Origin: a virus | Taxonomy: Duplodnaviria; Caudoviricetes | Reading direction: 5' to 3' (one strand) | DNA length: 64,000 nt | Virus record (IMG/VR): IMGVR_UViG_3300046791_000095 | Coordinates: 673-64,672 of that record | Shown here: positions 1 to 64,000 of the stretch, piece after piece | Position numbering within the stretch: the stretch's first letter is position 1 | How the letters are laid out: the number at the start of each line of letters is the position of its first letter | The notes under the pieces: generated by a model | What the model saw: the letters and a program-made list of their open reading frames with translations, nothing else | What the model was told of the DNA's origin: nothing | The model's database searches: none | Made by a program: the position numbers and the translations under genes

Positions 1-12
1 ACATGGCACCGC

Positions 13-495
13 GTGGCAAGGCCGGACAGAAGTCGTAGCCTCGCGCGTCCACCCAGGAACTTCCTCGACGTGCTCGTCGAGATGCATGACCTCAACCCGA
101 TCAACAGGAGCGCACGCATGAAGCGCAAGATGAAGAAGCTCGAAGCGGACCTTGCCAAGGTGAAGAAGCCCGAGAAGGTGAAGATGACCAAGGCCCGCCT
201 CGTGGGTGGTCCTCTCGACGGTGCCCTACTGGAGGTGCCCAAGAGTATCGAGACTATCGCCTTCGGTCCGAAGGGCTGTGCTTTCTGGCACTACGACTTT
301 GCGGGCTACGATGGCACCGTGTCGATGTTCGCCAAGCGTCGCACCGAGCGCATCGCTCGCCGTTTCATCATGTGGTACATCGGTGAGCACAAGCGTCACC
401 CGGACGTGATGCGCGAGGGTGGCAAGGAGAAGCCGATGCGCAACCCGGATCGACAGGCTCATGGTCGGGGTGCAGCGAAGCGTCGTGCTGCATGA
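13..495 (+). CDS. hypothetical basic protein (true start probably GTG70 or ATG82)
   Basis: Open frame with phage-like codon usage; stop overlaps next start (ATGA). Confidence 0.6.
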   Translation: MARPDRSRSLARPPRNFLDVLVEMHDLNPINRSARMKRKMKKLEADLAKVKKPEKVKMTKARLVGGPLDGALLEVPKSIETIAFGPKGCAFWHYDFAGYDGTVSMFAKRRTERIARRFIMWYIGEHKRHPDVMREGGKEKPMRNPDRQAHGRGAAKRRAA

Positions 496-758
496 CCACC
501 ATCATCCTCACTGGAATCCAGAAGCCCGCAGGCAGGAAGACCGAGTACCTCCGTGTCTTCGGCCACGACGTGAACGACACGGCTGCGCGGGTTGTTGAGG
601 TTGCACTCCCTGTCAAGGAGGTGGAGGACATCCTCCAAGAGATGAAGAGAACGCGCGCTTTCCCCGAGATCACCATCCCTGACTGGGGCTGGTGTCGCGT
701 TCTCAACACGGGCGTGATCGACATCCTCAAGATCGACCCGATGGGCGGCCTAGCATGA
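492..758 (+). CDS. hypothetical protein
   Basis: ATGA-coupled to both neighbours. Confidence 0.65.
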   Translation: MTTIILTGIQKPAGRKTEYLRVFGHDVNDTAARVVEVALPVKEVEDILQEMKRTRAFPEITIPDWGWCRVLNTGVIDILKIDPMGGLA

Positions 759-1177
759 CGCGCGACTTCCTTCCCTCACCGGGTGGACATGCAGTGCATG
801 CGCCCATCGAGAAGAGTGCTCAGGGTCACCCTGTCGTGGACAACAAGGTCCTGCCGCTCGACACCGGGCAGCAGGACAATCGTCTTGGCAGGATGGACAA
901 GGAGTTCGCGACGATGGAGGAGTGGTATCATCCCTTCCTCGAAACGACTCTCCACGAGATCGGACAGGAGATTCAGGAGATGAAGTTCAACGGCAAGCTC
1001 AGACCCTTCACCGAGGGTGAGCCCATCGGGGGCCTCCCTCGTCGAGTTCGACAGAAGCCGATGTCGAAGGCCATGATTCATATCTACCACACCGAGAGGA
1101 TGGAGCGTCATCGTGCCGACATGCTTGCGGCGCGGAAGAAGAACGATCTATCTATGCTGGAGGTGTTGAATGGATGA
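755..1177 (+). CDS. hypothetical protein
   Basis: ATG755 overlaps upstream stop; 140 aa. Confidence 0.6.
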   Translation: MTRDFLPSPGGHAVHAPIEKSAQGHPVVDNKVLPLDTGQQDNRLGRMDKEFATMEEWYHPFLETTLHEIGQEIQEMKFNGKLRPFTEGEPIGGLPRRVRQKPMSKAMIHIYHTERMERHRADMLAARKKNDLSMLEVLNG

Positions 1178-1625
1178 GGACCTGCGTGCGTTTCGGAACA
1201 AGCTGCTCGAAGCGCGCACCGAACTGATCGCCGAGTTGCGCAAGATCACTGGCCCGGTGTACAAGCTCATCAACGCCATCGATTCCGAGACCGGCGTGAT
1301 GCTCAAGGAACTGAGTGACAGTGAGAGTGCACCAGTCACTCGCAAGATCACTGTACGTCCGGGTGAACCGTTGGAGCAGGTGCCGATGCCATTGCCGGCG
1401 CCCAAGCTGGAGCCAGGAAAGCGCGCATGCAGTCTATGCCATCATCCCGGACATCGAGCGACCAACTGTCCCAACGCACACATCGTCCGTGAGCAGGAGG
1501 TGGCGAAGAAGATTGAGTCGCCCGCCAAGAAGGCTCGCGCACCGATGTCACCCGAGCGCAAGGCTCAACTCGTCGCTGCCTTGAAGAAGGCTCGTGCAGC
1601 CCGGGGCAAGAAGGGAAGAAAGTGA
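1170..1625 (+). CDS. CCHC zinc-knuckle nucleic-acid-binding protein
   Basis: CSLCHHPGHRATNC (CX2CX4HX4C), basic C-terminus, GGAGG RBS. Confidence 0.7.
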   Translation: MDEDLRAFRNKLLEARTELIAELRKITGPVYKLINAIDSETGVMLKELSDSESAPVTRKITVRPGEPLEQVPMPLPAPKLEPGKRACSLCHHPGHRATNCPNAHIVREQEVAKKIESPAKKARAPMSPERKAQLVAALKKARAARGKKGRK

Positions 1626-1734
1626 TCCCGGCCCTCGTGGTAGTTGGCTTCATCTGGCTCGCAATCCACAATCACCGCAACCCTGAACCTCGTCACCCTT
1701 GGTGGGAGACGTGGGAACGCATGAAGGAGAAGTC

Positions 1735-1989
1735 ATGACGAGCTACGATGCAAAGGCGCAGATCAAGGCTGGCATCACGCAGCACCTCGCGGGCGCTATC
1801 ACTCGACTCGCTCTCGACGAGATCGTGAATGGGACGGTGGACGACCTCGTGAATGAACACACTGACTTCCTCGATGATGATGATGACTGGGACGTTGAGG
1901 ACTACCTCAATGACATCGTCGATGAGGACGACGAGCGAGGAGACTTCATCAATCCCCTGAGAGAGCGTCTCGATGACGACAATCGCTAG
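1735..1989 (+). CDS. small highly acidic protein (possible DNA mimic)
   Basis: AAGGAG RBS; Asp/Glu-rich C-terminal half (DDDDDWDVEDYLNDIVDEDDE). Confidence 0.65.
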   Translation: MTSYDAKAQIKAGITQHLAGAITRLALDEIVNGTVDDLVNEHTDFLDDDDDWDVEDYLNDIVDEDDERGDFINPLRERLDDDNR

Positions 1990-2170
1990 CCTCATTCCTC
2001 TCATCCACGCGGTTCCTCATGGGTGTGTTGTCACCCTCACCTCGATCAACCTCCCCGATAACCAACGAGGGAGCATCTACGGCAGCGTCATCTACGGCAG
2101 GGGTCCTACCTCGCGTGTGTTCCACAGCGAAGAGGAACTCCTGACGATCTTGAAGGGAGCGGCAAAATGA
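1973..2170 (+). CDS. hypothetical protein
   Basis: Fills gap, coupled to next gene. Confidence 0.5.
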   Translation: MTTIASLIPLIHAVPHGCVVTLTSINLPDNQRGSIYGSVIYGRGPTSRVFHSEEELLTILKGAAK

Positions 2171-2592
2171 GTAACGACGGAGAACTCAGTGTCGGTGGAG
2201 TGGTGGCAATCGTGTTGGTCTCGATCATCCTCCTCATCGGCGCGGTCTGCGGCTGTCTGATCGGTGGTCCGCAGTATCGCGTGTGGCAGCAGCGTCTCGA
2301 AGGTGAGGCCGAGTTGGCGCGCGCATCGTACAACCGGCAGGTGAGCGTGCAAGAGGCGAACGCCAAGATGGAAGCGGCGAAGTCTCTCGCTCAGGCTGAC
2401 ATCATCCGGGCCGAGGGCGCTGCAAAGGCGAACGTGATCCTCGGGAACAGCCTCAAGGGCAACGAGGACTACCTGCGCTACCTCTGGATTCAGGGTCTCG
2501 ACTCGGGGAAGAATGCGCCGAGCGTGATCTACGTGCCGACCGAAGCTGGTCTACCGATCCTCGAAGCGGGCAAGCGCGCGGAGGTCAAGTGA
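2167..2592 (+). CDS. membrane-anchored SPFH/band-7-like phage protein
   Basis: N-terminal TM helix, Ala-rich coiled coil (AEGAAKAN..LG.SL), C-terminal VIYVPTEAGLPILEAG. Confidence 0.7.
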   Translation: MSNDGELSVGGVVAIVLVSIILLIGAVCGCLIGGPQYRVWQQRLEGEAELARASYNRQVSVQEANAKMEAAKSLAQADIIRAEGAAKANVILGNSLKGNEDYLRYLWIQGLDSGKNAPSVIYVPTEAGLPILEAGKRAEVK

Positions 2593-3020
2593 GCGAGGAA
2601 CCGATCATCGACCCGAAGGAAGCGAATGGCTGGATCGGGGTGGACTTCGATGCCACCCTCGCCGAGTATCACGGGTGGGACATCTCGAAGGGCGCCCTCG
2701 GACCGGCGATTCCCAGGATGATGGCCCGTGTGCGTGCGTGGCTCAAGGCTGGTCGCGAGGTGCGCATCATGACGGCCCGCACTGGCGAGGAGCAGGAGCT
2801 TCTCATCCAGACGTGGCTCCATGACAACGGGCTGCCCAAGCTCCCGATCACGAATCAGAAGGATCGGATGATGTACCAGCTTTGGGATGACCGCGCGATT
2901 CAGGTCCGCTCGAACACGGGCGAGACTGTGGACGAGGAAGTCATCCGACTGAAGCGGGAACTCAAGCGGGTCTACGACTCGCTGCGTGCGTTCAAGCAGA
3001 CGCTGGAGGAGATCGAATGA
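2589..3020 (+). CDS. HAD-superfamily phosphatase (Pnkp 3'-phosphatase-like)
   Basis: DFDATL motif I, TAR motif II, K...WDDR motifs III/IV. Confidence 0.7.
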   Translation: MSEEPIIDPKEANGWIGVDFDATLAEYHGWDISKGALGPAIPRMMARVRAWLKAGREVRIMTARTGEEQELLIQTWLHDNGLPKLPITNQKDRMMYQLWDDRAIQVRSNTGETVDEEVIRLKRELKRVYDSLRAFKQTLEEIE

Positions 3021-3751
3021 AACTCTACCTCGTAGGCGGGGCGGTTCGTGACTACGCCCTCGGTGTGAAGGGGACGAAGGACTACGACTTCGCTGTCGAG
3101 GCGGATTCGTACAAAGACATGGTTGTTGGCTTGCGCGCTGCTGGTGCAACCATCTGGCAGGAGCGACTTGAGTTCGTGACGGTCCGGGCTCAGTTCCCTG
3201 TGGTGCTCGGCTCTTTCGGCGGGCTGCTCCCGACGGGCAGTCGTGTCGTTGATGCTGACTTCACGCTCTGCCGGGCTGAGACTCAGTATTCGGACCTACG
3301 TCATCCTGACACGGTGACGCCTGCCACTCTCGATGTCGATCTCAGCCGGCGTGACTTCACGATGAATGCGATGGCTGTGGGTGAGAATGGTCAGTGGCAC
3401 GATCCGTACAACGGATGGGATGACGCTGAGGATCATGTCCTCAAGACGGTCGGACATCCTCAAGACCGGTTCACCGAGGACCCACTTCGGATGCTGCGGG
3501 CTCTCCGCTTCGCCATCAAGTACAACCTGCGCTTCAACGCTACTCTCGCGGCTGTGCTGGACGACAGGAGGCTTCTACGCGGGATCGAGACTCTTCCGGC
3601 CGAGCGGGTGCGCGAGGAGTTGAACAAGGCTTTCAGTGCGGACAGCTACCGCACGATGTATTACCTGATGACCCGCTTCCCGGAACTTGGTGCAGCCGTC
3701 GCCACCTATCACCCGAACCTCAAGCTCAAGGTGGTTCAGGAGGGAATGTGA
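3017..3751 (+). CDS. cca: class II tRNA nucleotidyltransferase (CCA-adding / poly(A) polymerase family)
   Basis: LYLVGGAVRD, DYD, RRDFTMNAMA, EDPLRMLRALRF, ERVREE motifs. Confidence 0.9.
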   Translation: MKLYLVGGAVRDYALGVKGTKDYDFAVEADSYKDMVVGLRAAGATIWQERLEFVTVRAQFPVVLGSFGGLLPTGSRVVDADFTLCRAETQYSDLRHPDTVTPATLDVDLSRRDFTMNAMAVGENGQWHDPYNGWDDAEDHVLKTVGHPQDRFTEDPLRMLRALRFAIKYNLRFNATLAAVLDDRRLLRGIETLPAERVREELNKAFSADSYRTMYYLMTRFPELGAAVATYHPNLKLKVVQEGM

Positions 3752-3993
3752 GCAGATACACGAAACGAGAGTGGGTCGGCTTCACTCTCAACATCGCCGC
3801 GTGGTTGTTCTTCATCTGGCTGGCCTCGACCGAACATCGAACCTGGCCGACGACCAAGCCGGTGCTGGTGCAGCGAAGCGTGCAGGAGTTCTCGACGCGC
3901 CTCGATGCGGATGAGCGGCTCTGGTACCTGATTCCGGCCGACAGCATCGAGGTTCTCCCCGATCCGCGCTCCCTCGCTTGGCGCGGCTTCTAA
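3748..3993 (+). CDS. small membrane protein
   Basis: GTGA overlap; one hydrophobic segment. Confidence 0.5.
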   Translation: MSRYTKREWVGFTLNIAAWLFFIWLASTEHRTWPTTKPVLVQRSVQEFSTRLDADERLWYLIPADSIEVLPDPRSLAWRGF

Positions 3994-4133
3994 CTTGTAA
4001 TGTAAGGGAGACGAGAACAAGAAGATAGGGCGGTCTTCACCGCCGCCCCTCTTCTCCCTGTTCTCCCGCGCCTAACAACTTCTTGTCTTGCCCTCCGGGG
4101 CTGGACGTGAGACTATGGTCTGGGGAGGTATCC

Positions 4134-4487
4134 ATGCCATCACAACATCCGGGCGATGACGGGCGGAGCGCGTGGAACCGTGGCCCCGAGATCATCGCTG
4201 CTGAGCAACGCATCCTGACGTACGCCGACGCACTCCTCTCGTGGTGTCGGGCTTCTACGTTCGATACGCAGTACATGGTCAAGCTCGCAGACTTCTTCAC
4301 GCACACCCGCAAGTACAATCCTGGGGGTGAGCCTGTGCCGATGGGTGAGACCACGGCATGGATGCTTGAACGGCTTGATCCCGACGCGAACCGTTTTCTT
4401 GTTGAACTCATGAGGGCTGCATGGGAACTGAGATGCTGGAAGGAACGCTACGGAGAGATCACGAAGGAGGAGAAGGATCGGCTATGA
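4134..4487 (+). CDS. hypothetical protein
   Basis: GGAGGT RBS before ATG4134; coupled to next gene. Confidence 0.6.
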   Translation: MPSQHPGDDGRSAWNRGPEIIAAEQRILTYADALLSWCRASTFDTQYMVKLADFFTHTRKYNPGGEPVPMGETTAWMLERLDPDANRFLVELMRAAWELRCWKERYGEITKEEKDRL

Positions 4488-5227
4488 AGCGGACCTTCGT
4501 TGTCGGTGACGTGCATGGCAGCATCGAGCGTCTCATCGAACTGCTCCTCAAAGCTGGATGCATGCGAGAGACCTACCCGAACTCTGACATGCAGATTGAC
4601 TGGGATGGCTACAAGATGAATCCCGGGATCGAGGTCGTGCAGGTGGGCGACCTTGGTGACTTCGGACAGCAGGACCCGACGCGTGACTGGATGTGCTACA
4701 CGTTCGCGAGAGCACTCGGCATCACCGTCCTCATGGGCAATCACGACGCCGCGTGCTTCGACACCTTCTCTCATTCGTTCCGAGGTTATCGTACACCTTC
4801 ATTCCAAACGCTCATGGTGATGCGAGAGGTCAGTCCCAAGCTGGCAGTAGCGCGCAGTGGGTACCTGATCACTCACGCCGGTCTCCATCCGTCCTACATG
4901 CCGGTGAAAGCTACGCCGGAAGAACTGGCTCTGGCCTTGAGTTCAGCGGGTCAGCTTCCTGTCGTCACGGACATCGGCCCTCCTCGGGGTGGGTTCGCGA
5001 AGCAGGGTGGAATCCTCTGGCGTGATGATCGCGAGGACCTCTACGACGTACCGCAGATTTACGGACACACCTCGGGCATGATGCGCAAGCACGGACGATC
5101 CTACTGTATCGACGTGGGCAACAAGACCAACGGGTCTCTCGCCGGCATCTGGCTCGACACGCAGCAGATCGTCGCCATTGGTCCCGATGCGAAGATGCAC
5201 GAGACCCCTTTCCCGGAGGATGCGTGA
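4484..5227 (+). CDS. calcineurin-like metallophosphoesterase
   Basis: GDVHG, GDLGD, GNHD, HAG, GHT motifs. Confidence 0.9.
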   Translation: MKRTFVVGDVHGSIERLIELLLKAGCMRETYPNSDMQIDWDGYKMNPGIEVVQVGDLGDFGQQDPTRDWMCYTFARALGITVLMGNHDAACFDTFSHSFRGYRTPSFQTLMVMREVSPKLAVARSGYLITHAGLHPSYMPVKATPEELALALSSAGQLPVVTDIGPPRGGFAKQGGILWRDDREDLYDVPQIYGHTSGMMRKHGRSYCIDVGNKTNGSLAGIWLDTQQIVAIGPDAKMHETPFPEDA

Positions 5228-6441
5228 AGAAGTCTCATCCACTCCTCGTCGGAATCGAGAACGTCAAACCCTACAAGCTGACCGAGGGCCACGAGATGTA
5301 CAGCGTGCGCCCTCCTGCCATGCAGATCGAGGACTTCCTCCCTGTTGGCGGCGTGATGGGCATGACCTCGTATCCCGGCGTAGGCAAGACCTGGCTCGCT
5401 CTGGAGATCGCCCGGTCCGTAGCATCAGGCACACCGTTCCTCGGCCGATACAAGGCGATGAGGGGCGGTGTTCTTTTCGTTGGTTCCGACTCCTCTCTCT
5501 ACGACTACGCTCGACAGTGGACGCGCCTCACGCGCAACACCGAGGACGCAGTCAACGTGTTCGAGCCGGTTCGCTTCCTCGTGCAGTCCACCTTCATGTT
5601 CGAGGACCGCGACGAGATCAGGAAGCTCATCCGCACGCACCAGAAGTTCGAGTGGGGCGAGACTACCATCGGTCCGAAGGGACCTGAACGCGAGCATGGC
5701 TTCCACACGCTCGTCTTCGACACGGTCTCTCGCCTCACTCGCGCGAATCAGAACGACAACACCGAGATGGAAGAGGTCTTCCGGAACATCCGCATGCTGG
5801 CCGAGGCGACCGACTGTGCCATCGTCCTGCTGCACCACAACTCGAAGAAGAGCGAGTACAACGACGGCTCCGATTGGCGTGGTGCCATGTCGCAGATCGG
5901 CGCCCTCGATTCGTGGGTGCAACTCTCGCCGCACCGGAAGGACAAGCACCTCGTCGGAATCCAGTTCAAGAAGTTCCGTGGCATCACGCCACCCGACTTC
6001 TCTTACCGCATGGCAGTGAGTGATCCGGCGTCCGCGAGTCTCTCCATCACGGATGAGCCCGTGACTACCGCACAGAAGATGCAGCATGACGTGGTCGCAG
6101 ACGCCGTGAAGGAGTTCATCGTACAGCATCCGGGAAGACGGGCGTGCGAGATTCGCGATGCTCTGTGGCCCAAGTTTCAGGTTGGCGTTGCTGAGGTCAA
6201 TGGCACGACGACGGCCTTCCCGGTGATCAAGGATTTCACCACCGCAGTGAACAACCGCCTCGCAGCGATGATGCAGGTACAAGTGATCAAGCGTCGGCAG
6301 AACAATGAGGGCAAGGCGGTCTACACCGTCGTTACTCCACAATCAACCGAGGGAGCCCCGGCTCCTGCTACGGGAGAACAGAGTGAAGTCAGAACATCTC
6401 GGCGTCGTCGTCGTAAGGCTGCAAGTCCCGCGTCTGCATGA
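5224..6441 (+). CDS. RepA-like SF4/AAA replicative helicase
   Basis: Walker A PGVGKT, Walker B LVFDT, LLHH, RGAM..IGALDS, KKFR. Confidence 0.8.
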   Translation: MKKSHPLLVGIENVKPYKLTEGHEMYSVRPPAMQIEDFLPVGGVMGMTSYPGVGKTWLALEIARSVASGTPFLGRYKAMRGGVLFVGSDSSLYDYARQWTRLTRNTEDAVNVFEPVRFLVQSTFMFEDRDEIRKLIRTHQKFEWGETTIGPKGPEREHGFHTLVFDTVSRLTRANQNDNTEMEEVFRNIRMLAEATDCAIVLLHHNSKKSEYNDGSDWRGAMSQIGALDSWVQLSPHRKDKHLVGIQFKKFRGITPPDFSYRMAVSDPASASLSITDEPVTTAQKMQHDVVADAVKEFIVQHPGRRACEIRDALWPKFQVGVAEVNGTTTAFPVIKDFTTAVNNRLAAMMQVQVIKRRQNNEGKAVYTVVTPQSTEGAPAPATGEQSEVRTSRRRRRKAASPASA

Positions 6442-7291
6442 TGGGCATCGGTACCTGCTGAACGCCGTCACGGCGATTCATGAGGATGTCCTTGTTGTCA
6501 TCGGCGAGTCTGAGGCACGCGGAACGATGAAGAACCCGTTGCCCTTCTCTGTCCGTGAAGCTATGGTCAGAGAAGCATACCCGAAGGTGAAAGTCGTGCA
6601 GTTGCGTGACTGCTCCTCAGACGAGAAGTGGTCGTACAATCTCGATACGCGAATTTGGGACGAACGAAGCGGATACGAACTTGGAAAAGGAGCGATGCTG
6701 TACGGTGGCCGTGACAGTTTCCTCAATCATTACCAAGGAGAGTATCCGACGTTTGAACTTCCTCCGGTGCGGCCGATGTCAGGCACAGAAATTCGTGAGG
6801 CTGTTTGCCAGCGGGATAGTGAAGAGTTCCGTGCCGGAATGATCTTCGCAGCGAAGAATCGCTATCCCACATCGTACCAGACGGTGGACGTAGCCATCTT
6901 GAATCAAAGCGAGCAGATTCTCCTCGGAAGAAAGAAGGGTGATGGCGACGCGTGGAGATTCATTGGGGGCTTCGTTAGTCCCAAGGACCCCACGCTTGAA
7001 TACACGGTGATGCGTGAAGTACGAGAAGAGACTGGTCTAGAGGTCGGGTCTCCCCGCTACATCGGTTCTTTCCAGGTGGAGGACTACCGATACCCTTCGG
7101 ACGGTCCAGATAGAATCATGACTGCCCTCTTCACCGTCAAGTACGTATTCGGTTCACCCGAGCCGTCTGACGACATCGACGATTGTTGTTGGTTCTCGTT
7201 ACATGATCTTCCTGACATCGTTCCACAACATCATCCGCTGGTGCATCTACTCCTCGGCTATCGTGCCATGAAAGGACTACCCGATGCTTGA
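6383..7291 (+). CDS. nadM: bifunctional NMN adenylyltransferase / Nudix ADP-ribose pyrophosphatase (NadM-Nudix, NatV-like)
   Basis: RLQ..HDGH, KNPL, SGTEIR, Nudix box GGF...REVREETG; GTG6383 with GGAG RBS. Confidence 0.9.
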   Translation: MKSEHLGVVVVRLQVPRLHDGHRYLLNAVTAIHEDVLVVIGESEARGTMKNPLPFSVREAMVREAYPKVKVVQLRDCSSDEKWSYNLDTRIWDERSGYELGKGAMLYGGRDSFLNHYQGEYPTFELPPVRPMSGTEIREAVCQRDSEEFRAGMIFAAKNRYPTSYQTVDVAILNQSEQILLGRKKGDGDAWRFIGGFVSPKDPTLEYTVMREVREETGLEVGSPRYIGSFQVEDYRYPSDGPDRIMTALFTVKYVFGSPEPSDDIDDCCWFSLHDLPDIVPQHHPLVHLLLGYRAMKGLPDA

Positions 7292-8660
7292 GAACAACAT
7301 CATCCTCGCGACCGACAGCTACAAGGTCACCCACTGGAAGCAGTATCCGAAGGGAACGCAGCGTGTGTTCTCCTTTCTCGAATCTCGGGGTGGCGAGTTC
7401 AAGACCACGACCTTCTTCGGTCTCTCCTACATCATCAAGCGGTTCCTCGCTGGCAAGGTTGTCACTCACGAGAAGATCGCGGAGGCGCGCGAGTTCTTCA
7501 AGCTTCACTTCGGTGACGACACCCTCTTCAATCTGGACGACTGGAACTACATCCTCGCCATGCATGGTGGACAACTCCCGGTCTCCATCCGTGCCATCCC
7601 TGAAGGCACTACCGTTCCCACTGGTAACGTCCTCATGACCATCGAGAACACGGACCCGAACGTGCCGTGGCTCACGAACTACCTAGAAACGATCCTCATG
7701 CAGGTGTGGTACCCGACGACCGTCTGCACCCAGTCGCGTGCGATGAAGCAGGACATCAGTGAGGCAATGAGGTTGTCGGGCGCCGACATGGCTGGTCTCC
7801 CGTTCAAGCTCCACGACTTCGGCTACCGGGGCAGTACTTCGTTCGAGTCGGCCGGCATCGGCGGCTGCGCGCACCTCGTGAACTTCATGGGCACCGACAC
7901 GATGGCTGCCTTGCAGGTCGCTCGAAACTACTACAACGAGCCGATGGCTGGCTTCAGTATCCCCGCTGCCGAGCACAGTACGATGACGGCATGGGGAAAG
8001 ACGAACGAGGCCGAGGCGTACCGGAACATGCTGGAGCAGTTCCCGAAGGGCTTGGTTGCGGTCGTCAGCGATAGCTACGACATCTATCACGCGTGCAGTG
8101 AAATCTGGGGTGACGAGTTGAAGGATCAGGTCCTCAACCGTGACGGTGTCGTCATCATCCGCCCGGACAGTGGTGATCCTGTCAAGGTCATCCTGAGTCT
8201 GCTGAGCATCCTGGGTGACAAGTTCGGGGTCTCGACGACGAGTACGGGCGACAGAGTTCTGAATCCGAAGGTGCGCCTGATTCAGGGCGACGGGATCGAC
8301 CGAGAGATGTTGACTCACATCCTCGATGCAATGCTCGATGAGAAGTGGTCCATCGACAACATCGCGTTCGGTTCTGGTGGTGGCCTACTCCAGAAGGTGA
8401 ACCGCGATACCTGCAAGTTCGCTCTGAAGTGCAGTGCCATCGAAGTCAATGGCAAGTGGCTTGACGTGATGAAGGACCCGATCACGGACAGTGGGAAGCG
8501 GTCGAAGGCGGGCCGGCTGATCCTCGTCAAGGATAAGGGTGGATACCGGACTGTGCAGGAAGGGAGTAGTGGCTCGAACCTTCTCGAAGAGGTCTTCCGT
8601 AACGGTCAGCACATCCTTCCTCCGACGCTGTCGGGGATTCGGGAGCGAGCTTCGCGCTAA
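7284..8660 (+). CDS. nadV: nicotinamide phosphoribosyltransferase (NAMPT)
   Basis: TDSYKVTH, LHDFGYRG, AAEHS, SDSYD, RPDSGDP, QGDG, FGSGGGLLQK. Confidence 0.95.
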   Translation: MLENNIILATDSYKVTHWKQYPKGTQRVFSFLESRGGEFKTTTFFGLSYIIKRFLAGKVVTHEKIAEAREFFKLHFGDDTLFNLDDWNYILAMHGGQLPVSIRAIPEGTTVPTGNVLMTIENTDPNVPWLTNYLETILMQVWYPTTVCTQSRAMKQDISEAMRLSGADMAGLPFKLHDFGYRGSTSFESAGIGGCAHLVNFMGTDTMAALQVARNYYNEPMAGFSIPAAEHSTMTAWGKTNEAEAYRNMLEQFPKGLVAVVSDSYDIYHACSEIWGDELKDQVLNRDGVVIIRPDSGDPVKVILSLLSILGDKFGVSTTSTGDRVLNPKVRLIQGDGIDREMLTHILDAMLDEKWSIDNIAFGSGGGLLQKVNRDTCKFALKCSAIEVNGKWLDVMKDPITDSGKRSKAGRLILVKDKGGYRTVQEGSSGSNLLEEVFRNGQHILPPTLSGIRERASR

Positions 8661-8932
8661 TGAAGATCAAGCGGATGAAGTTCCTTGGCTACTGCCCGAA
8701 GTGTGGTAAGGACGTAGCTTCGGATTACTGCGATGAGTGTCAGGCATACACCCAGGAACCTGAGGAAGAGGAACCATGCCGGTCTTCACGTACCGATGCC
8801 CCGAAGGGCACGAGTGGGATGAGTTCAGATCGAAGTCGGAAGGCTCAGAAGTATCAGAAGGAAGCTGTCCGACGTGCTCGCCGAGAGAAGAACGCTTCGA
8901 GGCAAACGGACGAAAAGTCCCGGCCAGAGTGA
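8660..8932 (+). CDS. small zinc-ribbon protein (overlaps next gene)
   Basis: CPKC..CDEC; TAATG coupling to nadV. Confidence 0.4.
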   Translation: MKIKRMKFLGYCPKCGKDVASDYCDECQAYTQEPEEEEPCRSSRTDAPKGTSGMSSDRSRKAQKYQKEAVRRARREKNASRQTDEKSRPE

Positions 8933-8994
8933 ACGCATCATTCAAGGGTCGCGGTTGGACTCCAAAGTTCTACCCGAATCGGGAGGGAAAGTGA
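8776..8994 (+). CDS. FmdB-family zinc-ribbon protein
   Basis: MPVFTYRC..GH..CPTC..FKGRGW pattern; GAGG RBS. Confidence 0.75.
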   Translation: MPVFTYRCPEGHEWDEFRSKSEGSEVSEGSCPTCSPREERFEANGRKVPARVNASFKGRGWTPKFYPNREGK

Positions 8995-9131
8995 GCACTG
9001 ATGTCTGGGACAAGATCGCAGAAAAAGCGTTCCGCGAAGCATGCGCCGTCAAGTGCTCCCTCGCTGAGTTCAAGCAAGGACTCAATAGGATTGCGGAGAG
9101 GTTCGCAGAAGAAGCAGAGTACGCAGGCTAG
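8991..9131 (+). CDS. hypothetical small protein
   Basis: GTGA overlap with GGAGG RBS. Confidence 0.5.
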   Translation: MSTDVWDKIAEKAFREACAVKCSLAEFKQGLNRIAERFAEEAEYAG

Positions 9132-9197
9132 ATGTAGTTGCAACTACTGGATCATCATGGCATGCGGCGGATGCGCCGAGTGCCGAGGAGTAAAATC

Positions 9198-9425
9198 ATG
9201 AGCAACTCTCAGCAGTCGTACCAGAGCGGAGGCGTCGGGTTCACCGGCCTTCTCGCCGTTGCGTTCATCGTCCTGAAGCTCATCGGAGTCATTCACTGGT
9301 CGTGGTGGTGGGTCACTGCTCCCCTCTGGGGCGGTCTTGCGATCTTCATCGCGATCATGATCGTCCTGCTTCTCGTCTTGGGCATTGGCGAACTCATTGG
9401 TGGACATCAGCGTCCGCCTCGGTAA
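9198..9425 (+). CDS. small two-TM phage membrane protein
   Basis: GGVGF..LL..FIVLKLIGVIHWSWWWVTAPLW, a widespread phage family pattern. Confidence 0.75.
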   Translation: MSNSQQSYQSGGVGFTGLLAVAFIVLKLIGVIHWSWWWVTAPLWGGLAIFIAIMIVLLLVLGIGELIGGHQRPPR

Positions 9426-9438
9426 GAAAGGAAATTCT

Positions 9439-10728
9439 GTGAGCAACATTCGCTGGTTCACCGACATCAACGAGGTTGAGCCCGAAGCGCGTGCGCAGGT
9501 GGAACGGACGGCGAGCATGCCCTTCGTCAAAGGCGTAGCCGTCATGCCTGATGTTCACTTCGGCAGAGGCTCGACTGTGGGCACCGTTGTGGCTACGAAG
9601 GGTGCAGTCATGCCTGCCTGTGTGGGCGTGGACATCGGCTGTGGGATGATCGCGGTCCGGACGAATCTCAAGCCCGAGGCTGTGCGCCCGCATCTCGTGA
9701 AGATTCGTGAGGGCATCGAACGACGCATCCCGCTCGGGATCGGCCAGCGGGGGATGAACTCGAAGATTCTCCCGACGGCCGAGTCACGCATTGCGATGCT
9801 CGAAGCTGAGGCTGCGCACGCGTGGGCCGATGTGAATCACATGAACGCCCGCGCGAAGGACTGGCGGAGTCAGTTGGGCTCCCTCGGTGGGGGTAATCAC
9901 TTCATCGAGGTGTGCGTGGGACGCTCCTTCGACAACTACGACGCCGATAGTGTTGGATTTCCTTTTGGCCCGGAGGAGGTCTGGGTCATCCTTCACTCTG
10001 GCTCGCGCGGTGTTGGCAACAAGACGGGAACTCACTGGACCCAGGTTGCCAAGAAGCAGGCGGCCCGGTACAAGTACGACACGTACCTGCCTGATGCTGA
10101 TCTCGCGTACCTTGTGCAGGAGAGCGAGGAGTACCATCAGTACATGAAGGAGTTGTACTGGTGTCAGTCCTTCGCGCAACTCAACCGTGACGAGATGATG
10201 GATCGGGTTATCAATGAACTGTCTTACACACTGTGCGGTGGATACGGAACTCCTGCTCTTCCGTTTGACATCGATCTGCGGAAGGACATGGAGTCTGACA
10301 GGCTCATTGAAGTCGAGCGCATCAACTGTCATCATAACTACGTCAGCAAGGAGCATCATGATGGCGACAACGTCCTCATCACCCGGAAGGGCGCAATACT
10401 GGCGTCTGATGGAACGCGCGGGCTCATTCCCGGTTCGATGGGGGCGAGCAGTTTCATCGTTACGGGCCTTGGGCATTCCGGAGCGTACTGTAGCGCACCT
10501 CATGGGGCTGGCCGCAGAATGTCTCGAACGGCAGCACGAAAGCAGTTCACTCTCGAAGGAGTCACGCAAGAGATGGCGTCGCTCGGCATTGAAGCCCGAG
10601 TCCGCGAAGCAATCGTTGACGAAGCTCCGGGCGCGTACAAGAACATCGACATCGTGATGTTCGATGCGCGGGAGCTTGTGCGTCCGACGCACGTCCTGAA
10701 TCAACTCATCAGCGTGAAGGGAGACTGA
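9439..10728 (+). CDS. rtcB: RtcB RNA ligase
   Basis: MPDVHFG, GVDIGCG, LGGGNHF, HSGSRG, HHNY, PGSMG, HGAGR, DEAPGAYK, terminal KG. Confidence 0.95.
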   Translation: MSNIRWFTDINEVEPEARAQVERTASMPFVKGVAVMPDVHFGRGSTVGTVVATKGAVMPACVGVDIGCGMIAVRTNLKPEAVRPHLVKIREGIERRIPLGIGQRGMNSKILPTAESRIAMLEAEAAHAWADVNHMNARAKDWRSQLGSLGGGNHFIEVCVGRSFDNYDADSVGFPFGPEEVWVILHSGSRGVGNKTGTHWTQVAKKQAARYKYDTYLPDADLAYLVQESEEYHQYMKELYWCQSFAQLNRDEMMDRVINELSYTLCGGYGTPALPFDIDLRKDMESDRLIEVERINCHHNYVSKEHHDGDNVLITRKGAILASDGTRGLIPGSMGASSFIVTGLGHSGAYCSAPHGAGRRMSRTAARKQFTLEGVTQEMASLGIEARVREAIVDEAPGAYKNIDIVMFDARELVRPTHVLNQLISVKGD

Positions 10729-10923
10729 GGATGAACTGCCCGGGCGACCGGCACAACTGGCGCAGAATCTTCTGGTGGACATCACGGCTCCTTTCGTGCG
10801 TCGCTTGCGGAAGAATTGCTGTGAAGACGAGTCAGGTCACGTACAGTATGTTCAAGCACGAGGCTGTGCAGATCGGTGGCTACGCACCCGACCACACCTC
10901 TTCTTGGCACAGAGGAGCGTAAG

Positions 10924-11943
10924 ATGTCTTCTTGGACTTCATACCCGAAGGTGTGGTCGATGGGCCACCGGCTCGTGCAGGACCTCCTGCTAGATGACGT
11001 GATCGTCGAGGAGAAGGTAGATGGGAGTCAGTTCTCGTTTGGCCTCATCGATGGAGAACTCAAGATCAAGTCGAAGGGCGCGATCATCTACCCCGATGCT
11101 CCTCCTGCCATGTTTCGGGGCGCAGTGGAAACAGTCCTCTCGATCCAGGACAAGCTCATTCCTGGGTGGACGTATCGCGCTGAAGTACTCAGCCGGCCGA
11201 AGCACAACGTACTGGCCTACGACCGCGTCCCGCAGGGGAACCTCATCCTATTCGACATCGCGGTCGGTCTCGAAGACTACATGCTGCGTAGCATGAAAGT
11301 AGCAGAAGCTCAGGTGCTCGGTCTGGAGATCGTGCCTGTCGTCTACACGGGCAAGGTCACCTCGGCTGAGCAGGTGATCGCGCTCCTTGACCGTACCAGC
11401 ATCCTCGGCGGCCAGAAGATCGAAGGCGTCGTCGTCAAGAACTACAGCCGCTTTGGAATCGACGGCAAGCCGCTCATGGCGAAGTACGTCGCCGAGGCGT
11501 TCAAGGAGGTCCACAAGGGTGAGTGGCGGAAGGAGAACCCGACAAACAACGATGTCGTGACTCTCCTCGTCAACTCGCTCCGCACTCCTGCACGGTGGTC
11601 CAAGGCGGTGCAGCATCTCCGCGAAGCCGGGACGCTCACCGACTCTCCGAAGGACATCGGTCCTCTGCTGCATGAGATGCAGAAGGACGTGGAGGAGGAA
11701 GAGAAGCAGTTGATCATCGAGCGGCTCTATAAGTGGGCGTGGCCCCATATCCGTCGAGGGATCACCCACGGGTTCCCGGAGTGGTACAAGGAGCAGCTTC
11801 TCGTGAAGCAGTTCGAGACGATGCGGGATCAAGGGATTGTCGTGGATGATGCTGTCCGCTCGCTCGCTGACATTCCCCTTGGTGTCCGTGAGCCTTGGTG
11901 TACGTGCCGCGAAGGACACGAGTGTGAAGGACACCGCGCATGA
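10924..11943 (+). CDS. ATP-dependent RNA ligase, Rnl2-like
   Basis: YPK, motif I EEKVDGSQF, FDI, EGVVVK, K.V...FKE. Confidence 0.8.
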   Translation: MSSWTSYPKVWSMGHRLVQDLLLDDVIVEEKVDGSQFSFGLIDGELKIKSKGAIIYPDAPPAMFRGAVETVLSIQDKLIPGWTYRAEVLSRPKHNVLAYDRVPQGNLILFDIAVGLEDYMLRSMKVAEAQVLGLEIVPVVYTGKVTSAEQVIALLDRTSILGGQKIEGVVVKNYSRFGIDGKPLMAKYVAEAFKEVHKGEWRKENPTNNDVVTLLVNSLRTPARWSKAVQHLREAGTLTDSPKDIGPLLHEMQKDVEEEEKQLIIERLYKWAWPHIRRGITHGFPEWYKEQLLVKQFETMRDQGIVVDDAVRSLADIPLGVREPWCTCREGHECEGHRA

Positions 11944-12034
11944 CGAGGCTCTCTGATCGAATCCCCTATTCCTGGGGCTGGTGGTGGCGATACCTCCTCG
12001 ACTGGTGGTATCGGTTTATCGGACGGAGGAAGCG

Positions 12035-12313
12035 ATGAGTCACCCGACAGTTCTCGGTCCGTGGTACGTGGTGCAACGACTCGTTGTTCTCCCGGACGGT
12101 GCTACTGCTGAAGCCTGGGAGAAGATGAAGACGGACACTATCGAGTACTACACCGCAATGGAAGATGGAGACCGGTCGTGGCAGAGCAACAAGAAGCTCG
12201 CTCTCCTCTTCATGTCTCTTCACAGTGCAGCGCGTGTTCGCGAGTCTGAGGTTGCAGAGATTCGCGTGCTCACGACGCGGGAGGAAGCCAATGAGTTCGG
12301 ACGTGGAGAGTAG
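12035..12313 (+). CDS. hypothetical protein
   Basis: GGAGG RBS; 92 aa. Confidence 0.55.
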   Translation: MSHPTVLGPWYVVQRLVVLPDGATAEAWEKMKTDTIEYYTAMEDGDRSWQSNKKLALLFMSLHSAARVRESEVAEIRVLTTREEANEFGRGE

Positions 12314-12605
12314 TTTCAACGAGTTGAAGACGGTCACTCGTGTTCGGGCTGAACTCGAACGCGCACAGGAGAAGCACCCCCGATGGCCGAGCGACCTTGG
12401 CCGGCAGCTTCTCGTAGTCTCTGAGGAGATGGGTGAAGCGGTGCAGGCGGGCGTGTCACTCATGGAGTACGAAGACACGGGTGTCGATCTCGATGACTCC
12501 GCAGACCGTACTGTGTGGCACGAGTTGAACGACAAGATCAACAACGAGATGATCCAGGTCGCCGCAATGGCGCTACGTTTCCTCATGAACAGGACGGTCA
12601 GATGA
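12291..12605 (+). CDS. MazG-like all-alpha NTP pyrophosphatase
   Basis: AELERAQEKHP, EEMGEAVQA, EMIQVAAMALR. Confidence 0.65.
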   Translation: MSSDVESSFNELKTVTRVRAELERAQEKHPRWPSDLGRQLLVVSEEMGEAVQAGVSLMEYEDTGVDLDDSADRTVWHELNDKINNEMIQVAAMALRFLMNRTVR

Positions 12606-12790
12606 TGAATCTCAAGGAGCTATGGGCTCAGGTGGCAGGTGCGCCACTTGACGCGGAAGTGGTCATTGCGTTTACCGAGACGACGTACGAGGATGACTCC
12701 GAGATCGAGGAGGACGTTCTTGTCCCGGTCGGGCATGTCAACTTCGACCGGCAGACGAACACGATCACGATCTACGAGGTGAAGCAGTGA
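12602..12790 (+). CDS. hypothetical acidic protein
   Basis: Coupled to both neighbours. Confidence 0.55.
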   Translation: MMNLKELWAQVAGAPLDAEVVIAFTETTYEDDSEIEEDVLVPVGHVNFDRQTNTITIYEVKQ

Positions 12791-13065
12791 TCCGCCCCCT
12801 CGGTCCTCGTCTCGTGGTGAAGCGTCTGGAAGCACCGAAGCTGGCATCGGAGCACATCCTGATCCCGGAGACGATTGAGCAGAAGGCATCGCCCTTCGCC
12901 CTCGTTCTCGCTGTGGGAACTCTTCAGCAGGGTGGCATCAGTGTTGGTGACACGGTGATCCTCACCGACTACTGTGGCGCTCCATGCGTCGTTGAACTCG
13001 ATGGTGAGCGAATCGACGCGATCCTCGTCCCGGAGCACGATGTACTGGCGGTCGTGGAGGAGTAA
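12787..13065 (+). CDS. groES: co-chaperonin GroES (Cpn10)
   Basis: IRPLGPRLVVKR, VLAVG, VGDTV, E.DVLAVV. Confidence 0.85.
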   Translation: MIRPLGPRLVVKRLEAPKLASEHILIPETIEQKASPFALVLAVGTLQQGGISVGDTVILTDYCGAPCVVELDGERIDAILVPEHDVLAVVEE

Positions 13066-13067
13066 CC

Positions 13068-13481
13068 ATGAAGGTGCTAACCATCGGGACCTTCGATCTT
13101 TTCCACGAGGGTCACCTACATCTGCTTCAAGCCTGCCGTAAACTTGCGGGAGGTGACATCGTCGCCGTCGGCGTCAATACCGATGAGTTCGTGAAGAAGT
13201 TCAAGGGCGAGTACCCGGTCAACACGGAGAGAACGAGAGCGGCTGTCGTTGATAGCTGTAGGTACGTCAACCAGACGAAGTACAACACCGACGGCGGTGA
13301 ATGGCTAATCAAGCTAGTCCGTCCTGACATCCTCGTCATCGGTAGCGACTGGGCAAAGAAGGACTACCTCGGTCAGATCGGTATGACACAGCATGCACTG
13401 GACAGTCTTGGAATCCTCCTCGTGTACGTTCCCTACACGGAAGGGATCAGCAGCACGATGATCAAGGAACGCATGCGATGA
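13068..13481 (+). CDS. TagD/RfaE-like cytidylyltransferase
   Basis: GTFDLFHEGH, GVNTDE, GSDW, YTEGISST. Confidence 0.9.
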   Translation: MKVLTIGTFDLFHEGHLHLLQACRKLAGGDIVAVGVNTDEFVKKFKGEYPVNTERTRAAVVDSCRYVNQTKYNTDGGEWLIKLVRPDILVIGSDWAKKDYLGQIGMTQHALDSLGILLVYVPYTEGISSTMIKERMR

Positions 13482-14062
13482 GCCTCACTGCCATCATCAC
13501 TGCGCACCGTGCTGTCCCTTGGGGGATCATGGAGAATCTGGCGAGGCAGACGAAGCTTCCCGGGCAGGTGCTCGTGGGAGTGTCGGAGATGCCGACCTCG
13601 ATTGTTCCGAGCTTTCCTTTCCCCTTCGTCCTCACACAGTCGGCAAACGAGAACGACTTCGGCTACCGGAAGAGGAATCGTCTTCTCAGTCTCGTGACCG
13701 AGGAGTTCGTCGGGTTCTTCTGTCACGATGACAGCTACGACAACGACTACATCGAGAGGATGTTGGAAGCAGCGAAGTCGATGGAGGCAGACGCGGTCTA
13801 CTGCTCCTGGAACCAAATCCCGAACTGTGAGTTCAAGGGATGTAGCTCTACGCTCGGAAACTTCATCGTGAAGGCATCCATCCTCGAAGAGATCGGTGGC
13901 TTCCCTCCGTGCAAGAACGAAGGGCTCAGAGACGCAGAACTCATCAACGCGATTCGAGAGAAGGCTAGCCGTATCGCCCGAGTCAACATCATGCTGTACC
14001 AGCACAACGTGCCCTACTGGAAAGACATCCAGCCGAGCGTATGGGGAGTGATTCAGCCATGA
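13478..14062 (+). CDS. glycosyltransferase family 2 (GT-A)
   Basis: RN..L, FFCHDDSY (DxD-like), YIERML, IGGFP...D. Confidence 0.75.
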   Translation: MSLTAIITAHRAVPWGIMENLARQTKLPGQVLVGVSEMPTSIVPSFPFPFVLTQSANENDFGYRKRNRLLSLVTEEFVGFFCHDDSYDNDYIERMLEAAKSMEADAVYCSWNQIPNCEFKGCSSTLGNFIVKASILEEIGGFPPCKNEGLRDAELINAIREKASRIARVNIMLYQHNVPYWKDIQPSVWGVIQP

Positions 14063-14343
14063 CGGCATTCGAAAAGCAGCTTGAAGCAATCGGCTCGGCA
14101 CTGCTCCGCATTCCGAACTTGCCTGATGGTTCTGTTTGGTCACTGACTTGTACGAACGACGATGATGCCGAATCACCGTCGGTCCTCAACATCTTTGTCC
14201 CAGAATCTGAGTGGCTCATTCTTCAAGGCCGACTGAAGCTTGGAAAATCAGTGGACAGAAGTACGAGCGGCATCGGAGACCAGTTCATCTCTTACCGAGT
14301 GGGGACGCTCCTCATCTCGTTCATCGAAGTGGAGAACACATGA
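14059..14343 (+). CDS. hypothetical protein
   Basis: ATGA coupling at both ends. Confidence 0.55.
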   Translation: MTAFEKQLEAIGSALLRIPNLPDGSVWSLTCTNDDDAESPSVLNIFVPESEWLILQGRLKLGKSVDRSTSGIGDQFISYRVGTLLISFIEVENT

Positions 14344-15098
14344 CCATCGAAGACAACACCCCTGTTGATGAGACTCCCCAGGTCGCTGAGGTTCCGGCTT
14401 CTCTCGCTGGCGTTGACGCGGAGAAGCTCGCAGCCCTGAAGGAGAAGCTCAAGAAGTTCACTGCCCGCGCTGAGGAGCAGCCCGTCGAGGCAGCGCCCAC
14501 GGAAGAGGAGACCAAGGCTCCTGTCAACGAAGGCAAGGATGTGGACTGGAGCGAGTACGACCTCGACTTCAACGTGCGCCATCTGTACCCTCAGGCGAAG
14601 TTCCGTATGACTCCGCAGGGTCCGAAGTGGGTCGTGCTCGTGGACGAGTTCCTGTCTACCACGCGTAACTTCGGCAGTCATGGGAAGACGGTCAAGGCGC
14701 TCAAGGGTGACGGCGAGGAGCCGCTCAACATGGGCGAGTATCTCGGCAATCTTCTGAACTCCCCCGAAGGCTGGCGCCTCGTATCGGTGCTCCCCATGAG
14801 CGGTGGACAGGCAGGCATCATGCTTCAGCGGGCTGTGCCGGTGGTCCTGCCGGACCCGGTGCCCCTGAAGAAGGAGACGGAAGTCGAAGCTCCGGTCGAC
14901 GCGGAACTCAAGACGGTCGAGGACGCTGCTCTCGACTTCATGCGCACTGAGGGGATCGATGAACCGATCCTAATGGAAGAGGAAGTTGAAGGCGCGCGTG
15001 ATGCGGAGCATTCGACCGAGTCCTTCGATCCTGTGGAGTCTCCCGGCATGACGGACCTGATGGTGGCTCCGGAGAGCATTCCTGATCAGGAGGTCTGA
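14340..15098 (+). CDS. hypothetical acidic protein (DUF4177-like segment)
   Basis: LN..EGWRLVSV motif; good codon usage. Confidence 0.6.
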   Translation: MTIEDNTPVDETPQVAEVPASLAGVDAEKLAALKEKLKKFTARAEEQPVEAAPTEEETKAPVNEGKDVDWSEYDLDFNVRHLYPQAKFRMTPQGPKWVVLVDEFLSTTRNFGSHGKTVKALKGDGEEPLNMGEYLGNLLNSPEGWRLVSVLPMSGGQAGIMLQRAVPVVLPDPVPLKKETEVEAPVDAELKTVEDAALDFMRTEGIDEPILMEEEVEGARDAEHSTESFDPVESPGMTDLMVAPESIPDQEV

Positions 15099-16018
15099 TG
15101 TACCGGGTGAACGTATCGAGCGTTCAGGACTTCATGCAGTGCCGCTTCCGCTGGTGGGCAAAGTGGATCATGAACAGAGTGCCGGTGGTGTCCGCGCCGG
15201 CACTCGATGCGGGCAAGCTCCTTCATCAGGCGTTCGAGCTTCATGAGAAAACAGGAGACCCACTCGACCTGAGTCTCAAAGCCTGTTGTCTTGCTTTCCG
15301 TACCAAGATTCCGGATGAGCATCCTGCGGCTCATGTCAACCTCTACAAGTCCGTAGAGACGATGGAAGACCTGATCGAAGCGATGCCGCTCTGGAAGGAC
15401 AAGTTCCCGATCACGGAGGTCCTCGAAGTCGAGCAGCCCTCCGAATGGCAAGACCCAGTACAGCTAGATGTGATGTGGCTAGTGCGACCCGACAAAGTCA
15501 TCGTCCTGAACAAGCGTATCTGGCACCAGCAACGACGAGGGCTCGCTGCTTCTGTGAACTTCGGGATGTACACTCGTCTTGCAAAGCGTCACTACCACGA
15601 GCATCTCTACGGTCTTGTGCTCAGTGACAAGTACAAGAGTAGGAGACTCAAGTACGGTGGAACTCTCTTCGATCTCACGCGCAAGCTGAAGTTCAGGACG
15701 AACGTGGGGAAGAAGAACGAGGCGACGAAGACGGCTGAGGAGATGTTCTATCAGCAGCCGGTGACGTATGACCTCAAGAGTCCGCTGCACAAGTCAGTGA
15801 TGTGGGCTCTCCGCGAGCATGTTCGAGGTATGCGGGAGGTCACGCGTAACTGGGAAGAGAAACAGATCATCCCGGCGCCCAACGACAAGATGAATGGAGG
15901 ATACGGTGGCAACAGCGAAGACCCATACTTCCGCGTCCTCATCGGGGAGATCGGGCTCGACAACGACGAGGTCTTCAAAGCGCGGGAAGACACCTACGCC
16001 AACCTCGTCACGGAGTGA
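15098..16018 (+). CDS. PD-(D/E)XK RecB-like nuclease
   Basis: SS...FMQCRFRW, AL.AGKLLHQAFE, EVE, RPDKV; catalytic motif divergent. Confidence 0.7.
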   Translation: MYRVNVSSVQDFMQCRFRWWAKWIMNRVPVVSAPALDAGKLLHQAFELHEKTGDPLDLSLKACCLAFRTKIPDEHPAAHVNLYKSVETMEDLIEAMPLWKDKFPITEVLEVEQPSEWQDPVQLDVMWLVRPDKVIVLNKRIWHQQRRGLAASVNFGMYTRLAKRHYHEHLYGLVLSDKYKSRRLKYGGTLFDLTRKLKFRTNVGKKNEATKTAEEMFYQQPVTYDLKSPLHKSVMWALREHVRGMREVTRNWEEKQIIPAPNDKMNGGYGGNSEDPYFRVLIGEIGLDNDEVFKAREDTYANLVTE

Positions 16019-17024
16019 GGTTGATGCTCTGTGGCGGGTGCTTCCACATCCTCCTGGGTCTGTTGTGCGTCTATTTGCTCGCGGGGGTGATCACAGGGAA
16101 GGGGATTTTGCTCGGACGCCGGCCGAAGTCCGTCGGTTCATCAAAGCGTACCCGGACCACAATATCTACGTGGCTCCGAACCCGACGGGACAGACGGGCG
16201 GGGCAAGGCACTCAGCGAAAGACGTGACGCACTGGTCTTACCTTCTCATTGACATGGACCCGATCTGTACCTGTAAGCCGACGAAGAAATCGTGTGCCAA
16301 GTGTCTCAAGGCAGCACGACCTGCTGAAGCACTGGAGGAAGCTCTCCTCTGGCTTGGTGAGTGGATCGGGAAGGACTTCAGTAAGAATCGACCGCTCACC
16401 CTCGACTCAGGGAGGGGCGTGCAGGCGTGGATCAGACTTGAAGACTGGAAGTTTGCCGACGACAAAGCTGACGTAGCAGCACATCGATCAGGTGGTCCAG
16501 TCTGTATTGGTAGAACAATCGCTCGCCGAGTGAATGGCTACTGGTTGAAGAAGCTTGATGAGAAGCTCGGGGTAACACATGGATGTCGAATCGACACGAG
16601 CGTATCGGACCTCCCTCGGGTGATGCGGTGCCCCGGTTCGATCAACGTGAAGACAGGGAGGATGTCGAAGTTCATCAACGTGACGGATCGTGTGTTCGTG
16701 GGCCTGGCTCAGTTGCTCACAGTAGGAACGCCAACATCGGCAATGAGTGACCCAGAATCTCCGAAGGATGTCGTAGCGGGACAGTCGTGGCAGATGGTGT
16801 TCCCGCACCTCACGATGATGGCTCAGGTCTACCTGACACAAGGACAGGCTGAACCGGGCCGGCACAAGGTGATGTGGCATACAGCAAAGAAGTTCAGAGA
16901 ACTCGGTGTCTCGCGTCGTGAAGCTTCTCGTGCTCTGAAGTGGGCAAATCGGCTACAAGGAGAAGAAGAAGAACTCCCGACCGATCAGATAACCCACGCT
17001 CTGGACACAGCTTACAACGGCTAG
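15894..17024 (+). CDS. RepB-type (AEP superfamily) DNA primase; start uncertain
   Basis: IYVAPNP, IDMD, DSGRGVQAW, DLPRVMRCPGSINVK, C-terminal PGRH helical domain. Confidence 0.75.
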   Translation: MEDTVATAKTHTSASSSGRSGSTTTRSSKRGKTPTPTSSRSEVDALWRVLPHPPGSVVRLFARGGDHREGDFARTPAEVRRFIKAYPDHNIYVAPNPTGQTGGARHSAKDVTHWSYLLIDMDPICTCKPTKKSCAKCLKAARPAEALEEALLWLGEWIGKDFSKNRPLTLDSGRGVQAWIRLEDWKFADDKADVAAHRSGGPVCIGRTIARRVNGYWLKKLDEKLGVTHGCRIDTSVSDLPRVMRCPGSINVKTGRMSKFINVTDRVFVGLAQLLTVGTPTSAMSDPESPKDVVAGQSWQMVFPHLTMMAQVYLTQGQAEPGRHKVMWHTAKKFRELGVSRREASRALKWANRLQGEEEELPTDQITHALDTAYNG

Positions 17025-17028
17025 ACAC

Positions 17029-17057
17029 TTGACATCTACCCCGGACTGTGAGATGCT
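17029..17057 (+). promoter_or_regulatory. possible sigma70-type promoter
   Basis: TTGACA, 17 bp spacer, weak -10 GATGCT, in an intergenic gap. Confidence 0.35.
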
Positions 17058-17112
17058 AGTCTGGGATAGGAACCCACTGGAACGAAGTACACCACAACGA
17101 GGAGGCTTCATC

Positions 17113-17364
17113 ATGGCTACTGGCACTGGCACGACGACCACGGGACGCGTGAGCACGACTACTCCGAACTCGACGCGGGTCACTGCGCCGACGACGACTC
17201 GGCCCACGGTCTACAACATCATCGAGGACTTCTCTTACGGATTCGCGGTCGAGATCAATGGGGTGTTGGCTCGCAATCGTACGGGAGAGATCAGTTGGTA
17301 CTCGACCCGGAGCGGCGCACGGAAGCGCATCACGCGGGAGCGCGTCAGTAGCTTCAATAGCTAG
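17113..17364 (+). CDS. small protein with Thr-rich N-terminus
   Basis: GAGGAGG RBS. Confidence 0.65.
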   Translation: MATGTGTTTTGRVSTTTPNSTRVTAPTTTRPTVYNIIEDFSYGFAVEINGVLARNRTGEISWYSTRSGARKRITRERVSSFNS

Positions 17365-17385
17365 GAGAGGCAGACCGCGTCTCTT

Positions 17386-17466
17386 TGTGCGGGCAGTAGT
17401 GTAAATGCTCGCGCATTCAGACTACGGAGTCTGAGGTGGTAGGGTGGCGACTACCCTGCCCGCGCA
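17386..17466 (+). ncRNA. tRNA-like element with extended anticodon arm
   Basis: CGGGCAG/CTGCCCG acceptor stem, TA, D-like arm, TTCAGACT-ACGG-AGTCTGAG hairpin, GGTAG/CTACC T-like arm. Confidence 0.55.
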
Positions 17467-17507
17467 ACGAGGCGTCGGTACACGCCTACAACCTAGCAGG
17501 AGGTACT

Positions 17508-18398
17508 GTGGCGAAGAAGGAAAGTGAGAACATCCTCAACTTCTTTCACGGCTCGGACATCAACGAGACGGCGAAGGAGAGGATTCTGATCTACGGCCGA
17601 GCGGGCGTCGGTAAGACGCGCTTCGGTCTGTCGATCCCTGAGCACTGGGGTCGCATCGCGTACTACGCGGCTGACAAGAACTCGTGGCTCCTGAGTTCGA
17701 TCAGTCAGAAGAAGCGGGATCGCATCGAGGTTGTGCGCCCCGAGGGACCTGATCCTACGTCGCAGTTCATGCAGTTCTGCATGATGGACCTGGATGAGCT
17801 TGGTCCCGACATTGGTGTCATCGTCGTGGACACGTACACGAAGGTCGCGATGGACGGTGTCTCGTACACTGCGAACTCTCTGTCGGTGGACCGCGAGAAG
17901 CACTACATCATCGGGGAACTCGGCAAGGGGGGCATCGCGATTCCGAACCGTGGCGACTATCAGGGTATCGATGGTCTCTCGAAGAGCTACCTCGATACGC
18001 TGTTCGACTCGCATCCCGACAAGCACATCATCTTCATCATGCACGAAGAGAGCAAGATGGTCGGTGGTGCCAATGGGACGATGATCGGTGGTCCGCAGCA
18101 TCCGGGCTGGACGATGATCGACTACCTGCCGGCACAGTTCAGCACCATTGTTCGTCTCATCCGTGACGAGGTCCTCGTTCCGGGAGCGGACGATGTTACG
18201 CCGGTCGTGGTCGCAATCACGGAGTACGACGGTAAGTTCCCGGCGAAGCTCCGCACCTGCGATGAAGAAGCTCCGAATCCGCTGGCCCGTCGTGAACTGG
18301 CTCGTAACCCATCGTCTTGGTGGGAAGACTACGAGGCGTACATGACCGATCTATCCACGCCAGTCGTCAAGAAGAAGAAACCGAAGAAGACTGCATAG
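17508..18398 (+). CDS. AAA/RecA-like phage ATPase (Sak4-like)
   Basis: IYGRAGVGKT, VIVVDT, FIMHE; AGGAGG RBS. Confidence 0.8.
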   Translation: MAKKESENILNFFHGSDINETAKERILIYGRAGVGKTRFGLSIPEHWGRIAYYAADKNSWLLSSISQKKRDRIEVVRPEGPDPTSQFMQFCMMDLDELGPDIGVIVVDTYTKVAMDGVSYTANSLSVDREKHYIIGELGKGGIAIPNRGDYQGIDGLSKSYLDTLFDSHPDKHIIFIMHEESKMVGGANGTMIGGPQHPGWTMIDYLPAQFSTIVRLIRDEVLVPGADDVTPVVVAITEYDGKFPAKLRTCDEEAPNPLARRELARNPSSWWEDYEAYMTDLSTPVVKKKKPKKTA

Positions 18399-18505
18399 TT
18401 CGGAATCACCGGAACTGAAAGAGCATAGAGATCGCCGAACAGGGGCATCTGAGCCTAAGAAGCTCTCTCTGTCGGGGTTATGCAGTCATCACTCAGGAGG
18501 AATTC

Positions 18506-19237
18506 ATGGCCAAGCAGACGAAGAGCAGCACCCCAGTCACCCCGAATTTCCGTGACGTTGATCGCGTCGCGACCGCCCGCGCGCAGGCCGCTGTTGCCGG
18601 TGGCAAGCAGGACCCGCTGAAGGTTCCGGCTGGTGCGAAGACGAGCACCGACAAGAAGGGCGTCGAGTACACCCGGTGGGTCGAGCGCGTCACCGTGACC
18701 CAGGCGTACCGTACGATCACGAAGAAGGGCCTGATGGACGTGGTCGTCGTGACCAAGATTCGTCAGTCGAAGGAGAACAACGGCTCGCGCGCTTTCGGTC
18801 ACTTCTACATCAACCACAGCCCGGAGATGCCTGAAGGCCATGCGGAGATGAACGACCGCAGTATGGGCGCGCTCATCACGCTCCTCACTGCCACTGGCTA
18901 CATGCCTGCGGGCGGTACGCTGAAGGGCTCGATGCTCGACAAGATGTTCCCGTCGAAGGGTCAGCCGGGCGTGGCGTCGCCTCTGAATGGCAAGGCTGTC
19001 GTCGCCAACATCGTTCAGCAGCTTGCTCCGCAGAAGGACCAGAAGACGAACAAGCCGGTTCTCGACGATGAGGGCGAGCCGATTCTGGAGAAGCGCGACA
19101 ACATCGAGTCGTTCCTGCCGGATGCTCCGAGCGACAACGACGAGGCGGAAGAGGACGAGATCGCTGGTGAAGAGGAAGAGGAGGAGGAAGCTCCTGCTCC
19201 TGCCCGCACTCCTGCGAAGCCGGCCCGGAGGAAGTAA
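18506..19237 (+). CDS. putative single-stranded DNA-binding protein
   Basis: Follows Sak4-like ATPase; acidic C-terminal tail; strong RBS. Confidence 0.5.
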   Translation: MAKQTKSSTPVTPNFRDVDRVATARAQAAVAGGKQDPLKVPAGAKTSTDKKGVEYTRWVERVTVTQAYRTITKKGLMDVVVVTKIRQSKENNGSRAFGHFYINHSPEMPEGHAEMNDRSMGALITLLTATGYMPAGGTLKGSMLDKMFPSKGQPGVASPLNGKAVVANIVQQLAPQKDQKTNKPVLDDEGEPILEKRDNIESFLPDAPSDNDEAEEDEIAGEEEEEEEAPAPARTPAKPARRK

Positions 19238-19884
19238 TGGCTGTTCACCATCCCGACAACGAACTCACTCGGATGATCGAGATGGCTGCGGCTCAGAATC
19301 GTAGCGGTGTGCGCGGAGGAGTGGCCTCAAGCACTCCTCTGCCTACCGCGCGCAGTGCTGACCTCGGCCATGAAGTTCCTGATCTTCCTCCGTTGACTAT
19401 GGAAGAGCAGGCGGAACTGAACCAGCTTGCAGCAGCGGCCGGTGTCAAGGACGACCGCATCGGTACGGCCGAGCCCGAGGGAGCGTATCCGACAATGGAG
19501 GCTGCCCTCGCTGCGTCTGCACCTGTCCACGGTGGGATGCTTCCAGCTAGCAAGAATCTTTTCGAGCGTCCCGGGCGGCACATCATGGTCAATGCTGCTC
19601 CTCGTATGCCGGACTTCAGTCGGCCTGCGACCTTTGACCTCGCGGACGGTGTGGTCATCATCGATGGCATGGAGTTCGTACTCCCGGATCAGTTGCGTGA
19701 TGAACTCCGAGTGAAGGCTGTTGAGGTCGCTCGCGAGTATCTCATGAAGAAGCTGACCGAGGCACTGGATTTCATGCGCACCACGCCGATGACGGCGGAG
19801 GTCGAGAATGGGGGCACCGAGTCGCGAGTGGATGAGGCAGTACAACAGCAGCCCCCGGGGAGTAGCGCGGAACCTCAGGTCTGA
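19237..19884 (+). CDS. hypothetical protein
   Basis: TAATG coupling; 215 aa. Confidence 0.65.
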   Translation: MAVHHPDNELTRMIEMAAAQNRSGVRGGVASSTPLPTARSADLGHEVPDLPPLTMEEQAELNQLAAAAGVKDDRIGTAEPEGAYPTMEAALAASAPVHGGMLPASKNLFERPGRHIMVNAAPRMPDFSRPATFDLADGVVIIDGMEFVLPDQLRDELRVKAVEVAREYLMKKLTEALDFMRTTPMTAEVENGGTESRVDEAVQQQPPGSSAEPQV

Positions 19885-20377
19885 ACATGGACTGGATAGA
19901 CCAACCTCCGAGGAGTGGACTAGGAGAATGTTTGCTCCCGGTTCTCGCTGTGCGATCTGTGGCCTGCCGACTTACCTTATCACGGTCTACCGTGATGGAG
20001 GTTGGCCCTGGTTCCTCGGTCGTCGTTACGGTGCCGGGTCTCATCCTCGTCTAACGCTCGACCATGTTGTTCCCGGCTGCAATGAAGGTGGTTTCCGGTT
20101 GCTCTGCTTTGCGTGCAACTCGCTGCGCGGAGCCAACCAACTGACTGATGAAGAAGTTCTCGTGAATGTTCGTGACAAGTGGCGCTGGTTCTCTGGACTC
20201 CGCTTTCTCTGGTGGTTGAACACCAGTCCCGGAGTTGGTGGCCGCCTGCACAGGAGCGTGCGATGCCAGAAGAGAGATGCACAGTTTGCGGCCGGGGCTA
20301 CACCCGAGGAGCCGCCACAGACGAACGACCCGAGTTCCACATCGAGTATCGATCCCTTTGCGAACTATGTGGGCTAA
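19808..20377 (+). CDS. HNH endonuclease
   Basis: CAIC...LTLDHVVP...LCFACNSLRG. Confidence 0.8.
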   Translation: MGAPSREWMRQYNSSPRGVARNLRSEHGLDRPTSEEWTRRMFAPGSRCAICGLPTYLITVYRDGGWPWFLGRRYGAGSHPRLTLDHVVPGCNEGGFRLLCFACNSLRGANQLTDEEVLVNVRDKWRWFSGLRFLWWLNTSPGVGGRLHRSVRCQKRDAQFAAGATPEEPPQTNDPSSTSSIDPFANYVG

Positions 20378-20526
20378 CGCTCACGAAAGCTCTGGAGGGG
20401 ATCATGGAGATGCTTCGTCAATCACACGGCGAACGGCGAGAGCGAGTCCTAGACAGACTCATGGTGCGTCTTGAATCCCAGGGTTTCTCAACGGACTCGT
20501 TTCCCCGGCGTCGGAGGTCAGCATGA
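20263..20526 (+). CDS. small zinc-finger protein
   Basis: CTVC...CELC; AGGAG upstream. Confidence 0.5.
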   Translation: MPEERCTVCGRGYTRGAATDERPEFHIEYRSLCELCGLTLTKALEGIMEMLRQSHGERRERVLDRLMVRLESQGFSTDSFPRRRRSA

Positions 20527-20672
20527 AGGAAGTACATATGTGGGAGAGCGAGGAGCTTGGCCTTGTTCTCCTTGAGCAAGAGATGAAACCAGTTCTCGCA
20601 GAAGAGATCAGTCGATACATCAAGTACCTTGAAACTGAGCTTGCCCATGCTCGACTACGGAGGTTCGCATGA
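20523..20672 (+). CDS. 49-aa hypothetical protein (not in ORF track)
   Basis: GGAGG RBS; ATGA-coupled at both ends. Confidence 0.5.
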   Translation: MKEVHMWESEELGLVLLEQEMKPVLAEEISRYIKYLETELAHARLRRFA

Positions 20673-23137
20673 AAGCATACGGCAAGGCCAACGCGCCATA
20701 CCTCTTCGTGATGGTCAGTAAGCCAAGCGAGGGAATGGAAGCGTGGTTCTGGCGCCATCTACACAAGGTTGGAATTCTGAAGTCGCAGTGCCGGATCGTC
20801 TACATGATCAACGAGCCTCCGGCCGGCGCGAACAACAAGCCTCTGAAGGCTCAAATCCGTGATGCGCGTGACCGCTTCGAGAACGAGATCAGACGCTCTT
20901 CTCCACAGGTCGTGATCCCGATGGGAACGGAGCCGTTCTACCTTCTCACCGGAATCAACGAAGGAATCTTCGATGCGCGTGGTTACCTGATCCGGGCGCA
21001 TCTGTTCCATCAGATGCCGAAGGAAGTCTGGAAGCAGATCGGTACCTACAAGAACGCGAGCAAAGCATCGGGCGCCAAGAAGGGTGACCCGAAGATGAAG
21101 TGGGTCTCTGAAGATCAGCCGGGACTACTCGGCGTGGACTTCAAGGGCGTCGTGATCCCGACGTTCACTCTGGAGCACATTCGGACCGAATCATTCTCGG
21201 TGAGCCCGGCATTCATCGAAGACATCAAGCGCATGAAGCGTGCGTTCGACGGTGACCTCCGTGAGGTCGGGAAGAAGATGAAGGTCATCACGACCTTCGA
21301 CAAGCTTCCGCCCGTGTCGCGTATGGGCGAGATGATTGCTGTGGACATCGAGACGCACGGGATCGACAACGAAGTGATCGACCTCGTATCGTTCAGCGAT
21401 GGCAAGACCACGGCTGTCATCGAGTGGGACAAGGACATTCGGGACTACCTATCGAGGATGTTCGCGCTGCCGAAGCGCATCTTCGTGTTCCACAACTCTC
21501 CGTTCGACCTCCCTCGTTTGGTCGCGAACGGGGTCAACATTGCCCCGTCCGTGATCGAAACGTCAACCTTCGACACCATGTTCGGGGGCGTGCAGGTGCA
21601 GCCAGACCTCCACAAGGCGCTCGGGCGGATGGCGTCGCTGTACCTCGACATCGAGCCGTGGAAGACCTCCTCTCGTAAGGAGACTTCTCACTGGCGTGCG
21701 ATGGTCAAGTCGGACCCGAAGATGTACGCAGCGAAGGACTCCTTCAACACCTACTGGATTGCTGTCCAGTTGATCGCGATCATGAAGGACCTCGGCGTGT
21801 GGAACTACTTCATGGGACAGAACGGACATCCTGGCCCGGGAGTCATGGCGACGCTGCCCGAGCTTGCGGAGATGTCGCGCGGTGGACTCCGTACGAACCG
21901 AGAGTATGCGCGTGAAGTCTGCCCGAAACTGGAGAAGCGCCTGATGCGCTACCTCACGCTCTGGACGCAGATGTTCCCGAACATCAGGTTCTCGTCGAAC
22001 CCGCAGTTGCAGAAGCTCCTCTACAGACAGTGGGGATTGCCGATCCAGCGGAACAAGGAAGACGGTGTCAGTGTGGACGAACTCGCGCTCGTCAAGCTAC
22101 AGGCGTTCGTTCGGGACAACCGCGAGAATGGGATGCTCCCCGGCAAGTGGCAGACTGATCCTCGGGCTGTGCCACGTACATTCGATCTGATGTACAAACT
22201 GCGCAAGACGAGCAAGATGCTCTCGACTTACGTTCAGCCCGTGATGTTCTCTGAGGAGTCGTGGGTGCATCCGAGTTACCTGCCCGCGTCGAAGGATGAC
22301 GAGCGGGGAGGAAAGAAGATGGACAATAAGGGCGCCACGGCGACGGGGCGTCTTGCGAGCTTCAAGCCGAACATCCAGAACCAGATGAAGGAGAAGATCG
22401 GCAATGTTAGCGTCCGACACCTCTACGTTCCTGACTCCGAAGATATGTGCTTCGTTCAGGCGGATTACAAGTCTGCCGAGTTGTACGTGCTTGCCGGGGT
22501 GTCTGGCGACAAGCGACTGTTGGCTGATCTCGCGGGTGACATGCACCAGCGGAATGCGGATCGTCTCACAGAGGTACTGGGTGAGCTTGTAACGCGCAAG
22601 GTTGCGAAGAACGTGACGTACGCGTCTCAGTATCTTGCGAGCCCGGCGAAGCAGAGCGAGATGATCCTGGAGCAGGAGCATCTGTACATCTCTCCGGCGC
22701 AGTGTCTGTCAGTATCGGAAGGAATCTGGGGCTACTACACGAAGGCGACAGCGTACAAGCAGTTGCTCGTCGAGCTTTGTGAGTCGCAGAGGTACATCAC
22801 CAATCCGTTCGGGCGTACTCGGTTCTTCCATGCTGGCCGTGCTCCCGCAGCGGTGGACTTCATCCCGCAGAGTGTTGTTGCAGACATCCTCTGGTGCGTC
22901 CTGAAGGACGTAGCGATGATGTTGCGATCTTACGGAGGACGGCTCGTAACTACAGTTCATGATTCGATCCTCGGCTGTGTTCCTGCGATACATCGTGAAG
23001 AGGCAGCGTACATGATGAAGGAAATCATGGAGCGTCGCTTTGATTGTGTTCGCAAAGGTTTCTACATCCCGGTTGAGATCGAGATGGGAGAAGCTGGTGC
23101 GTCGTGGGCTGAACTGAAGAAGTGGGAGGCGGCGTGA
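20669..23137 (+). CDS. polA: family A DNA polymerase with N-terminal UDG-like domain and 3'-5' exonuclease
   Basis: ExoI DIETHG, HN..FD, YAAKD; TGRLAS..PNIQN; motif A DYKSAE; motif B RKVAKNVTY; motif C VHDS. Confidence 0.92.
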   Translation: MKAYGKANAPYLFVMVSKPSEGMEAWFWRHLHKVGILKSQCRIVYMINEPPAGANNKPLKAQIRDARDRFENEIRRSSPQVVIPMGTEPFYLLTGINEGIFDARGYLIRAHLFHQMPKEVWKQIGTYKNASKASGAKKGDPKMKWVSEDQPGLLGVDFKGVVIPTFTLEHIRTESFSVSPAFIEDIKRMKRAFDGDLREVGKKMKVITTFDKLPPVSRMGEMIAVDIETHGIDNEVIDLVSFSDGKTTAVIEWDKDIRDYLSRMFALPKRIFVFHNSPFDLPRLVANGVNIAPSVIETSTFDTMFGGVQVQPDLHKALGRMASLYLDIEPWKTSSRKETSHWRAMVKSDPKMYAAKDSFNTYWIAVQLIAIMKDLGVWNYFMGQNGHPGPGVMATLPELAEMSRGGLRTNREYAREVCPKLEKRLMRYLTLWTQMFPNIRFSSNPQLQKLLYRQWGLPIQRNKEDGVSVDELALVKLQAFVRDNRENGMLPGKWQTDPRAVPRTFDLMYKLRKTSKMLSTYVQPVMFSEESWVHPSYLPASKDDERGGKKMDNKGATATGRLASFKPNIQNQMKEKIGNVSVRHLYVPDSEDMCFVQADYKSAELYVLAGVSGDKRLLADLAGDMHQRNADRLTEVLGELVTRKVAKNVTYASQYLASPAKQSEMILEQEHLYISPAQCLSVSEGIWGYYTKATAYKQLLVELCESQRYITNPFGRTRFFHAGRAPAAVDFIPQSVVADILWCVLKDVAMMLRSYGGRLVTTVHDSILGCVPAIHREEAAYMMKEIMERRFDCVRKGFYIPVEIEMGEAGASWAELKKWEAA

Positions 23138-23547
23138 CCCCCAAAGAACTCGATGCCCTCTGGATGGAGTTTTCCGAGAGGCTTTATCTTGCAGGAGGTA
23201 TTTGCGACATGGGATTCATCGTGAAAGACAGCGGTGAGCGGAAGGAGTTTGCGAGCGGGATGAAGCGCGACGTGACGGAAGGGAAGATCGACTACACCCT
23301 CGTGTTCGATGGCCCTATGCTGGAACGTCTTGCGGTTCATCTCACGAAGGGCGCGAAGAAGTACGATGCCCGGAACTGGATGAAGGCAGCCGGTGAGGAA
23401 GAGATGAACCGGTTCCGTGAGTCTGCTGTCCGGCACTTCGTGCAGTGGATGCGCGGAGACACGGATGAGGATCATGCCGCAGCCGTCATGTTCAACATCA
23501 ACGGATACGAGTACGTGCGTGGACGCCTGCGCGAAGACAAGGTGTAA
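23134..23547 (+). CDS. dATP/dGTP diphosphohydrolase-domain protein (DUF5664-like)
   Basis: F.SGMKRD..EGK.DY.L, GAKKY..RNW.K, S..RH, EDHAAA..FN. Confidence 0.8.
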   Translation: MTPKELDALWMEFSERLYLAGGICDMGFIVKDSGERKEFASGMKRDVTEGKIDYTLVFDGPMLERLAVHLTKGAKKYDARNWMKAAGEEEMNRFRESAVRHFVQWMRGDTDEDHAAAVMFNINGYEYVRGRLREDKV

Positions 23548-23756
23548 CAAGCCCGCTATCATCGGGTCTCGCTGCGTGAGACACTGGCTGCACCGGCAGT
23601 ACCGGTACCGCAGATGTCTCCCTATCCAGCGTGACTGGTGGCAGAAGTTCGAGCCAAGTTTCGTTCAGGGGATAGAAGCACGACTGTCTGGATTTGCGGT
23701 GGGGCCGGCGCAGTGGAGCCTCAACCCGACGCAGCAGCGGTGGATTCCCTACCTAG

Positions 23757-24029
23757 ATGAACTTGTACTTGCTGCTGAGGCAGCGTGGAGGAGACGTGCA
23801 GAACATCGTGTTGGCAACAAAGAAGTATGAGGATGAGTGGCGTGGAACCCTCATCGTGGACAACCAGTTCCGCGAGATTCTGGTCGATTATTCCTTGGCC
23901 GACCTTGTGGGTGAAGCGGTACGAACGCTGAGTGCTGTCGAGCATGAATTCTCTCGGGGACAAGAAGTCATCGTCGAGATCAACATCAAGCCCCTCCGAG
24001 GACAGAATGGACCGACTCCGACTGCGTGA
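23757..24029 (+). CDS. hypothetical protein
   Basis: Open frame before lysozyme; start uncertain. Confidence 0.4.
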   Translation: MNLYLLLRQRGGDVQNIVLATKKYEDEWRGTLIVDNQFREILVDYSLADLVGEAVRTLSAVEHEFSRGQEVIVEINIKPLRGQNGPTPTA

Positions 24030-24438
24030 GGAACTCATCCGGGATGAGGGTGAACGTCTCATCGCGTACCGGGACAATTCAGCAGAGAAGAACTGGACCA
24101 TCGGAGTTGGTCACCTTCTCGGCTCAACGCCACGGATGTCATCGATCACGAAGCACGAATCGAGGGCACTCCTTGAGGCCGACATCGATGAGGCTCTGGG
24201 TGTAGCCCACGTCCTCGTCCCGAAGTACAGTTTCTTCGCAGAGGATCGGCAGCGGGCTTTGGTGAACATGGCCTTCAATCTCGGGATGCGCCTCGCCGAG
24301 TTCAAGAAGTTCTTGGCAGCACTCAACGCGGAGGACTGGAACTTGGCTGCGACTGAGATGATGGACTCGAAGTGGGCAGGGCAGGTGAAGGACCGGGCTG
24401 AACGTCTCAAGCAGATGATCCTCCGAGGTGTCGCGTGA
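24007..24438 (+). CDS. T4-like lysozyme (GH24 endolysin)
   Basis: DEG.R..AY.D...TIGVGHLL, ALVNMAFNLG, FKK.LAA, EMMDSKWA.QV..RA. Confidence 0.9.
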   Translation: MDRLRLREELIRDEGERLIAYRDNSAEKNWTIGVGHLLGSTPRMSSITKHESRALLEADIDEALGVAHVLVPKYSFFAEDRQRALVNMAFNLGMRLAEFKKFLAALNAEDWNLAATEMMDSKWAGQVKDRAERLKQMILRGVA

Positions 24439-24629
24439 CGAGGAGACTCTTCGATGCAACTCTTCGCATCCGGTTGAGTGGAGAAGAGGCGGTTCTCATC
24501 AAGAACTACCTGAAGGAAACAGCCGGGAAGAAGGCTGAGATCGGACACCTCCTCGAAGAGGTGGCTCAGAACGCCATCGATGCTCTTGCCGCACAGGCGG
24601 TGATGTACTCGGAAAGGAAGGACGCATGA
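24435..24629 (+). CDS. hypothetical protein
   Basis: Coupled at both ends. Confidence 0.55.
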   Translation: MTRRLFDATLRIRLSGEEAVLIKNYLKETAGKKAEIGHLLEEVAQNAIDALAAQAVMYSERKDA

Positions 24630-25027
24630 AGTTCGGATTCGATCTCGATGGTACGCTCGACAAGCCGGCACTACGTGACCTCGCCAACATCCTCATCTCA
24701 GCCGGACATGAGGTTCATGTCATCACGGGAACCTTTCCTGAGGCTGGTGATTGGCAGAACGCAGATGCGAAGATGGCAAAGATGAGGCGACTCGGGATTC
24801 CTTTTACGCAGGGATTCTACGATCCGCTCGTTCGGGTGGCTCAGTTGCACATTCTGTACGCAGTCAATCAGGAGTATCCTCGTGACTACCGTCTTGCAGA
24901 CCTGGGTCTCCGCAAGGGTGCCCTTTGTGAGACGCTTGGACTCACGATGATCTTCGACGACAGCATGACGTACTGCGAGATGATTCCGAAGATGGCCGGG
25001 AACACCGTCGTACTCCAGGTGCGCTGA
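24626..25027 (+). CDS. HAD-superfamily hydrolase
   Basis: FDLDGTL, ITG, K...FDD. Confidence 0.75.
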   Translation: MKFGFDLDGTLDKPALRDLANILISAGHEVHVITGTFPEAGDWQNADAKMAKMRRLGIPFTQGFYDPLVRVAQLHILYAVNQEYPRDYRLADLGLRKGALCETLGLTMIFDDSMTYCEMIPKMAGNTVVLQVR

Positions 25028-25596
25028 TGAAGCGCAAGGTACTGGTGATCGATACGGAGACGGGTGGCCTCGATGCTTCTCTGTTCTCACTTCTCTCTGT
25101 CGCAGCTATCGTCCTCAATGAGGGTGTGGTCGAGGAAGAATACTACACTCTCGTGAATGAAGATGTGATCATCGTCGAGGATGAGGCGATGAAGATCAAC
25201 AGACTCGATCTTGAACGGAACCGCTCAGAAGGAAAGAACCCTCGTCAGGTTGTGAACGAACTCAACAACCTTATCCTGAAGCATGGCATCAGGCGTGGTG
25301 TGACCATCGTAGCTCACAACGCACCCTTCGACGTGAGCTACATGAAGCGGCTCTACCGGCTGGCCGGCGTGGACTACTCGAAGTGGTTTGCATACCGGTC
25401 GCTCTGTACGGTTACGGGCGCTCTGCTTCTCGATCAGGCCGGGAGGATTACGCTTCCGGGAGGCTCGGCTTCCCTCGACAACTTGACCACGCTCTGGAAC
25501 CTGAAGCTCGACCGTCCTGATGGACACAACGCGCTCGACGATGCGCGTGCAACCGTGCTGGTCTACAACAAGCTGATTCAGATGCTGAAAGGGTAG
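25027..25596 (+). CDS. DEDDh 3'-5' exonuclease (DnaQ-like)
   Basis: IDTETGG, AHNAPFD, HNALDDA. Confidence 0.9.
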   Translation: MKRKVLVIDTETGGLDASLFSLLSVAAIVLNEGVVEEEYYTLVNEDVIIVEDEAMKINRLDLERNRSEGKNPRQVVNELNNLILKHGIRRGVTIVAHNAPFDVSYMKRLYRLAGVDYSKWFAYRSLCTVTGALLLDQAGRITLPGGSASLDNLTTLWNLKLDRPDGHNALDDARATVLVYNKLIQMLKG

Positions 25597-25597
25597 G

Positions 25598-25840
25598 ATG
25601 TCCTACGTCTGGATCAAACTCGTGACGGCGTGTGGCTGTTCAAAGGAGTGGTTGAGTCCAGAGAACTGGACCAGATCAAAGTACGTTGTTTCACTCCCGA
25701 CACCTGTCAAAATAAGTGGAGGAGAACCTGATCTAGCGAACACCTTTCCTCGGACTCGTACTTTCAAATTGTACAACGAGTACTGGGATAATGTTCGGAA
25801 GATTCGTGTTGTCGTCTATGAAGAGTCTTTAGGGGAGTAG
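25598..25840 (+). CDS. hypothetical protein
   Basis: Follows exonuclease; 3' end overlaps tRNA by 10 nt. Confidence 0.45.
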   Translation: MSYVWIKLVTACGCSKEWLSPENWTRSKYVVSLPTPVKISGGEPDLANTFPRTRTFKLYNEYWDNVRKIRVVVYEESLGE

Positions 25841-25906
25841 CGCAGAGGCCAGCGTGCCCGTTTTGGAAACGGGCGGTCGTGGGTTCGAATCCCACCTCCC
25901 CTGCCA
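25831..25906 (+). tRNA. tRNA with TGG (Pro) anticodon on a Trp-type body
   Basis: AGGGGAG/CTCCCCT acceptor, CCCGT-TTTGGAA-ACGGG, GTGGG-TTCGAAT-CCCAC, G73, CCA. Confidence 0.9.
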
Positions 25907-25910
25907 AAGT

Positions 25911-26153
25911 GCGAGGGATACCATAGGTGAAAAGGCCGAGCCGGTCAGGGGAAAGTTGTGGTAGCGAGTACCCCCACCTCCCTCGCATTATCAGTGTGTG
26001 CTTTCCAGAAACCACCACGCAGAAGCGTGAGCGAACTGGATTAGGCTCCAGAGGGAGCAGCACACTACAGCGACCCAAGAGTAAACGTGACGGGCTAAAG
26101 CAATCGCGAGGTCGCGGGCGTAACCCGCGCTAAGCCCGCAGACCTATCTTGGG
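25911..26153 (+). ncRNA. three tandem small structured RNAs between tRNAs
   Basis: Closing stems GCGAGGGA/TCCCTCGC, AGTGTG..TGCTTTC/GGGAGCA.CACACT and CCCAAGA/TCTTGGG, each with internal hairpins. Confidence 0.55.
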
Positions 26154-26159
26154 CATCTT

Positions 26160-26242
26160 AGCTCCCTGATGGAATGCAGACATGCCAGCCTTAGAAGCTG
26201 GTGCCTTCGGGCGTGAGGGTTCGAATCCCTCGGGAGCTACCA
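26160..26242 (+). tRNA. tRNA-Leu(TAG)
   Basis: AGCTCCC/GGGAGCT, CCAGC-CTTAGAA-GCTGG, long variable arm, TTCGAAT T-loop, ACCA end. Confidence 0.9.
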
Positions 26243-26244
26243 TC

Positions 26245-26319
26245 GTGACGGAGGGTGAAGAGTGGAACCGGAGGGCTGTGAATCCTCTTTAGCGGATGCG
26301 ACTTCCGCCCGTCACTCCA
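26245..26319 (+). tRNA. atypical tRNA-His(GTG)
   Basis: GTGACGG/CCGTCAC, GAGGG-CTGTGAA-TCCTC, GCGGA-TGCGACT-TCCGC, TCCA end. Confidence 0.7.
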
Positions 26320-26345
26320 TGCAGTACAACCAACCAGGAGGCAGC

Positions 26346-26504
26346 ATGAGCATGTTCGAGGTTAGCATCGAGAAGACGGACGACAAGTACAAGTCGGTGT
26401 ACGTTCTTGCCGGCAGTTTCGGTCAGGCGGCCGACAAGGTTGCTCTCCGATACCCGGACTACAAGGTGACGGACGTTCAGCTTCGAGGCGAGTACATTCA
26501 GTAG
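26346..26504 (+). CDS. small hypothetical protein
   Basis: AGGAGG RBS; 52 aa. Confidence 0.6.
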   Translation: MSMFEVSIEKTDDKYKSVYVLAGSFGQAADKVALRYPDYKVTDVQLRGEYIQ

Positions 26505-26622
26505 ATCGGCTGGCACCGGGACTCTCGGCTCCCAATCCCGATGCCAAGCTTAGGGAGCCAAGAGGGTATCCGCATGGAGATCGTGTTGCTTCTTGATCTG
26601 CTGTGGTGGGTGCGCCGGTAAC

Positions 26623-26669
26623 AAAAAAGCCCCTCATGTCCTTGCGGACGTGGGGGGCTTTCGTGTTTC
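26623..26669. terminator. bidirectional intrinsic terminator between the two arms
   Basis: AAAAAAGCCCCTCATGTCC-TTGC-GGACGTGGGGGGCTTT at the convergence of the + and - gene blocks. Confidence 0.8.
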
Positions 26670-26781
26670 TAGTCACCGAACTGGTCGTGGAACCAAGCAT
26701 CGGCAACGATGTATGCAGAGATGATGAAGGACCACTTGATGTAGTTCCACATCGTCAACTGTGGGCTTGGCATCTTTCCTC

Positions 26782-27036
26782 CTAAGCTGTGGTGTTGGGC
26801 TTCTTGAATCCGACGACCTTAGCTCCCTCGACGATTGGTGGAGGGTTCTTGGCGCGACGGCGTTTCTGGATCGCACTGTCGATGACACGCCGGCCCTGCT
26901 CTAGCATGTTGGGGAACATACGCTCGGACTGGGGGACGTTCTGTCGATCCTCCAAATCCTTGACCATCTGCTCCTTCTGCTTCCGCAAGTCCAACGGGTT
27001 ACTCCGCTGATATGGCCTACTGGCTCGCGACGCCAT
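26782..27036 (-). CDS. small basic protein with RSNP motif
   Basis: MASRASRPYQRSNPL... Confidence 0.55.
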   Translation of the reverse strand: MASRASRPYQRSNPLDLRKQKEQMVKDLEDRQNVPQSERMFPNMLEQGRRVIDSAIQKRRRAKNPPPIVEGAKVVGFKKPNTTA

Positions 27037-27424
27037 TCTTCTTCTCGTAGGTGCGCATGCCGCCGATACCAAGCATCGAGATGACCATCGTGGTCAACAG
27101 TTCGACACTCATCACGGGTGCCGGCACAGGTTTGCCAGCGAGGTTTGCACCGTAAACCGCAAGAGGGATGATGATCAGTTGAAGCGCCAGAGCCGCTCCG
27201 CAAACCCACCCGATGAACGGGCGCCAGCCAGAAACGAAGAGCCTCGGGCTAGCCGCCTCGATCTTGTTGATCTCGATCTGGTTCGCAATGACCTGAAGGT
27301 CACCACTCTGCTCCATCTCTCTTAGCTTCAGGAGAGCTTCCGCCTTCTGCTTCGGGTCAGGGATGAAACGCTCGATGAGTGTCTTCCCTACATCCAGTAC
27401 TGCACTAATCGGGTCAAGAGCCAC
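27017..27424 (-). CDS. holin, 3TM (GTA-type) family
   Basis: PDP..KAEA, N..EA...LFVSGWRPFIGWVCG, MLGIGGMRTYEK. Confidence 0.85.
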   Translation of the reverse strand: MALDPISAVLDVGKTLIERFIPDPKQKAEALLKLREMEQSGDLQVIANQIEINKIEAASPRLFVSGWRPFIGWVCGAALALQLIIIPLAVYGANLAGKPVPAPVMSVELLTTMVISMLGIGGMRTYEKKNGVASQ

Positions 27425-27578
27425 TTGGAGTACCTCCCTTCGGCTTGGGAGCCTTCCGCTTCGCCTGCATCTCCTGGAAGTCCTTCGGCATGCGCGCCAT
27501 CATCGTGCTGTCCACAGCCGCCATGCCTTTCTTCACCCGGTCCACGAGATTCATGACAGGGTTACTTCGCTTTGCCAT
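27414..27578 (-). CDS. 54-aa basic protein MAKRSNPV... (not in ORF track)
   Basis: GGAGGT RBS; N-terminal motif shared with the 44.3-45.5 kb array. Confidence 0.65.
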   Translation of the reverse strand: MAKRSNPVMNLVDRVKKGMAAVDSTMMARMPKDFQEMQAKRKAPKPKGGTPSGS

Positions 27579-27580
27579 CA

Positions 27581-27796
27581 CTACCTCCGACGCTCGATCA
27601 AACGGTCGAGCTTGCTATCAATGCTCTTGAGAGACTTGTCGATCCCTTCCTGATGGTCTTCCAACACAGAGATACGGGTCTCGTGCTTCTCAGCCTTGCC
27701 AGAGAGGTTCGCACCCCAGGCAAGGATTACTCCAAACAGCGCCGTGACGAGAGCCGTCACGATGGTTCTCACCAACCATCCGGGTAGAGCGTTCAT
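27581..27796 (-). CDS. small TM plus coiled-coil protein (lysis-region)
   Basis: N-terminal TM, RISVLE...IDSKLDRLIE. Confidence 0.65.
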   Translation of the reverse strand: MNALPGWLVRTIVTALVTALFGVILAWGANLSGKAEKHETRISVLEDHQEGIDKSLKSIDSKLDRLIERRR

Positions 27797-30045
27797 GGCT
27801 TCTCCGCAGGGGGCGTCAACGGAATCGTCTTCTGCCCCGCTTTCTTCGCTTGAGCGTAGGCTCCTTGGTTCGCCTTGATCCACGCGATCCTGGCCTTCAT
27901 GCGCTCGGCCTTCACAAAGTTCCGTAGCACGGCTTTCGCAGCCGCCTCTCCGAGGTTCTTCGTCTTGAGCATGGCCTTGGTCGCAGCAATCGTGTCGGCC
28001 TGCTGAATCAGCTTTGCGTACTCAGCCGCCTTCTCTCCTGGAACCTGGCCCTGAACTCCGATGAAAGGAATCTCCTCGTGCGCCGGCTTAGGCGCGTAGG
28101 TCTGGATACCGACACCAACAATCGCCGGCACGGAGAAAGCCAGGCCCTCGATCCCTCGATCCTTGATCACGTCGTACGTGTCCTGCATGGCCAGAGGAGT
28201 CACTCGCGTGAGCACCTCGTCGGTGAGGTCGAACTTCTTCCCCGCCATGTCCTTTCCGCGCAACCAGTCCGTCACGAACGATGCCACGGGGGCTTCCTTC
28301 GCGATGATGAAGTTGGTTGCCACGTCAAGACCGGTAGGAGCACCGAACTTCTCTCCGAGCTTCGAGACCACACCGGTCTCAGAGTTCATCCGGGACTGGG
28401 TCACAAGTTGCGTGAAGAGACGCATGAACTGGAAGTGTCCACCACCGAGATCGAATCGAGTATTCCCAACGCGAATCTTACCTGCATCCGGGTTGCGGAA
28501 ATCCCACGTCACCTTCGCTCCGCCCATCGCAGCCAGAGACACGAGCCCGTACACGATGGCCGCTGCCGACATGCTCGCCTTGATGGCCTGCTGTCGAACG
28601 AACGGATTCATCTTGTAGTAGTAGTACGGATTGAACGTCTGGAAACGTGCAACCGCAAGTCGAGGGGAGAACAGGACCGAGGAGAGAACTCCTGGGTTGA
28701 AGTTTCTACCACCACGCCCGCTACTCGTGTTGATCCACTCAGCGAGGGAGGCGGTGAATTCCGGGTCGCTCACATCCACACCAGCCGCCGTCGCCTCCTT
28801 CAAGGAGTTCGAAAAGATGTCGAGACGGAGACGGTTGAGGAACGTCGTATACGCCTGTTCCGAGGACCTCACAAGGGGACCTAGAAGAGGAACGCGCTCA
28901 GCCAGTTGTGACTGGAACGCTTCTTCCCGAGGAGCGAGCTTCGAGTGAATGTCGGTCAGGGCAAGGCCCGCCTCCTGAGCAGCAGGGAAGTCCGGGTGCT
29001 GCCGGATGTAGCTCTGGCTCTCCAAGTACTTCTCTGGGCTCCAAGCCTGAATCATCGGCGCCATGTTCGCCCAGTACTCCGGGCGTGCGATCATCAGGAG
29101 ACCCTGCCGACCCGGGGCTGAGAGGTCTGCACTCGACATGATGGCGCGAGGTACACCTAGAGCCTGACCAGCAACGTCCATCAGAGTGCCGGGCTTCTGC
29201 GCATCGGCCCACGCATCGAATCGGTCCACAACTTCCCGGATGTGTCGGGGAAGAGGAACCGTGTCGATCTCGGACTGGTTGTGGTAGTCCTGCACGTTCT
29301 GCGACCACTGTTCATTCGGAACCTTGAGAGCCCTCCACTGGGCAGCCTGCGCTTCCAGACCGCTCATGTAGTCGAGTGCCCGCTGCCACTCGGGAGTCTC
29401 GCCCGGCTTCGCGTTGACACTGTCCGAATCGTGAAGTGCCTTGATCTGTTCAAGGGCTGCGTCGATACGAGGACCATCCTGGGACTCCATCGAGACAGCA
29501 AACTCGTTCCACGCTGCAACCTGTTGCTGCTTTGCAGCGGCTACCAAGGACGGCTTGAGAGGCGCCGGCTTGGCGGGCGGAAGAGACGAGGTCGTCTCGG
29601 GGACTTCCACGCTCTGCGCCTGCTGCTTCGGACCAGTGTCCTTGTTGACTCTGATCGTGGTGACATCTGGGTCTTTCGGCGTGTTCGATCCGATGAACAT
29701 CGTCTTGAGTGCTTCCTGAACTTCTGGGTCCTGATCCACCTTCTGCTGAAGGAAATTCTGAGTCTTCTCCCACACAGGCACACTAATATCGCGAACATGC
29801 GTTACCCCAGTCGTCTTGGCCTCCTGAAGTGCAGCATGCCCGCGAAGATAGTCGTGGATGAGAGGAACCTGCTTCTCGGGAGTCGAAAGCGGGCCTAGCC
29901 AGCGTTCAACGTCGGTTGGAGCGTGCGCCGTGCCACCACGGATCGCGCCCTTCCCTGTTCCCTCGGCAGCTTTCCCAGACTCACCGATCTTGCCGGTGGC
30001 CCCGATGAGGTCTGAGATGCTCTTGATAAGCGGTTCGAAGTTCAT
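27793..30045 (-). CDS. large virion/ejection protein
   Basis: 750 aa, helical, last of the ejection-gene block. Confidence 0.6.
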   Translation of the reverse strand: MNFEPLIKSISDLIGATGKIGESGKAAEGTGKGAIRGGTAHAPTDVERWLGPLSTPEKQVPLIHDYLRGHAALQEAKTTGVTHVRDISVPVWEKTQNFLQQKVDQDPEVQEALKTMFIGSNTPKDPDVTTIRVNKDTGPKQQAQSVEVPETTSSLPPAKPAPLKPSLVAAAKQQQVAAWNEFAVSMESQDGPRIDAALEQIKALHDSDSVNAKPGETPEWQRALDYMSGLEAQAAQWRALKVPNEQWSQNVQDYHNQSEIDTVPLPRHIREVVDRFDAWADAQKPGTLMDVAGQALGVPRAIMSSADLSAPGRQGLLMIARPEYWANMAPMIQAWSPEKYLESQSYIRQHPDFPAAQEAGLALTDIHSKLAPREEAFQSQLAERVPLLGPLVRSSEQAYTTFLNRLRLDIFSNSLKEATAAGVDVSDPEFTASLAEWINTSSGRGGRNFNPGVLSSVLFSPRLAVARFQTFNPYYYYKMNPFVRQQAIKASMSAAAIVYGLVSLAAMGGAKVTWDFRNPDAGKIRVGNTRFDLGGGHFQFMRLFTQLVTQSRMNSETGVVSKLGEKFGAPTGLDVATNFIIAKEAPVASFVTDWLRGKDMAGKKFDLTDEVLTRVTPLAMQDTYDVIKDRGIEGLAFSVPAIVGVGIQTYAPKPAHEEIPFIGVQGQVPGEKAAEYAKLIQQADTIAATKAMLKTKNLGEAAAKAVLRNFVKAERMKARIAWIKANQGAYAQAKKAGQKTIPLTPPAEKP

Positions 30046-33000
30046 TTCTTCTCCTCGGTACGAAGTAGATCATTGAGAGACTCGTAGAGCTTCGACTCAT
30101 GAGTGCCATCCATCGAGGTAACGATACCTCGGAAGTGACGGCCCTTCTGCATCGTCGCAAGAGTCTGGCGGACTGCTCCACTGGGCTCAGCACCCAACTG
30201 GGCAGTCACCTGATTGTTGAAGAGTTGGACACGCACGAAACCACGCTGTAGCATTGCGTGATTGTCCCATCGACCCAGGCCCTTGTAGCCTGTGTCCTTC
30301 TCCTTGATCTTCAGTGCCTTGACGACTCGATCCGAAACGTCTTCGTGATCCAGCACCGAGTACAGCTTCCCGTCTGGAGCAACCCAGTAGGGAGTTGATC
30401 GGGCTGACTTCACCGGAAGCTTCGAGGGATCAACCTGAGCGCCCCTGTTCTTCAGGATTGCCGTGGCCGTTTTCTTCTCCTGTGCAGACGTATCGACGGC
30501 CTGAACAAAGCCCCGCTCGTCCTTCAGGATGTCGCCGACATTCAGACTACCGGAGTTCCCAAGCGTCTTGTTGACGTAGGCCCGAGCGCGATTCATCTGC
30601 TGCTTGTGCCACGCGTCACGCTTGAGGAAGTCCGTAGGCGGAAGGAACTGCTTCCCGTTCACGGAAGGATCGTAGCCGGTGTTGATGTTCTGCTCCCAGG
30701 CCCCACCCTCACCAAGCTTGGCGATGGCGAAGTTCCGGTTGAGCCGGCCCAGTTCGAGCGCCTTGGCTTCATCAGGAACCATGATGTTCAGATCGATGGA
30801 GAAGTTGCCCGACGGCTTTTCACCGTTGGACTCCTGCCACACACCAATCGTAGGCTTGAGACCTCGATCTTCCATCTCCTTGATCAGGGGCTTCACGTCA
30901 TCCCGGAACTTCAGGAGCCGTGCAGGGTAGAGGTGATTGCGTGCCGTCGAGTTGCTAACGAGCGAGACCACGTAGCCCTTGTGAGCCGCAGGCTCAAAGG
31001 AGACAGGATCGAACGTATGACCAGACGGTGCTTCTGGATCAGCTTCCCAGTCACCCGTCTTCTTGTCTTTCACGATGCCTCTACGGACGGGCTCCAGAGA
31101 CTGATACAGATTCTGCATCATCTGAAGATGACCTTCCGTTTCCTTGGCGTACTGCTCTGGAGTGAGTCCCCCGAGCTTGCGCTCGACGAGGTCTTCCAGT
31201 GGCCGGGCAGAGCCGGTCTTGGTCGAGAGTTGCCGACCACCCTTTGCTTCCTTCGTCTGGATCGAACGAACTCGTGCGCCTTCCCAGATAGCAGCCTGGA
31301 ACTGGCGTGGAGTCATTCCATTATCACGCGCGAGATCACGGACAACCCGTTCGTAGATTCGGTAGTCCTTCTCTCGAAGAGCACCGCCCTTGTCCTTCAG
31401 ACCAAGCGCGTCGATCATCCAACGGTCGAGGACTACAGCATTCGAATCACCACGGAGTGCGCGTAGGAAGTTCTCGATCTTGGTGAACTCACCGAGATTC
31501 TCTCCCTTGACGCCCCGCTCAAGCTGACCCACCATCGACTGACCACGGAAGCCCGTGAAGGGCATTCCCATCTTCCACTGCGAGAAAGCCTTGAGGGCCA
31601 TCGCAGCACCAGACTCGGTCTGACCATTGGCAGAAGTGATCGCGAGGAAGCGCAGGAACATATCGGCATCTTCACCGAATCGCTCCTTAGCCCAGTCGGC
31701 CGTGCGCTCGTACCAGCCCATTCCATACTTGCCAGACTCGTGGAGCGCCATCAACTCGTCGAGGTTCTTCTCGGCGGTTCCAGTCTCCTTGAACATCCGG
31801 ACGAAGTGTTTCTGTGCCGTGTCGATCAGCTTGTCGAGGAAAGGTTTGACGACCTCTCCCCACTTCTGAACTGCCCACGTTGCGATCTCTTCACGAGACC
31901 GAAGACGTTTGCTGAACGAGTCAGCCGCGAGTTCGAGAGCGTAGTCGCCGATGAGGCTTGGATCGAAACCAGAGTTCAGTCGGCCAGTCTTCTGGGCGAT
32001 GCGCTGACGTGCTCCTTCAGCCGCCTTCTCCAGAGCTTCGGCCACCTTGGTCTGGTGCTCACCGATAGGCTCACGGACAAGCTTCGCAGTTGCTAGGTTG
32101 CCCTCAGGAATCTTGGTCGTCTCAACGACCTTGAATCCCCGAGCCTCATACCACGGAATGACCTTCTCCAGTGGAATGCGACCACCCTTGATCCCTGGTG
32201 GGGGAACAAGGTCAGTCTCGATCTTCACAGCATGGCGATCAGCCGCCTTCACGATCTCTTCTAGATCACCCGCAGTACCACCTGGCTTGCCCACCTTCGT
32301 GAGCTTGGTGATCTTGAGGTTGCCTTCCGGCGTAGCCTCGACAGCAGAGTGAGGAAGTCCCTCAAGAGACTTCGCTGCTGCATGAGCGGGACTTTGTGCA
32401 GCGGATGCTTCAGGAGATGAAACCGCCTGTTGTGCAGGTTCAGACGGCTTCAGGACGCTCTCCTCCTTCGGAGGTGCGCTTGGGGCTGCTCCCTCGGTTG
32501 GTTTCTCAACCGGAACTGGAGCAGGAGCAACAGGAGCCGCTGGAGCCACCGGCTTCACTGGCTTCGTCTTCGCCGGCTTCTCTGGTGCTGGTGGAGCAGG
32601 AGGTGCCGTTACAGCCGGCTCAACCTTGGCCTTCGGCTCTAGGCGTGGTGCGATCTCCTCGGGAGGAGGAAGAGGCCGACCGCCTCTTTCGAGAGGACCG
32701 AGCGGCTGACCCGGAGTCACAGTTGGTGCTGGCTCCGTTGGAGCATTGCTCGCGAGTTCCAGAGGAACCGGTGCGCTCGTTGGAGCGGGCGTCCCTTCCA
32801 AGCCCTCCATCCGAGGGAGCCCCGGACGTTCGACAGGGGCCTGCACTGGAGCAGGGGCATTCGGTTCGAGGGCTCCTTCGACAGGAGTACCACCCGAGAC
32901 ACCTTCCGCAGGAAGATTGACGTTACCTTTCAGAGCTACATTGGCGTCCTGATAGAGCTTGATCTGATCGGCGATCTTGGTAGCCGCACGTAGACCCGCC

Positions 33001-34343
33001 TCACTCATGACGGCGTTTTCACCGTGGCGAGACTGGATGATCGTCGTTGCGATGTCGGCCGGATCACCTTCGAGCGGGACACGAGAGGTATGTGGGTTGA
33101 ACGTGTCGGCCGTCTTCGAGATGGCAGCCCGGAGTTCGTTCTCGCCCTTGACAGCCATGTCGCGCTGCTTGGCGTTGTACTCCTGCCAGCCCTTGAGACG
33201 TGCGTTGTCAACTTCAGCCTGGGCCGCAGTCTCGATGAACTTCTTCTTCAGGACTGCCTTGCCGACCGTGGCGCCGAGGCCGGCTTCGAGAGTACCGGCA
33301 GTAGCACCGATGATAGCACCACCGGCAGCGCCCATCTTGGCGCCTTCGATACCGCCCTTCACGAGGGCCTGCCCGATCTCCTGTGGGGTCTTGTTTTCCG
33401 CAGCCGCCTGTACGCCGTGCTCGATAGCTCCCTGAACACCGATGGCCGGAGCACCGACGATGGCGCCGGTCTTGATGTGCGAAGCAACTCGTGCAATAGC
33501 AGAAGGAGCCTTGACAGCCGCAGCCCGTGCAGCGGGGGCTAGGCCAAGACGCTCCATTCCCTTAGTGAGCACACCCTCGATTGCGGGCGCACCGACACCG
33601 AGGAAGAAAGCATCGGTCGCAGCGTGCGCCGGCTCCTGAACAGTGGCAGCCTGCTGAGCTTGGGCAACCTGCTCGTCGATGGACTCGGTCGTCTTCTGGT
33701 ATCCGCTCGCGACGTTCTGCGCGCGGTTACGAGCTTCCTGCATGATCTGATCGTCAGAGTAACCACGAGCAGACAGGCCGGGCTGGAGCTTGGTGAAGTA
33801 CTCCTGAGCTTTCTCGTCCACGTTCGGAACGGGAAGTTCAGATGCCGTCTTCTCCAGAGCCTGCGCGGTCTGCGTATCAACAGCCGCATTGATCGCGTGA
33901 CCGCCGAGGAACGCAGCCTGTGAGACGAAGGGAATGGACTTCGACACAGTTGCAGCCGCAGCCTTCGTAGCAGGTAGTACGGCTGCTGCAACCTTAGGAA
34001 GCTCAGGAACGAGGAATGGAACGATGCCCTTCCCGAATTCCTTGGCGCCCTCGGCGACCTTCTCTCCAGCGCCCTGCACCTTCTCACCGAGAGTCTCGGT
34101 TGGGGCAGCAGGGGCTGCGTAGTTCTTCCCGTAGACTTCCTCCAGCTTCTTGCCGTAGTCCTCGGGCTTCATGTCCTTGCCGAAACGAGAGTAGTGGCGC
34201 TGAATGACCTCCTGATCCGAGAGGCCGGAGAAGTCGAACTCGTCCGCAAACTTCTTGCGGATACCTTCCGCGATGAACTTCTTCTTCGCGGTCGGCTCAT
34301 CGACTTCCTGGTATTGCTTCAGGCGATCTTCGAAGGTGGCCAT
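30042..34343 (-). CDS. multidomain (polyvalent) ejection protein with GNAT-like and HhH-glycosylase-like domains
   Basis: 1433 aa; Ala/Gly-rich hydrophobic region, Pro-rich linker, WYEARGF, VVLDRW...PRQFQAAIW. Confidence 0.65.
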   Translation of the reverse strand: MATFEDRLKQYQEVDEPTAKKKFIAEGIRKKFADEFDFSGLSDQEVIQRHYSRFGKDMKPEDYGKKLEEVYGKNYAAPAAPTETLGEKVQGAGEKVAEGAKEFGKGIVPFLVPELPKVAAAVLPATKAAAATVSKSIPFVSQAAFLGGHAINAAVDTQTAQALEKTASELPVPNVDEKAQEYFTKLQPGLSARGYSDDQIMQEARNRAQNVASGYQKTTESIDEQVAQAQQAATVQEPAHAATDAFFLGVGAPAIEGVLTKGMERLGLAPAARAAAVKAPSAIARVASHIKTGAIVGAPAIGVQGAIEHGVQAAAENKTPQEIGQALVKGGIEGAKMGAAGGAIIGATAGTLEAGLGATVGKAVLKKKFIETAAQAEVDNARLKGWQEYNAKQRDMAVKGENELRAAISKTADTFNPHTSRVPLEGDPADIATTIIQSRHGENAVMSEAGLRAATKIADQIKLYQDANVALKGNVNLPAEGVSGGTPVEGALEPNAPAPVQAPVERPGLPRMEGLEGTPAPTSAPVPLELASNAPTEPAPTVTPGQPLGPLERGGRPLPPPEEIAPRLEPKAKVEPAVTAPPAPPAPEKPAKTKPVKPVAPAAPVAPAPVPVEKPTEGAAPSAPPKEESVLKPSEPAQQAVSSPEASAAQSPAHAAAKSLEGLPHSAVEATPEGNLKITKLTKVGKPGGTAGDLEEIVKAADRHAVKIETDLVPPPGIKGGRIPLEKVIPWYEARGFKVVETTKIPEGNLATAKLVREPIGEHQTKVAEALEKAAEGARQRIAQKTGRLNSGFDPSLIGDYALELAADSFSKRLRSREEIATWAVQKWGEVVKPFLDKLIDTAQKHFVRMFKETGTAEKNLDELMALHESGKYGMGWYERTADWAKERFGEDADMFLRFLAITSANGQTESGAAMALKAFSQWKMGMPFTGFRGQSMVGQLERGVKGENLGEFTKIENFLRALRGDSNAVVLDRWMIDALGLKDKGGALREKDYRIYERVVRDLARDNGMTPRQFQAAIWEGARVRSIQTKEAKGGRQLSTKTGSARPLEDLVERKLGGLTPEQYAKETEGHLQMMQNLYQSLEPVRRGIVKDKKTGDWEADPEAPSGHTFDPVSFEPAAHKGYVVSLVSNSTARNHLYPARLLKFRDDVKPLIKEMEDRGLKPTIGVWQESNGEKPSGNFSIDLNIMVPDEAKALELGRLNRNFAIAKLGEGGAWEQNINTGYDPSVNGKQFLPPTDFLKRDAWHKQQMNRARAYVNKTLGNSGSLNVGDILKDERGFVQAVDTSAQEKKTATAILKNRGAQVDPSKLPVKSARSTPYWVAPDGKLYSVLDHEDVSDRVVKALKIKEKDTGYKGLGRWDNHAMLQRGFVRVQLFNNQVTAQLGAEPSGAVRQTLATMQKGRHFRGIVTSMDGTHESKLYESLNDLLRTEEKK

Positions 34344-34355
34344 CAGAACTCCTCG

Positions 34356-35498
34356 TTAGAACTGCTCTTTCGTAGCAGCCTTGGGTTGGCGACGCTTGGT
34401 AGGGTGAGTCCGGAGGTATGTCTCGGAACTTCCATCTCCGTACTGCTGATCGTGGAACATCTCCGCGAGATGCTCGACCATTGCGGTGATCGAGTCGAGA
34501 TCAGCCGGAGTGTACTCCTTGGTGAGATCGCGAGGACCTAGGAGGCGAGCAACAGCCTTCGCCGACTCCTTCTGGAACTGCTGAAGGAACGAACCAGAGA
34601 GACCATGAGTCTCACCAATCGCGTTGGTCCGAATCTCCGCCGTGCGCTTCATCGCATCAGCACGGATGTTCGCGCGCTTGGTCTGACCTTCCTGGGTCAC
34701 TTCCTGCTTCCGTAGATCACGCTCGTGCGAGAGCGCAGCCTCATCAGACTTGAGCAACGCGAGCTTCTCCTGCTCCGCGAGAGCCTTCTTCCAGTTGCCT
34801 TCCGCCTCGGCATCCTTGGCGGTCTGCTCGTGCATCTTCATCCTGAGAGCCAGACGAGACTGGAATCCCTCGTCACTGCGCGCCTGCTTCTCATTGACGC
34901 CCTTCTCATACTCGGCGAGGTTGCTCCGTCCGGACTGACGAACAGCCGGATTGAAGTCCCCCAGAGCGAGGGCTGCCCGAGCTAGAGGGCTGCCCTGAGG
35001 ACGCTCGTCTTCATGCTGCTTGAGTTCAGCGAGCGACTGCTGATACTCCTTCTGAAAGTCGCGGCCCGGGTGGGCCTGACTGTAGATCGCATCGAGATCG
35101 GTGAACGCCTTGTGGATGTCCTGCTTGTGCTGGTACTCTTCCGCCGCACGCGCGTACTTGTCCGCACCACCGTCGCCCTGAAATTCCGGAGCATTCTGAT
35201 CGGGTGCAGGACCAATATCAGGAAGAGAGAAACCCTTAGGGGCTGGTGCAGTCGGAGCCGCAGCCGGAGCCGCACCACCAGCAGCCGGAACTGGAGCAGG
35301 CGCTCCCTCGCTTGGTGCCGTGGGCGACTGCGCCTGAACTTGTGCATCTGGGTTGGGAGCCACGATTGGGACGGGAGAGGCCGCCTGAGCTTGTGGGCCG
35401 GCGACAGACTCGTCGAGCTTACGCGAAGCGTTCTGAACGGCACGTCCGACAGAGGCAACGCCCTTGCCGGCACTACGAAGGATGCTTGAGAAACCCAT
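34356..35498 (-). CDS. putative internal virion/ejection protein
   Basis: Pro/Ala-rich N-terminus plus coiled coil; position after tail genes. Confidence 0.55.
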   Translation of the reverse strand: MGFSSILRSAGKGVASVGRAVQNASRKLDESVAGPQAQAASPVPIVAPNPDAQVQAQSPTAPSEGAPAPVPAAGGAAPAAAPTAPAPKGFSLPDIGPAPDQNAPEFQGDGGADKYARAAEEYQHKQDIHKAFTDLDAIYSQAHPGRDFQKEYQQSLAELKQHEDERPQGSPLARAALALGDFNPAVRQSGRSNLAEYEKGVNEKQARSDEGFQSRLALRMKMHEQTAKDAEAEGNWKKALAEQEKLALLKSDEAALSHERDLRKQEVTQEGQTKRANIRADAMKRTAEIRTNAIGETHGLSGSFLQQFQKESAKAVARLLGPRDLTKEYTPADLDSITAMVEHLAEMFHDQQYGDGSSETYLRTHPTKRRQPKAATKEQF

Positions 35499-35502
35499 GT
35501 GA

Positions 35503-36111
35503 TTACCCCTGCTCTCCTGGCTTTTTCGTCTGCTTCTTCATCATGGAACCGAGACCGCCAGCACCAGCAGCGCCAGCCGCTGCCGAGAGCTTTTGCCAAA
35601 TGTCTGGTTCAGCGTTGCGAGCCGCGTTGTTGGCAAGAGCCAAGTCCTGATAGCCTGCGTTCTGCTGTGCAGCAATCGGTAGGGCTGCCTGCCAGACGTT
35701 GGCCTTGACTCCGCGCTCCAAGCCGGCCTGAGCCTGTGGAGCCGCAGCCGCAGCGAAGTCGCTAGCCCCTGAAGAGGCACCCGTGTCGGGAGAGAGACCC
35801 GAGGCCGCAGCGTTGCTCGCGAGGTTGGTCTGTAGCTCCTGTCCCTGTGTCGCGGCCGAAGAGAGCAACTGCTGGCCGTACGGAGAGTTCAGGATGAAGT
35901 TCGAGAGCTTCTGCGCATCACCCGCGACCGCAGCCGGACCGTACTTCGCCTTCAGTTCTTCGGGATCGATGTACTTGTTCTTCTTGCCGAAGATACCCCC
36001 GAGGGCGTTGAGGATGTACGGGGAAGCCATGAGAGCAGCCTGAATGAAGCCGCCCTCTCCGGACGCGAGACCGTCCCACGCGAAGAACTTCTTGATGAGA
36101 TTTCGGATCAT
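35503..36111 (-). CDS. putative DNA pilot/ejection protein
   Basis: Ala/Gly/Gln-rich; hydrophobic N-terminus ending GGIFG. Confidence 0.55.
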   Translation of the reverse strand: MIRNLIKKFFAWDGLASGEGGFIQAALMASPYILNALGGIFGKKNKYIDPEELKAKYGPAAVAGDAQKLSNFILNSPYGQQLLSSAATQGQELQTNLASNAAASGLSPDTGASSGASDFAAAAAPQAQAGLERGVKANVWQAALPIAAQQNAGYQDLALANNAARNAEPDIWQKLSAAAGAAGAGGLGSMMKKQTKKPGEQG

Positions 36112-36119
36112 GATGCCTC

Positions 36120-36500
36120 TTACGCGGACGTGTAACCGAACACGTCTACAGTGACCGTGATGGCTGCACCGGTCGTGGTCGTGAGGACGACAGCAGTTGC
36201 GGCTGCGATCTCAGTTCCTTGCACTGGGGTTTGGGGAGTCGCTGCGGCCGAGTCAGCACCAACGCAGACGTAGCCCGTGTTGGCCGTGATGAGGTTCGCG
36301 AGTGAGATCGTTCCTGGGAATCCCGTACAACTGATGTTCGTGGCGGCTGCTGCTGTGGCTGACGGGTCGCGGAACACGATGTGCGTGATTCGGGTGACCT
36401 TTCCAGCCGGAGTCGTGAAGAGCGTTGGATTCGCCCCCGTGGCAATCGAACCTGTGAATGAGCCAAGGAGTGAGATGCTCTTGTCTTTCAGAGATGGCAT
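36120..36500 (-). CDS. virion structural protein
   Basis: Thr/Ala-rich beta protein in the tail block. Confidence 0.6.
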   Translation of the reverse strand: MPSLKDKSISLLGSFTGSIATGANPTLFTTPAGKVTRITHIVFRDPSATAAAATNISCTGFPGTISLANLITANTGYVCVGADSAAATPQTPVQGTEIAAATAVVLTTTTGAAITVTVDVFGYTSA

Positions 36501-36509
36501 GAGGCTCTC

Positions 36510-38216
36510 CTACTGGTAGGTTGGATGATAGAACACAGCGTCATCGTCGTACGAGACTGCGTCGCCTTCGTAGAACACGTTGGCAGAAGGACCGTAGATC
36601 GTACCGTCCGACTGAATCGCTGCGACGACGGCATTGCTGCTATTGACTGCTTCGAGGAAGTCTCCGGTCTGACCGGCGCGGCTCGTCTGGAGTTTCAGTA
36701 CGACAGAGCCATCGGCACCAGCCGTACTCGTGTTGAGGATTCGACAGACCGAAGGAGTCGTCTCGGGAGCCGGAAAAGCTCCGCTTGCACCACCAGCCTG
36801 TCCGTTCGAAATGAGCGTGTAGGCCGAGGAGATGCCAAAGCGAGTGAATGGAGAGAAGCCGCCCGAGTTGAGGAACCATGAACGCTGTCCAGCGATCAGA
36901 TCACCGAGACACATGAAACGACTGTTCACGAGCGTGTCGCCCCAGGCCGTCACGTTTCCAATGCCCATGTAGTTGAAGGTATCCGTACCGGTCATCTGGA
37001 ATACCGAGAGCGTACCGCCCGCAGGATTCGATGCATCAATCAAACTCTGCGGAGTCGTCCCGGTGCAGAGGAACAGCTTGCCGTCGTGGCGGAAACCCCC
37101 CGAAGGAGAGTTCATCGCCTTCGTAGGATCGCTTCCAATAGACTGGTCAGCGATGCCGAAAGCGACCTCACTCCCGTTCGTGCCCTCGACGATCATTGTT
37201 GCAACACCCGTCGCCTCTCCGACTCGACGAGCTACGATCAAAGACCCAGGAATCTGGGCCGGCGATGCGTTGCTTCTGAAGTTGAATGGATCGTCATTGA
37301 TCCCGACCCGCGCCGTACCTGAGAGTCCCGAGCCAGTCCAGGTGTTGAAGCTCATGTACGAGAAGAGTGCATGGAGGGAAGTCCCGGTTGCGCCGTTCGT
37401 TCCCGTGAGGGCCATGCTGTCCGATCCAGGACCAGCCTCGACGAACGCTCGGATGAGGGCTCCGATTGCCGTCTGTGCAGTGATTCGGATCGCACTTCCC
37501 TGTCCGCCCGACAAACTGCTTCCGATGATCTGAAGACCATTCGTGGTTCGGAAGACCATGTCGGTTCCAGAACCATTCGTCTCGATGGCGAGATCGAGTA
37601 TGTGGTAGAACGTCAGCGTCTTGGTCCCGGTCGTGATTGAGGAGGAGACCGAGAGACTTCCATCATTCGTGATCGAGGAGATCAGTGTCCCCTCGGTAAC
37701 GCCAGACCCTCTCACGCCCATGCCGACAGTGAGGGCAGCAAAGCCGTGCGTAGCGTGCGTGACTGCCGTCGTGCCATTGCAGATACAGTTCGTTACGTCA
37801 GTACCCGGACCTTCCCACCGCTGCATCTTCTCGACGGCCGAGTGCTTCTGATGTAGCCGGTAGAGCGGAATCGTGTTGAGCCCGATGCGCTGGTTGGCCT
37901 CATCGTACATCGAGGTCTTGGCATTCCCGAGGTAGATGAAGCCCTTCGACGTAGCAGCGGTTGAAGAGAGCACGAGGTTCTCTGCCGAGTTCACACCGCC
38001 GAAAGCGATCTGACCGCCAGAGAGACCCGGCTTGTAGAAGAACTTCCCGGTATCCACAAGGGGATTTCCGGACCCGTCCGGTGCTTCACCGCGAGTTACC
38101 GACGCGAGTCCCTGAGAAGCGGACGTGGATGACCGATTGAGACGCTGAAGCGTCTCGTACAGCCACCCAGGACACTCCTCAGGATCGCGGGGAATTTGGA
38201 ACGGTACGTACGTCAT
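36510..38216 (-). CDS. tail fibre/spike protein
   Basis: Gly/Ser/Thr-rich; RIGLNTIP.YRLH and RVGIN repeats; GM.V.G.G...GT module. Confidence 0.7.
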   Translation of the reverse strand: MTYVPFQIPRDPEECPGWLYETLQRLNRSSTSASQGLASVTRGEAPDGSGNPLVDTGKFFYKPGLSGGQIAFGGVNSAENLVLSSTAATSKGFIYLGNAKTSMYDEANQRIGLNTIPLYRLHQKHSAVEKMQRWEGPGTDVTNCICNGTTAVTHATHGFAALTVGMGVRGSGVTEGTLISSITNDGSLSVSSSITTGTKTLTFYHILDLAIETNGSGTDMVFRTTNGLQIIGSSLSGGQGSAIRITAQTAIGALIRAFVEAGPGSDSMALTGTNGATGTSLHALFSYMSFNTWTGSGLSGTARVGINDDPFNFRSNASPAQIPGSLIVARRVGEATGVATMIVEGTNGSEVAFGIADQSIGSDPTKAMNSPSGGFRHDGKLFLCTGTTPQSLIDASNPAGGTLSVFQMTGTDTFNYMGIGNVTAWGDTLVNSRFMCLGDLIAGQRSWFLNSGGFSPFTRFGISSAYTLISNGQAGGASGAFPAPETTPSVCRILNTSTAGADGSVVLKLQTSRAGQTGDFLEAVNSSNAVVAAIQSDGTIYGPSANVFYEGDAVSYDDDAVFYHPTYQ

Positions 38217-38225
38217 TGGGACCTC

Positions 38226-41200
38226 TTAGCTCTCGTTGCGATTCGAATCCGGGAAGCCCGCTTCACTGAGAACGTAGGTGAGCGTGTGAATCCGCATGTT
38301 CACTCCCAGATCAGCCCAGGTGAGAGTATCTCCGTTGCTGTCGAAAGTAAGAGGAACCTTCTCGATTTGGATTTCAAAACCACGACGCATCTTCGTGTTG
38401 TTGTAGCTGGCCAAGTCTCCAACGAGGGTAGAGATGTAGTCAGTACGAAGACCCTTGACAGCTTCTCCTAGGCCGCTCCCTCGTAGGGTTACTCCGAGGG
38501 TTCCGGTGTCGAAGGTCAGGGTAGCAGACCCACTCGCGTTGGCTGCCCGAGAGATCGTGATGCTGCTGCTGCTGGCTTTCGAAACGACGATGGTCCCCGG
38601 GTCGATTCCAGTTCCCAGTACGCGCATGCCGGGCAGAACCGAGGCGAAAGCTGCTGACGAGGTCACCGTCGTCGTGTTGATTACGGTAGTTGAAAGTGCC
38701 GTCACAGAGTTCGATCCGAAGGGAGCGAAGTGCAAGTAGACCTTCTCACCGAATCCATCACGGTCGAGAGTGATCGGGTAGAACTTACGAGTCCGGATCA
38801 GCGGAATGATCTTCACGTCCACTGCGGACGCGGTCTTTCCGTCTCCGTTGGCGGAGTCATCGTTCAGACGGGCTTGATAGCCCGAAGGAATCGTGAGGCC
38901 GCTATCTTCGACGTAGACCTTGCCATCTGCTTCATGGCCGGTGAAGATGTACGGAGTTCCGTTGAGGTATGCTTCGCAGGCTGAACGGGCAGAGGCGACG
39001 CTTGGACCCACCGCAGGCATTCCCGAGTTGTCCTTCAGCTTGTCGGCCTGATAGCAGAAGTACATGACACGAGTGTTCTTGTTGTGGGTAGCGCCGGCTG
39101 GACAGTAGAAGAGGGCGAGCCACTTCTGCTTTGGGTACACGCGAAGAACGGCCGTACCGAGCGCCGAGATTTTCACCGTGTTCTCCCAATCGAGGTCCAG
39201 ATTCAGAGGCATCGTCCAGATACCGTTCGTGAGGAACATGCCGACCGTCGAGGCGTAGGCAAGCATGATTCCCTTGCCCGGCATATCGAACTTCACGCCG
39301 CAGAACGGCCCCGGGATACCGTGATCCGTCGCAACGTCCTCATGAGCCAGACCGGTGTCGAGCTTGGTGTCCGACTCCTTGGGCAGGTAGTTCACCCGCT
39401 TGATCGAGTTCTCCATGCCAACAAGGAGCATGCCGTTCAGAGTCTTGATGAACGTCACCTTGTCCTTCTTACGCGTGTTGAACGTAAGCTCGTACGGCTT
39501 CGGCCACGCCTCCGGATCACCTGGGAGTGAGAAGCGAATCTGGTTCTCCTGAATCCGGTTGTTGAGAACGAACGAACCCTGAAAGAAGTCACCCGTCGTT
39601 GGCTGTGGGGGAAGAAGACGGGCCGGGTCACTGATCGTGGTTCCCACCTGATCCTGATACGTCACTACACGGTACGCGGGACCATTGAAGTCCACGTTCG
39701 TAGTCGTGTAGTAGATTTTGATCGCAACACCATCGAGGAAGAGCGCGTCCTTGTGCCCTCGGTTGGCGATGCCTACTTCCACTTCGAGGTTGGGCGTGTC
39801 AGCAAGAACCCACGCAACACCCATCGTGTCCATCGGACCACCGTGGTAGTTGGTGTGATTCCCCTGCCCACCAAATTCTCCATAGTACGTATCGGTGGAC
39901 TTCGTTGCCCCGGTCGTCATCAGACGTACCCAGTAGCGCGCGGTCGGCGTGGTGTCACCGCTTGGGTCCGCATAGCCACGGACTTGCAACTCGATACCGA
40001 AGATCAGCTTGGCCAAGTACGCTCCGACCACTGAGAATCCGTAGGTCGTGAGTCCGTTCGCAGCATTGTCCGGCATGTTCTTGTTCGAGCCGCCGACCTT
40101 ACTCGCAGCGTCCGAGTTGTCGAAGACCCCAAGCAGCCGCTCGGCAGCCCCGAACTCAGGACGACCAGCCGCAGTCCGCTTGGCGGTTGGGTACTTGATC
40201 TGGGTTAGCGTGTTCTCGGTGAGCGTGAAGGTTGCCCCGGCAGCGAAGGTCGTGATCGGAACCGTCGCACACCGACGTAGCTGAGCCAGCGAGGGAAGGT
40301 CCGTGGACGGACCATAGATGTAGACTCCCCAGTGAGTGGCGATGTAGCCGTCACGGCCATCATTGGTCACAGCGGGGAACGTGATGAGGATGTTGTCACT
40401 CGCCGGAGTCACAATAGTGGCGCCGATGGGCAGACCGATACCAGACTGGGAACCATTGTCACCGGTAGTCGAATTGTCGGCCGCAAGGTAAGACGACTCG
40501 ACAATCTGAGACCGTAGAGCCGGGTCCTTCAAGGCAGTCGCGATGTTCGCTTCCGGAGAGAAGATTTCCGTGATCAGGAGCCAGTACTTGCCTGCACCCT
40601 TCACAGCGTTCCAGCCGGTAGCTTGCGCGGTCTGAACCGTGATCGTTGGTGCAGTTTCAACCGGTCTCAGACCAACTGGGCGAATCCCTAGGACAGAGCC
40701 GAGGGTGGCGTCGCTTGCAGTCGCGCGAGCTTTCCACTCGACGCACTGGAGATTTCCGATGCCGTCCCACATATAGTAGCGACGAGCACCGTACTGGACG
40801 AAGTCGAGAATCTCTCCGCCCGTGTTGTTCCAGTCGTAGACCGAACCGAAGGTGATGATGAAGTTGTAGTTTCCGTTTCCGCTCGCCGGAGCAACCGAGA
40901 GGGTTGCAGTTCGGTAGTGTCCAGTCGTGCCATCCTGATTCGAAACAGCCGTAATTCGGACGTTCGTTCCGATGCCGGTCCCGATGAGTCTCGCTCCGAT
41001 AGCCGTGATCAGAAATGGGTACTGGGTGAACGTCAGAGTCACAGTACCAGCAGAACCAGCCGTATCGAGCGTGATCTGGGTAGCACTGTCAACAGAGAGG
41101 ACACGCGTGCCGGCCGTGATCCCGGTACCACTCACGACCGCGCCCGGAGACACGTTCGAAAACGAGTTACTGGTCGTCACGACAGTGCTCGCAATGGTGC

Positions 41201-41624
41201 AAGAGGCCACCGTGAATTGCGTATCGAGAGTCGTACCAGTAACCACACCGAACCACCGACCCTGACCACCGATCTCAGTCGGAGAAAGGCCAGAGACGGC
41301 AGTGAAGTCTGCGCCATAGAGATGGAAGCCCGGGTAGGTCCGATCAGGACCACTGAACCACGTTGGAGAACCATCGGTGCGGCGAGTGAGTTCGACGAAC
41401 TGATCGACGTATGCACCGTCGAAAGAGAGATGTCCCACGCCCCGGATGTCGGTGCCAAGAGCCGTGGTAGTCAAGGCAGTACGGCCAGGAGCCCGCCAGA
41501 TGGACGGGTCCTTCTCGCGATACACACAGTCGTCGGCTCGCTGGAGTTCTCCAGAGTCGAGCATCGAACCAACGCGTGCGGTCACGATACCACCGTTGAG
41601 TAGTTCGGTCATGGGCTTTGGCAT
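38226..41624 (-). CDS. tail nozzle / tubular protein B-like structural protein
   Basis: 1132 aa beta-rich; IRFS.PGDPEAWP; three G..V.GTGI..GT accessory modules. Confidence 0.6.
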   Translation of the reverse strand: MPKPMTELLNGGIVTARVGSMLDSGELQRADDCVYREKDPSIWRAPGRTALTTTALGTDIRGVGHLSFDGAYVDQFVELTRRTDGSPTWFSGPDRTYPGFHLYGADFTAVSGLSPTEIGGQGRWFGVVTGTTLDTQFTVASCTIASTVVTTSNSFSNVSPGAVVSGTGITAGTRVLSVDSATQITLDTAGSAGTVTLTFTQYPFLITAIGARLIGTGIGTNVRITAVSNQDGTTGHYRTATLSVAPASGNGNYNFIITFGSVYDWNNTGGEILDFVQYGARRYYMWDGIGNLQCVEWKARATASDATLGSVLGIRPVGLRPVETAPTITVQTAQATGWNAVKGAGKYWLLITEIFSPEANIATALKDPALRSQIVESSYLAADNSTTGDNGSQSGIGLPIGATIVTPASDNILITFPAVTNDGRDGYIATHWGVYIYGPSTDLPSLAQLRRCATVPITTFAAGATFTLTENTLTQIKYPTAKRTAAGRPEFGAAERLLGVFDNSDAASKVGGSNKNMPDNAANGLTTYGFSVVGAYLAKLIFGIELQVRGYADPSGDTTPTARYWVRLMTTGATKSTDTYYGEFGGQGNHTNYHGGPMDTMGVAWVLADTPNLEVEVGIANRGHKDALFLDGVAIKIYYTTTNVDFNGPAYRVVTYQDQVGTTISDPARLLPPQPTTGDFFQGSFVLNNRIQENQIRFSLPGDPEAWPKPYELTFNTRKKDKVTFIKTLNGMLLVGMENSIKRVNYLPKESDTKLDTGLAHEDVATDHGIPGPFCGVKFDMPGKGIMLAYASTVGMFLTNGIWTMPLNLDLDWENTVKISALGTAVLRVYPKQKWLALFYCPAGATHNKNTRVMYFCYQADKLKDNSGMPAVGPSVASARSACEAYLNGTPYIFTGHEADGKVYVEDSGLTIPSGYQARLNDDSANGDGKTASAVDVKIIPLIRTRKFYPITLDRDGFGEKVYLHFAPFGSNSVTALSTTVINTTTVTSSAAFASVLPGMRVLGTGIDPGTIVVSKASSSSITISRAANASGSATLTFDTGTLGVTLRGSGLGEAVKGLRTDYISTLVGDLASYNNTKMRRGFEIQIEKVPLTFDSNGDTLTWADLGVNMRIHTLTYVLSEAGFPDSNRNES

Positions 41625-41634
41625 GGATTACCTC

Positions 41635-42576
41635 TTATCGGTAAGGATCAAACTGTCCGTTGCCCCAGAGTGGGCGACCGTAGTCACCGACTTCCCACTG
41701 CGACTTCATGCAGTTCTCGGCGTCGTTGTCGTCCGTCGGCTCTTCGTCAGTCTCGGCTGCTCCCTCGGAGGCTTCTTTGACCGAGGCTGCGTAACCTGCT
41801 GGATCATCCTGGGCTCGCTTGGTTTCGAGAAGGATGTTTCGGCAGTAGTCGAGGAACTGGTAGACGAAGTCATCGATCATGTCGATGTTCGTTCCGTTCG
41901 TGATGAACTTCCGATAGTACCGGAAGAGCATCGTGTCGTTCACATCAGGGATGCGATCAAACTTGATTCGAGTCGTTCCCTTGTTCTGCGTGAGGTCTGA
42001 GAACGTATTGTACGTGGTGTACTCGGATGGAGTTCCACGCACGGTCTGGTCGATGATGGTACGATCCCACCACCGCTGATCTCGCCACACGAGTGGGCGC
42101 TTGTTCGTTAGCAACAGTGCCGAGAATGCAGCACTGAAGTCGTTAGGCACACCGTAGTCATTGCTTCCCGCGATGATCGGAATGTTGGCGCTGAAGATCA
42201 TCACTGACGCCGACGAGGTGAGGGCGTTCTTATCCACCGTGATCGAAGATACGACACCGTCCGTTCCGCGCGTTACGAAGAGAACTGTTGCCGTTCCGGT
42301 GTAGGCAGAGGAGGTCAGAGTCTGTCCAACATTCACGAAGTCGAGATCACCTGCCGTGACGGGAGTGATCGTAGCAAATCCCGACAGAGGAGTAGCCGTG
42401 ATCGTGAAGGTGTTCGACGTGTCCTTCAGGAGGAATCGCCAGAACCGCTTGTTCTGCCAGTCCTGGTATCCTCGGAGGATAGCCTCGTTCGCCATGTCGA
42501 GAGATTCCTGGCTCTCGGCACCACCACCGATGATACGGGCGACGTAGATTCGTGCGTTGACAACAGTGATGGCCAT
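41635..42576 (-). CDS. head-tail adaptor / tail tubular protein A-like
   Basis: N-terminal helix ending W.FL, Y..P.DF, GTP..Y; position. Confidence 0.6.
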   Translation of the reverse strand: MAITVVNARIYVARIIGGGAESQESLDMANEAILRGYQDWQNKRFWRFLLKDTSNTFTITATPLSGFATITPVTAGDLDFVNVGQTLTSSAYTGTATVLFVTRGTDGVVSSITVDKNALTSSASVMIFSANIPIIAGSNDYGVPNDFSAAFSALLLTNKRPLVWRDQRWWDRTIIDQTVRGTPSEYTTYNTFSDLTQNKGTTRIKFDRIPDVNDTMLFRYYRKFITNGTNIDMIDDFVYQFLDYCRNILLETKRAQDDPAGYAASVKEASEGAAETDEEPTDDNDAENCMKSQWEVGDYGRPLWGNGQFDPYR

Positions 42577-42579
42577 GTG

Positions 42580-43866
42580 TTACCTCAGAGCAACTCCTAC
42601 CTTCTTGATCTGTTCGAGGGTAGGTTGCTGAATGATGGGGCGTCCGATTTCTCGGCGTTGACGTGCCCGTGTCTCTTCATAGAATTCGAAGAGGCCAGGG
42701 ATCGTCGCCTTTGGTGTGCGATTTTCCAAGACCCATCGTCTCGCCCCAGAAGCAACATGAGCGCGAAGAGCAGGGTCTTCGATGAGCCGAGAGAGCTTCT
42801 GAACGAACTCTTCGGGAGTGTCGTAGAGGAGTCCAGTTTCGCCATCGATGATCTCCTTGTATGGACCGAAGTTCGACGCAAGGGTGGCCTCGGGCTGTTC
42901 CCAGATGGAGCCTTCGTACCACTTGATGGCAGACTTGCCGGCGTTGAACATATTCTTCTTCAGCGGGCAGAGGTTGATGTCGATGTTCAGAAGACCACGC
43001 TTGAGCTTGTACGCGTCGTACTCGTTCCAAGCATGATGCTCAACCATGTGATCAGGGATCGTCTCGTGAATCCACTTGAACCACTCACCGTAGATCACGA
43101 ACTTCACGTTCGGATACTTCTGGCAAATGACCTTGAGGGCATCGCGGAGAGGGTACCAGTCCACCCAGTGGCTCATACCACCCTGCCATAGGATGCGAAT
43201 GGAGTCGTCTTCACGTACTGCACGAATTTTCTCGTAGTGCTCAGGGATGATCGTGTTCGGGAAGACGTAGACGTTCGGCTGGCCGATGACTTCCTTGAAG
43301 TACCGGGCGAGATTCGGGGTGGTCACGGTCGCACCGTGGCACGTCCGGATGATCTCGTGGCGAACCTTCATCTGGTGAAGGTTGCGTGCGATGTCGAACT
43401 TGAGCCCATCGAGGTGGGTCTCCTGATCGACGATCTGCCAGATTTTGTTCCCCTCGGCGTCGAAGATTTCCATGCCATCTCCTGGGGTCAGGAGGTGGGC
43501 ATCGGGATAACTGCGGATACCCATGCTTACGTAGCTCGTGTTGAATGGGTGAACGAAGTCATTGTTGTCGTCGATGTCGTAGATCAGAGCCGGAGGGTAG
43601 ATGTCGTTGCCATCACGGATCGCGGGCTTGATGTTTTTCAGGACCTGCATCTTGTGCAGGATCGATTCACCAGCCACTGCGTAGAAGTGCGAGATGTCAG
43701 AGTACATCTGTGCGATGTGGGAGTCGGGCGTACCACCCTTGTCCTCGAAGACCTTGGCTAGGCCGAACGACATCAACTGCGTCATTGGTGCTTCAATCCG
43801 GTAGTACGAGCAGGCGCTCCGCTTTCCGAAATTGAGGGTCCAGACGTGGAAGGGATTGGCAGACAC
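42580..43866 (-). CDS. glycosyltransferase family 4 (GT-B) within the virion operon
   Basis: YYRI..P, YDIDD, DINLCPL...FN.GKS.IKWYE, DGETGLL. Confidence 0.85.
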   Translation of the reverse strand: MSANPFHVWTLNFGKRSACSYYRIEAPMTQLMSFGLAKVFEDKGGTPDSHIAQMYSDISHFYAVAGESILHKMQVLKNIKPAIRDGNDIYPPALIYDIDDNNDFVHPFNTSYVSMGIRSYPDAHLLTPGDGMEIFDAEGNKIWQIVDQETHLDGLKFDIARNLHQMKVRHEIIRTCHGATVTTPNLARYFKEVIGQPNVYVFPNTIIPEHYEKIRAVREDDSIRILWQGGMSHWVDWYPLRDALKVICQKYPNVKFVIYGEWFKWIHETIPDHMVEHHAWNEYDAYKLKRGLLNIDINLCPLKKNMFNAGKSAIKWYEGSIWEQPEATLASNFGPYKEIIDGETGLLYDTPEEFVQKLSRLIEDPALRAHVASGARRWVLENRTPKATIPGLFEFYEETRARQRREIGRPIIQQPTLEQIKKVGVALR

Positions 43867-43885
43867 GGGTGACTCCTTTCTACAG

Positions 43886-44344
43886 TTAGTTCAGCTTGAT
43901 CTTCCCGCGCATGTCGCAGGAAATGCCTTCGGATTCGAAGTAGGAGAGCAGGGCGAAGAAGAAGTCCTTGTTCAAGCGAAGACAGCCCTTCTCATGATCC
44001 CACTTGTACAGCAGACCATCATCGCGAAGTTCTTCGCGCTCGATCCCAGTAACGGGGTCCTTCACGGTCTCATACTTCGCAAACATTTCGAGAACGAGGG
44101 TCCAGATTTCGGTGTCGTAGTTCGCGACGTGCTGAAACTTGCGCGTTGGATCGAAACCATTCGCACGGACGTATGCACCGAGGGCGCTCATCGAGTCCGC
44201 CATATTGCGGAACGCGACCCGATTCTCCGCCGTGCGACGGAGCTTGGGAACAGCCGACTGAGCCAACTTGACGGTGTCGCCAAGAAGGCTCAGTTCAGAC
44301 TGGTGCTGCGCTCTGATGCGAGTGATTTTGAGATCACCGCTCAT
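43886..44344 (-). CDS. hypothetical protein
   Basis: GGAGG RBS; 152 aa. Confidence 0.65.
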   Translation of the reverse strand: MSGDLKITRIRAQHQSELSLLGDTVKLAQSAVPKLRRTAENRVAFRNMADSMSALGAYVRANGFDPTRKFQHVANYDTEIWTLVLEMFAKYETVKDPVTGIEREELRDDGLLYKWDHEKGCLRLNKDFFFALLSYFESEGISCDMRGKIKLN

Positions 44345-44355
44345 GTACAGCCTCC

Positions 44356-44541
44356 TTACTTCTTGACTCCACTCACACGAGCGAGTCGGGGGTTGTTCTT
44401 CACAGCACGCTTCGACGCCTTGCGAGCGCCGGCAGCGACCATCGCCCGACCTGCGGCGAGGGACTCACCAGACTCTTCGGCCGCATGTTCCGCAGCAGCC
44501 TTGAACCCGATGTGCTTGGTAGTGGGATTGGACCGAGCCAT
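44356..44541 (-). CDS. small basic NP-motif protein (MARSNPT)
   Basis: Tandem array member. Confidence 0.65.
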   Translation of the reverse strand: MARSNPTTKHIGFKAAAEHAAEESGESLAAGRAMVAAGARKASKRAVKNNPRLARVSGVKK

Positions 44542-44542
44542 G

Positions 44543-44728
44543 TTACTTTCTCGATGCCGACGGGGTGCCCACACCCTTGACGATGTTCTTCGCCTTGCCC
44601 TTCGGAACGCGCATCGCAGCCGGATTGCCCGAATCAGTGTTCGAGGAATCAGCGACCGGATGAACGACGCTCTGGGAAATGGCCTTTCGGCTACCGTGAC
44701 CCATCACGGGATTGCCTCTCTTGCTCAT
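44543..44728 (-). CDS. small basic NP-motif protein (MSKRGNPV)
   Basis: Tandem array member. Confidence 0.65.
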   Translation of the reverse strand: MSKRGNPVMGHGSRKAISQSVVHPVADSSNTDSGNPAAMRVPKGKAKNIVKGVGTPSASRK

Positions 44729-44730
44729 GG

Positions 44731-44964
44731 TTACTTCTCCGCCTTGAAGGCTTTGTGGAGACGAGCGATGTGCTTTCGCGCCACTCGTGCTTCCGGTTTC
44801 TCCGCTTCACGGAGGTTCGCTGGCAGGAGCTTCTCGCCGTTTCGAGGGAACGGTTTGCGAATCTTGTCCCGGAGGGTGTAGACCGCGTCGTTCATCTCGT
44901 CACACATCTGCTCGTGCTTGTCCTGTTTCGGGATGTCCGAAATGGTTGGATTCTTCCGGGCCAT
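44731..44964 (-). CDS. small basic NP-motif protein (MARKNPT)
   Basis: Tandem array member; GAGGAG RBS. Confidence 0.7.
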   Translation of the reverse strand: MARKNPTISDIPKQDKHEQMCDEMNDAVYTLRDKIRKPFPRNGEKLLPANLREAEKPEARVARKHIARLHKAFKAEK

Positions 44965-44967
44965 GAC

Positions 44968-45192
44968 TTACTCCTCAGGACGAAGGGGTGGCTGCTTGTT
45001 GGCCTTGCGGGCACGCCGGACAGCTTCAGTCGCAGAGACCTTGTTCTTGGCCCCCTTCAGATAACTGGATTCCGTCTTGTCCATCTTGGTCCCAAACATC
45101 TGAGCCTTCATCTCCGGGTCCATGCCGGTCGAATCCACTTCCTGCGCGTAATTGCCCACACGCGCCACTGGGTTCCCTCGCTTGCTGGCCAC
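44968..45192 (-). CDS. small basic NP-motif protein (MASKRGNPV)
   Basis: Tandem array member; GTG start with GGAG upstream. Confidence 0.65.
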   Translation of the reverse strand: MASKRGNPVARVGNYAQEVDSTGMDPEMKAQMFGTKMDKTESSYLKGAKNKVSATEAVRRARKANKQPPLRPEE

Positions 45193-45194
45193 GG

Positions 45195-45455
45195 TTACGC
45201 TCCCGGCATGTCCGGAGTCGGGTTCGACTTCGGGCTGGAGCCGTAACTGCGCACGTCGCGACCATTCGCGAACGCGGGACTGGAAAACGAGGGATTGTCT
45301 CCGTCGTTCTCCTTCATGCTCACGTCGGGCATCGCATTGCCCTCTTCCTGAACGCTCATGTTCTTGCCGATGGGATTGGGCAGATTGTCGATGCCTGGCA
45401 TCACCGGCTTGAGATTCGCGCTGGAAGTCGTGATGGTTGGATTCTTCTTGGCCAT
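45195..45455 (-). CDS. small disordered NP-motif protein (MAKKNPT)
   Basis: Tandem array member; GAGGT RBS. Confidence 0.7.
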   Translation of the reverse strand: MAKKNPTITTSSANLKPVMPGIDNLPNPIGKNMSVQEEGNAMPDVSMKENDGDNPSFSSPAFANGRDVRSYGSSPKSNPTPDMPGA

Positions 45456-45471
45456 TGTTACCTCTTGAGAA

Positions 45472-45507
45472 CAGAAAGGGGAGGAAGAGTATGCACCCCT
45501 CCTCCCC
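45472..45507 (-). terminator. intrinsic terminator after the capsid-decoration gene
   Basis: GGGGAGGAGGGGTG-CATACTCTTCCTCCCC then TTTCTGTT on the - strand. Confidence 0.6.
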
Positions 45508-45513
45508 ACTGAG

Positions 45514-45993
45514 TTACTCGCCGATCTTCTCCAGGATGACGTTCAGGTTCACAGACCCGACCGTACGACCCGAAGTACCGACCACGTTCTTCACCGCAAC
45601 CACGACAGAGCCAGCAGCGAGGGCGCGGAAAACACCCACCCAGTTCGCAACCGCAGCAGCCGTCTTCAGGTTGAGAGTGGTATTCGCAGAAGCGTTCGAG
45701 TTGTTGAGATCGACCGCAGACTTCGTACCGACCGCATCGGTGTAGGTGAGCACGAACTGCCCGGTTTCCGTACCGGCGTCAGACGCGACGTTCACCGCCA
45801 TGTAGGCAGTCACGCGGTACAGACCAGCATCAGGGACCGTGAAGGTCGCCTTGTCGGTACCTTCCGTGACACCAGTGTTGGTCGCAACCGTGTTGATGAG
45901 TGTGGCAACCTGCTTGCTGAAACCAGACAGGGGCGAAGCGTAGGGAATGGTCCCGTAATTGAGAGGCCAGTTCCCCGAACCGAAATGAGGCAT
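45514..45993 (-). CDS. putative capsid decoration/cement protein
   Basis: Directly after MCP; beta-rich; GAGG RBS. Confidence 0.55.
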   Translation of the reverse strand: MPHFGSGNWPLNYGTIPYASPLSGFSKQVATLINTVATNTGVTEGTDKATFTVPDAGLYRVTAYMAVNVASDAGTETGQFVLTYTDAVGTKSAVDLNNSNASANTTLNLKTAAAVANWVGVFRALAAGSVVVAVKNVVGTSGRTVGSVNLNVILEKIGE

Positions 45994-46009
45994 GTTGAGT
46001 TCCTCGTAA

Positions 46010-46034
46010 GGGAGAGGCCCCGAAGGACCTCTCC
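46010..46034 (-). terminator. UUCG-capped hairpin after MCP (stabiliser or weak terminator)
   Basis: GGGAGAGGTCC-TTCG-GGGCCTCTCCC. Confidence 0.55.
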
Positions 46035-46057
46035 CCAAGTTGGAATCCCGTCAACTA

Positions 46058-47080
46058 CTAGGTAACGGAACTCTTGTTGTTGACGGACCGGATGATGCCG
46101 TTCGCCTTCTCGGCGAGAACCTCCAGCGTCACCTCGCCCACGACCAGACCAGCAACCGAGTCACCTCGCTTGCCGACAAGCTCGTGATGCACAGGGCGCA
46201 GCCACGCCAGACGATTGATCGCGCGAGACAGGAAGAACATCTGACCACCAGTCGCAGTCGCCGAAGCGGTCGCGGTCGTGGTGTTGGTGCTCTCCGGAAC
46301 CCACCGGTCGAGGACGATCTGGATCAGACCGAAGTCCGAGTCGTAGAAATCGATGGCGCCGATCAGCTTCTTGTCCACCGCCGCGATGTTCTTGGCGTAG
46401 ACGTTGCCGGCCGCAGCACCAGGGATCGAGAACGCACTGACCTGACGCTTCACCTTCGGGCTGACATACACCTGCTCCGGATTGCCGCCCGCAGCGTAGA
46501 TGGTGTTCAGCATGTCGTTGAAGTCGCCAACCGTCACGATACCGTCGTGAGTCGCATCACCAACCGTACCACCGTTGGTTCCCGCGAGCGAGGTATTGGA
46601 CGTGACGAACGACTGAAGGCCGCGCATCACACGGGCAGTACCGGAAGCACCGGTCGCCGTGGTCAGAGCACCGAAGACGATGGTCTCCAGCTTGATCGCG
46701 AGTTCCTTGGTCGCCTTCTGAACTTCGTAGGCGTACTGATCCGCGAAACCAGCGGTGTCCACTGCGCGCTGCGACTCCGACAGACCGATGTCCTTGCGGA
46801 GAATCATGGTCACGTTGAAGACGCGGCTTGGAGCAGTGGTCGTGTCCAGCGACCAGTCGGCACCTTCCACAGCACCCGCAGTCGTCTGCGTGCCAAGGGT
46901 GTCGATGAGCCACTGGTGGTAGATGTGACGGCAACCGACCTTCGGAGCCTGCGACACGAACGGCGTGTCATATGGAGAGATGTTGGTAATCTGCTCCAGC
47001 AGGTCCTCACGGGCGACGCCACTCTTCAGATCGGAGCCATCGAAGGCATACGAGCCGAAGTTGAAAGTGGTACCAGCCAT
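46058..47080 (-). CDS. major capsid protein (SU10/DUF5309-like)
   Basis: REDL..QI.NISPYDTPF, H.W..D.L, EGAD, N.T.I..K, R.M.GL, SDFG, TLEV..EKA. Confidence 0.9.
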   Translation of the reverse strand: MAGTTFNFGSYAFDGSDLKSGVAREDLLEQITNISPYDTPFVSQAPKVGCRHIYHQWLIDTLGTQTTAGAVEGADWSLDTTTAPSRVFNVTMILRKDIGLSESQRAVDTAGFADQYAYEVQKATKELAIKLETIVFGALTTATGASGTARVMRGLQSFVTSNTSLAGTNGGTVGDATHDGIVTVGDFNDMLNTIYAAGGNPEQVYVSPKVKRQVSAFSIPGAAAGNVYAKNIAAVDKKLIGAIDFYDSDFGLIQIVLDRWVPESTNTTTATASATATGGQMFFLSRAINRLAWLRPVHHELVGKRGDSVAGLVVGEVTLEVLAEKANGIIRSVNNKSSVT

Positions 47081-47129
47081 TGATGTACCTCGCAGCTTTC
47101 GCTGCTAGTGAGTGTTACTCCTTCCTGGC

Positions 47130-48326
47130 CTACTGTGGGCCGAAGACGGATGGGTCGAGAGGGATGATGGCTCGTCTGAACGCAGCCGCAGCGGGACTGC
47201 CCGGAGAATCGCCTTCACGACGCATTGCCTCGCGAAGCTGATCGATGTGCTCTCGGGTCGGACCTGACGCGTTCTGGTTCTCGTGCGCACCAGCACCACC
47301 AGCGGAACCAGTCACAACGCCCGCGTCTCTACGGGCTCGTTCGACTGCTTCCTTACGGACTTGCTCACGGGCGGCGAGATCGACTTCCTTCTCTTCCGCC
47401 TTCGTCTGCGCCGTCGCAGCAATCTGATCTCCGTGAGACTGGGCAAAGCCCTTCCACGCGAGTTCAGTTGCCTGAAGACGCTTCCCCTTTGCGAACAGCG
47501 CATCAACTGCGCTGGCAAGCAGCGGATCACTCTGAAGATTCAGAGCAATCTCCTCGGAGAACCGTTCAGAACCTGGATACTTGGTCTTCATGTGCTGATC
47601 GACCTCATCCCAAGCTGCACGGTCGGCCTCTTCCTGCTGATTACGGGAAGAAGCCACCTCCTGCGCTCTACTGTCGGCAATGGCTTCACTCAGATCACGC
47701 TGAGCCCTGCTCATGGCCTTCGAAGAATCCGCATCGAGAACGCCTCCGTTCTCGGTGATGTCCGACAGCACCTTGTCGTACTTCGCCTGGGCCTCGTCCA
47801 CACGCGCTCGCGAAGCGGTGAGTTCGGGCTTGGGCTGCGGAACCACGCCACCAGGGGTGGGCGCGGGCGCCTGACGTAGTCGGTCATTCATCTCGGCTAG
47901 CTGCTTGCGCAGACTGTCGGCCTCAGAGAATGCCTGCTTCGCCATATGCGTGAGGTGAACGCCTCCCTTGATCGCTTCCGTAACCGTCGCGTACTTGCGT
48001 GCGATGAGTCCCGTCTCCGGGTCACGCATCGACTCGTACACCGCGATCAGGTCTTCGATCTTCGGGGTGTCCGCCTTGGGACTGCCAGCATTTCCTGGAG
48101 CGGCTGGCGTGGGCGCGGGTTGTCCGGCCTTCGGCTGCGCTGCGGGGGCTGCTGCATTCCCGGGTGCTCCCTCGGCTGGAGCGGGTTGTCCGCTATTGTC
48201 CGGGGGTGGTGGGGTACCATGACCCCAGTTGATCTTGCTCATGGGTTCCATGACCTCTTTCTGAACCAAGGTCTTGGCGAGAAGGTCAGTGAGTTCCTGC
48301 TCTTCTCTACTGCGTCCGATGGACAT
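47130..48326 (-). CDS. capsid scaffolding protein
   Basis: Pro/Ala-rich plus coiled coil, directly upstream of MCP. Confidence 0.65.
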   Translation of the reverse strand: MSIGRSREEQELTDLLAKTLVQKEVMEPMSKINWGHGTPPPPDNSGQPAPAEGAPGNAAAPAAQPKAGQPAPTPAAPGNAGSPKADTPKIEDLIAVYESMRDPETGLIARKYATVTEAIKGGVHLTHMAKQAFSEADSLRKQLAEMNDRLRQAPAPTPGGVVPQPKPELTASRARVDEAQAKYDKVLSDITENGGVLDADSSKAMSRAQRDLSEAIADSRAQEVASSRNQQEEADRAAWDEVDQHMKTKYPGSERFSEEIALNLQSDPLLASAVDALFAKGKRLQATELAWKGFAQSHGDQIAATAQTKAEEKEVDLAAREQVRKEAVERARRDAGVVTGSAGGAGAHENQNASGPTREHIDQLREAMRREGDSPGSPAAAAFRRAIIPLDPSVFGPQ

Positions 48327-48541
48327 TACGACTCCTTTCGGCCCCGAGGTCGTCTCGTGCCTTCGAGAGGGTTACGCCGCTCACCACTGGAGACATACTC
48401 TCCACCGTGCGCAGCTTCGTTACGCTGCTCCGACAACATGATAGCGATGGCTTGCTTCCGGTTCTTCACCTTGGCGCCATGCTTTGAGCCGGAGTGGAGC
48501 GTCCCCGACTTGAACTTGTGCATCACTTCGCTTGAGGGCAT
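48326..48541 (-). CDS. DUF6496-like small basic protein
   Basis: VMHKFKSGTLHSG...KVKNRKQAIAIMLSE. Confidence 0.75.
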   Translation of the reverse strand: MPSSEVMHKFKSGTLHSGSKHGAKVKNRKQAIAIMLSEQRNEAAHGGEYVSSGERRNPLEGTRRPRGRKES

Positions 48542-48945
48542 CAGAATTCGTCCGGGTCCGCCTGCTCGGGCATAGCCGACTGATCGAGACCCACGACAGG
48601 CTTGACTTCACCGGTCGCACGTTTATGGTCGTAGAGTTGTTCGTTCGACATGCTCTCCATTGACTGATGGATTCTCTCCATGTTCGTCTCGGAGATGAGA
48701 AGATCGAAGAACTTCAATAGACCTTCACCGAAGGTGACGCCTCCTGCGAGGAAGTCATCCGGATACTGGTCCTTGCGCTGTTGTGAACGATCCTTCCAGA
48801 GAGTAGAGAGACTCCGGAGGATGTCCTCCATGTACGGCTTGAAGCTCTCCTGATACGCGGGAGAGTTGAGAACGAACTCGATCTGTCCAAGTTGAAGGGG
48901 ATCGAGCTTGCGTAGATCGAAGTATTCTCTGAAGTCACCCACCAT
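48541..48945 (-). CDS. hypothetical protein (head module)
   Basis: AAGGAGG RBS; between portal and scaffold. Confidence 0.7.
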   Translation of the reverse strand: MVGDFREYFDLRKLDPLQLGQIEFVLNSPAYQESFKPYMEDILRSLSTLWKDRSQQRKDQYPDDFLAGGVTFGEGLLKFFDLLISETNMERIHQSMESMSNEQLYDHKRATGEVKPVVGLDQSAMPEQADPDEF

Positions 48946-48961
48946 TGGGCGACCTCCTTTC

Positions 48962-50935
48962 TTACGCGGCTACGCCGGCTGGAGGAAGATTCTGGTTGAG
49001 GCTCGGAGGAGTGAGCAACGACGCCGGAGCGCCCATGCCCGCTGAACCAGCCATCCCCGACATGACCGACGGACCACCATTCGAAATCTGTCCCGAAGTC
49101 GGAATGCCCGAAACGCCACGCCCCATCATCATCTGCTGGAGTTGTGGGTTCTGGAGCATCTGCTGGAGCATCGGGTTGACAGCGAAGATTTCGTTGATGT
49201 TCGGGACTTCGAACGTGCGGAAGATGCCACGGAAGAAGTTCACTGCATTGATCTGTCCCATCAGAGACTGACCGAGAGGAGTACCAAGGGCCTGAAGCAA
49301 CGAGAGCAGATTCTGCTGCTGCATCTGCTTCGAGAGACCCATCGTCGCACCAAGGGCTCGTGCGGTGTACGACGGGAATAGGTCGTACGCGCTGAGCGTC
49401 TCTCGCGACGCGGGGATCGGCATGTTCGTGACTGGATCGATCTGAGAACCATCGCCGAGGATGAGCACTTCGACGGGCGGTTCGAGGAACTGCTTGGAGA
49501 GGGCAGCGAACATATTCGCCATCGGCTCCAGCATCGTCTCCTCGTAGATACGGGACTCCAGCATCAGGCGCGTGCCTGCTGCTTCACGGCGACCGATGAA
49601 CTCTCGGGCCGTCTGTCGTGAGTCTCCGCCAATACCCTGGACTGCATCGTCCACGATACCGGTACCCATCTGTAGGAACTCTCGAATCTGCGAAATCTTC
49701 TGATCCGCAACCGAGAGACCCTGCATGTACGGCTGCATCGGCATGATCGCGTTGCTCGGATTGCCGTTGAGACCAACGAAGCGTCCCGGGCGCGAGTAGA
49801 GATTGCGCGTCACGAGTCCGGCTCCACGGTCGTAGAACCACATCGGATCGATCATCAGGTCAGCCGCATCGAGCGACTGGTTCAGGTAGCGGTTGCCGAC
49901 GATCTGGAGCTTCTCGACGATCTCGGCCTTGCCCGGGGCGTAGAAGTAGTGCAGGTCCGGCGTAGGCGAGTAGGCGAGGAACGGAATCTGTCCGTGGTTG
50001 TACGGGTTCGGGCGATTCCTCATCATGTAGCGACGGTTTGCGACAGTGACCACGCGCGAGAGCACGCCATCCGGCGAAAGCTCGCTCGGGACCTTGCCCC
50101 AGAACTCCAGAATCTCGATAGGGCGCGAGTACTTGTCCATGAACCGGGCAGTCTCGTCATCCATCCCTGTGCGAACCTGGAACCGCTGGATCGACGTAAC
50201 GAGGGCACCCTGACCACCGCCGAGCGCGCCATCGCGCTCCAGCCGGCTGAGGGCTGCCTTGTCGAACGTGCCGATGGACGCGAGGTAGCGACAGTCATCG
50301 AGATCGAGGAAGTACCGGCGAACGACCCACTTCATGTCGCGTAGACGCGCGACCGTAGGCTGCGGGAAGAAGTCGAGCAAGTCCACCATGATGGACTCGG
50401 GGCCGTCGAACATGACGACCTTACCCTTGCGGATGTGGCGCACGACCTTGCCCGATAGGGGCATCCGGTCGATCTGCTCCATGATCCGTTCCTGCTCGTC
50501 GCGCTTCCATCCCACCTGCATCACGCAGACGCCGTAGAGTGAGCCGGCGACGATGGCATCCACCTGCTTGAGGAAGCCGTTGTCGTCCTTGAACTGAGCC
50601 GCGTTGAGCGCCTCCTGCTTGCGCGCGATAGCTGCATCCTCGGGTCCGTAGCCCATGAAGTTGACGGGCGGGTAGGACGAAAGTGAGGAAGCTGCCTTGC
50701 GGGCTGCATCAGCCCAGATCGCCGAGAAGATCAGCGGGATGTGTACGTTGTTCTTGTGCGGGTGGAAACGGCCGGACCAGGTTCCGCGCCAGAGATCGTA
50801 GAGGCGAGGGAACTTCGACCGGATGCCGTTGAACTGAGACTCGGAATGCTGTACGCACTCCACCACCATGTTGCACATCTGCTGCTCGTAGGCATAGGCC
50901 CCGGCTGCACGTTCGATGATCATCGACGAGATCAC
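48962..50935 (-). CDS. portal protein
   Basis: 657 aa; YGV...VGW, DFFP.P, EILEFWG, NPY.HG..PF, TA.E; Gln-rich C-terminus. Confidence 0.85.
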   Translation of the reverse strand: MISSMIIERAAGAYAYEQQMCNMVVECVQHSESQFNGIRSKFPRLYDLWRGTWSGRFHPHKNNVHIPLIFSAIWADAARKAASSLSSYPPVNFMGYGPEDAAIARKQEALNAAQFKDDNGFLKQVDAIVAGSLYGVCVMQVGWKRDEQERIMEQIDRMPLSGKVVRHIRKGKVVMFDGPESIMVDLLDFFPQPTVARLRDMKWVVRRYFLDLDDCRYLASIGTFDKAALSRLERDGALGGGQGALVTSIQRFQVRTGMDDETARFMDKYSRPIEILEFWGKVPSELSPDGVLSRVVTVANRRYMMRNRPNPYNHGQIPFLAYSPTPDLHYFYAPGKAEIVEKLQIVGNRYLNQSLDAADLMIDPMWFYDRGAGLVTRNLYSRPGRFVGLNGNPSNAIMPMQPYMQGLSVADQKISQIREFLQMGTGIVDDAVQGIGGDSRQTAREFIGRREAAGTRLMLESRIYEETMLEPMANMFAALSKQFLEPPVEVLILGDGSQIDPVTNMPIPASRETLSAYDLFPSYTARALGATMGLSKQMQQQNLLSLLQALGTPLGQSLMGQINAVNFFRGIFRTFEVPNINEIFAVNPMLQQMLQNPQLQQMMMGRGVSGIPTSGQISNGGPSVMSGMAGSAGMGAPASLLTPPSLNQNLPPAGVAA

Positions 50936-51537
50936 AGATATTCCTCCATGCCCTTACGGTAGAGGTCGGGCACGATGAGCGACGTGAAGCCGCTCAGATT
51001 GATGAGACCGCCGTCTCGACAGATGACTGCGAACAGGTCGCGTGTTAGGTGGACATCGTCCGCGCAGTAGTTGAAGAGTTGTCCCCAGAATCCTCTCCGG
51101 GCGAGTTCTTTTGCGTTGGAGCCGTGGTTGATCTTCCCTCGACCGAGGTTCTGTCGTGAGATTCGATCCAGCGTAAGATCGCCTTTTTGTCCACGTTTAC
51201 TTTGAGATGCATTCTTCCTCATCAGTTCTGCGAAGATGTCGTAGTGCTGAACGATCTTGAGTCGCCGTCCCACGAGTCCTTCGAGGCAAGGGAGATCGAA
51301 GTTCTCTGAGCAGAAACCTACGACTAGGTCTGCTGCCTCTAGGTGACGTGCGCACTTTGTTGCGCAATGATCGTCGTAGAGGTAGAGAAACCGCTCGTGC
51401 GTATCGTAGACGGCAATCGCTGAAGCACCACCTCTACCGGTACGGAGTTCATCCCAACCGGCTTCGTTGTCTTCTGGCCGAAGGTCCTCGGCCCAGAGCC
51501 GGGACTCGATGTCAAAGAAGACGATACGCGGTCTCAT
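50932..51537 (-). CDS. RNase H-like DEDD exonuclease (YprB-like)
   Basis: FFDIES, VGF...FDLP.L, HYDI, YCADDV.LT. Confidence 0.75.
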   Translation of the reverse strand: MRPRIVFFDIESRLWAEDLRPEDNEAGWDELRTGRGGASAIAVYDTHERFLYLYDDHCATKCARHLEAADLVVGFCSENFDLPCLEGLVGRRLKIVQHYDIFAELMRKNASQSKRGQKGDLTLDRISRQNLGRGKINHGSNAKELARRGFWGQLFNYCADDVHLTRDLFAVICRDGGLINLSGFTSLIVPDLYRKGMEEYL

Positions 51538-51573
51538 GCGAGCCCTTTCTGTTAGAAAAAGACACCAGTTTTT

Positions 51574-51777
51574 CTAACGTAGTCCTTCTGGACTGTCGGC
51601 GATGGTGATGCAGGAGATTCCGAAGTTGTTGTAGAGGACAACCACGTCATCTTCCATGACGAACTTGTGGAACGTGTCGGCCGGTTGGCCGATGATGTCG
51701 TGCGAGCGACACACGAAACTTGTGTCGATTCCCGTTCCCACGAGCCGTACGTAAATGGGTTTGACTGGTCTGGCCAT
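51574..51777 (-). CDS. hypothetical protein
   Basis: TGATG coupling; GAGG RBS. Confidence 0.55.
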   Translation of the reverse strand: MARPVKPIYVRLVGTGIDTSFVCRSHDIIGQPADTFHKFVMEDDVVVLYNNFGISCITIADSPEGLR

Positions 51778-53120
51778 CAGGTAGTCCTCATGAAGCGGTG
51801 GTCATTGTGAGCAATCTTGGCCGCAACTTCGGGGGTGACTGGGTTGGAGATGTCGGCCACCGTGAGCCCCAGGTCGTACGAAGTGTAACCACCGAGGGAG
51901 ATAGCAGGGCCGGTCGAGTTGGTAAACTGGACGAAGATCATCGTCCGGTAGAGTGGGTAGGCATCTTCAGCAGCACACGAGTCAATCGTAACAGTGGTTG
52001 CTTGGTTCGTCGCCGTTGCAGAGTCCACACTCCAATCGTGGATGTGCGATGCATCCGGAGTATTGTTCAGACTGTCTTTTCCGGTGCTTAGCTGCTGAGG
52101 ACCACCATCTGTCGCCGTGTGAGTATGTGCATCCTGAATCGGTTGACAGTTGGAGGCAGTGTGCGAGTGACTCGATGAGCCTCCCGTTGTGAGCACATCT
52201 CCATTGACACTTGAGCACTTCGCCCATCTTCCATCGAGGGCGGTGTAGCGTGCCCAAAGGGATGGAATCGAAGCGTTCGTGCTACTCCAAAGGCAGATGA
52301 CATTCACCGGGAGATCAACGATTGAGGGCGTGATCGCGTTCAAGAACGTGAAGAGTGGTTCGTGGTTCGTTGAATCGATGGTCGTCGTGACGGACTGGTT
52401 CGTTGCAGTTACACTACTGAACGTGAGATGATGGTTGTGCGTATGTGCAGAGAAGGTCGTCGTGAAGGTGTTGTTGACGACCGTGAACGTGTCACTGTTC
52501 CCAGTAGTCGCCGTACCAGTGTGCGCATTTTGCGTGTGGGTGTGGGCAGGGGAGGTGTGGACGTGCGTGTTCGCTCCACCACTTGCCCCACCATTTCCTG
52601 CCGCAGCAGCCCCCTTTAGATACTTGCCAGCAGCAGTACGCGACCAGTTCGTGGGGAGCGAGTCGCTCGCGAAGAAGGCGATACATCCGATGGGAAGACC
52701 GAGCGGTGTACCATTGCTCTTGATCCAGATGACTTCAAGATACCCGAGGTCGTTGACCGTCGTGTTGACCGTGATCGTGACGCTGTTGTTCGTCGCGATC
52801 TTTGCATCCGAGTCAGCAGAACCGTGTTGATGGATACTATCTGCGACATTATGTCGAGGGGTATTGGCAGCAGAGAAGTTGTCTGGCCCTAAATATCCAT
52901 TATCCGTCACGAGGTGCGTGTGGGAGTTCTGGATCGGGGTGTGTGCTGGAGAGGTGTGCGTGTGGTTGGCGTTCCCTCGGCTGGTCGAGAGATCAGTATC
53001 AGCGCCGGTTGCAGCACCTGCGACGTAGCGGCTATCGAGTTCCGTGACCCGTGTCCATCCTGCGGGGATGGATGCAGCAGTCGAGGGCCATGCGACTACT
53101 ACGTTAGCTGGAACCGCCAT
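51777..53120 (-). CDS. fibre-like protein with three collar/HxH repeats
   Basis: Three copies of P.....W...IP..W.R...G...HTH. Confidence 0.7.
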   Translation of the reverse strand: MAVPANVVVAWPSTAASIPAGWTRVTELDSRYVAGAATGADTDLSTSRGNANHTHTSPAHTPIQNSHTHLVTDNGYLGPDNFSAANTPRHNVADSIHQHGSADSDAKIATNNSVTITVNTTVNDLGYLEVIWIKSNGTPLGLPIGCIAFFASDSLPTNWSRTAAGKYLKGAAAAGNGGASGGANTHVHTSPAHTHTQNAHTGTATTGNSDTFTVVNNTFTTTFSAHTHNHHLTFSSVTATNQSVTTTIDSTNHEPLFTFLNAITPSIVDLPVNVICLWSSTNASIPSLWARYTALDGRWAKCSSVNGDVLTTGGSSSHSHTASNCQPIQDAHTHTATDGGPQQLSTGKDSLNNTPDASHIHDWSVDSATATNQATTVTIDSCAAEDAYPLYRTMIFVQFTNSTGPAISLGGYTSYDLGLTVADISNPVTPEVAAKIAHNDHRFMRTT

Positions 53121-53349
53121 GACGACTCTCCTTCAGGTAGTCCTGAAGTTCCGTGAGAGATTGAGTGATCTCTTTCACGAGTTCTCGAACATTGCTTCCC
53201 CAGGAGAATGAGGTCGTGTCGATGTTACGCGTGGGATTTTCACCGGCTAGGTCAGTGAGGACCTTGACCTGTCGAACCACGACGTACACATCGGAGACTT
53301 CGTTGAATACGGTGATCTGGCCAGGCTCTCGTTCGATGGTGATCTTCAC
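53104..53349 (-). CDS. hypothetical protein
   Basis: GTGA coupling. Confidence 0.5.
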   Translation of the reverse strand: MKITIEREPGQITVFNEVSDVYVVVRQVKVLTDLAGENPTRNIDTTSFSWGSNVRELVKEITQSLTELQDYLKESRHGGSS

Positions 53350-53579
53350 ATCGCCGCCAGTGCGTTGATGGCGCTCTGGATGGCATTTACTGCCGCCTGC
53401 ATGTCGGCGGTGAGAGCGTTCTTCGCAGCGGTCTGGTTCTGAACCGTCAGGAGACTCCAAACGGAGGCACCAAGTCCGTCGTCGAACCAGTCGTTGATGC
53501 GTTCCCGGTCGGCGACGATCTTGTTGAGATTGACGTTGATGATGACGACTTGAGCAGCTACGCCAGCAGGAAGAGCCAT
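53346..53579 (-). CDS. hypothetical protein
   Basis: GAGGT RBS after the terL stop. Confidence 0.6.
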   Translation of the reverse strand: MALPAGVAAQVVIINVNLNKIVADRERINDWFDDGLGASVWSLLTVQNQTAAKNALTADMQAAVNAIQSAINALAAM

Positions 53580-53586
53580 TGGAACC

Positions 53587-55539
53587 TCAGACAGGGTCTC
53601 GTGGAAGGATGTAGTCGTTATCCAGTCCGTCGCCACGGAGTCCGTCGCCGAAGAAACCCGCAGAGGCTAGCTCGTCACGGTCGGCCATCATCACGAGGAG
53701 TTCCTCGTTGGTGGGCGGCTTGCCGATGCTCTTGAGGTCTTGGTCCCACGGACGGATAGGCACAGTGCCTTCCTGACTCGGGATGCCTGGATTGGTGTCG
53801 GGTGGTCGCCAGAGTTGTGAGGTGAAGCCGTCGGCACCAGCGTCTGCAAGGTCGTCGAACATCGTCGTGTCCACTTTGACGATCTGATTGATCATCTTGC
53901 GGGCAGGGATGGGAAGGACGAAGTGCGGACACTGACGCTGCTTGTACGCGTTGCGCGTCGGATCAAACTCTGGAGGAGGACAGTTGCAGTTGTTCTTGTG
54001 AAGGAGGAGACGAACGTAACCTTCGGACCAGTGGCCGGCTGCGGTACGGATGCGGGCCTTCTTGTCCTTGGTGCGGTTCAGTTGGATGAACTGCTCGTCG
54101 CCGAACTGGAAGCCGGCAGTACGGAGGATGCCGAGGATTCGGTTCTTGTAGGTGCCAGACTTGCCGCCCGGCTCGACCTCGTCGGTGATGGCACGGATGT
54201 AGATACCTCGACGACGGAGGTTTAGGCAGACCTTGATCAGTTCTTTGTTGAAGTCCTCTTCGCGCCATTCGTTCGACGCGCAGAGAAGGTCCGTGTCGAG
54301 GTAGAGAACGCCGTTGTTGCGGGCGTCTTTGAGCCAGACCACGATGGCGGAGTCGTCACCGTGTCCGATGTTCTCCTTGTTCTTGAAGGCCGTGTCGATG
54401 TGAATGGTGGCCCATTCCACTTGTACATCCCACATGAAGTCGTGGTACGAGAGATAGAGCCACGGGATTTGATTTTCGACGAGCGGGGCATGCTCGCTTG
54501 CGCCCGGGTTGTTCTGCTGCTGGCAGGCGAAGTCTTCTGCATCGATCCGCTTGCGCTCCTCGATCATCTTCCGCGTCCAGAGCTTCGGATGCGTTGGTTC
54601 GCCAGTCAGTTCGTCTTCGGTCTGGTAGTAGTAGACGTGCCAGAGACCTTCACCGAACGGGACCTTGTCGAACATATTCATGTGGGGGCAGTCCATGCCC
54701 GACCATGAAGCGACACCTTCCTCGCGGAAGTGGCGACCAGCGATGTCGTCGTCGAGGTAACGGGTGGCCGTGAGGACACGGAGTCCGTTGACGTGGAGCG
54801 AGTTCGCCGAGGCGTTGAAGGCTTCGTGCTGACCACGGAGATAGGCGGTGCGGTCAGCCTTCAGCTTGTTCTTCTCCAGCGGGTCATCCCACCACGACTG
54901 GCGAGGATGGTAGCCGGTGGCTCCGATGCCGGCAGAGGAGGCATCGAAGGAGGGTTCGGAGATGTTGCGGGCACGACGGTAGCCGTGCTTGATGTAGTTT
55001 CGCGTACGCTCGTGCGCACCCGAGACCCAGTCGCCGTAGAGCCAGACGAACCACGAATCAGGATCGTGCTCTTTTCCCCCAGACATTACGGACAACTGTG
55101 ATTTGAGGATGTCGATGGAAAGGTCGTCAGTGGCCGATTGGATCAGCGTCGTCATGTCTGGATCATCAAGATGAGTCCAGAGTGATGCTGCCTTCGTCGA
55201 GGAGACGGTCTTACCGTAGCCACGAGGGAGGATCGAGGCGATGCAGTACTGTCCCGGCATGCCGGAGAGCGCATGCTTCTTCCACGCAAGTAGATGCATC
55301 TGAAGCCACTGCGTGTAGGGAACGTGGATCGGAGCGTAGAGCCACTGAGGTTCTGCTGGATGCGACTTGAGGAAGTACTCTGCTCCCCATGCCTTGTTCA
55401 GGAAGTACCAGAGGGAGTAAGGGTGCGTCCCCTTCTTTACTCCGTCTTCTCGGTGCCAGGAGTTGGGGGCGCAGATGGAGCGCCAAAGGAGCCTTTCCGC
55501 TTCAAGGTTCCAACCAATCGTCTGAGTAGCTTCCGCCAT
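53587..55539 (-). CDS. terL: terminase large subunit
   Basis: PRGYGKT, TGYH...WWDDP, ATRY..DD, F.CQQQN.P, IDTA....GDDSA, DDLADA. Confidence 0.9.
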   Translation of the reverse strand: MAEATQTIGWNLEAERLLWRSICAPNSWHREDGVKKGTHPYSLWYFLNKAWGAEYFLKSHPAEPQWLYAPIHVPYTQWLQMHLLAWKKHALSGMPGQYCIASILPRGYGKTVSSTKAASLWTHLDDPDMTTLIQSATDDLSIDILKSQLSVMSGGKEHDPDSWFVWLYGDWVSGAHERTRNYIKHGYRRARNISEPSFDASSAGIGATGYHPRQSWWDDPLEKNKLKADRTAYLRGQHEAFNASANSLHVNGLRVLTATRYLDDDIAGRHFREEGVASWSGMDCPHMNMFDKVPFGEGLWHVYYYQTEDELTGEPTHPKLWTRKMIEERKRIDAEDFACQQQNNPGASEHAPLVENQIPWLYLSYHDFMWDVQVEWATIHIDTAFKNKENIGHGDDSAIVVWLKDARNNGVLYLDTDLLCASNEWREEDFNKELIKVCLNLRRRGIYIRAITDEVEPGGKSGTYKNRILGILRTAGFQFGDEQFIQLNRTKDKKARIRTAAGHWSEGYVRLLLHKNNCNCPPPEFDPTRNAYKQRQCPHFVLPIPARKMINQIVKVDTTMFDDLADAGADGFTSQLWRPPDTNPGIPSQEGTVPIRPWDQDLKSIGKPPTNEELLVMMADRDELASAGFFGDGLRGDGLDNDYILPRDPV

Positions 55540-55934
55540 CTGAACTCCAGAGGACCGATGAGCTTCCGGTCGAAGGCTGCTTCGAGAGACACTTCAACGA
55601 CTGCCGGCGTCCCACCTGCGGCGTAGGCGTCGTCGATTGCCTCGTTGCGCTTGATCTCGGTGATCTCATCACGGTACTTGTTCTCGGGTAGATCACCCTT
55701 GATACCGTAGGCACGAGCGAGTTCGAGGATGTGCTCGGCCGGGATTGCAGCCGCCATGTACTCGGTGACCTGTTCCTTCTCGGTCATGTGGGAGAGTTTC
55801 TCGCGCTCTTCAGCGCGGTACTTGTCCCACTTCTCCAGCGTCCTCTGAGCGTGAATCGGGATGAGCTTGTGCTGTCGAGTCGCTTCCTGCTGAATGGAAA
55901 TCTCAGCCGGCTTCGGAACGATTGGGTCTTTCAT
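55437..55934 (-). CDS. hypothetical protein
   Basis: 165 aa; overlaps terL start by about 100 nt. Confidence 0.55.
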   Translation of the reverse strand: MKDPIVPKPAEISIQQEATRQHKLIPIHAQRTLEKWDKYRAEEREKLSHMTEKEQVTEYMAAAIPAEHILELARAYGIKGDLPENKYRDEITEIKRNEAIDDAYAAGGTPAVVEVSLEAAFDRKLIGPLEFRWRKLLRRLVGTLKRKGSFGAPSAPPTPGTEKTE

Positions 55935-56031
55935 GGATGCCTTTCTTCCAAGTACCGATCAGGATCAGCACCGTACTTGTAGATGAATTTCAGGGCTTCG
56001 TTGAAGTGTTCGAGCGTGATGACGCCGGGCT

Positions 56032-56220
56032 CTACCGGTGTCGGTGGCGCGGGCGTGGGCTCGGGCTCGGACATGGGACCCTGATGGTGTCGGGTGGGCT
56101 CGGGACGAAGATCGTGTCGGCAGGAGCGCCGGGGGCAGTCACGTAGATGTAGCGATGCTTCTCACAGGAGGCGACGCAGAGTCCGGTGAGGACGAGGATG
56201 ACGATGAGGAAGGTCTTCAT
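56032..56220 (-). CDS. small Pro-rich lipoprotein (o-spanin-like)
   Basis: Signal peptide with VASC lipobox; Pro-rich mature part. Confidence 0.55.
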   Translation of the reverse strand: MKTFLIVILVLTGLCVASCEKHRYIYVTAPGAPADTIFVPSPPDTIRVPCPSPSPRPRHRHR

Positions 56221-56534
56221 TGGTTCTCCCGATCACAGATGTCTGCGATCATTCGGTGGATGGAAAACAGGGCGGTCTGAACCGCCATCGTGTACGTGTC
56301 TTTGTACGACTCGACCTCTCGGTGATCAACGAAGATGTTGACAGAGAAAGAAGAGATTGGCATGAAGGCAGGAAGCTGAACATCACACGAAACTAATCCC
56401 CGAGGACTACTCTCTGGTGAAGTACGAGTGATAGTGTGTCGCGTAGGCTTGATGAAGATGAGATTCGGGTACCGCTTCATCAAGTCAGTTGGGACACACT
56501 CGTCGAGTGTCGGAATTTTGCACTCCAAATTCAT
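56217..56534 (-). CDS. hypothetical protein
   Basis: Coupled at both ends. Confidence 0.5.
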   Translation of the reverse strand: MNLECKIPTLDECVPTDLMKRYPNLIFIKPTRHTITRTSPESSPRGLVSCDVQLPAFMPISSFSVNIFVDHREVESYKDTYTMAVQTALFSIHRMIADICDRENQ

Positions 56535-56818
56535 TCCGGCACCGAGCCTCGGTCTCCGCGCACTGGCGGGATTGGGATCATCCCTCGACTGGCGCTAAAG
56601 CCGCGAGGGTCCTGGAAGTTCTTGTGAGCGTGATGGGCTTTCTGGAGGAGAGCTTGGCGGCCGGCGTAGAGGATGTCCGATTCGCTCGCGTCCTTGTGCT
56701 CGGCAGCGTACGCCTGCTCAGCTTCAAGGCGCGTGGTCTTGCAGGAGCCACAGGTGTTGGCAGAGTACTCGGACGGTTCCTTCGGGGCTCCGCAGTTCTG
56801 GCAGTAGGCAGTAAGCAT
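56531..56818 (-). CDS. zinc-finger protein
   Basis: CQNC...CGSC. Confidence 0.6.
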   Translation of the reverse strand: MLTAYCQNCGAPKEPSEYSANTCGSCKTTRLEAEQAYAAEHKDASESDILYAGRQALLQKAHHAHKNFQDPRGFSASRGMIPIPPVRGDRGSVPE

Positions 56819-57204
56819 TAGCTCACACTCTCTTCGGCCAGGAGGAAGGCGTCGTGGAGATGTCCGTCGCCCGGAGCACCGATCACACCGTGCGTCATGG
56901 CTGCGATGGTCTGACGCAGGAGCGGGGAGTCCATGCTACTCGCGTTGAAGCTGTTGGCCATGTCGTTGAAGCGACCGACCCAGGCAAGCAGGATCATGAG
57001 GGCTCGCGAGGCATCGTCACCGAGGAGGGCCTGCTCCATGAATCCGGGGAGAGCGCGCTCGGGGATGAGGAAGATGATGCGAGCAGGATCGGAGTGGTCC
57101 TGAATGAACTCAGGCGAGTTGATCTTCTCGTGGGTCCACGCATTGGCGCACCAAGGGCGGACGAGATCGAGATAACGGCGCATGGCAGAGCGAGTGAAGA
57201 GCAT
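56818..57204 (-). CDS. hypothetical protein
   Basis: Coupled at both ends. Confidence 0.6.
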   Translation of the reverse strand: MLFTRSAMRRYLDLVRPWCANAWTHEKINSPEFIQDHSDPARIIFLIPERALPGFMEQALLGDDASRALMILLAWVGRFNDMANSFNASSMDSPLLRQTIAAMTHGVIGAPGDGHLHDAFLLAEESVS

Positions 57205-57524
57205 CAGAGGTTCCTTTCGTTCGGGTCTTGCTTCGAGTCGGGTGGAATGGGGACGGCGTCGAGAGTGCGGGTGATCCAGGGTGCGTCGATTCCCCAGTGG
57301 ACACTCGTGGGGGAGACGAAGAGCTTGTCGCGCTCACGGCAGGCAAGGAGTGTGCGGTAGTGCATCAGCGTGTTGTCGTTGTGCTCAACGACGAGAACAT
57401 TGACGCCATGCTTGTTCTTGACCCACTGGACTGCGGATGGTTCACACCAGCAGTCGGTCGAGTTGAGATGACCGTTCTCGGCATTCATGACATGGACTTC
57501 GTTTCGTTCCATGTTGCGCCTCAT
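57204..57524 (-). CDS. hypothetical protein
   Basis: H....CWCEP...VEHN motif; ATGA coupling. Confidence 0.6.
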   Translation of the reverse strand: MRRNMERNEVHVMNAENGHLNSTDCWCEPSAVQWVKNKHGVNVLVVEHNDNTLMHYRTLLACRERDKLFVSPTSVHWGIDAPWITRTLDAVPIPPDSKQDPNERNL

Positions 57525-57913
57525 GTACTTTCCTTTCGCTGGAGCTTCGTGTTGATCGCCTCTTCCCAAAGGTGGAGGCGCTTGGGCGACTTGCGAATGT
57601 ACTCCATCATGTGCGCGTCGAGAGCGAGGATGCAAACCTCTTCGAGTGAGCCATCGACGATGCCGATGAAGGTGGAGATGAAAACGACGTGGAGGAGTTC
57701 GTGGATGACGGTGGAGATGTGATCCATGACGCCCGTTTGCTGATTCGCGTCTACCTTGATGACGATGTTGGTCGGCGGGGTGATCTCATCCCAGAGGCTG
57801 AGGCCCTGCTGTGCCACCATCGGGCCGAAGGTCAGGTGGACTTCCGGGTGATTGAGGAGTTCCAGGAGGACTGAGTGGAGCTTCTGGCGCGTCAGTGGAT
57901 ACTTTCCCTTCAT
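57521..57913 (-). CDS. HExxH zincin-like metallopeptidase
   Basis: TVIHELLH...LEE. Confidence 0.6.
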   Translation of the reverse strand: MKGKYPLTRQKLHSVLLELLNHPEVHLTFGPMVAQQGLSLWDEITPPTNIVIKVDANQQTGVMDHISTVIHELLHVVFISTFIGIVDGSLEEVCILALDAHMMEYIRKSPKRLHLWEEAINTKLQRKEST

Positions 57914-58538
57914 CGGAGGGCTCCACGGTGAATGCTTCGTTCACAGCAGCGAGGGTGATCGTGGGGCCGCATGCAACCATCATTTCCTTGAGACGCGAAG
58001 TCGCCTCCGCACGGGTCATCGGAACCGATGGGCCGAGGTCCTTCGCCTTCGCCTTCTCCTTGAGCTTCTGCCAGAGCGTCGATGCGCTCATGCGCGTGTC
58101 GGGATGGAGGCGTGGGTCGAAGATGAAGCGGAGACACTGCTTGATGACGCGCTTCTCGATCTCCTCTTCCGTGAGATCGCCCGCGTCGTACATATCGATC
58201 ATGTCCGACATGGCCTTCATGGCTTCATGGTCGAGCATCTTCGATGGCTTGCTCGGATTATCGAGGGCCGGCTCTGCTGATTCGCTAGAGGGCTCAGATA
58301 CCTCCGCAGCGCGTGGAGTCGTTGGACGCGACGGGCGCGTCTTCGGAGCCTTTGCTACGGTCTGAGGCTTGCGCGAGGGCGGGAGCCGGCTCTCGGAAAT
58401 CAGAGCGCGACGTGCGATGGCGATTGTGGCAGTCGAGACTTTTGCCCCGATTGCCTGCTGCTCCTTCGTTTCGTCCGGATGGGCCAGGATGTACTCTGTG
58501 GCCTGCTTGAACTTCAGTTCACGAAGCGTTGTCATCAT
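57786..58538 (-). CDS. HTH protein, candidate terminase small subunit
   Basis: First gene of the late arm; N-terminal HTH-like segment (QQAIGAKVSTATIAIAR). Confidence 0.45.
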   Translation of the reverse strand: MMTTLRELKFKQATEYILAHPDETKEQQAIGAKVSTATIAIARRALISESRLPPSRKPQTVAKAPKTRPSRPTTPRAAEVSEPSSESAEPALDNPSKPSKMLDHEAMKAMSDMIDMYDAGDLTEEEIEKRVIKQCLRFIFDPRLHPDTRMSASTLWQKLKEKAKAKDLGPSVPMTRAEATSRLKEMMVACGPTITLAAVNEAFTVEPSDEGKVSTDAPEAPLSPPGTPQSPGSPPDLRPDGGTAGPQPLG

Positions 58539-58633
58539 ATACGTCCGTATTTTTGGGTGGCCTGGGGGCTGCGCACATTTCGCGCCATCGTTGGGGGGTC
58601 TCCGGGACCCTCCCATGCGAGCAGGCGCCCACG

Positions 58634-59530
58634 TTGGCACGAGTCTTGCTACAGCAAGTAGCGTGCCAGCATGCATGCACCCCGCGCAGGCTCGCGCGCT
58701 CGTTGGCATGGTTCTTGCCATAGCACATATCGTGCCAGCGGGCGACCCAGACCAGCGTAGCATAGATCGTGCCGGGATGCAAGCTGGAACAGTCAAGCGC
58801 GCGCAAAGCTTTTCCCGCCCCGAATTGCGTGTTGTCACACAGAACTGAGGGCGCGGCGAGTCGAATGCGGAACAGGGCGAGCCCACCCACAAGCAAGCCG
58901 AGTGCCAGTCTTCTAAGTTGTAATGTAATAGAACAAATAATTACAAGCATAAGGTGGCACAGTTCCACTGTAGCCCGCCCCATCCGGGGCTACACAGTGA
59001 AAGCCTGTGCAACACCTAAGGCGCATGCAATGACTATGCCAAGAACTCTGGCACGCCGCTTGCTAGTCCGCGAAAACGCTCCAACCCTCTGTCCCCCAAC
59101 GCGTTACACCATTCGTTCGAGAAGGCCCCTAGCGTGCCCGCTGGCCGCGCCAATATGGCCGCGTGCCTCCCCATAGCCGCGCCCACCTGTGCAGTAGCGT
59201 AACCCCAACTCGCACATCACGTTGCGCCGTTTCCCCGACCCATCGAGGGAACAAAAACTCGCCGCGCTCCGTCGATCCTAGGAGCCCGCCCTCGCTGCTC
59301 GCCTGCGCACCCGGGCGCTCCCTCGTTCAGTTTCGCAACAGTGCCCCGAGAGGGCGTGTCCAAATTGACACACTCGCCCCGATTCTGACCTGTGCCACGC
59401 GCCCCTATCTAATGAGTAGAAGTCAAAATCACGTCGTGCAGAAAAGTGTTGCATCACTCGCACTCTGCATGCTACACTGGTCTGAGCAGCACGAGGTCGC
59501 AAGAGGTTACACTGTGGCATCACCCTTGCA
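58634..59530. promoter_or_regulatory. array of nine sigma54 (-24/-12) motifs
   Basis: GG-N10-GC (TGGCA.....TTGC-like) at 58634+, 58653-, 58703+, 58722-, 58759-, 58892-, 59026-, 59048+, 59514+. Confidence 0.75.
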
Positions 59531-59540
59531 CTCTACTTCG

Positions 59541-60046
59541 TCAGTCACACGATCCGAAGCGCCAAGAGCCCGAAGGACCCGCAAGGTCCCGTGGGACGAT
59601 AGAGCGGACGGAACGACAGGAGCGGCCCGGAACGGGCCATAAGAGTAGCCCAAGCCTAACGGAACAGGTGCGCGTCCTGCCTCTTCACCAGTGGCGGCGA
59701 ACCCATCGACCAGCGGCGAAAGCGCCTCCACCCAGTGCAGCGCGAAGCGGTAGTCGGAACGCACGCCCCATCGGCACTCGCACTCGCCACACCTCGATGC
59801 AGCCCCGCAACGGGCCGCCCGGGTGGAAGCGACCGCGAAGGCCACGACGACATGGGAGAGCGAGAAGGCGCAGAGCCTCCACGAGAGGCGGCACACAAGC
59901 GGCAGGGCAAACGCACCTAGAGCGGAATGCGCGCGACCAACAGATCGGCCGAAGCTGGCCGGATGCGCGCACACTGCGATGATGCCGGGATACCGGCGAG
60001 CGGTGAAACGCGACGACCTTAGGAACGAGCCCGAGCCGAATGAGTC
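59541..60046 (+). ncRNA. large (~500 nt) structured non-coding RNA
   Basis: Nested long-range stems, many hairpins, k-turn-like motif, T-poor with purine-rich linkers; bounded by a sigma54 site and a ribozyme cleavage site. Confidence 0.6.
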
Positions 60047-60177
60047 GTGAGATGGTGTAGGTCTCGGCGACGGCTGCATCAAGAACGAGGAGCACTGGGT
60101 TCGAAGCCCGTGCTCGGATGCTAGCCCGAGAGACCTCACCGCCTCTCACCTGACGAGCCCCAGAAGGGCGAAACTCA
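60041..60177 (+). ncRNA. type III hammerhead ribozyme
   Basis: TGAGTC^ / stem I GTGAGA..TCTCAC / CTGACGA / stem II GCCC-CAGAA-GGGC / GAAACTCA. Confidence 0.88.
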
Positions 60178-60191
60178 ACCTAGGAGGCGTT

Positions 60192-60530
60192 GTGGCCCTC
60201 ACCATCGATTGTCGCACCAGCCCGGACCAGTCCGAGGTCGCCATCTACACGCGGCAGCAGTGGCTTCAGATCGTCGCCTTCATGATGATGTTCGTGGGCA
60301 TCTCGGACATCACCGAAGCGAACCTCGACGAGACTTACCGTCGCATGCACCTCTGGGAGAGCACTGGCGGCCCGCTCGCGGGCGACATCCACGGTCCGGT
60401 CACCGAGGCCACGCTCCGCTACTTCATCGGCGCCCACGCGAACGTCAGCACGATGACCAAGCGTCAGTTCACCGCCCGCTTCAAGTGCTACGCTGCGGAC
60501 GTGGCGACGCGCAAAGCGAAGGCGGCCTGA
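60192..60530 (+). CDS. early hypothetical protein
   Basis: AGGAGG RBS directly after the hammerhead. Confidence 0.7.
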
Positions 60531-60531
60531 C

Positions 60532-60699
60532 ATGCCCGACATCGACCTCATCATCCGCTACGAGCAGGGCGAACTGGACCACGACGAGACCGTCGCCCTC
60601 TTCCAATCGCTCGTGAGCAGCGGCCTCGCGTGGACGCTCCAAGGTCACTACGGCCGCATGGCCATGCACCTCATCGAGGAAGGACTGGTGACCCGGTGA
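60532..60699 (+). CDS. 55-aa conserved phage early protein (not in ORF track)
   Basis: YEQGELD....LFQ.LV.SG.AW.LQGHYGR, a common phage family pattern. Confidence 0.75.
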
Positions 60700-60848
60700 G
60701 AACCTACTTCATCGCCGTCAAGCGTCTCGGCAGCCCCGCACTCCACTTCGAGGCGAAGGGCCGCCCCGGTGTCCTACTCTCCTCTCTCTGGGGTTTCTAC
60801 CCGTGGGCAACCACCATCGAGATCGTCCGGGAGGTCAAGCGTGGATAG
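60696..60848 (+). CDS. small hypothetical protein
   Basis: GTGA coupling. Confidence 0.45.
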
Positions 60849-61065
60849 CCTCGCAGTCATCAACTCCATCGGTCGCACGCGTCGCACGCGTCGGCCTCGC
60901 ACCCCGAAGCGCGCCCGGTACTACTGGCGCGTCGTCTTCGGCCCGAACTGGTGCCGCTACGGTCGCACCTTCGCGAAGTCTGACACGGTGCGAACCGTTC
61001 TCGACACCCTCGAATCCAAGTATCCTCACGCCCGGCGCGTGGAAGTCACCACGCACCCCTTCTAG
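60841..61065 (+). CDS. small Arg-rich protein
   Basis: GGAGG RBS before GTG60841. Confidence 0.55.
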   Translation: MDSLAVINSIGRTRRTRRPRTPKRARYYWRVVFGPNWCRYGRTFAKSDTVRTVLDTLESKYPHARRVEVTTHPF

Positions 61066-61076
61066 GAGGCACCACC

Positions 61077-61316
61077 ATGCATCCCGTTCGCGTGTGCGTC
61101 GAGACCACTGACGCGAGCATCGAGTACCTCGTCCACGTCCGCAACCACTCGCGCCACGCCCTGACCGGCGCGGTGCGCAGCGGCTGGAGACGGTACCCTG
61201 CGGCCCGCTCGGTCATCGCCGAGTTCACCGAGCACGACTGCGCGACCTGTGCGCGCACTCACACCGTCGCCCCGGTGCGTCGCGTCTTCAAGCGCACCAG
61301 CAAGCGGGTGGCCTGA
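61077..61316 (+). CDS. hypothetical protein
   Basis: AGGAGG RBS. Confidence 0.6.
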   Translation: MHPVRVCVETTDASIEYLVHVRNHSRHALTGAVRSGWRRYPAARSVIAEFTEHDCATCARTHTVAPVRRVFKRTSKRVA

Positions 61317-61537
61317 TGCAAGGCCGTCATCTCTCGCACCGAGTGCGGTGGATATGCGAGCCGGTCATCAACCGCATCGCTGGTCATCTCTACTACCGGG
61401 TGACCTCACGCAACGGCTCCATGCAGTACGCTGAGGTTCGCGCGACTCGGCGCATGGCTTCGTACTGGGCAACTCACATCGTCACGTTCACCAACGCGGT
61501 CTCGGCCGAACAGATGGCCGACGACTCGATGTGGTAG
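61316..61537 (+). CDS. hypothetical protein
   Basis: TGATG coupling. Confidence 0.5.
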   Translation: MQGRHLSHRVRWICEPVINRIAGHLYYRVTSRNGSMQYAEVRATRRMASYWATHIVTFTNAVSAEQMADDSMW

Positions 61538-61545
61538 GAGGCATC

Positions 61546-61767
61546 ATGAGACTGCTCGAACTGGCCACACTGCTCAACGTGTCGCAGGCTCAGATCGTTG
61601 AGGTCCTCAAAACTCCTGAGGGGTGCATGCCTCAATACCATGTCACCGTGACCCGGCACATGCTCGAAAGCTGGAAGCGTGAGATGCGCGAAGCCGAGAT
61701 GTACCTCAGACAGCAGTTGCCTGTGGAAGTGGAACGCGACGAGAACAACCTTCCCCCCGCGAGGTGA
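61546..61767 (+). CDS. hypothetical protein
   Basis: AGGAGG RBS. Confidence 0.6.
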   Translation: MRLLELATLLNVSQAQIVEVLKTPEGCMPQYHVTVTRHMLESWKREMREAEMYLRQQLPVEVERDENNLPPAR

Positions 61768-62090
61768 ACATGAAACGCACTCCGATGTTTCTGCACCTGT
61801 TCCACGGGCGCAACGCACCCGACGAGGACATGAGCGACTGGGGCTTCGAAGGCCCGGTGCTCAAGATCGAAGGCTTCCACGTCACCTACGAGAGCACCTA
61901 CCGGATCGGCATTCCCGCTGAGATCGGCTCGGACCATGACTGGGAGGAGTTGCACTTCGATGGCGGTTGCCTGTACTATGCAGGCAAGTGGTACGGCGAC
62001 TGGAGCATCTTCGCCGCTGGAACTGACCCCGACCTCGAAGCGCGTGTCGAGCGGGTCGTCGTGAAGTCTCTCGCTCCGGAGGTCAAGTGA
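61764..62090 (+). CDS. conserved phage early protein
   Basis: LHLFHGR..PDEDM.DWGF.GP, YYAGKWYGDWSIF. Confidence 0.7.
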   Translation: MNMKRTPMFLHLFHGRNAPDEDMSDWGFEGPVLKIEGFHVTYESTYRIGIPAEIGSDHDWEELHFDGGCLYYAGKWYGDWSIFAAGTDPDLEARVERVVVKSLAPEVK

Positions 62091-62374
62091 ACCCCAGAAT
62101 GAAACGACTCGACGCGCTCGAAGGACCTGTCCTCGCCGCACGCCTGCGTGATGCGGTGAATGCAGACATCTACACCGAAGCGCCCGAGTGCATGTCCTAC
62201 GTCGATGAGCACACCGACGTGATGCTCGCAGTGGTGAAGCGCCTCACCGAACTCGACAAGATGGTCCGCGACCTCGCGGACGTGATCGAAGCGCACCAAG
62301 TTCACGGCGACGTGGACTTCACCCAGTGGGTGATCGATGCTCGCATGCTCACGAAGGAACATCCGGGCTCGTGA
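62087..62374 (+). CDS. hypothetical protein
   Basis: GTGA coupling; GGAGG RBS. Confidence 0.6.
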   Translation: MNPRMKRLDALEGPVLAARLRDAVNADIYTEAPECMSYVDEHTDVMLAVVKRLTELDKMVRDLADVIEAHQVHGDVDFTQWVIDARMLTKEHPGS

Positions 62375-62472
62375 CCTCGCGCTGAGAGTCTTTGTCTTCC
62401 TCCTCATCCTCGCTCACTGGACCGTGGCCATCACGGCCGTGGTCTACGTCAAACACCACCCGGAGGTTCTGC

Positions 62473-62688
62473 ATGCGCAACAACCAGCGCACCTCACGCG
62501 TCACCACGACGCTCCCTGAGCACGAGATCGTGTATCAGGGTTTCGACATCCTCGCGGCCCTCGACACTCAACTGCTCAACGGCCTGCGCCACTGCGACAC
62601 GATCCTCACGAAGGAGCGCGTCACCGGCAGCACCCTCCGCGACCCGAATCCGTGGTTCTACGAGGTCGTCGCGTACCCCAACCAGTAG
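62473..62688 (+). CDS. hypothetical protein
   Basis: GGAGG RBS before ATG62473. Confidence 0.5.
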   Translation: MRNNQRTSRVTTTLPEHEIVYQGFDILAALDTQLLNGLRHCDTILTKERVTGSTLRDPNPWFYEVVAYPNQ

Positions 62689-62727
62689 TTCACCCTCACT
62701 CAACCTCAACGAGAAGGAGTTCACGTC

Positions 62728-63789
62728 ATGGCACACGAGATCATGGGCAACCGCTTCCTCGCGCGTAGCAAGTCGGCGTGGCACAACCTCGGCACCATCT
62801 TCAACGAAGACGAGAAGCTCACCGCCTCGCAGGCGATGGAGCAGGTGGCAGGTGGGCTCAGCTTCGACCGTGCGCCCGTGTCGTACACCCTCGATGGGGT
62901 GACGCACGAGATGCCCGACACGAAGGTCATCATCCGGCGCCCCACTGCCGACGACCCGAAGCCACTCGTGCTCGGCATGGCCTCGGATTCGTGGGCGGCC
63001 GACACATACCCGGACCTCGCGAAGACGCTGGACCCGCTGCATCCCTCCTACCCTGTCGAGACTGCTGGCATCCTCAAGGGTGGCGGCCTCGCGTTCCTCT
63101 GCTTCCGTGGTGAGGACTGGGCGGTCAAGGGCGACGAGATGCGCAGCTACTTCGCGGCCAACTTCAGCCTGACGCCGGGCGAAGGTCACCGTATCTTCCA
63201 CTCGCCCGTCCGTGTTGTCTGCTGGAACACGAACACGATGGCGCAGGGGCAGGCGAGCATCAACCTGCGCATCTCGCACTCGGCCGACGCCAAGGCGCAG
63301 ATGAATCTCGCGGCCAGGTTGGTGACCCAGTTCGCCGAGATGAAGGACAAGGCGGCTGGCATCTTCGCGGCCTTCGCGGATCAGCAGGTGACGCAGAAGG
63401 ATGTGGACTCGATCATCTGGGCGGCGTTCCAGTTGCCGGCGCTGCCCTCGAAGCTGAAGCTCCTGAAGCAGAGTCTCAGCGAGACCGAGGCTGCCGTCTT
63501 CAAGCGTGCCCTCACGCCTGACCTTCTGCTCGACCTGAACCGTGAGCAGGAGCGGTACGACCGGCAGTGCGAGAACACCGTCAAGCTGCGCGAGGCTGCG
63601 CAGAAGTCGTTCGAGGAGTTCAGCCCGGCTAACCTGCGAGGGACGGCATGGGCGGCGTACAACGCGGTGACCGAGGTGTCCGACTGGCGTGAGGGCCGTG
63701 AGGCCGACATCAGCGCGCTCATCGGGAGCCGTGCACAGGAGAAGTCGCGGGCCTACGTGGCTGCGATGGAAGTGGTGGGCATCAAGTAA
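62728..63789 (+). CDS. DUF932/DUF945-family protein
   Basis: AWHNLG, ETAG.LKGG, SPVRVVCWNT, RISH, RGTAWAAYNAVTE. Confidence 0.85.
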   Translation: MAHEIMGNRFLARSKSAWHNLGTIFNEDEKLTASQAMEQVAGGLSFDRAPVSYTLDGVTHEMPDTKVIIRRPTADDPKPLVLGMASDSWAADTYPDLAKTLDPLHPSYPVETAGILKGGGLAFLCFRGEDWAVKGDEMRSYFAANFSLTPGEGHRIFHSPVRVVCWNTNTMAQGQASINLRISHSADAKAQMNLAARLVTQFAEMKDKAAGIFAAFADQQVTQKDVDSIIWAAFQLPALPSKLKLLKQSLSETEAAVFKRALTPDLLLDLNREQERYDRQCENTVKLREAAQKSFEEFSPANLRGTAWAAYNAVTEVSDWREGREADISALIGSRAQEKSRAYVAAMEVVGIK

Positions 63790-63796
63790 GGACAAT

Positions 63797-64000
63797 CGGG
63801 CGCTGCCTCACTCGACGCGTACAGTGAGGAACAACAGGGCTGCCCGTGAAGCGGGGTGGGAGCGCAACGTCAGTATGACGCCCACCTCGTGAAGATCGTG
63901 GCGAGTGGGCATCACTGAGAGCGCGCCGCACGACGACGCTCAAGGTGCTCTGCCCGCTCCCCCACACTATGGGGCGGCGACGAGGATAGGACCCGTGCCG
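63797..64000 (+). ncRNA. structured RNA, apparently continuing across the window end into nt 1-50
   Basis: Stems CCTCACT/AGTGAGG, GCGGGGTGGG/CCCACCTCGT, GAGTGGGCA/TGCCCGCTC, CCCCA/TGGGG. Confidence 0.55.

Follow-up and report, generated by a model that had tools for sequence, protein, structure and literature searches.

A phage tRNA-Pro(UGG) with A37 and a tRNA-Trp-like acceptor end, from a largely phage-borne family

A complete 64.7 kb phage genome from soil, analysed here as a window of 64,000 nucleotides, carries a genuine tRNA gene with a conserved UGG anticodon. This tRNA is truly hybrid in character, with an acceptor end that matches that of tRNA-Trp and three near-universal features of tRNA-Pro broken. 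It belongs to a largely phage-borne family of tRNA-Pro(UGG) marked by A37 and G10·U25. On balance we favour the view that it is an inherited phage tRNA of this A37 family which decodes CCN as proline, and that its odd positions come from tRNA conflict. The interest of the gene is that three highly conserved rules of bacterial tRNA-Pro (G72, A73 and G37) are broken, with a covarying cloverleaf kept and a tRNA-repair kit present in the same genome.

ARAGORN called a tRNA-Pro(tgg) with identical coordinates, 25831-25906, and the sequence scored 66.9 bits against the Rfam tRNA family (RF00005, cut-off 29) over the full length, 1-71. The cloverleaf is the minimum-free-energy fold (z = -2.65). All 21 of its pairs are intact, the change at 1:72 being compensatory (A-U, with no mismatch). 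The features that the preliminary description had picked out, TGG between 8-bp inverted repeats, the AGGGGAG/CTCCCCT acceptor, G73 and A37, are all present in the sequence (Table 1). Logan contigs from four independent soil metagenome runs (X6, X7, X8 and X9) were compared, and statements about alleles hold at the level of contigs. TGG was found without a single difference in the phage contigs of all four runs, which argues that the anticodon is no assembly error, and U72 and G73 likewise showed no differences in the phage contigs of three of the four. A second contig in run X8 carried a tRNA about 89% identical, in which the only anticodon-stem change listed, A39 to G, keeps the pair. The phage tRNA gave no blastn match among E. 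coli genomes, and a pattern with its exact core and a free loop gave no match in viral contigs.

Table 1. Features discussed in the text, with positions in the 64,000-nucleotide window.
Feature	Position	Strand	Details
CCA-adding / poly(A) polymerase head-domain protein	3017..3751	+	Pfam PF01743, E = 1e-18; context: tRNA 3'-end repair
Calcineurin-like metallophosphoesterase	4421..5227	+	Pfam PF00149, E = 1.2e-6; possible role in RNA end healing
RtcB-type RNA (tRNA) ligase	9385..10728	+	PHROG 1075, E = 5.8e-129
Second RNA ligase	10876..11943	+	Pfam PF09414 (RNA_ligase), E = 4.3e-13
Promoter-like site	25763..25792	+	TTCAAA, 18-nt spacer, TG-GATAAT; some 38 nt ahead of the tRNA gene; consensus match only
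tRNA gene, anticodon UGG	25831..25906	+	76 nt; A1-U72, G73, A37, encoded CCA (25904-25906)
Acceptor stem of the tRNA	25831..25837 with 25896..25902	+	AGGGGAG paired with CTCCCCT
Perfect palindrome	25856..25874	+	GCCCGTTT-TGG-AAACGGGC; arms 25856-25863 and 25867-25874
Anticodon TGG (positions 34-36)	25864..25866	+	ARAGORN; contigs; same anticodon in related phage
A37	25867	+	
U72 and discriminator G73	25902..25903	+	G73 at 25903; with A1 at 25831, a Trp-like, non-Pro acceptor end
tRNA-Leu(UAG)	26160..26242	+	ARAGORN, Rfam; A1-U72, A37, A73, encoded CCA

Among 50 distinct cellular tRNA-Trp, A1 and U72 were each found in 48 and G73 in all 50. An unbiased set of 52 distinct cellular tRNA-Pro(UGG) had C1, G72 and A73 without exception (52/52 for each), as did all 112 members of a pattern-selected cellular set; G37 in both tRNA-Pro sets was fixed by the search patterns. 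The identity rules given at the outset (A1-U72 and G73 for Trp, C1-G72 and A73 for Pro) hold in both reference sets and agree with those set out in parts of PMC9976931 and PMC11229370. With canonical P-type tRNA-Pro(UGG) the phage tRNA shares G35 and G36, the GCGC D-stem with G12:C23, the G15-C48 Levitt pair, A59 and the G2-G5 acceptor run, but it has A1-U72 instead of C1-G72, G73 instead of A73 and A37 instead of G37. With bacterial tRNA-Trp(CCA) it shares A1-U72, G73, the pairs G2-C71, G3-C70, G4-C69 and G5-C68, A9 and A37. The U:A pair at 31:39 and the 8-nt D-loop are also commoner in the Trp than in the Pro references, and the 3' half is close to that of some cellular tRNA-Trp. It differs from tRNA-Trp in the anticodon, which is TGG and not CCA, in U32 (C32 in Trp), in G12:C23 (U12:A23 in Trp) and in G15 and C48, where A15 and U48 are commoner in Trp.

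Isotypes were scored with two home-made covariance models, one for Pro and one for Trp. An apparent pair of adjacent Pro(UGG) and Trp tRNAs in L295 was left out of both; it is actually part of an 11-tRNA array with C1-G72 and A73. The phage tRNA scored 71.3 bits on the Pro model and 67.6 bits on the Trp model, a near tie with a margin of 3.7 bits, and the Pro-minus-Trp difference for ten other phage tRNA-Pro(UGG) ran from +6.4 to +32.2 bits. On the Pro model the highest non-Pro tRNA in the panel reached 64.9 bits. On the Trp model the phage tRNA outscored four of the five genuine phage tRNA-Trp in the panel, but the same model gave comparable scores to unrelated tRNAs (Arg 70.2 and 67.5, Lys 66.9, Ile 64.1 bits). 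A naive-Bayes Trp/Pro score of the body, in which paired positions count twice, was ambiguous at +2.3 bits; the leave-one-out ranges for Trp (-62.9 to +36.7) and Pro (-11.9 to +65.2) overlap. The nearest single sequence was a cellular tRNA-Trp (L211), identical at 53 of 62 compared positions and at 28 of 30 in the 3' half; an unrelated phage tRNA-Ile was similar at 51 of 62. As the two models score nearly equally, the body of the tRNA is not diagnostic, and specific likeness to Trp is confined to 1:72 and 73. The earlier picture of a Trp/Pro hybrid is thus borne out at the acceptor end (A1-U72 and G73 on G2-G5:C68-C71), while the ‘Trp-type body’ that went with it is not: its G12:C23, G15, C48 and A59 are Pro-like.

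The A37 family is defined here by UGG, A37, G10·U25 and a GTAGCGCAG...AGCG D-arm, all of which are found in the 25831-25906 tRNA. A search pattern with A37 matched nine viral loci, representing four distinct tRNAs, and over 185,579 species genomes it matched one locus, a partial fragment that is not a tRNA. Its G37 form matched at least 120 cellular and 36 viral loci, and the G37 pattern was matched in 75 of 80 genomes (two unpublished genomes were left out). A looser A37 pattern gave 39 matches in 802 cellular genomes, about as many as its reversed-pattern control, and two of these were real tRNA-Pro(UGG). Pairing holds in 99.1% of the 231 cells of the family alignment, and compensatory changes are seen at 13 of the 21 pairs. 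U25 occurs in 10 of 10 A37 members, and the discriminator is A73 in 10 of the 11 aligned sequences; G73, the exception in the 25831-25906 tRNA, was found in no other tRNA-Pro(UGG) examined. The first acceptor pair of the other members, all with A73, is C1-G72, A1-U72 or U1-A72. Four cellular tRNA-Pro that also appeared to have U1-A72 were start-site artefacts of ARAGORN. GCTC takes the place of the GCGC D-stem in Ruegeria V10, A511 and L326, three of the ten A37 members, and also in L327. T4 tRNA-Pro is canonical, with C1-G72, A73 and G37. G37 is the target of TrmD and the site of m1G37, and is a universal feature of tRNA-Pro. The literature searched gave no account of A37 in a phage tRNA-Pro or tRNA-Leu, although some may exist in print.

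A related phage, whose terminase is 76% identical over residues 7-650, carries tRNA-Met, tRNA-Pro(UGG) and tRNA-Leu(UAG). Its tRNA-Pro(UGG) is 80.6% identical over 72 nt to the 25831-25906 tRNA, and the two phages have the same gene order: a homologue of ORF 24626-25027, then tRNA-Pro(UGG), then tRNA-Leu(UAG). The presence of UGG at the same locus argues that the anticodon was inherited and did not arise by a recent flip. The phage has no cultured relative, as its terminase had no match among cultured phages and its DNA polymerase has matches at only about 22% identity; the adjoining 189-aa exonuclease had no close relative in viral contigs. A proteobacterial host is suggested by a capsid of the SU10 type and a holin of the GTA 3TM type. 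RtcB relatives in cellular genomes, at 32-48% identity, are spread over many phyla and are uninformative on the host.

Phage tRNAs are regarded both as codon supplements and as countermeasures against tRNA-cleaving defences. Across the A37 family A37 stands in place of G37 and G10·U25 closes the D-stem; in the present phage A1-U72 has taken over as first acceptor pair and G73 as discriminator. We infer that the tRNA is charged with proline, and it most likely still decodes CCN, chiefly CCA and CCG, as that amino acid. Cotranscribed with tRNA-Leu(UAG), it would supplement the decoding of late structural genes. The single promoter-like site upstream compares with 0.3 expected in shuffles. Of the 696 proline codons in minus-strand (late) ORFs 164 are CCA, against 56 of the 426 on the plus strand (p = 2.8e-5); late structural genes use CCA almost twice as much as early genes. 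CUA codons are not enriched in late genes. The positions unlike those of host tRNAs (37, 1:72 and 73) would most likely be products of tRNA conflict; RtcB, a second RNA ligase, a phosphoesterase and a CCA-adding-type enzyme are encoded in the same genome. Proline is the most likely reading given a Pro score above that of every non-Pro tRNA in the panel, the late enrichment of CCA and the covarying cloverleaf. Counted against it are the disfavour of ProRS for U72 and G73, the preference of E. coli ProRS for m1G37, the signs of a proteobacterial host, the narrow margin between the models, the ambiguous naive-Bayes score, L211 as the nearest sequence and the unenriched CUA codons. The phage ORFs that were scanned also yielded neither a synthetase nor an editing domain.

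The ProRS of proteobacteria is P-type. Bacterial tRNA-Pro is identified chiefly by G72 and A73. In B. thuringiensis U72 and G73 are the worst substitutions at their positions for the P-type ProRS, G72U costing it 270-fold and A73G 90-fold (PMC11229370, Table 1). For the E-type ProRS the same changes cost 24-fold and 17-fold in that source, and E. coli ProRS also prefers m1G37 (PMC8643618). It is conceivable, though unlikely, that the phage tRNA is poorly charged or uncharged, either as a decoy or sponge for a host nuclease or toxin or as a gene drifting out of use. Both acceptor determinants for ProRS have gone, and G37 with them; the many tRNA-repair genes of the phage suggest attack on tRNAs, and the unmodified anticodon arm can close as an 8-bp helix with a 3-nt loop (RNAfold). 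However, the 21 intact pairs, the compensatory A1-U72 and the encoded CCA speak against this, as do the identity of the sequence in contigs of independent samples, the late enrichment of CCA codons and the 89% identical tRNA in X8, with its anticodon-stem pair kept.

A mistranslating tRNA of hybrid identity, charged at least in part by TrpRS or GlnRS and so reading proline codons as Trp or Gln in infected cells, seems improbable. GlnRS, which needs U35, makes use of G73 too, together with a weak 1:72 pair, G2-C71, G3-C70 and A37. The acceptor end (A1-U72, G73 and G2-G5:C68-C71) matches the Trp determinants, both in our reference set and in those given in PMC9976931; ProRS strongly disfavours U72 and G73 (PMC11229370), and the Trp model ranks the tRNA above most genuine phage tRNA-Trp. 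Dual-identity tRNAs do occur naturally: the tRNA-ProX of Streptomyces and Kitasatospora, as described in PMC10404621, likewise joins the anticodon of one amino acid to the identity features of another. The present case differs in setting a proline anticodon on a Trp-like acceptor end, in a phage where no synthetase gene was found. But the anticodon is a major Trp determinant according to PMC9976931, and this tRNA has the wrong base for TrpRS at both 35 and 36; GlnRS relies in the same account on the middle anticodon base, which is G in the phage tRNA. With A73 kept by the relative and by all other members, Pro identity is the family norm, the Trp model is unspecific, and a global replacement of proline by tryptophan in the phage's late proteins would be costly.

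We give as little credence to the idea with which the preliminary description explained the hybrid, a tRNA-Trp whose anticodon stem-loop was inverted (CCA to TGG), perhaps reversibly, by hairpin template switching. The 8-bp palindrome consists of the 5-bp anticodon stem (27-31:39-43) extended by 26:44 (G:C), 32:38 (U:A) and 33:37 (U:A). Among 355 distinct tRNAs collected, 14 had an unbroken Watson-Crick anticodon arm of at least 7 bp and three of at least 8 bp, namely the phage tRNA at 25831, a phage tRNA-Pro(UGG) in L044 and one cellular tRNA-Arg, so the palindrome is uncommon but not unique. Being perfect, it would let an inversion alter the anticodon only, and it offers, in a short loop closed by a perfect hairpin stem, the substrate on which template switching depends. 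Loop inversions of 7-8 nt by this route are documented for rRNA hairpins in PMC8794818, which covers rRNA and microRNA hairpins; its main text has the word ‘tRNA’ once, and no tRNA case figures in its passages on such inversions. The Trp-like acceptor end, the 31:39 pair, the D-loop and the 3' half shared with L211 also fit, and three other phage members of the family have a loop, UUUGGAG, that reverse-complements the canonical Trp loop CUCCAAA exactly.

Several observations count against it. The loop observed here is UUUGGAA, with A38 where inversion of the canonical loop predicts G38, and C32, which is present in 51 of 51 Trp references (where the collecting pattern fixed it), breaks the palindrome. 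UGG is kept at the syntenic locus of the diverged relative, whose own palindrome is interrupted at C32·A38. Neither an inverted allele nor an inverted ancestor turned up: the CCA version was absent from the four assemblies, and a scan of metagenome contigs with this D-arm and stem and positions 31-39 free (UGG or CCA) gave no match. G12:C23, G15, C48 and A59 are Pro-like, and unrelated tRNAs such as the phage tRNA-Ile are equally similar. A37 and G10·U25 place the gene in a phage tRNA-Pro(UGG) family that otherwise has A73 throughout. A37 and A1-U72, which had been taken for Trp relics, are also present in the same phage's tRNA-Leu(UAG), where an inversion could not have produced them; this argues against such a relic in its tRNA-Pro(UGG). 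An assembly or consensus error at the anticodon, also raised earlier, has a negligible chance of being right, given independent contigs in X6, X7, X8 and X9 that cover it without a difference.

Among the nearest known systems are the nuclease-evading phage tRNAs described by van den Berg et al. (eLife 2023, PMC10264068). The likeness lies in a changed anticodon loop (here A37 for G37) and in tRNA-repair enzymes, which the present phage also carries; the difference is that here the acceptor end (1:72 and 73) is changed as well. The main text of PMC10264068 has no mention of A37, G37, position 37, tRNA-Pro or RtcB. If ProRS still charges the phage tRNA, the acceptor-end rules would be looser in some hosts than the model enzymes imply; if it fails to, the tRNA would be a natural mischarged tRNA or a decoy.

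A wider and rather doubtful idea is that phages systematically rebuild CCN and CUN tRNAs, changing G37 to A37 and, in certain lineages, altering 1:72 and 73 too. They would so escape host factors that recognise m1G37 or the C1-G72/A73 end, namely TrmD, gatekeeping by ProRS, ProXp-type editing and tRNA-directed toxins. The 25831-25906 tRNA, with its proline anticodon, full Trp acceptor end and palindromic anticodon arm, would be the extreme case, possibly of dual identity or convertible between UGG and CCA by one hairpin inversion. The distribution of A37 suggests that phages in general may have made themselves independent of TrmD and m1G37. Of 24 distinct phage tRNA-Pro(UGG), chosen by search patterns, 8 have A37; in cellular genomes the single search able to detect a tRNA-Pro(UGG) with A37 gave two real examples in 802 genomes. 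Among tRNA-Leu(UAG), A37 is found in five of seven distinct phage sequences and in none of 13 cellular ones, all 13 of which have G37, with G1:C72 in 12 and G1:U72 in one.

The virus record behind the window is 64,672 bp long, has direct terminal repeats and is rated 100% complete; the window covers nearly all of it. The phage encodes a DNA polymerase of family A and a large terminase, a portal protein and a major capsid protein of the SU10 type, as well as a lysozyme and a 3TM holin of the GTA type. No cultured phage is close to it: among them its terminase has no tblastn match, and its polymerase reaches only ~22% identity. DNA nearly identical to that of the phage is found in soil and rhizosphere metagenomes, in contigs from many runs. 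Two viral contigs have a terminase 76% identical to that of this phage; the complete one (61.5 kb, here called the relative) encodes tRNA-Met(CAU), tRNA-Pro(UGG) and tRNA-Leu(UAG). ARAGORN and Rfam recognise only two tRNA genes in the window phage, Pro(UGG) and Leu(UAG).

Coordinates of the genes and RNAs discussed
Feature	Sequence	Position	Strand	Remarks
CCA-adding / poly(A) polymerase-family nucleotidyltransferase	window	3017-3751	+	early region
Metallophosphoesterase	window	4421-5227	+	early region
NUDIX-domain protein	window	6305-7291	+	NAD salvage
Nicotinamide phosphoribosyltransferase	window	7284-8660	+	NAD salvage
RtcB	window	9385-10728	+	early region
Second RNA ligase	window	10876-11943	+	PF09414; early region
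GroES-like co-chaperonin	window	12787-13065	+	phage Cpn10, E = 2.5e-10
Cytidylyltransferase-like (NMNAT-type) protein	window	13068-13481	+	NAD salvage
ORF with homologue in the relative	window	24626-25027
tRNA-Pro(UGG)	window	25831-25906	+	ARAGORN, Rfam
Inter-tRNA spacer	window	25907-26159	+	253 nt
tRNA-Leu(UAG)	window	26160-26242	+	ARAGORN, Rfam
Divergent tRNA-like cloverleaf	window	26245-26319	+	begins 2 nt past tRNA-Leu
tRNA array	L039 (viral contig, 13 kb)	5760-7182		includes a tRNA-Gly with anticodon ACC
tRNA, anticodon CUA	L044 (phage locus)	12571-12644	-	ARAGORN, reported 'Pyl'; within a 15-tRNA array
tRNA array	L295 (Actinomycetota genome)	1382-2298		11 tRNA genes in ~900 nt, atypical bodies
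5' half of tRNA-Pro(UGG)	L046 (Novosphingobium olei contig)	393-429		abrupt end just past the anticodon

The features that the preliminary description had picked out in the tRNA-Pro(UGG), a TGG within 8-bp repeats, A1-U72, G73 and A37, are all present. The acceptor stem AGGGGAG/CTCCCCT is closed by A1-U72, with G73 and a gene-encoded CCA after it. The anticodon loop reads UU-UGG-AA, and TGG is bracketed by GCCCGTTT and AAACGGGC. These 8-bp arms are the normal 5-bp anticodon stem plus 26:44, 32:38 and 33:37, and RNAfold gives the arm an 8-bp helix and a 3-nt loop. Unbroken Watson-Crick anticodon arms of this kind are uncommon: of 355 distinct tRNAs collected, 14 reach a length of at least 7 and three of at least 8. 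Any perfect stem that carries a UU-NNN-AA loop gives the palindrome automatically, and it recurs in a second phage tRNA-Pro(UGG), at L044.

The hybrid character of the tRNA is real. Unbiased references were gathered by searching 82 genomes from two phyla with anticodon-loop and T-arm patterns; with the loci of two unpublished genomes left out, they comprised 50 distinct tRNA-Trp and 52 distinct tRNA-Pro(UGG). G12:C23 (48/52 Pro vs 2/50 Trp), G15 (51/52 vs 7/50), C48 (51/52 vs 6/49) and A59 (49/52 vs 9/50) are Pro-like, while 1:72, 73, U31:A39 (49/50 Trp vs 7/52 Pro) and the 8-nt D-loop (29/50 vs 2/52) are Trp-like. A naive-Bayes score of the body, which omits the anticodon, loop, 1:72 and 73 and counts paired positions twice, is ambiguous at +2.3 bits; the relative scores +39.5 and L039 +36.2. 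By identity the nearest sequence is a cellular tRNA-Trp (53 of 62 positions), followed by a phage tRNA-Ile (51), a cellular tRNA-Pro (50) and the relative's tRNA-Pro (49).

Covariance models of our own, trained on 48 Trp and 51 Pro references with the L295 array left out, gave the tRNA 71.3 bits as Pro and 67.6 as Trp, a difference of +3.7. Ten other phage tRNA-Pro(UGG) scored 53.5 to 89.6 and 41.9 to 63.5 respectively (+6.4 to +32.2), and five genuine phage tRNA-Trp 19.3 to 57.8 and 47.4 to 85.4 (-21.3 to -34.3). With the Trp model, which is unspecific, Arg (70.2 and 67.5), Lys (66.9) and Ile (64.1) tRNAs score much as our tRNA does; on the Pro model our tRNA outscores all non-Pro tRNAs of the panel (highest 64.9). 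The isotype test is therefore nearly tied, leaning towards Pro. The body originally proposed as Trp-type is generic, and specifically Trp-like character is confined to 1:72 and 73.

The A37 tRNA-Pro(UGG) form a family that, judged by sequence scans, appears largely phage-borne. A pattern fixing GGGGAGTAGCGCAG, AGCG and UUGGA (A37) matched nine loci in viral sequences, amounting to four distinct tRNAs: two with C1-G72/A73 (six loci), L039 with A1-U72/A73 and the relative with U1-A72/A73. In 185,579 prokaryote species (one genome each) it matched one locus only, which is a truncated piece and no tRNA. The G37 variant matched at least 120 cellular and 36 viral loci. Within the cellular loci listed, ARAGORN called 112 tRNA-Pro(UGG), all of them C1-G72/A73; the viral G37 set includes an A1-U72/A73 tRNA, in four contigs. 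Four apparent cellular exceptions to C1-G72/A73 were start-site artefacts. A looser A37 pattern (YUUGGA, 15 free bases, T-arm) matched 39 times in 401 Pseudomonadota and 401 Actinomycetota genomes, about as often as a reversed-pattern control, and only two of the matches were real tRNA-Pro(UGG) with A37; both encode CCA and one adjoins a tRNA-Gln. The G37 form of this pattern matched in 75 of 80 genomes (unpublished G048 and G065 left out).

When 11 family sequences were aligned, U25, giving a G10·U25 pair, was found in 10/10 A37 members. Position 1:72 is always paired (C-G in seven, A-U in three, U-A in one), and A73 is present in 10 of 11, G73 occurring in our tRNA alone. Of the 231 pair cells, 99.1% hold standard pairs, and compensatory change is seen at 13 of 21 pairs, values that 0/500 shuffles reached. 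In a pattern-biased sample of distinct phage tRNA-Pro(UGG), A37 replaces G37 in 8/24 (loci behind this tally and that of tRNA-Leu(UAG) below: L037-L045, L031, L033, L034 and L006; cellular L047-L166 and L203-L324).

The companion tRNA-Leu(UAG) also has A1-U72 and A37. Thirteen cellular tRNA-Leu(UAG) all have G37, with G1:C72 in 12 and G1:U72 in one; A37 is found in 5/7 distinct phage tRNA-Leu(UAG) vs 0/13 cellular. The L039 phage has A1-U72 in its tRNA-Pro(UGG), tRNA-Leu(UAG) and tRNA-Lys(CUU). A37 and A1-U72 are thus a habit of these phages, and the idea that they are relics of a Trp ancestor falls.

XacN1, A511 and the L037 type, three further members of the family, have the loop UUUGGAG, so a very old anticodon inversion at the base of the A37 group is conceivable, although tRNA-Leu shows A37 arising without inversion. 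The recent CCA to TGG flip of a tRNA-Trp, as first proposed, is rejected. Hairpin-loop inversion by template switching is described for rRNA and microRNA (PMC8794818), and on a perfect palindrome it would alter the anticodon only. The canonical Trp loop CUCCAAA inverts to UUUGGAG, not to the UUUGGAA seen here, and C32, present in all 51 Trp references (where the search pattern fixed it), breaks the palindrome. The relative's Pro(UGG), 80.6% identical over 72 nt, lies in conserved order between the ORF homologue and Leu(UAG); apart from these syntenic matches, the 3-kb stretch compared has no further DNA-level similarity to the window. The relative's tRNA combines U1-A72 and A73 with a CU-UGG-AA loop, which has A37 but breaks the palindrome; UGG was therefore already in place at the locus in the common ancestor of both phages. 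A CCA version was found neither in the contigs of four assemblies nor in a metagenome scan with the loop left free. An assembly artefact is dismissed by four soil metagenome runs not flagged as possible sources (X6-X9), where phage contigs, in which rare alleles would escape detection, span TGG without differences in 4/4 runs and U72 and G73 in 3/4. A further contig of X8, 911 nt long and from a different context, matches positions 2-76 with eight differences, none listed in the anticodon loop; the only listed stem change (A39 to G) retains pairing.

Read most simply, the gene encodes a proline tRNA that would aid late translation, in a phage that may be engaged in a fight over tRNAs. A promoter-like site lies ~38 nt upstream. 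On crude ORF calls, CCA makes up 164/696 Pro codons on the minus (structural/late) strand vs 56/426 on the plus strand (p = 2.8e-5), and CUA shows no strand difference. The CCA-adding-type, metallophosphoesterase, RtcB and RNA ligase genes would make a full RNA-repair set, and they adjoin the NAD-salvage genes. NAD-salvage sets of this kind serve phages against NAD-depleting defences. A co-chaperonin gene is also present in the window.

The difficulty for the proline-tRNA reading is charging. PMC11229370 gives G72U and A73G as the costliest substitutions for the P-type ProRS of B. thuringiensis (270-fold and 90-fold losses); with the E-type enzyme the losses are 24-fold and 17-fold. E. coli ProRS is reported to prefer m1G37 (PMC8643618); PMC9976931 describes TrpRS as reliant on the anticodon of its tRNA, and GlnRS on the middle base of the anticodon. 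The phage ORFs scanned contain no synthetase or editing domain.

Phage tRNAs with loop changes are reported to evade anticodon nucleases (PMC10264068); the main text of that paper does not mention A37, G37, tRNA-Pro or RtcB, and its supplements may list such loops. PMC12482277 sorts one phage's tRNAs by whether tRNAscan-SE isotype scores are consistent with the predicted model, and dual-identity tRNAs are described in Streptomyces (PMC10404621). The literature searched gave no account of phage tRNA-Pro or tRNA-Leu with A37 in place of G37, or of a Trp-type acceptor end on a tRNA-Pro; this is not proof of absence. We regard the tRNA as a new and moderately interesting variant among the tRNAs that phages encode; worth testing are its charging identity and the A37 pattern across phages.

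Several other RNAs were seen. In the L295 array a tRNA-Pro(UGG) directly follows a tRNA-Trp, and its variable region and T-arm resemble tRNA-Trp. The L046 half-tRNA looks like a remnant at an integration site, and the L044 CUA tRNA is a possible amber suppressor. The cloverleaf after tRNA-Leu, a third and very divergent tRNA-like structure, pairs GUGACGG with CCGUCAC in a 7-bp acceptor stem and has U73, an encoded CCA, a CU-GUG-AA loop (His anticodon) and a non-canonical T-loop, UGCGACU; ARAGORN and Rfam (E up to 1) do not report it, it scores 25.9 bits on the Trp model and its fold z-score is only -1.69. The inter-tRNA spacer folds into three domains at -102.7 kcal/mol (z = -4.14, 0/200 shuffles as good) and, by a proposed likeness to rnaC and rnaD annotated in the T4 tRNA cluster, may contain small stable RNAs co-transcribed with the tRNAs.

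Follow-up and report, generated by a model that had tools for sequence, protein, structure and literature searches.

Clustered sigma-54-like boxes in the divergent control region of an uncultured phage belong to a phage-specific element that is often fused head-to-head

The gap between the two divergent gene arms of an uncultured phage genome contains nine 16-bp boxes that closely resemble the promoter signature of bacterial sigma-54 (RpoN), and four of these are fused into two head-to-head pairs, which we term double boxes. The double box is a widespread, phage-specific element and not the peculiarity of one genome, a point that the first-pass annotation of this DNA had overlooked. The window we analysed comprises 64,000 of the 64,672 bases of a single IMG/VR phage record with terminal repeats. 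Its sequence was found in soil and rhizosphere DNA runs only, with no RNA runs among those listed, and neither a DNA search nor a large-terminase search returned cultured relatives.

The genes of the rightward arm run from 60192, across the record ends, to about 25.6 kb and encode a DUF932 protein, a nicotinamide phosphoribosyltransferase (NAMPT), RtcB and a family-A DNA polymerase (PolA). Those of the leftward arm run from 58538 down to about 27 kb and encode a 250-aa winged-helix-like protein, the large terminase, an SU10-type portal and large structural proteins. Two tRNA genes lie at the point where the arms converge. The gap at 58539-60191 spans 1,653 bp without a convincing ORF, and the strand switch at this position was also recovered by a rough gene caller. 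Boxes were scored by requiring GG and GC and counting matches at the 12 specified positions of TGGCACGNNNNTTGCW; all boxes below were placed by this scoring except the weak box at 58572, which came from comparison with the relative L004.

57786..58538, minus strand: first gene of the left arm, encoding the 250-aa protein, in which a disordered linker joins a winged-helix-like domain at the N-terminus to a helical domain at the C-terminus
58539..60191, no strand: intergenic control region between the left arm (packaging, structure) and the right arm, from ORF maps and annotation
58572..58587, minus strand: weak box TGGCGCGAAATGTGCG, 9/12
58635..58650, plus strand: box TGGCACGAGTCTTGCT, 12/12, left half of double box 1
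58653..58668, minus strand: box TGGCACGCTACTTGCT, 12/12, right half of double box 1
58704..58719, plus strand: box TGGCATGGTTCTTGCC, 10/12, left half of double box 2, within the 69-bp repeat unit
58722..58737, minus strand: box TGGCACGATATGTGCT, 11/12, right half of double box 2
58759..58774, minus strand: single box CGGCACGATCTATGCT, 10/12, toward the left arm
58892..58907, minus strand: single box TGGCACTCGGCTTGCT, 11/12, toward the left arm
58909..58950, no strand: AT-rich island with inverted TTGTAAT/ATTACAA, between boxes, read from the sequence
59026..59041, minus strand: single box TGGCATAGTCATTGCA, 10/12, leftward, back-to-back with the box at 59049..59064
59049..59064, plus strand: single box TGGCACGCCGCTTGCT, 12/12, toward the right arm
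59515..59530, plus strand: single box TGGCATCACCCTTGCA, 10/12, final box ahead of the right arm
59531..60191, plus strand: long untranslated leader of about 650 nt ahead of the first right-arm ORF, from the sequence and ORF map

A direct check of the sequence reproduced the positions, strands and letters that the first-pass annotation had given for the nine boxes, including the two convergent pairs with a gap of 2 nt. Both double boxes belong to a 59-nt unit present in two copies 69 bp apart. Among contigs from four DNA runs we observed one variant strain, X11, with six differences within 58571-58968, one in the spacer of the box at 58653-58668, five between the two double boxes and none at consensus positions. 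By our own estimate such avoidance of the consensus has a probability of (1-72/398)^6, or about 0.3, which is not significant, and the variants are too few to test selection.

The first right-arm ORF starts with GTG at 60192, with AGGAGG just ahead. The fold z-scores of the 656-nt leader, -1.9 on the plus strand and -2.6 on the minus strand, are too weak to call it an RNA gene. No Rfam family reached its gathering threshold in the control region, and a scan of the whole window returned the two tRNAs only. A sigma-70 promoter scanner built on an E. coli-type consensus called nothing in the control region and only ten matches, all weak, in the whole window. A search of the window for other repeated signals of 10-12 nt found none. 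The 250-aa protein that opens the left arm matched neither Pfam nor PHROG, and as sole query it recovered no relatives in IMG/VR. Its structural model has a mean pLDDT of 64.7, and the winged-helix matches, from a profile search against solved structures and from fold searches, are weak, with E-values of at least 0.2 (PDB sequences), 0.3 (PDB folds) and 0.006 (viral models). It may be a candidate small terminase, although this is a guess.

The clustering claimed for the boxes was borne out by a motif scan, in which GGCAY-N6-TGC had nine matches in the 64-kb window, all at 58636-59529 in the control region and none elsewhere. The total of nine is unremarkable alone, given a shuffle mean of 4.56 and 6 of 100 shuffles reaching nine. 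Among boxes scoring at least 10/12, nine of 11 fall inside the 1,653-bp gap, for which the binomial probability (at least nine of 11) is 2.7e-13; the same is true of five of five boxes at 11/12 or better and of three of three at 12/12. The two boxes outside the gap, at 29920 (minus strand) and 45903 (plus strand), each score 10/12 and each lie within the coding arms. Across the entire 64,672-bp record the 12/12 pattern occurs three times, compared with none for the reversed control. It is the clustering and the quality of the match, rather than the raw count, that make the boxes stand out.

The published core consensus of sigma-54 promoters is TGGCAC-N5-7-TTGCT (PMC12316311); according to the same paper, rpoN is effectively missing from Actinomycetota. 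An extended sigma-54 consensus with flanking preferences was reportedly described by Barrios and colleagues (Barrios et al. 1999). The boxes in the window follow the GG-N10-GC rule within TGGCAC-N5-TTGC, nine at 10/12 or better and three at 12/12. Logos of boxes from IMG/VR and from the 13 genomes described below also show the flanking preferences of the extended consensus, namely a pyrimidine and T before GG, a purine after CACG, T before TGC and A or T after GC. At positions that the search pattern leaves unspecified, the listed IMG/VR boxes (126 distinct doubles) have T before GG in 85%, C or T one base further up in 83%, A or G after CAYG in 76% and T before TGC in 73%. The logo also has an extra C, at 65-70%, directly before TTGC, which is absent from both the core and the extended consensus. 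All nine boxes are non-coding and face a gene, which is a weak test as any direction here faces an arm. The boxes are closer to the sigma-54 consensus than most bacterial promoters. In the 13 genomes described below, the logo is identical for 37 single and 50 paired boxes, which argues that the 16-bp asymmetric box is the selected unit, as would be expected for a sigma factor. At the level of sequence there is good support for identifying the boxes with sigma-54.

The first-pass annotation had proposed looking for similar arrays in related phages, and the array is indeed kept in relatives of the window phage. The closest are two IMG/VR contigs, L004 and L005, which are near-identical to each other and encode a large terminase 76% identical to that of the window. 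At the syntenic place both have five GGCAY-N6-TGC boxes within 330 bp, the same head-to-head pair among them, and in the 61.5-kb record behind L004 this array accounts for five of the 11 matches to the pattern. The weak box at 58572..58587 lies at the same distance from the gene start in L004 (-49 / -52). The double-box scan also recovered more distant family members (L013/L034/L061, L077/L038 and L091), which we assigned to the family through homologues of the 250-aa protein at 33-45% identity. Measured from the start of the gene for this protein, four of six loci have their proximal double box at -105 to -141 and the other two at about -232 to -253. Upstream of this double box the family loci carry more boxes in both directions. 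The last box ahead of the right arm is a single box in all five family lineages examined. It ends in TTGCA in four of them and in ATGCA in one, with CT next in four of the five.

To compare arrays across phages we used the window phage together with 12 further complete or nearly complete array-bearing genomes. Each of the 13 has one array, of 2-19 boxes, and boxes of at least 10/12 number 87 in the 6,019 bp of arrays versus 73 in the remaining 661 kb. In G026 ten boxes, all 12/12, are packed within about 510 bp with none elsewhere, and in G017 ten boxes alternate in direction about every 20 bp; some arrays are periodic at 39-41 bp. Head-to-head pairs free of the search-pattern constraint (n=12, counted for offsets of 16-20 bp only) have an offset of 18 bp in seven cases, 19 bp in four and 17 bp in one, and back-to-back neighbours are 21-24 bp apart. 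Single boxes point outward in 17 cases and inward in 14, a count that is uninformative since in a divergent gap any direction faces a gene. A rough GC3-based gene caller placed the array at the main strand switch in every one of the 13 genomes. Several left arms begin with small terminases of unrelated types, and private repeats adjoin the arrays in other phages. By blastp the only proteins in common are PolA (11/13) and the SU10-type portal (7/13), with no small protein among them.

The pattern GGCAYG-N5-TGC-N4-GCA-N5-CRTGCC, used to search IMG/VR for the double box, matched at least 119 stretches, compared with two for the same pattern read backwards. The listed loci hold at least 137 double-box instances, at least 126 of them distinct, in DNA of 31-68% G+C. 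Between copies the consensus positions are kept while the spacers vary, and the two spacers of a listed pair are not mutually complementary, so we rejected the idea that the pair forms an RNA or DNA hairpin. With slightly tighter requirements, the pattern matched only 18 stretches across 596 Gb of bacterial and archaeal genomes. Four of these, including the sole isolate genome, are plain hairpins with complementary spacers, and the others are mostly short metagenome-bin contigs, some with whole arrays (14 boxes in L139). In all listed loci of two terminase clusters (36/36 and 9/9), the large terminase has the double box upstream. Array loci carry differing terminase families, and the genes adjoining the arrays vary between phage groups. 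Terminases of the other array phages have only remote matches among cultured phages, the nearest being Caulobacter phage RW; in this phage and in one uncultured siphovirus, the sequence upstream of the terminase genes has no array. To our knowledge sigma-54 is the only conserved host factor with the specificity of this box. The fact that the box is common to phages of 31-68% G+C, with differing terminases and few proteins in common, makes a conserved host factor the likelier binder.

The first-pass annotation saw no activator in this genome, and we likewise found no match to the known enhancer-binding ATPase family (PF00158) at E<=1. The enhancer-binding AAA+ domain is also absent from all 47 further array records searched, 15 of which are at least 90% complete, the search having sampled 50 of the at least 119 double-box loci. 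An essential part of the sigma-54 mechanism, a PF00158-type activator, is therefore missing from the phage. The sigma-54 DNA-binding domain gave no hit above the cut-off in 48 records. Among the 13 genomes we found a sigma-70-type sigma factor in one, a tyrosine integrase in none and a T7-type RNA polymerase in none, although control genomes were equally silent for the polymerase family. From this gene content the array phages appear to be virulent and dependent on the host polymerase.

At sigma-54 promoters the complex needs an ATPase to open it and is closed until then, and transcripts begin about 12 nt beyond the C of GC. The account we favour, tentatively and with somewhat less than even confidence, is that the boxes are high-affinity sites for the host sigma-54 holoenzyme and act as enhancer-dependent promoters for both arms. 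The first-pass annotation had considered the convergent pairs hard to use as promoters. On the geometry of sigma-54 promoters, the head-to-head pair would instead form a compact two-way promoter, with predicted starts about 19 bp apart and pointing outward. Two polymerases would compete for one pair, the holoenzyme sitting in either direction and never in both at once. In double box 1, start sites are predicted near 58661 (rightward) and near 58642 (leftward), and from the latter to the ATG at 58538 the leader would measure about 104 nt. The single boxes would add starts leftward from 58759, 58892 and 59026 and rightward from 59049 and 59515. Closed complexes would keep an arm, most plausibly the packaging and structural one, tightly off until the activator appears. 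Because the phage encodes no recognisable activator, this would have to come from the host, as one of its enhancer-binding proteins, or be a new type of phage protein, and the private repeats beside the arrays of other phages could be its enhancer sites. The consensus match, the confinement to the control region and the absent enhancer-binding protein on which the earlier interpretation drew have all held up, as has the conservation that it proposed to check, but its view of the pairs as hard to use has not. The functions it offered, namely titration of sigma-54, coupling to a host signal, or scaffolding of entry, replication or packaging, are no more than candidates that our data do not separate.

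The placement of the array, at the strand switch in all 13 genomes and upstream of the terminase in the listed loci, appears to favour the promoter hypothesis, and the sparse sigma-70 calls and the lack of another repeated signal in the window fit it weakly. Other features are less easily accommodated. An early arm that needs an activator at infection is hard to picture, and the extra C before TTGC would lie outside what the sigma-54 consensus specifies. Independent promoters have no need of a fixed offset of 17-19 bp or of periods of 39-41 bp, which look like co-operative binding by a symmetric protein. The near absence of the double box from bacterial chromosomes also indicates that bacteria do not build sigma-54 promoters in this way.

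Under a rival reading a two-domain or dimeric phage protein binds the boxes, which would then be sigma-54-like in sequence only. We consider this unlikely but worth weighing. The protein could be a replication initiator, acting at an iteron-type origin with the island at 58909-58950 as the site of unwinding, or a packaging or partition-like protein. A co-operative symmetric oligomer would fit the offset and the periodic arrays, and a phage protein would fit the phage-specific distribution of the element and the extra C preference in the spacer. The array also lies at the strand switch, where origins often lie, and beside the AT-rich island, and in the family of the window the gene for the winged-helix-like protein adjoins it. 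However, the array phages have no protein family in common except PolA (11/13) and structural proteins, and the genes beside the arrays vary between groups. A chance match to at least 12 consensus positions of sigma-54, flanks included, is also unlikely, and conservation is equally good in single and in paired boxes. For an origin in particular, the AT-rich island of the window has no evident counterpart in L004, and blastp found no initiator family common to the 13 genomes. For packaging, unrelated small terminases would not be expected to keep one sequence across 31-68% G+C. A pac or cos site, suggested by the position beside the packaging genes, was rejected because phages that share the sequence have unrelated terminases, small and large, and a genome can carry as many as 19 copies. 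We also rejected a lysis-lysogeny operator array, with integrase found in 0/13 genomes and the flanks consisting of packaging genes and early genes such as DUF932.

Another explanation, which we regard as slightly less likely still, is that the boxes bind sigma-54 or its holoenzyme without being meant to fire. They could form a trap, a dense array on a replicating genome soaking up scarce sigma-54 and silencing the sigma-54 regulons of the host. Sites that are nearer the consensus and far denser than a promoter needs, as in G026 and G017, would fit a trap, as would a phage that encodes no activator. A trap would be free to lie at any position in the genome, but the array is invariably found at the strand switch, with the packaging genes downstream. 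The single last box in five of five lineages and the distance of the proximal pair in four of six loci look more like promoter behaviour, and any benefit from silencing sigma-54 regulons is speculative. Alternatively, stable closed complexes could act as a roadblock that stops or insulates transcription at the junction, for instance by closing down an early promoter of sigma-70 type that overlaps them or lies upstream. Within the window the box at 59515 sits about 37 bp downstream of TTGCAT-N18-TACACT, and in L004 one box falls inside the spacer of a TTGCGC-N18-TACACT element; against this, such elements are only weakly sigma-70-like, and the scanner did not pick them up. There is a precedent in E. 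coli, where sigma-54 holoenzyme represses sigma-70 promoters by binding at overlapping sites (PMC4551910). The likeness lies in stable, non-productive binding at overlapping consensus sites, but the E. coli sites are single and chromosomal, whereas the phage sites form dense arrays whose overlap with sigma-70-like elements is only suggestive.

Chance, base composition or a recent repeat without selected function has practically no probability left and is already refuted: the raw count is not significant and two pairs do lie within the 69-bp tandem duplication, but none of these would produce the clustering, a syntenic array in relatives whose neighbouring protein is only 33-45% identical, the excess of double boxes over the reversed control, or consensus positions kept between copies whose spacers differ.

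Comparison with known systems brings out what is unusual in the arrangement. Early promoters A1-A3 of phage T7 stand in tandem, and its primary origin has two promoters and an AT-rich stretch. The phage arrays are similar to such an early region in stacking several potentially strong promoters by an AT-rich stretch, but T7-type promoters are co-directional and use sigma-70 or a phage polymerase, whereas the boxes here are of sigma-54 type and alternate in direction. Iteron arrays, such as the lambda origin, and temperate operator arrays are private to each phage, with the gene for the initiator or repressor adjacent. They too are closely spaced and partly symmetric repeats at a strand switch; in contrast, the box is one sequence common to unrelated phages, and these have no integrase (0/13). 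Sigma-54 promoters are themselves textbook bacterial elements. The phage boxes share with them the GG-N10-GC rule, the TGGCAC-N5-TTGCT form (PMC12316311) and an intergenic, gene-facing location. Unlike the bacterial promoters, they occur in arrays of 2-19, many are fused head-to-head with an offset of 17-19 bp, an arrangement almost absent from bacterial chromosomes, and their genomes have no gene for an enhancer-binding protein nearby or elsewhere. Among the matches listed by full-text searches of freely available main articles, we found no report of arrays of sigma-54 boxes in phages.

If the boxes bind sigma-54 holoenzyme, many environmental phages would control, or obey, the enhancer-dependent polymerase of their hosts, and a missing activator or a sequestration strategy would remain to be found. 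The double box would also be a simple, portable signature for the control regions of unfamiliar phage genomes. If a phage protein binds instead, it would be one that copies the DNA specificity of sigma-54, which is equally unexpected. A bolder proposal, which we put forward as rather doubtful, is that uncultured virulent PolA phages, having no RNA polymerase and, with one exception, no sigma factor of their own, run their whole programme from a single region of head-to-head sigma-54 boxes, opened by a non-AAA+ phage activator or capturing the entire sigma-54 pool. Were this true, phage takeover would have in sigma-54 a major target that has been overlooked, and the double box would be a new two-way, mutually exclusive promoter switch. 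The presence of this arrangement in many unrelated uncultured phages suggests a little-known engagement of phages with the enhancer-dependent RNA polymerase of their hosts.

The intergenic gap of the window that holds the sigma-54 (-24/-12) promoter-like boxes also contains three further elements, lying among the boxes or between them and one of the two arms:

58572-58587, minus strand: weak box TGGCGCGAAATGTGCG, matching 9 of the 12 scored consensus positions
58909-58950: AT-rich island with inverted TTGTAAT/ATTACAA, between the boxes at 58892(-) and 59026(-)
59531-60191: purine-rich untranslated leader of ~650 nt, ahead of the first right-arm ORF

The weak box is conserved in L004, an IMG/VR relative with a 76% identical large terminase, and its distance to where the gene for the winged-helix-like protein starts is retained there (-49 / -52). 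The AT-rich island may serve as a site of DNA bending or of unwinding. GAGCCCGA-like words recur along the leader. The leader of L004 is shorter, and it is the 3' end of the window leader that is similar to it; in one strain (run X11) positions 60047-60182 are swapped for 70 different letters. An Rfam scan returned no family for the leader, and its fold z-score was only -1.9.

Other array-bearing phages carry additional sequences adjoining their boxes. In G026, GTTGGTTAAAGCTGACCA and CACAAGCCGTTGTGG are each present three times within 20480-20730, and in G003 TCGGAAYTCGCAGTTC is found four to five times within 42730-42870. These repeats are private to each phage and are candidate enhancer or regulator sites. 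A third genome, G017, has boxes matching 10 of 12 positions in its terminal repeat (37-205 and 38854-38998), all on a single strand and mostly spaced by 24 or 48 bp, which come on top of its main array of 19 boxes.

We also considered two phages that have no array upstream of their terminase genes. Close to its right end, Caulobacter phage RW carries two GGCAY-N5-RTGCC palindromes (L125 67-120) immediately upstream of the gene that opens its terminase-side arm; this is a shorter element distinct from the window boxes. Uncultured siphovirus MW202545 has a ~1.4 kb gap without annotation upstream of its small terminase gene (L126 1913-3288), similar in size to the long gap of the window, and within it no sigma-54 boxes were found.

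Away from the array, the window holds the following annotated genes:

25831-25906 and 26160-26242: tRNA-Pro(TGG) and tRNA-Leu(TAG)
7284-8660, 9385-10728 and 62728-63789, rightward arm: nicotinamide phosphoribosyltransferase, RtcB RNA ligase and DUF932 protein

The two tRNA genes occupy the point where the converging arms meet. In bacteria, expression of rtcBA is sigma-54-dependent. The nicotinamide phosphoribosyltransferase, RtcB and DUF932 genes are probably early or counter-defence genes of the phage.

What the first reader, a model, noticed from the sequence alone, without database searches (positions are those of the whole stretch)
59514..60190. Sigma54 promoter, ~500-nt structured RNA and hammerhead ribozyme in series ahead of the early operon
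Seen: GTGGCATCACCCTTGCA (59514-59530) predicts a transcription start near 59541. The next ~500 nt have no credible ORF, are T-poor, and fold extensively: AGGTGCG..GTCCTGCC (59666-59681) pairs with GGCAGGGC..CGCACCT (59901-59918); TCCACCC (59727) with GGGTGGA (59821); TGCGCGC with GCGCGCA; hairpins GGACC/GGTCC, GGCCCG/CGGGCC, GCCTC/GAGGC. A complete hammerhead follows and should cut after GUC60046. Established: hammerheads leave a 2',3'-cyclic phosphate and a 5'-OH. Inference: the first transcript is self-processed into a discrete large ncRNA of a class I do not recognise, plus a 5'-OH early mRNA that may resist 5'-end-dependent decay. This is the best candidate for an undescribed system.
Basis: partly seen in the sequence, partly recalled or inferred. 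Interest (0 to 1): 0.9.

Follow-up and report, generated by a model that had tools for sequence, protein, structure and literature searches.

The report
Ribozyme-cut leader before phage early genes

Summary
The sequence features are real. The window is a complete 64.7-kb phage. Its 1.65-kb divergent control region (58,539-60,191) holds all six exact sigma-54 -24/-12 matches in the window (0.07 expected). The site at 59,515-59,530 is followed by an ORF-free stretch that is the most T-poor 500 nt of the window (8.2% T, starting at 59,539). Next comes a complete type III hammerhead: it cuts after C60046, has a 103-nt stem I, and ends 4 nt before the RBS of the first rightward gene. Related phages keep a hammerhead at this position with compensatory changes in stems I and III, so the ribozyme is credible. 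Ribozymes placed like this are already known in phages.

The claim of a large structured ncRNA of a new class is only weakly supported. The fold is no more stable than shuffles (z -0.87). No Rfam family matches. The long-range pairings are not conserved. What is conserved is the U depletion, a 5' hairpin module, and a leader-specific GAGCCC-tetraloop-GGGAC hairpin unit.

Best reading: a ribozyme-trimmed, termination- and nuclease-resistant leader with probable protein-binding hairpins. A trans-acting RNA is not excluded. No RNA data exist.

The parts
58635..58737 (.). Two tandem 69-bp repeats. Each carries a face-to-face (palindromic) pair of sigma-54-type sites: 58,635-50 (+) with 58,653-68 (-), and 58,704-19 (+) with 58,722-37 (-). 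The second pair has 1 mismatch in each site.
58892..58907 (-). Leftward sigma-54-type site facing the structural (late) operon, whose first start codon is at 58,538.
59026..59064 (.). Back-to-back divergent sigma-54-type sites: 59,026-41 (-) and 59,049-64 (+, the distal rightward promoter).
59515..59530 (+). Proximal rightward sigma-54-type promoter TGGCATCACCCTTGCA. The predicted start is about 59,540-59,542.
   Evidence: The same element sits directly before the leader in relatives.
59541..60046 (+). Non-coding leader with 8.5% U. Its predicted 3' end is C60046 carrying a 2',3'-cyclic phosphate.
59557..59606 (+). Conserved 5' module. It is an extended GAGCCC...GGGAC unit: CCCG 59,569-72 pairs with UGGG 59,592-95, capped by GGACC-CGCAA-GGUCC at 59,575-89.
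   Evidence: 47 nt are 91% identical to L262 and 39 nt are 87% identical to L189. All three sequences keep these pairs.
60041..60177 (+). Type III hammerhead ribozyme. It cleaves between C60046 and G60047. Stem I, 60,047-60,149, is a long bulged helix.
60090..60115 (+). Apical hairpin of stem I with a T-loop-like GGGUUCGAAGCCC. ARAGORN and Rfam do not call it a tRNA.
60182..60194 (+). RBS AGGAGG (60,182-87) and the GTG start (60,192) of the first rightward gene. That gene is 112 aa and has no family match passing a curated cut-off.

Best explanation
Shown by sequence:
- A host-type sigma-54 promoter at 59,515-59,530 lies in a divergent control region packed with such sites.
- It precedes a 506-nt untranslated, strongly U-depleted leader at the head of the phage's rightward operon. 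That operon carries DUF932, primase/helicase, NAMPT, RtcB, an RNA ligase, DNA polymerase and tRNAs.
- A genuine cis-acting type III hammerhead closes the leader.

Inferred from hammerhead chemistry:
- The ribozyme cuts after C60046. The 5-bp stem III then lets the leader fall away with a 2',3'-cyclic phosphate.
- The operon mRNA begins with a 5'-OH at G60047, buried in the stable 103-nt stem I hairpin, 145 nt before the GTG start.

Inferred function:
- Cleavage uncouples the mRNA from its long leader without host RNases. It gives the mRNA a 5' end that is a poor entry point for 5'-monophosphate-dependent decay.
- The leader itself is not one large folded RNA. It is a composition-constrained spacer: few U, and G about equal to C. 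That leaves few A/U-rich nuclease sites, no U-tract terminators and poor Rho loading.
- The spacer carries a handful of conserved hairpins. The GAGCCC-tetraloop-GGGAC unit and the 5' module most likely serve as protein-binding sites on the nascent RNA.
For: Promoter:
- 6 exact sites are found against 0.07 expected.
- The GGCAY-N5-NTGCA element with a free spacer is conserved directly upstream of the leader in ours, L153, L262, L189, the G003 clade and the unrelated L235.

Hammerhead:
- The full core, the A15.1-U16.1 pair and a GUC site are present. The descriptor gives 1 hit against 0.03 per shuffle, and the MFE equals the hammerhead fold at z -2.82.
- L153/L154 were found through terminase alone. 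They carry a compact type III hammerhead at the same place.
- Across 5 hammerheads (ours, L153, L189, L262, L235), stems I and III change by compensatory substitutions while the core stays fixed. Each ends 0-21 nt before an SD-like motif.
- The L153 copy aligns to RF00008 over model positions 4-51 at 25.7 bits, E 0.0012 in that 201-nt search.

Leader:
- No periodicity and no coding-type conservation.
- U is 5.7-11.8% in 5 leaders against 20.8% T genome-wide.
- The U-poor stretch starts at the predicted +1 here. It also starts there in the 7 related loci that hold the leader promoter: L153, L283, L285, L286, L287, L289 and, less sharply, L288.
- All 7 GAGCCC-N3-5-GGGAC hits in the relatives' records lie in leaders, with 0 control hits.
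- The unit's loops swap among UUCG, UACG, GAGA and other loops.
- One C-G to G-C compensatory swap is seen between two 97%-identical haplotypes.
- Hairpins are kept at matching positions in L262 and L189 with two compensatory changes (by inspection).

Precedent: hammerheads that flank prophage genes, and one at the mapped 5' end of the major early transcript of halovirus HF2 (PMC3088659, passages).
Against: - No RNA evidence of any kind. No listed sequencing run is RNA, so transcription from this promoter, cleavage and fragment stability are all unobserved.
- The phage has no Sigma54_activat (PF00158) protein and the host is unknown. The activator for these promoters is therefore unexplained.
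- The G003 clade keeps the promoter and a ~700-nt U-poor leader but has no hammerhead motif and no Rfam ribozyme hit. Cleavage is dispensable in close relatives.
- L262 has only 3 stem III pairs before a mismatch.
- No hammerhead here or in relatives reaches an Rfam gathering score.
- L189, L262 and L235 were found with a pattern that fixed the core and stem II. Conservation of those parts in them is by construction.
- The stabilisation and 'spacer' roles are inference only.
- Predicted RBS accessibility does not change consistently on cleavage. It rises from 0.25 to 0.45 here, but changes by 0.00 to -0.06 in 4 relatives.
Confidence: 0.55

Rival explanations
1. The released 506-nt fragment is a discrete, stable, trans-acting phage ncRNA of a new family. 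It would act, for example, as a decoy or sponge for a host RNA-binding protein or nuclease. The hammerhead exists to define its 3' end.
For: - The ends are sharply defined. U depletion begins at the predicted +1 (59,539) and ends at the cleavage site.
- Family-specific hairpin units occur only in leaders.
- Loops vary among UUCG, UACG, GAGA and other sequences, and one compensatory swap is seen.
Against: - Folding is not beyond shuffles: sense z values are -1.33, -1.63, 0.0, -1.55 and -1.55 for the five leaders.
- Length and sequence diverge fast (281-699 nt), with only about 50 nt alignable across clades.
- The G003 clade has the leader without a ribozyme, so it would stay attached to the mRNA there.
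- GGA motifs are not enriched, so it is not a CsrA-type sponge.
- There are no expression data.
Confidence: 0.2
2. The leader is a processive antitermination or RNAP-modifying RNA of the lambda nut boxB or HK022 put kind. The GAGCCC-loop-GGGAC hairpins would load a phage or host factor onto the elongating polymerase. The hammerhead then discards the leader.
For: - Short G+C hairpins with tetraloops are repeated 1-2 times per leader in the relatives, at the head of a >25-kb operon.
- They are restricted to the leader strand.
- The resemblance to boxB is recalled from memory, not tested.
Against: - No N-, Q- or other antiterminator-like protein was identified. All 10 small early ORFs scanned had no PHROG or Pfam match above cut-off.
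- No boxA-like element was sought.
- No terminators were predicted downstream to be overcome in the 58,000-60,600 scan. The single terminator-like hit is at 58,034-58,051, upstream of the leader.
Confidence: 0.12
3. The region works mainly as DNA: a promoter/enhancer cluster or a replication origin. The hammerhead would be a decaying relic of hammerhead-rich ancestry with no present role.
For: - Eight sigma-54-type sites on both strands, tandem 69-bp repeats and an AT-rich island at 58,908-58,950 lie in the same intergenic region.
- The cumulative GC skew peaks at 58-59 kb.
- The ribozyme was lost in the G003 clade.
- The GAGCCC...GGG units resemble hammerhead stem II.
Against: - The core is intact, and stems I and III covary across clades. 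That is not expected of a relic.
- The DNA sites lie upstream of 59,531, whereas the U-depleted stretch is strand-specific and begins at the predicted +1.
- Loop swaps between stable tetraloops point to RNA-level selection.
Confidence: 0.08

Closest known systems
Hammerhead ribozymes of phages and prophages, including the HF2 halovirus hammerhead at the 5' end of its major early transcript (Perreault et al. 2011, PMC3088659; passages read)
   Same: - Consensus core and three helices.
- Placement in an intergenic or leader position just upstream of the first ORF of a polycistronic viral transcript.
- The proposed role of trimming long phage transcripts.
   Different: - Stem I here carries a ~90-nt insertion, which is why Rfam models miss it.
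- It is preceded by a sigma-54-type promoter and a 500-nt U-depleted leader with family-specific hairpins.
- Only one ribozyme is present, not a flanking pair.
T7 early-leader processing at the RNase III site R0.3
   Same: A non-coding leader several hundred nt long, between the early promoters and the first gene, is cut off. This leaves a structured end on the early mRNA. It is the nearest functional analogue.
   Different: The cut is made by a host enzyme, RNase III, at a double-stranded site. It leaves a 5'-phosphate and 3'-OH, not a 5'-OH and 2',3'-cyclic phosphate. The promoters are sigma-70 type.
Sigma-54-like promoter in Pseudomonas phage YuA (statement in PMC10914365 citing Ceyssens 2008; one passage read)
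   Same: A tailed phage with no RNAP of its own that uses a sigma-54-type promoter.
   Different: - YuA is reported with a single sigma-54-like promoter region.
- Here eight sites cluster on both strands, some as face-to-face palindromes.
- No sequence relationship was found: terL has no tblastn hit in 50,697 phage records.
Large structured phage- or bacteria-associated ncRNAs in Rfam (GOLLD, ROOL, OLE, HEARO, raiA and others)
   Same: Several hundred nt, non-coding, phage-borne, with A-rich unpaired positions.
   Different: - No covariance-model match even at E<=10.
- No excess thermodynamic stability.
- No conserved global architecture.
lambda nut boxB and HK022 put leader RNAs (recalled from memory)
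   Same: Short conserved hairpins in the untranslated leader of an early operon.
   Different: The sequence motif differs. No partner protein was identified, and no function was tested.

Membership tests
Hammerhead ribozyme, type III (Rfam clan CL00010 / RF00008) | Conserved core C3-U4-G5-A6-N7-G8-A9 and G12-A13-A14 | tested here: met
   CUGACGA lies at 60,150-56 and GAA at 60,170-72.
Hammerhead ribozyme, type III (Rfam clan CL00010 / RF00008) | A15.1-U16.1 pair and an N-U-H cleavage triplet | tested here: met
   A60173 pairs with U60045. The triplet is GUC at 60,044-46.
Hammerhead ribozyme, type III (Rfam clan CL00010 / RF00008) | Three helices closing on the core with standard pairs at 1.1-2.1 and 10.1-11.1; stem III open (type III) | tested here: met
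   - Stems I, II and III have 6, 4 and 5 consecutive pairs.
- G60047 pairs with C60149, and G60157 with C60169.
- The MFE reproduces the fold.
Hammerhead ribozyme, type III (Rfam clan CL00010 / RF00008) | Helices supported by covariation in homologues | tested here: met
   - In 5 sequences, stem III positions 15.3-15.5 and stem I positions 1.2-1.6 change on both sides and stay paired.
- Stem II is invariant. In 3 of the 5 sequences that is by ascertainment.
Hammerhead ribozyme, type III (Rfam clan CL00010 / RF00008) | Score at or above the Rfam gathering threshold | tested here: not met
   - The window has no hit at gathering score and only a partial HH9 match of 15.5 bits against 52.
- The compact homologue in L153 scores 25.7 bits against 48.5 for RF00008.
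- No hits at gathering score in L153, L189, L235 or L262.
- The 103-nt stem I explains the miss here.
Hammerhead ribozyme, type III (Rfam clan CL00010 / RF00008) | Self-cleavage activity | not testable with these tools
   No RNA run holds the sequence.
Sigma-54 (RpoN)-dependent promoter | -24 GG and -12 GC elements at fixed spacing (YTGGCACGR-N3-TTGCW) | tested here: met
   TGGCATCACCCTTGCA is an exact match, one of 6 against 0.07 expected. The element is conserved before the relatives' leaders with a variable spacer.
Sigma-54 (RpoN)-dependent promoter | An enhancer-binding AAA+ activator available to open the complex | tested here: not met
   The phage record has no PF00158 match at E<=1, while the control rang in 14 of 14 genomes. 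A host activator remains possible, but the host is unknown.
Sigma-54 (RpoN)-dependent promoter | Host encodes rpoN; transcription starts about 12 nt downstream of the GC element | not testable with these tools
   No host or prophage relative was found, and there are no RNA data.
Large structured ncRNA class (GOLLD, ROOL, OLE, RNase P, group I/II introns and other Rfam families) | Covariance-model match | tested here: not met
   No hits for 59,350-60,350 at E<=10 apart from the partial HH9 match and a chance-level malK-III hit. The relatives' loci give nothing at E<=1.
Large structured ncRNA class (generic criteria) | Fold more stable than dinucleotide shuffles, and a conserved global structure with covariation | tested here: not met
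   - z is -0.87. The five leaders give z from -1.63 to 0.0.
- The RNAalifold covariation term is +5.49 on 3 sequences.
- Only local hairpins are supported.
- With so few homologues this is weak evidence either way.
CsrB/RsmZ-type protein-sponge RNA | Many GGA motifs, beyond what composition gives | tested here: not met
   GGA occurs 14 times against 14.0 +/- 2.9 expected here, and is not enriched in any of the 5 leaders.

The most novel reading that the evidence does not exclude
The U-depleted leader is a new family of phage regulatory RNA whose release by the hammerhead matters because of its end chemistry.
- The cleaved fragment carries a 2',3'-cyclic phosphate. In Salmonella, RNA ends of this kind are proposed to switch on the sigma-54 activator RtcR through its CARF domain (abstracts of PMC7790460 and PMC10159003, seen in the listing).
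- A phage with no activator of its own, eight sigma-54 sites and its own RtcB ligase could use ribozyme-made cyclic-phosphate RNA to trigger a host RtcR-like activator.
- That would drive its own sigma-54 promoters in a positive feedback loop. Phage RtcB could reset or limit the signal.
Probability: 0.06. Interest if true: 0.85.

Novelty: new variant of a known kind. Interest (0 to 1): 0.42.

Why it matters
- If the ribozyme is active, this is a clean natural case of a phage replacing host RNase processing of its early leader with a self-cleaving RNA. The promoter type is one rarely documented in phages, which makes ribozyme function in bacterial mRNA maturation directly testable.
- The extreme, sharply bounded U depletion (8% against 21%) is conserved across clades whose leader sequences no longer align. 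It begins at the predicted +1 in every relative that retains the promoter. This is an unusual, unexplained constraint on an untranslated RNA.
- The dense sigma-54 site cluster, including face-to-face palindromes found in at least 120 diverse viral contigs, points to a phage transcription strategy. I found no description of it in one literature search (listing only).
- No part of this bears on health or safety. The value lies in RNA biology and phage gene regulation.

Tried and rejected
- RNA evidence: no RNA holder was listed for 59,400-60,600. Four DNA runs laid as contigs gave only fragmentary cover and a few variants, none in a predicted stem.
- Nucleotide relatives: no blastn match in 50,697 phage records. 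The leader-motif pattern found only 2 contigs in the viral collection, the same 2 contigs in the metagenome collection, and none in genome contigs.
- Host: terL gave no prophage relative in genome contigs and no tblastn hit in phage records.
- tRNA link: a T-loop-plus-hammerhead pattern returned 17 viral contigs with true tRNAs followed by hammerheads. None is related to this locus. ARAGORN and Rfam call no tRNA in stem I.
- DUF932-anchored relatives L002 and L003 have neither hammerhead, sigma-54 sites nor similarity in the upstream region.
- CsrA-sponge idea: GGA is not enriched.
- 'Cleavage unmasks the RBS': predicted unpaired probability rises here (0.25 to 0.45) but not in L153, L189, L262 or L235.
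- RtcB as a marker of ribozyme-bearing phages: RtcB-like genes occur in 3 of 3 near-complete relatives, including the hammerhead-less G003 and G001.
- General sigma-54/hammerhead linkage: only 3 of 127 hammerhead cores in the sample have a sigma-54 motif within 1.5 kb upstream on the same strand.
- An alternative type I reading from the HH9 alignment, cutting at GUU just before the start codon, was rejected because no stem III can form (by inspection).
- Earlier-findings look-up was not open.
- Supplements of PMC3088659 (figures S1-S7, hammerhead lists) could not be seen. They may already list relatives of this type.
Full report
**Context**

The window is bases 673-64,672 of a 64,672-bp IMG/VR virus record with a 127-bp terminal repeat, rated complete.
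- Structural genes lie on the minus strand: large terminase 53,587-55,539, portal, and major head protein. Their first start codon is at 58,538.
- The plus strand from 60,192, wrapping through the record ends to about 26 kb, carries a replication and RNA-repair module. It holds DUF932, primase/helicase-like, NAMPT, RtcB (E 5.8e-129), a second RNA ligase, a PolyA_pol/CCA-type nucleotidyltransferase, DNA polymerase and two tRNAs.
- The finding therefore sits in the 1,653-bp divergent control region, 58,539-60,191. This region shows no codon periodicity.
- The phage has no nucleotide match and no terminase tblastn match among 50,697 deposited phage records.
- Its DNA is held by soil and rhizosphere metagenome runs (11 runs with at least half of the sampled words). 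Four laid runs, including one wetland and one freshwater run, gave short near-identical contig pieces. The host is unknown.

**The promoter**

GTGGCATCACCCTTGCA is at the stated place.
- TGGCAY-N5-TTGCW occurs six times in the window, all between 58,635 and 59,530. Shuffles give 0.07 on average, and 0 of 100 reach six. Two more sites there have one mismatch.
- The sites are arranged as follows:
  - two face-to-face palindromic pairs inside a 69-bp tandem repeat (58,612-58,739);
  - a leftward site at 58,892-907;
  - a back-to-back divergent pair at 59,026-41 and 59,049-64;
  - the proximal rightward site at 59,515-30.
- The same GGCAY-N5-NTGCA element, with a freely varying spacer, stands directly before the leader in every relative that retains it.
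- The motif-level claim is solid. What is missing is an activator. The phage has no Sigma54_activat domain, while the control search rang in 14 of 14 genomes.
- A sigma-54-like promoter has been reported for Pseudomonas phage YuA (one passage of PMC10914365).

**The hammerhead**

- All core nucleotides are present, together with the A15.1-U16.1 pair, a GUC triplet and three helices. Stem III is UGAGU 60,041-45 with ACUCA 60,173-77. Stem I is 60,047-60,149. Stem II is GCCC/GGGC with a CAGAA loop.
- A purpose-written type III descriptor hits once in 64 kb on both strands. It averages 0.03 hits per dinucleotide shuffle, and 3 of 100 shuffles have any hit.
- The MFE of 60,030-60,190 is exactly this fold, with z -2.82.
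- Rfam misses it at gathering score and aligns only the core to HH9 (15.5 bits, E 1.2). The 103-nt stem I explains the miss.
- Comparative support:
  - L153/L154 were retrieved through terminase alone (76% identity). They have a compact type III hammerhead in the same place, aligned by RF00008 at 25.7 bits, E 0.0012, below the cut-off of 48.5.
  - L262 is syntenic with 68% terL identity. L189 also carries one, with a long stem I.
  - The unrelated L235 has a sigma-54 site, a leader of about 100 nt, a type III hammerhead and an RBS in series.
  - Across the five, stems I and III covary while the core is fixed. Stem III is 5 bp followed by a mismatch (3 pairs, a mismatch, then 1 pair in L262). 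Each ends 0-21 nt before an SD-like motif.
  - Caveat: L189, L262 and L235 were found with a pattern that fixed the core and stem II.
- The arrangement is not rare. Of 127 cores with this stem II in a capped IMG/VR sample, 72 classify as type I, 41 as type III, 4 as either and 10 as neither. Of the 45 type III-compatible ones, 25 are followed by an SD-like motif and start codon.
- Perreault et al. 2011 already describe prophage hammerheads flanking genes, and a halovirus HF2 hammerhead at the mapped 5' end of the major early transcript (PMC3088659, passages).

**The ~500-nt stretch**

It is non-coding.
- There is no periodicity.
- No Pfam family matches the three long spurious ORFs.
- tblastx similarity to relatives is confined to one nucleotide-conserved block, scoring in all six frames. 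Downstream genes behave as coding controls.

Its most striking property is composition.
- U is 8.5% against 20.8% T genome-wide.
- The T-poorest 500-nt window of the whole window starts at 59,539, the predicted +1, and so ends just before the cleavage site.
- The same holds in relatives. In L153, L286 (=L262), L287 (=G003), L289, L283 and L285, the U-poorest 300 nt begin 1-43 nt after the first base of the promoter motif. Five leaders range from 5.7 to 11.8% U.

Sequence conservation is limited.
- About 50 nt near the 5' end (59,557-59,606) are 91% identical to L262 and 87% identical to L189. Little else aligns.
- Leader length varies from 281 to 699 nt.

One recurrent element stands out, the hairpin unit GAGCCC-N3-5-GGGAC.
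- In the relatives' records, 7 of 7 matches are on the leader strand inside leaders, with 0 hits to the reversed control.
- In 2.63 Mb of fetched loci, 21 of 23 hits belong to this phage group. The 21 include the same contigs fetched more than once. The control gave 2 hits.
- In this window the unit is present once, in an extended form, at 59,566-59,597.
- Its loops include UUCG, UACG, GAGA and others.
- Two G003-clade haplotypes that are 97% identical differ by a UUCG-to-UACG loop change and by a C-G to G-C compensatory swap in a neighbouring hairpin.
- L262 and L189 keep a hairpin with two compensatory changes (by inspection).
- These observations point to selection on RNA hairpins.

**Against a large folded ncRNA**

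- The MFE is not more stable than shuffles. One search gave z -0.87, with 18 of 100 shuffles folding as well. My 60-shuffle runs gave -1.33, -1.63, 0.0, -1.55 and -1.55 for the five leaders.
- RNAalifold on three sequences has a positive, penalising covariation term.
- No Rfam family matches here or in relatives.
- The G003 clade (terL 72%) keeps the promoter and a ~700-nt U-poor leader with the unit. It has no hammerhead motif and no ribozyme hit. Release of the leader is therefore not essential to whatever the leader does.

**Mechanism**

Shown:
- the promoter motif;
- the non-coding, U-depleted segment;
- an intact, covarying hammerhead;
- its position next to the RBS.

Inferred from established hammerhead chemistry:
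- cleavage after C60046 yields a leader ending in a 2',3'-cyclic phosphate;
- the mRNA starts with a 5'-OH at G60047 inside a stable hairpin;
- the 5-bp stem III lets the products separate.

Inferred function:
- Maturation of the early mRNA becomes independent of host RNases. This is analogous to T7 leader removal at R0.3, which I recall from memory.
- The resulting 5' end is poor for 5'-monophosphate-dependent decay.
- The leader acts as a termination- and nuclease-resistant untranslated spacer carrying a few protein-binding hairpins.

Ideas tested and dropped:
- a CsrA-type sponge;
- cleavage-dependent RBS unmasking;
- RtcB as a correlate of the ribozyme;
- a general sigma-54/hammerhead link (3 of 127 cores).

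No RNA data exist to test expression or cleavage.

**Verdict**

This is a ribozyme-processed leader of a known general kind, not demonstrably a new class of large structured RNA.
- New elements are the sharply bounded U depletion, the leader-specific hairpin unit, and the sigma-54-rich control region.
- I rate it a new variant of a known kind, of moderate interest.

Noticed in passing
In the fetched loci there are 133 sites and 110 distinct 34-mers, with contig G+C from 30 to 68%. The free positions follow the fuller sigma-54 consensus (G then R after TGGCAY). The element appears to be widespread in phages. One literature search (listing only) showed no description of it.
   Followed up: partly
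loci L004-L020: In 17 viral contigs a true tRNA gene is followed within about 25-55 nt by a hammerhead core. These are unrelated to this phage.
   Followed up: partly
window 3,017-3,751; 6,305-8,660; 9,385-11,943: An RNA-repair and NAD toolkit in the rightward operon: a PolyA_pol/CCA-type nucleotidyltransferase, a cytidyltransferase-Nudix fusion, NAMPT, RtcB and a second RNA ligase, plus tRNA-Pro and tRNA-Leu at 25,831-26,242. RtcB-like genes are present in 3 of 3 near-complete relatives. The G006 copy is read through one in-frame TGA.
   Followed up: partly
window 60,090-60,115: The apical hairpin of hammerhead stem I carries a T-loop-like GGGUUCGAAGCCC. It is not present in the stem I insertions of L189 or L262, and it is not called as a tRNA.
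   Followed up: partly
window 59,318-59,336 vs 60,168-60,186: A 19-nt stretch upstream of the proximal promoter is 79% complementary to the hammerhead GAAAC/stem III 3' strand plus the RBS. Transcripts from the distal promoter (59,049) could therefore mask both. This may be chance: it is one of 33 inverted repeats in 2.1 kb.
   Followed up: no
window 58,908-58,950: An AT-rich island with a short inverted repeat (ttgtaat...attacaa) lies between leftward and rightward sigma-54 sites. It could be an IHF-type bending site or part of an origin.
   Followed up: no
window 53,587-55,539: The large terminase matches PHROG 38 by HMM (E 6e-30). It has no tblastn hit at E<=1e-5 in 50,697 deposited phage genomes, so the lineage has no cultured relative in that collection.
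   Followed up: partly
L149 4,091-4,810 (G003) and L287, L289: A sister clade keeps the sigma-54-type promoter and a ~700-nt U-poor leader with the GAGCCC-UNCG-GGGAC unit, but has no hammerhead. The antisense strand of that leader folds unusually stably (z -3.62). This is unexplained.
   Followed up: no
window 60,192-60,530: The first gene after the ribozyme (112 aa) has no PHROG match and only a sub-threshold Pfam hit. It has no counterpart in the relatives. The first shared gene is at about 61,065-61,301. The leader and ribozyme are therefore more conserved than the gene they precede.
   Followed up: partly
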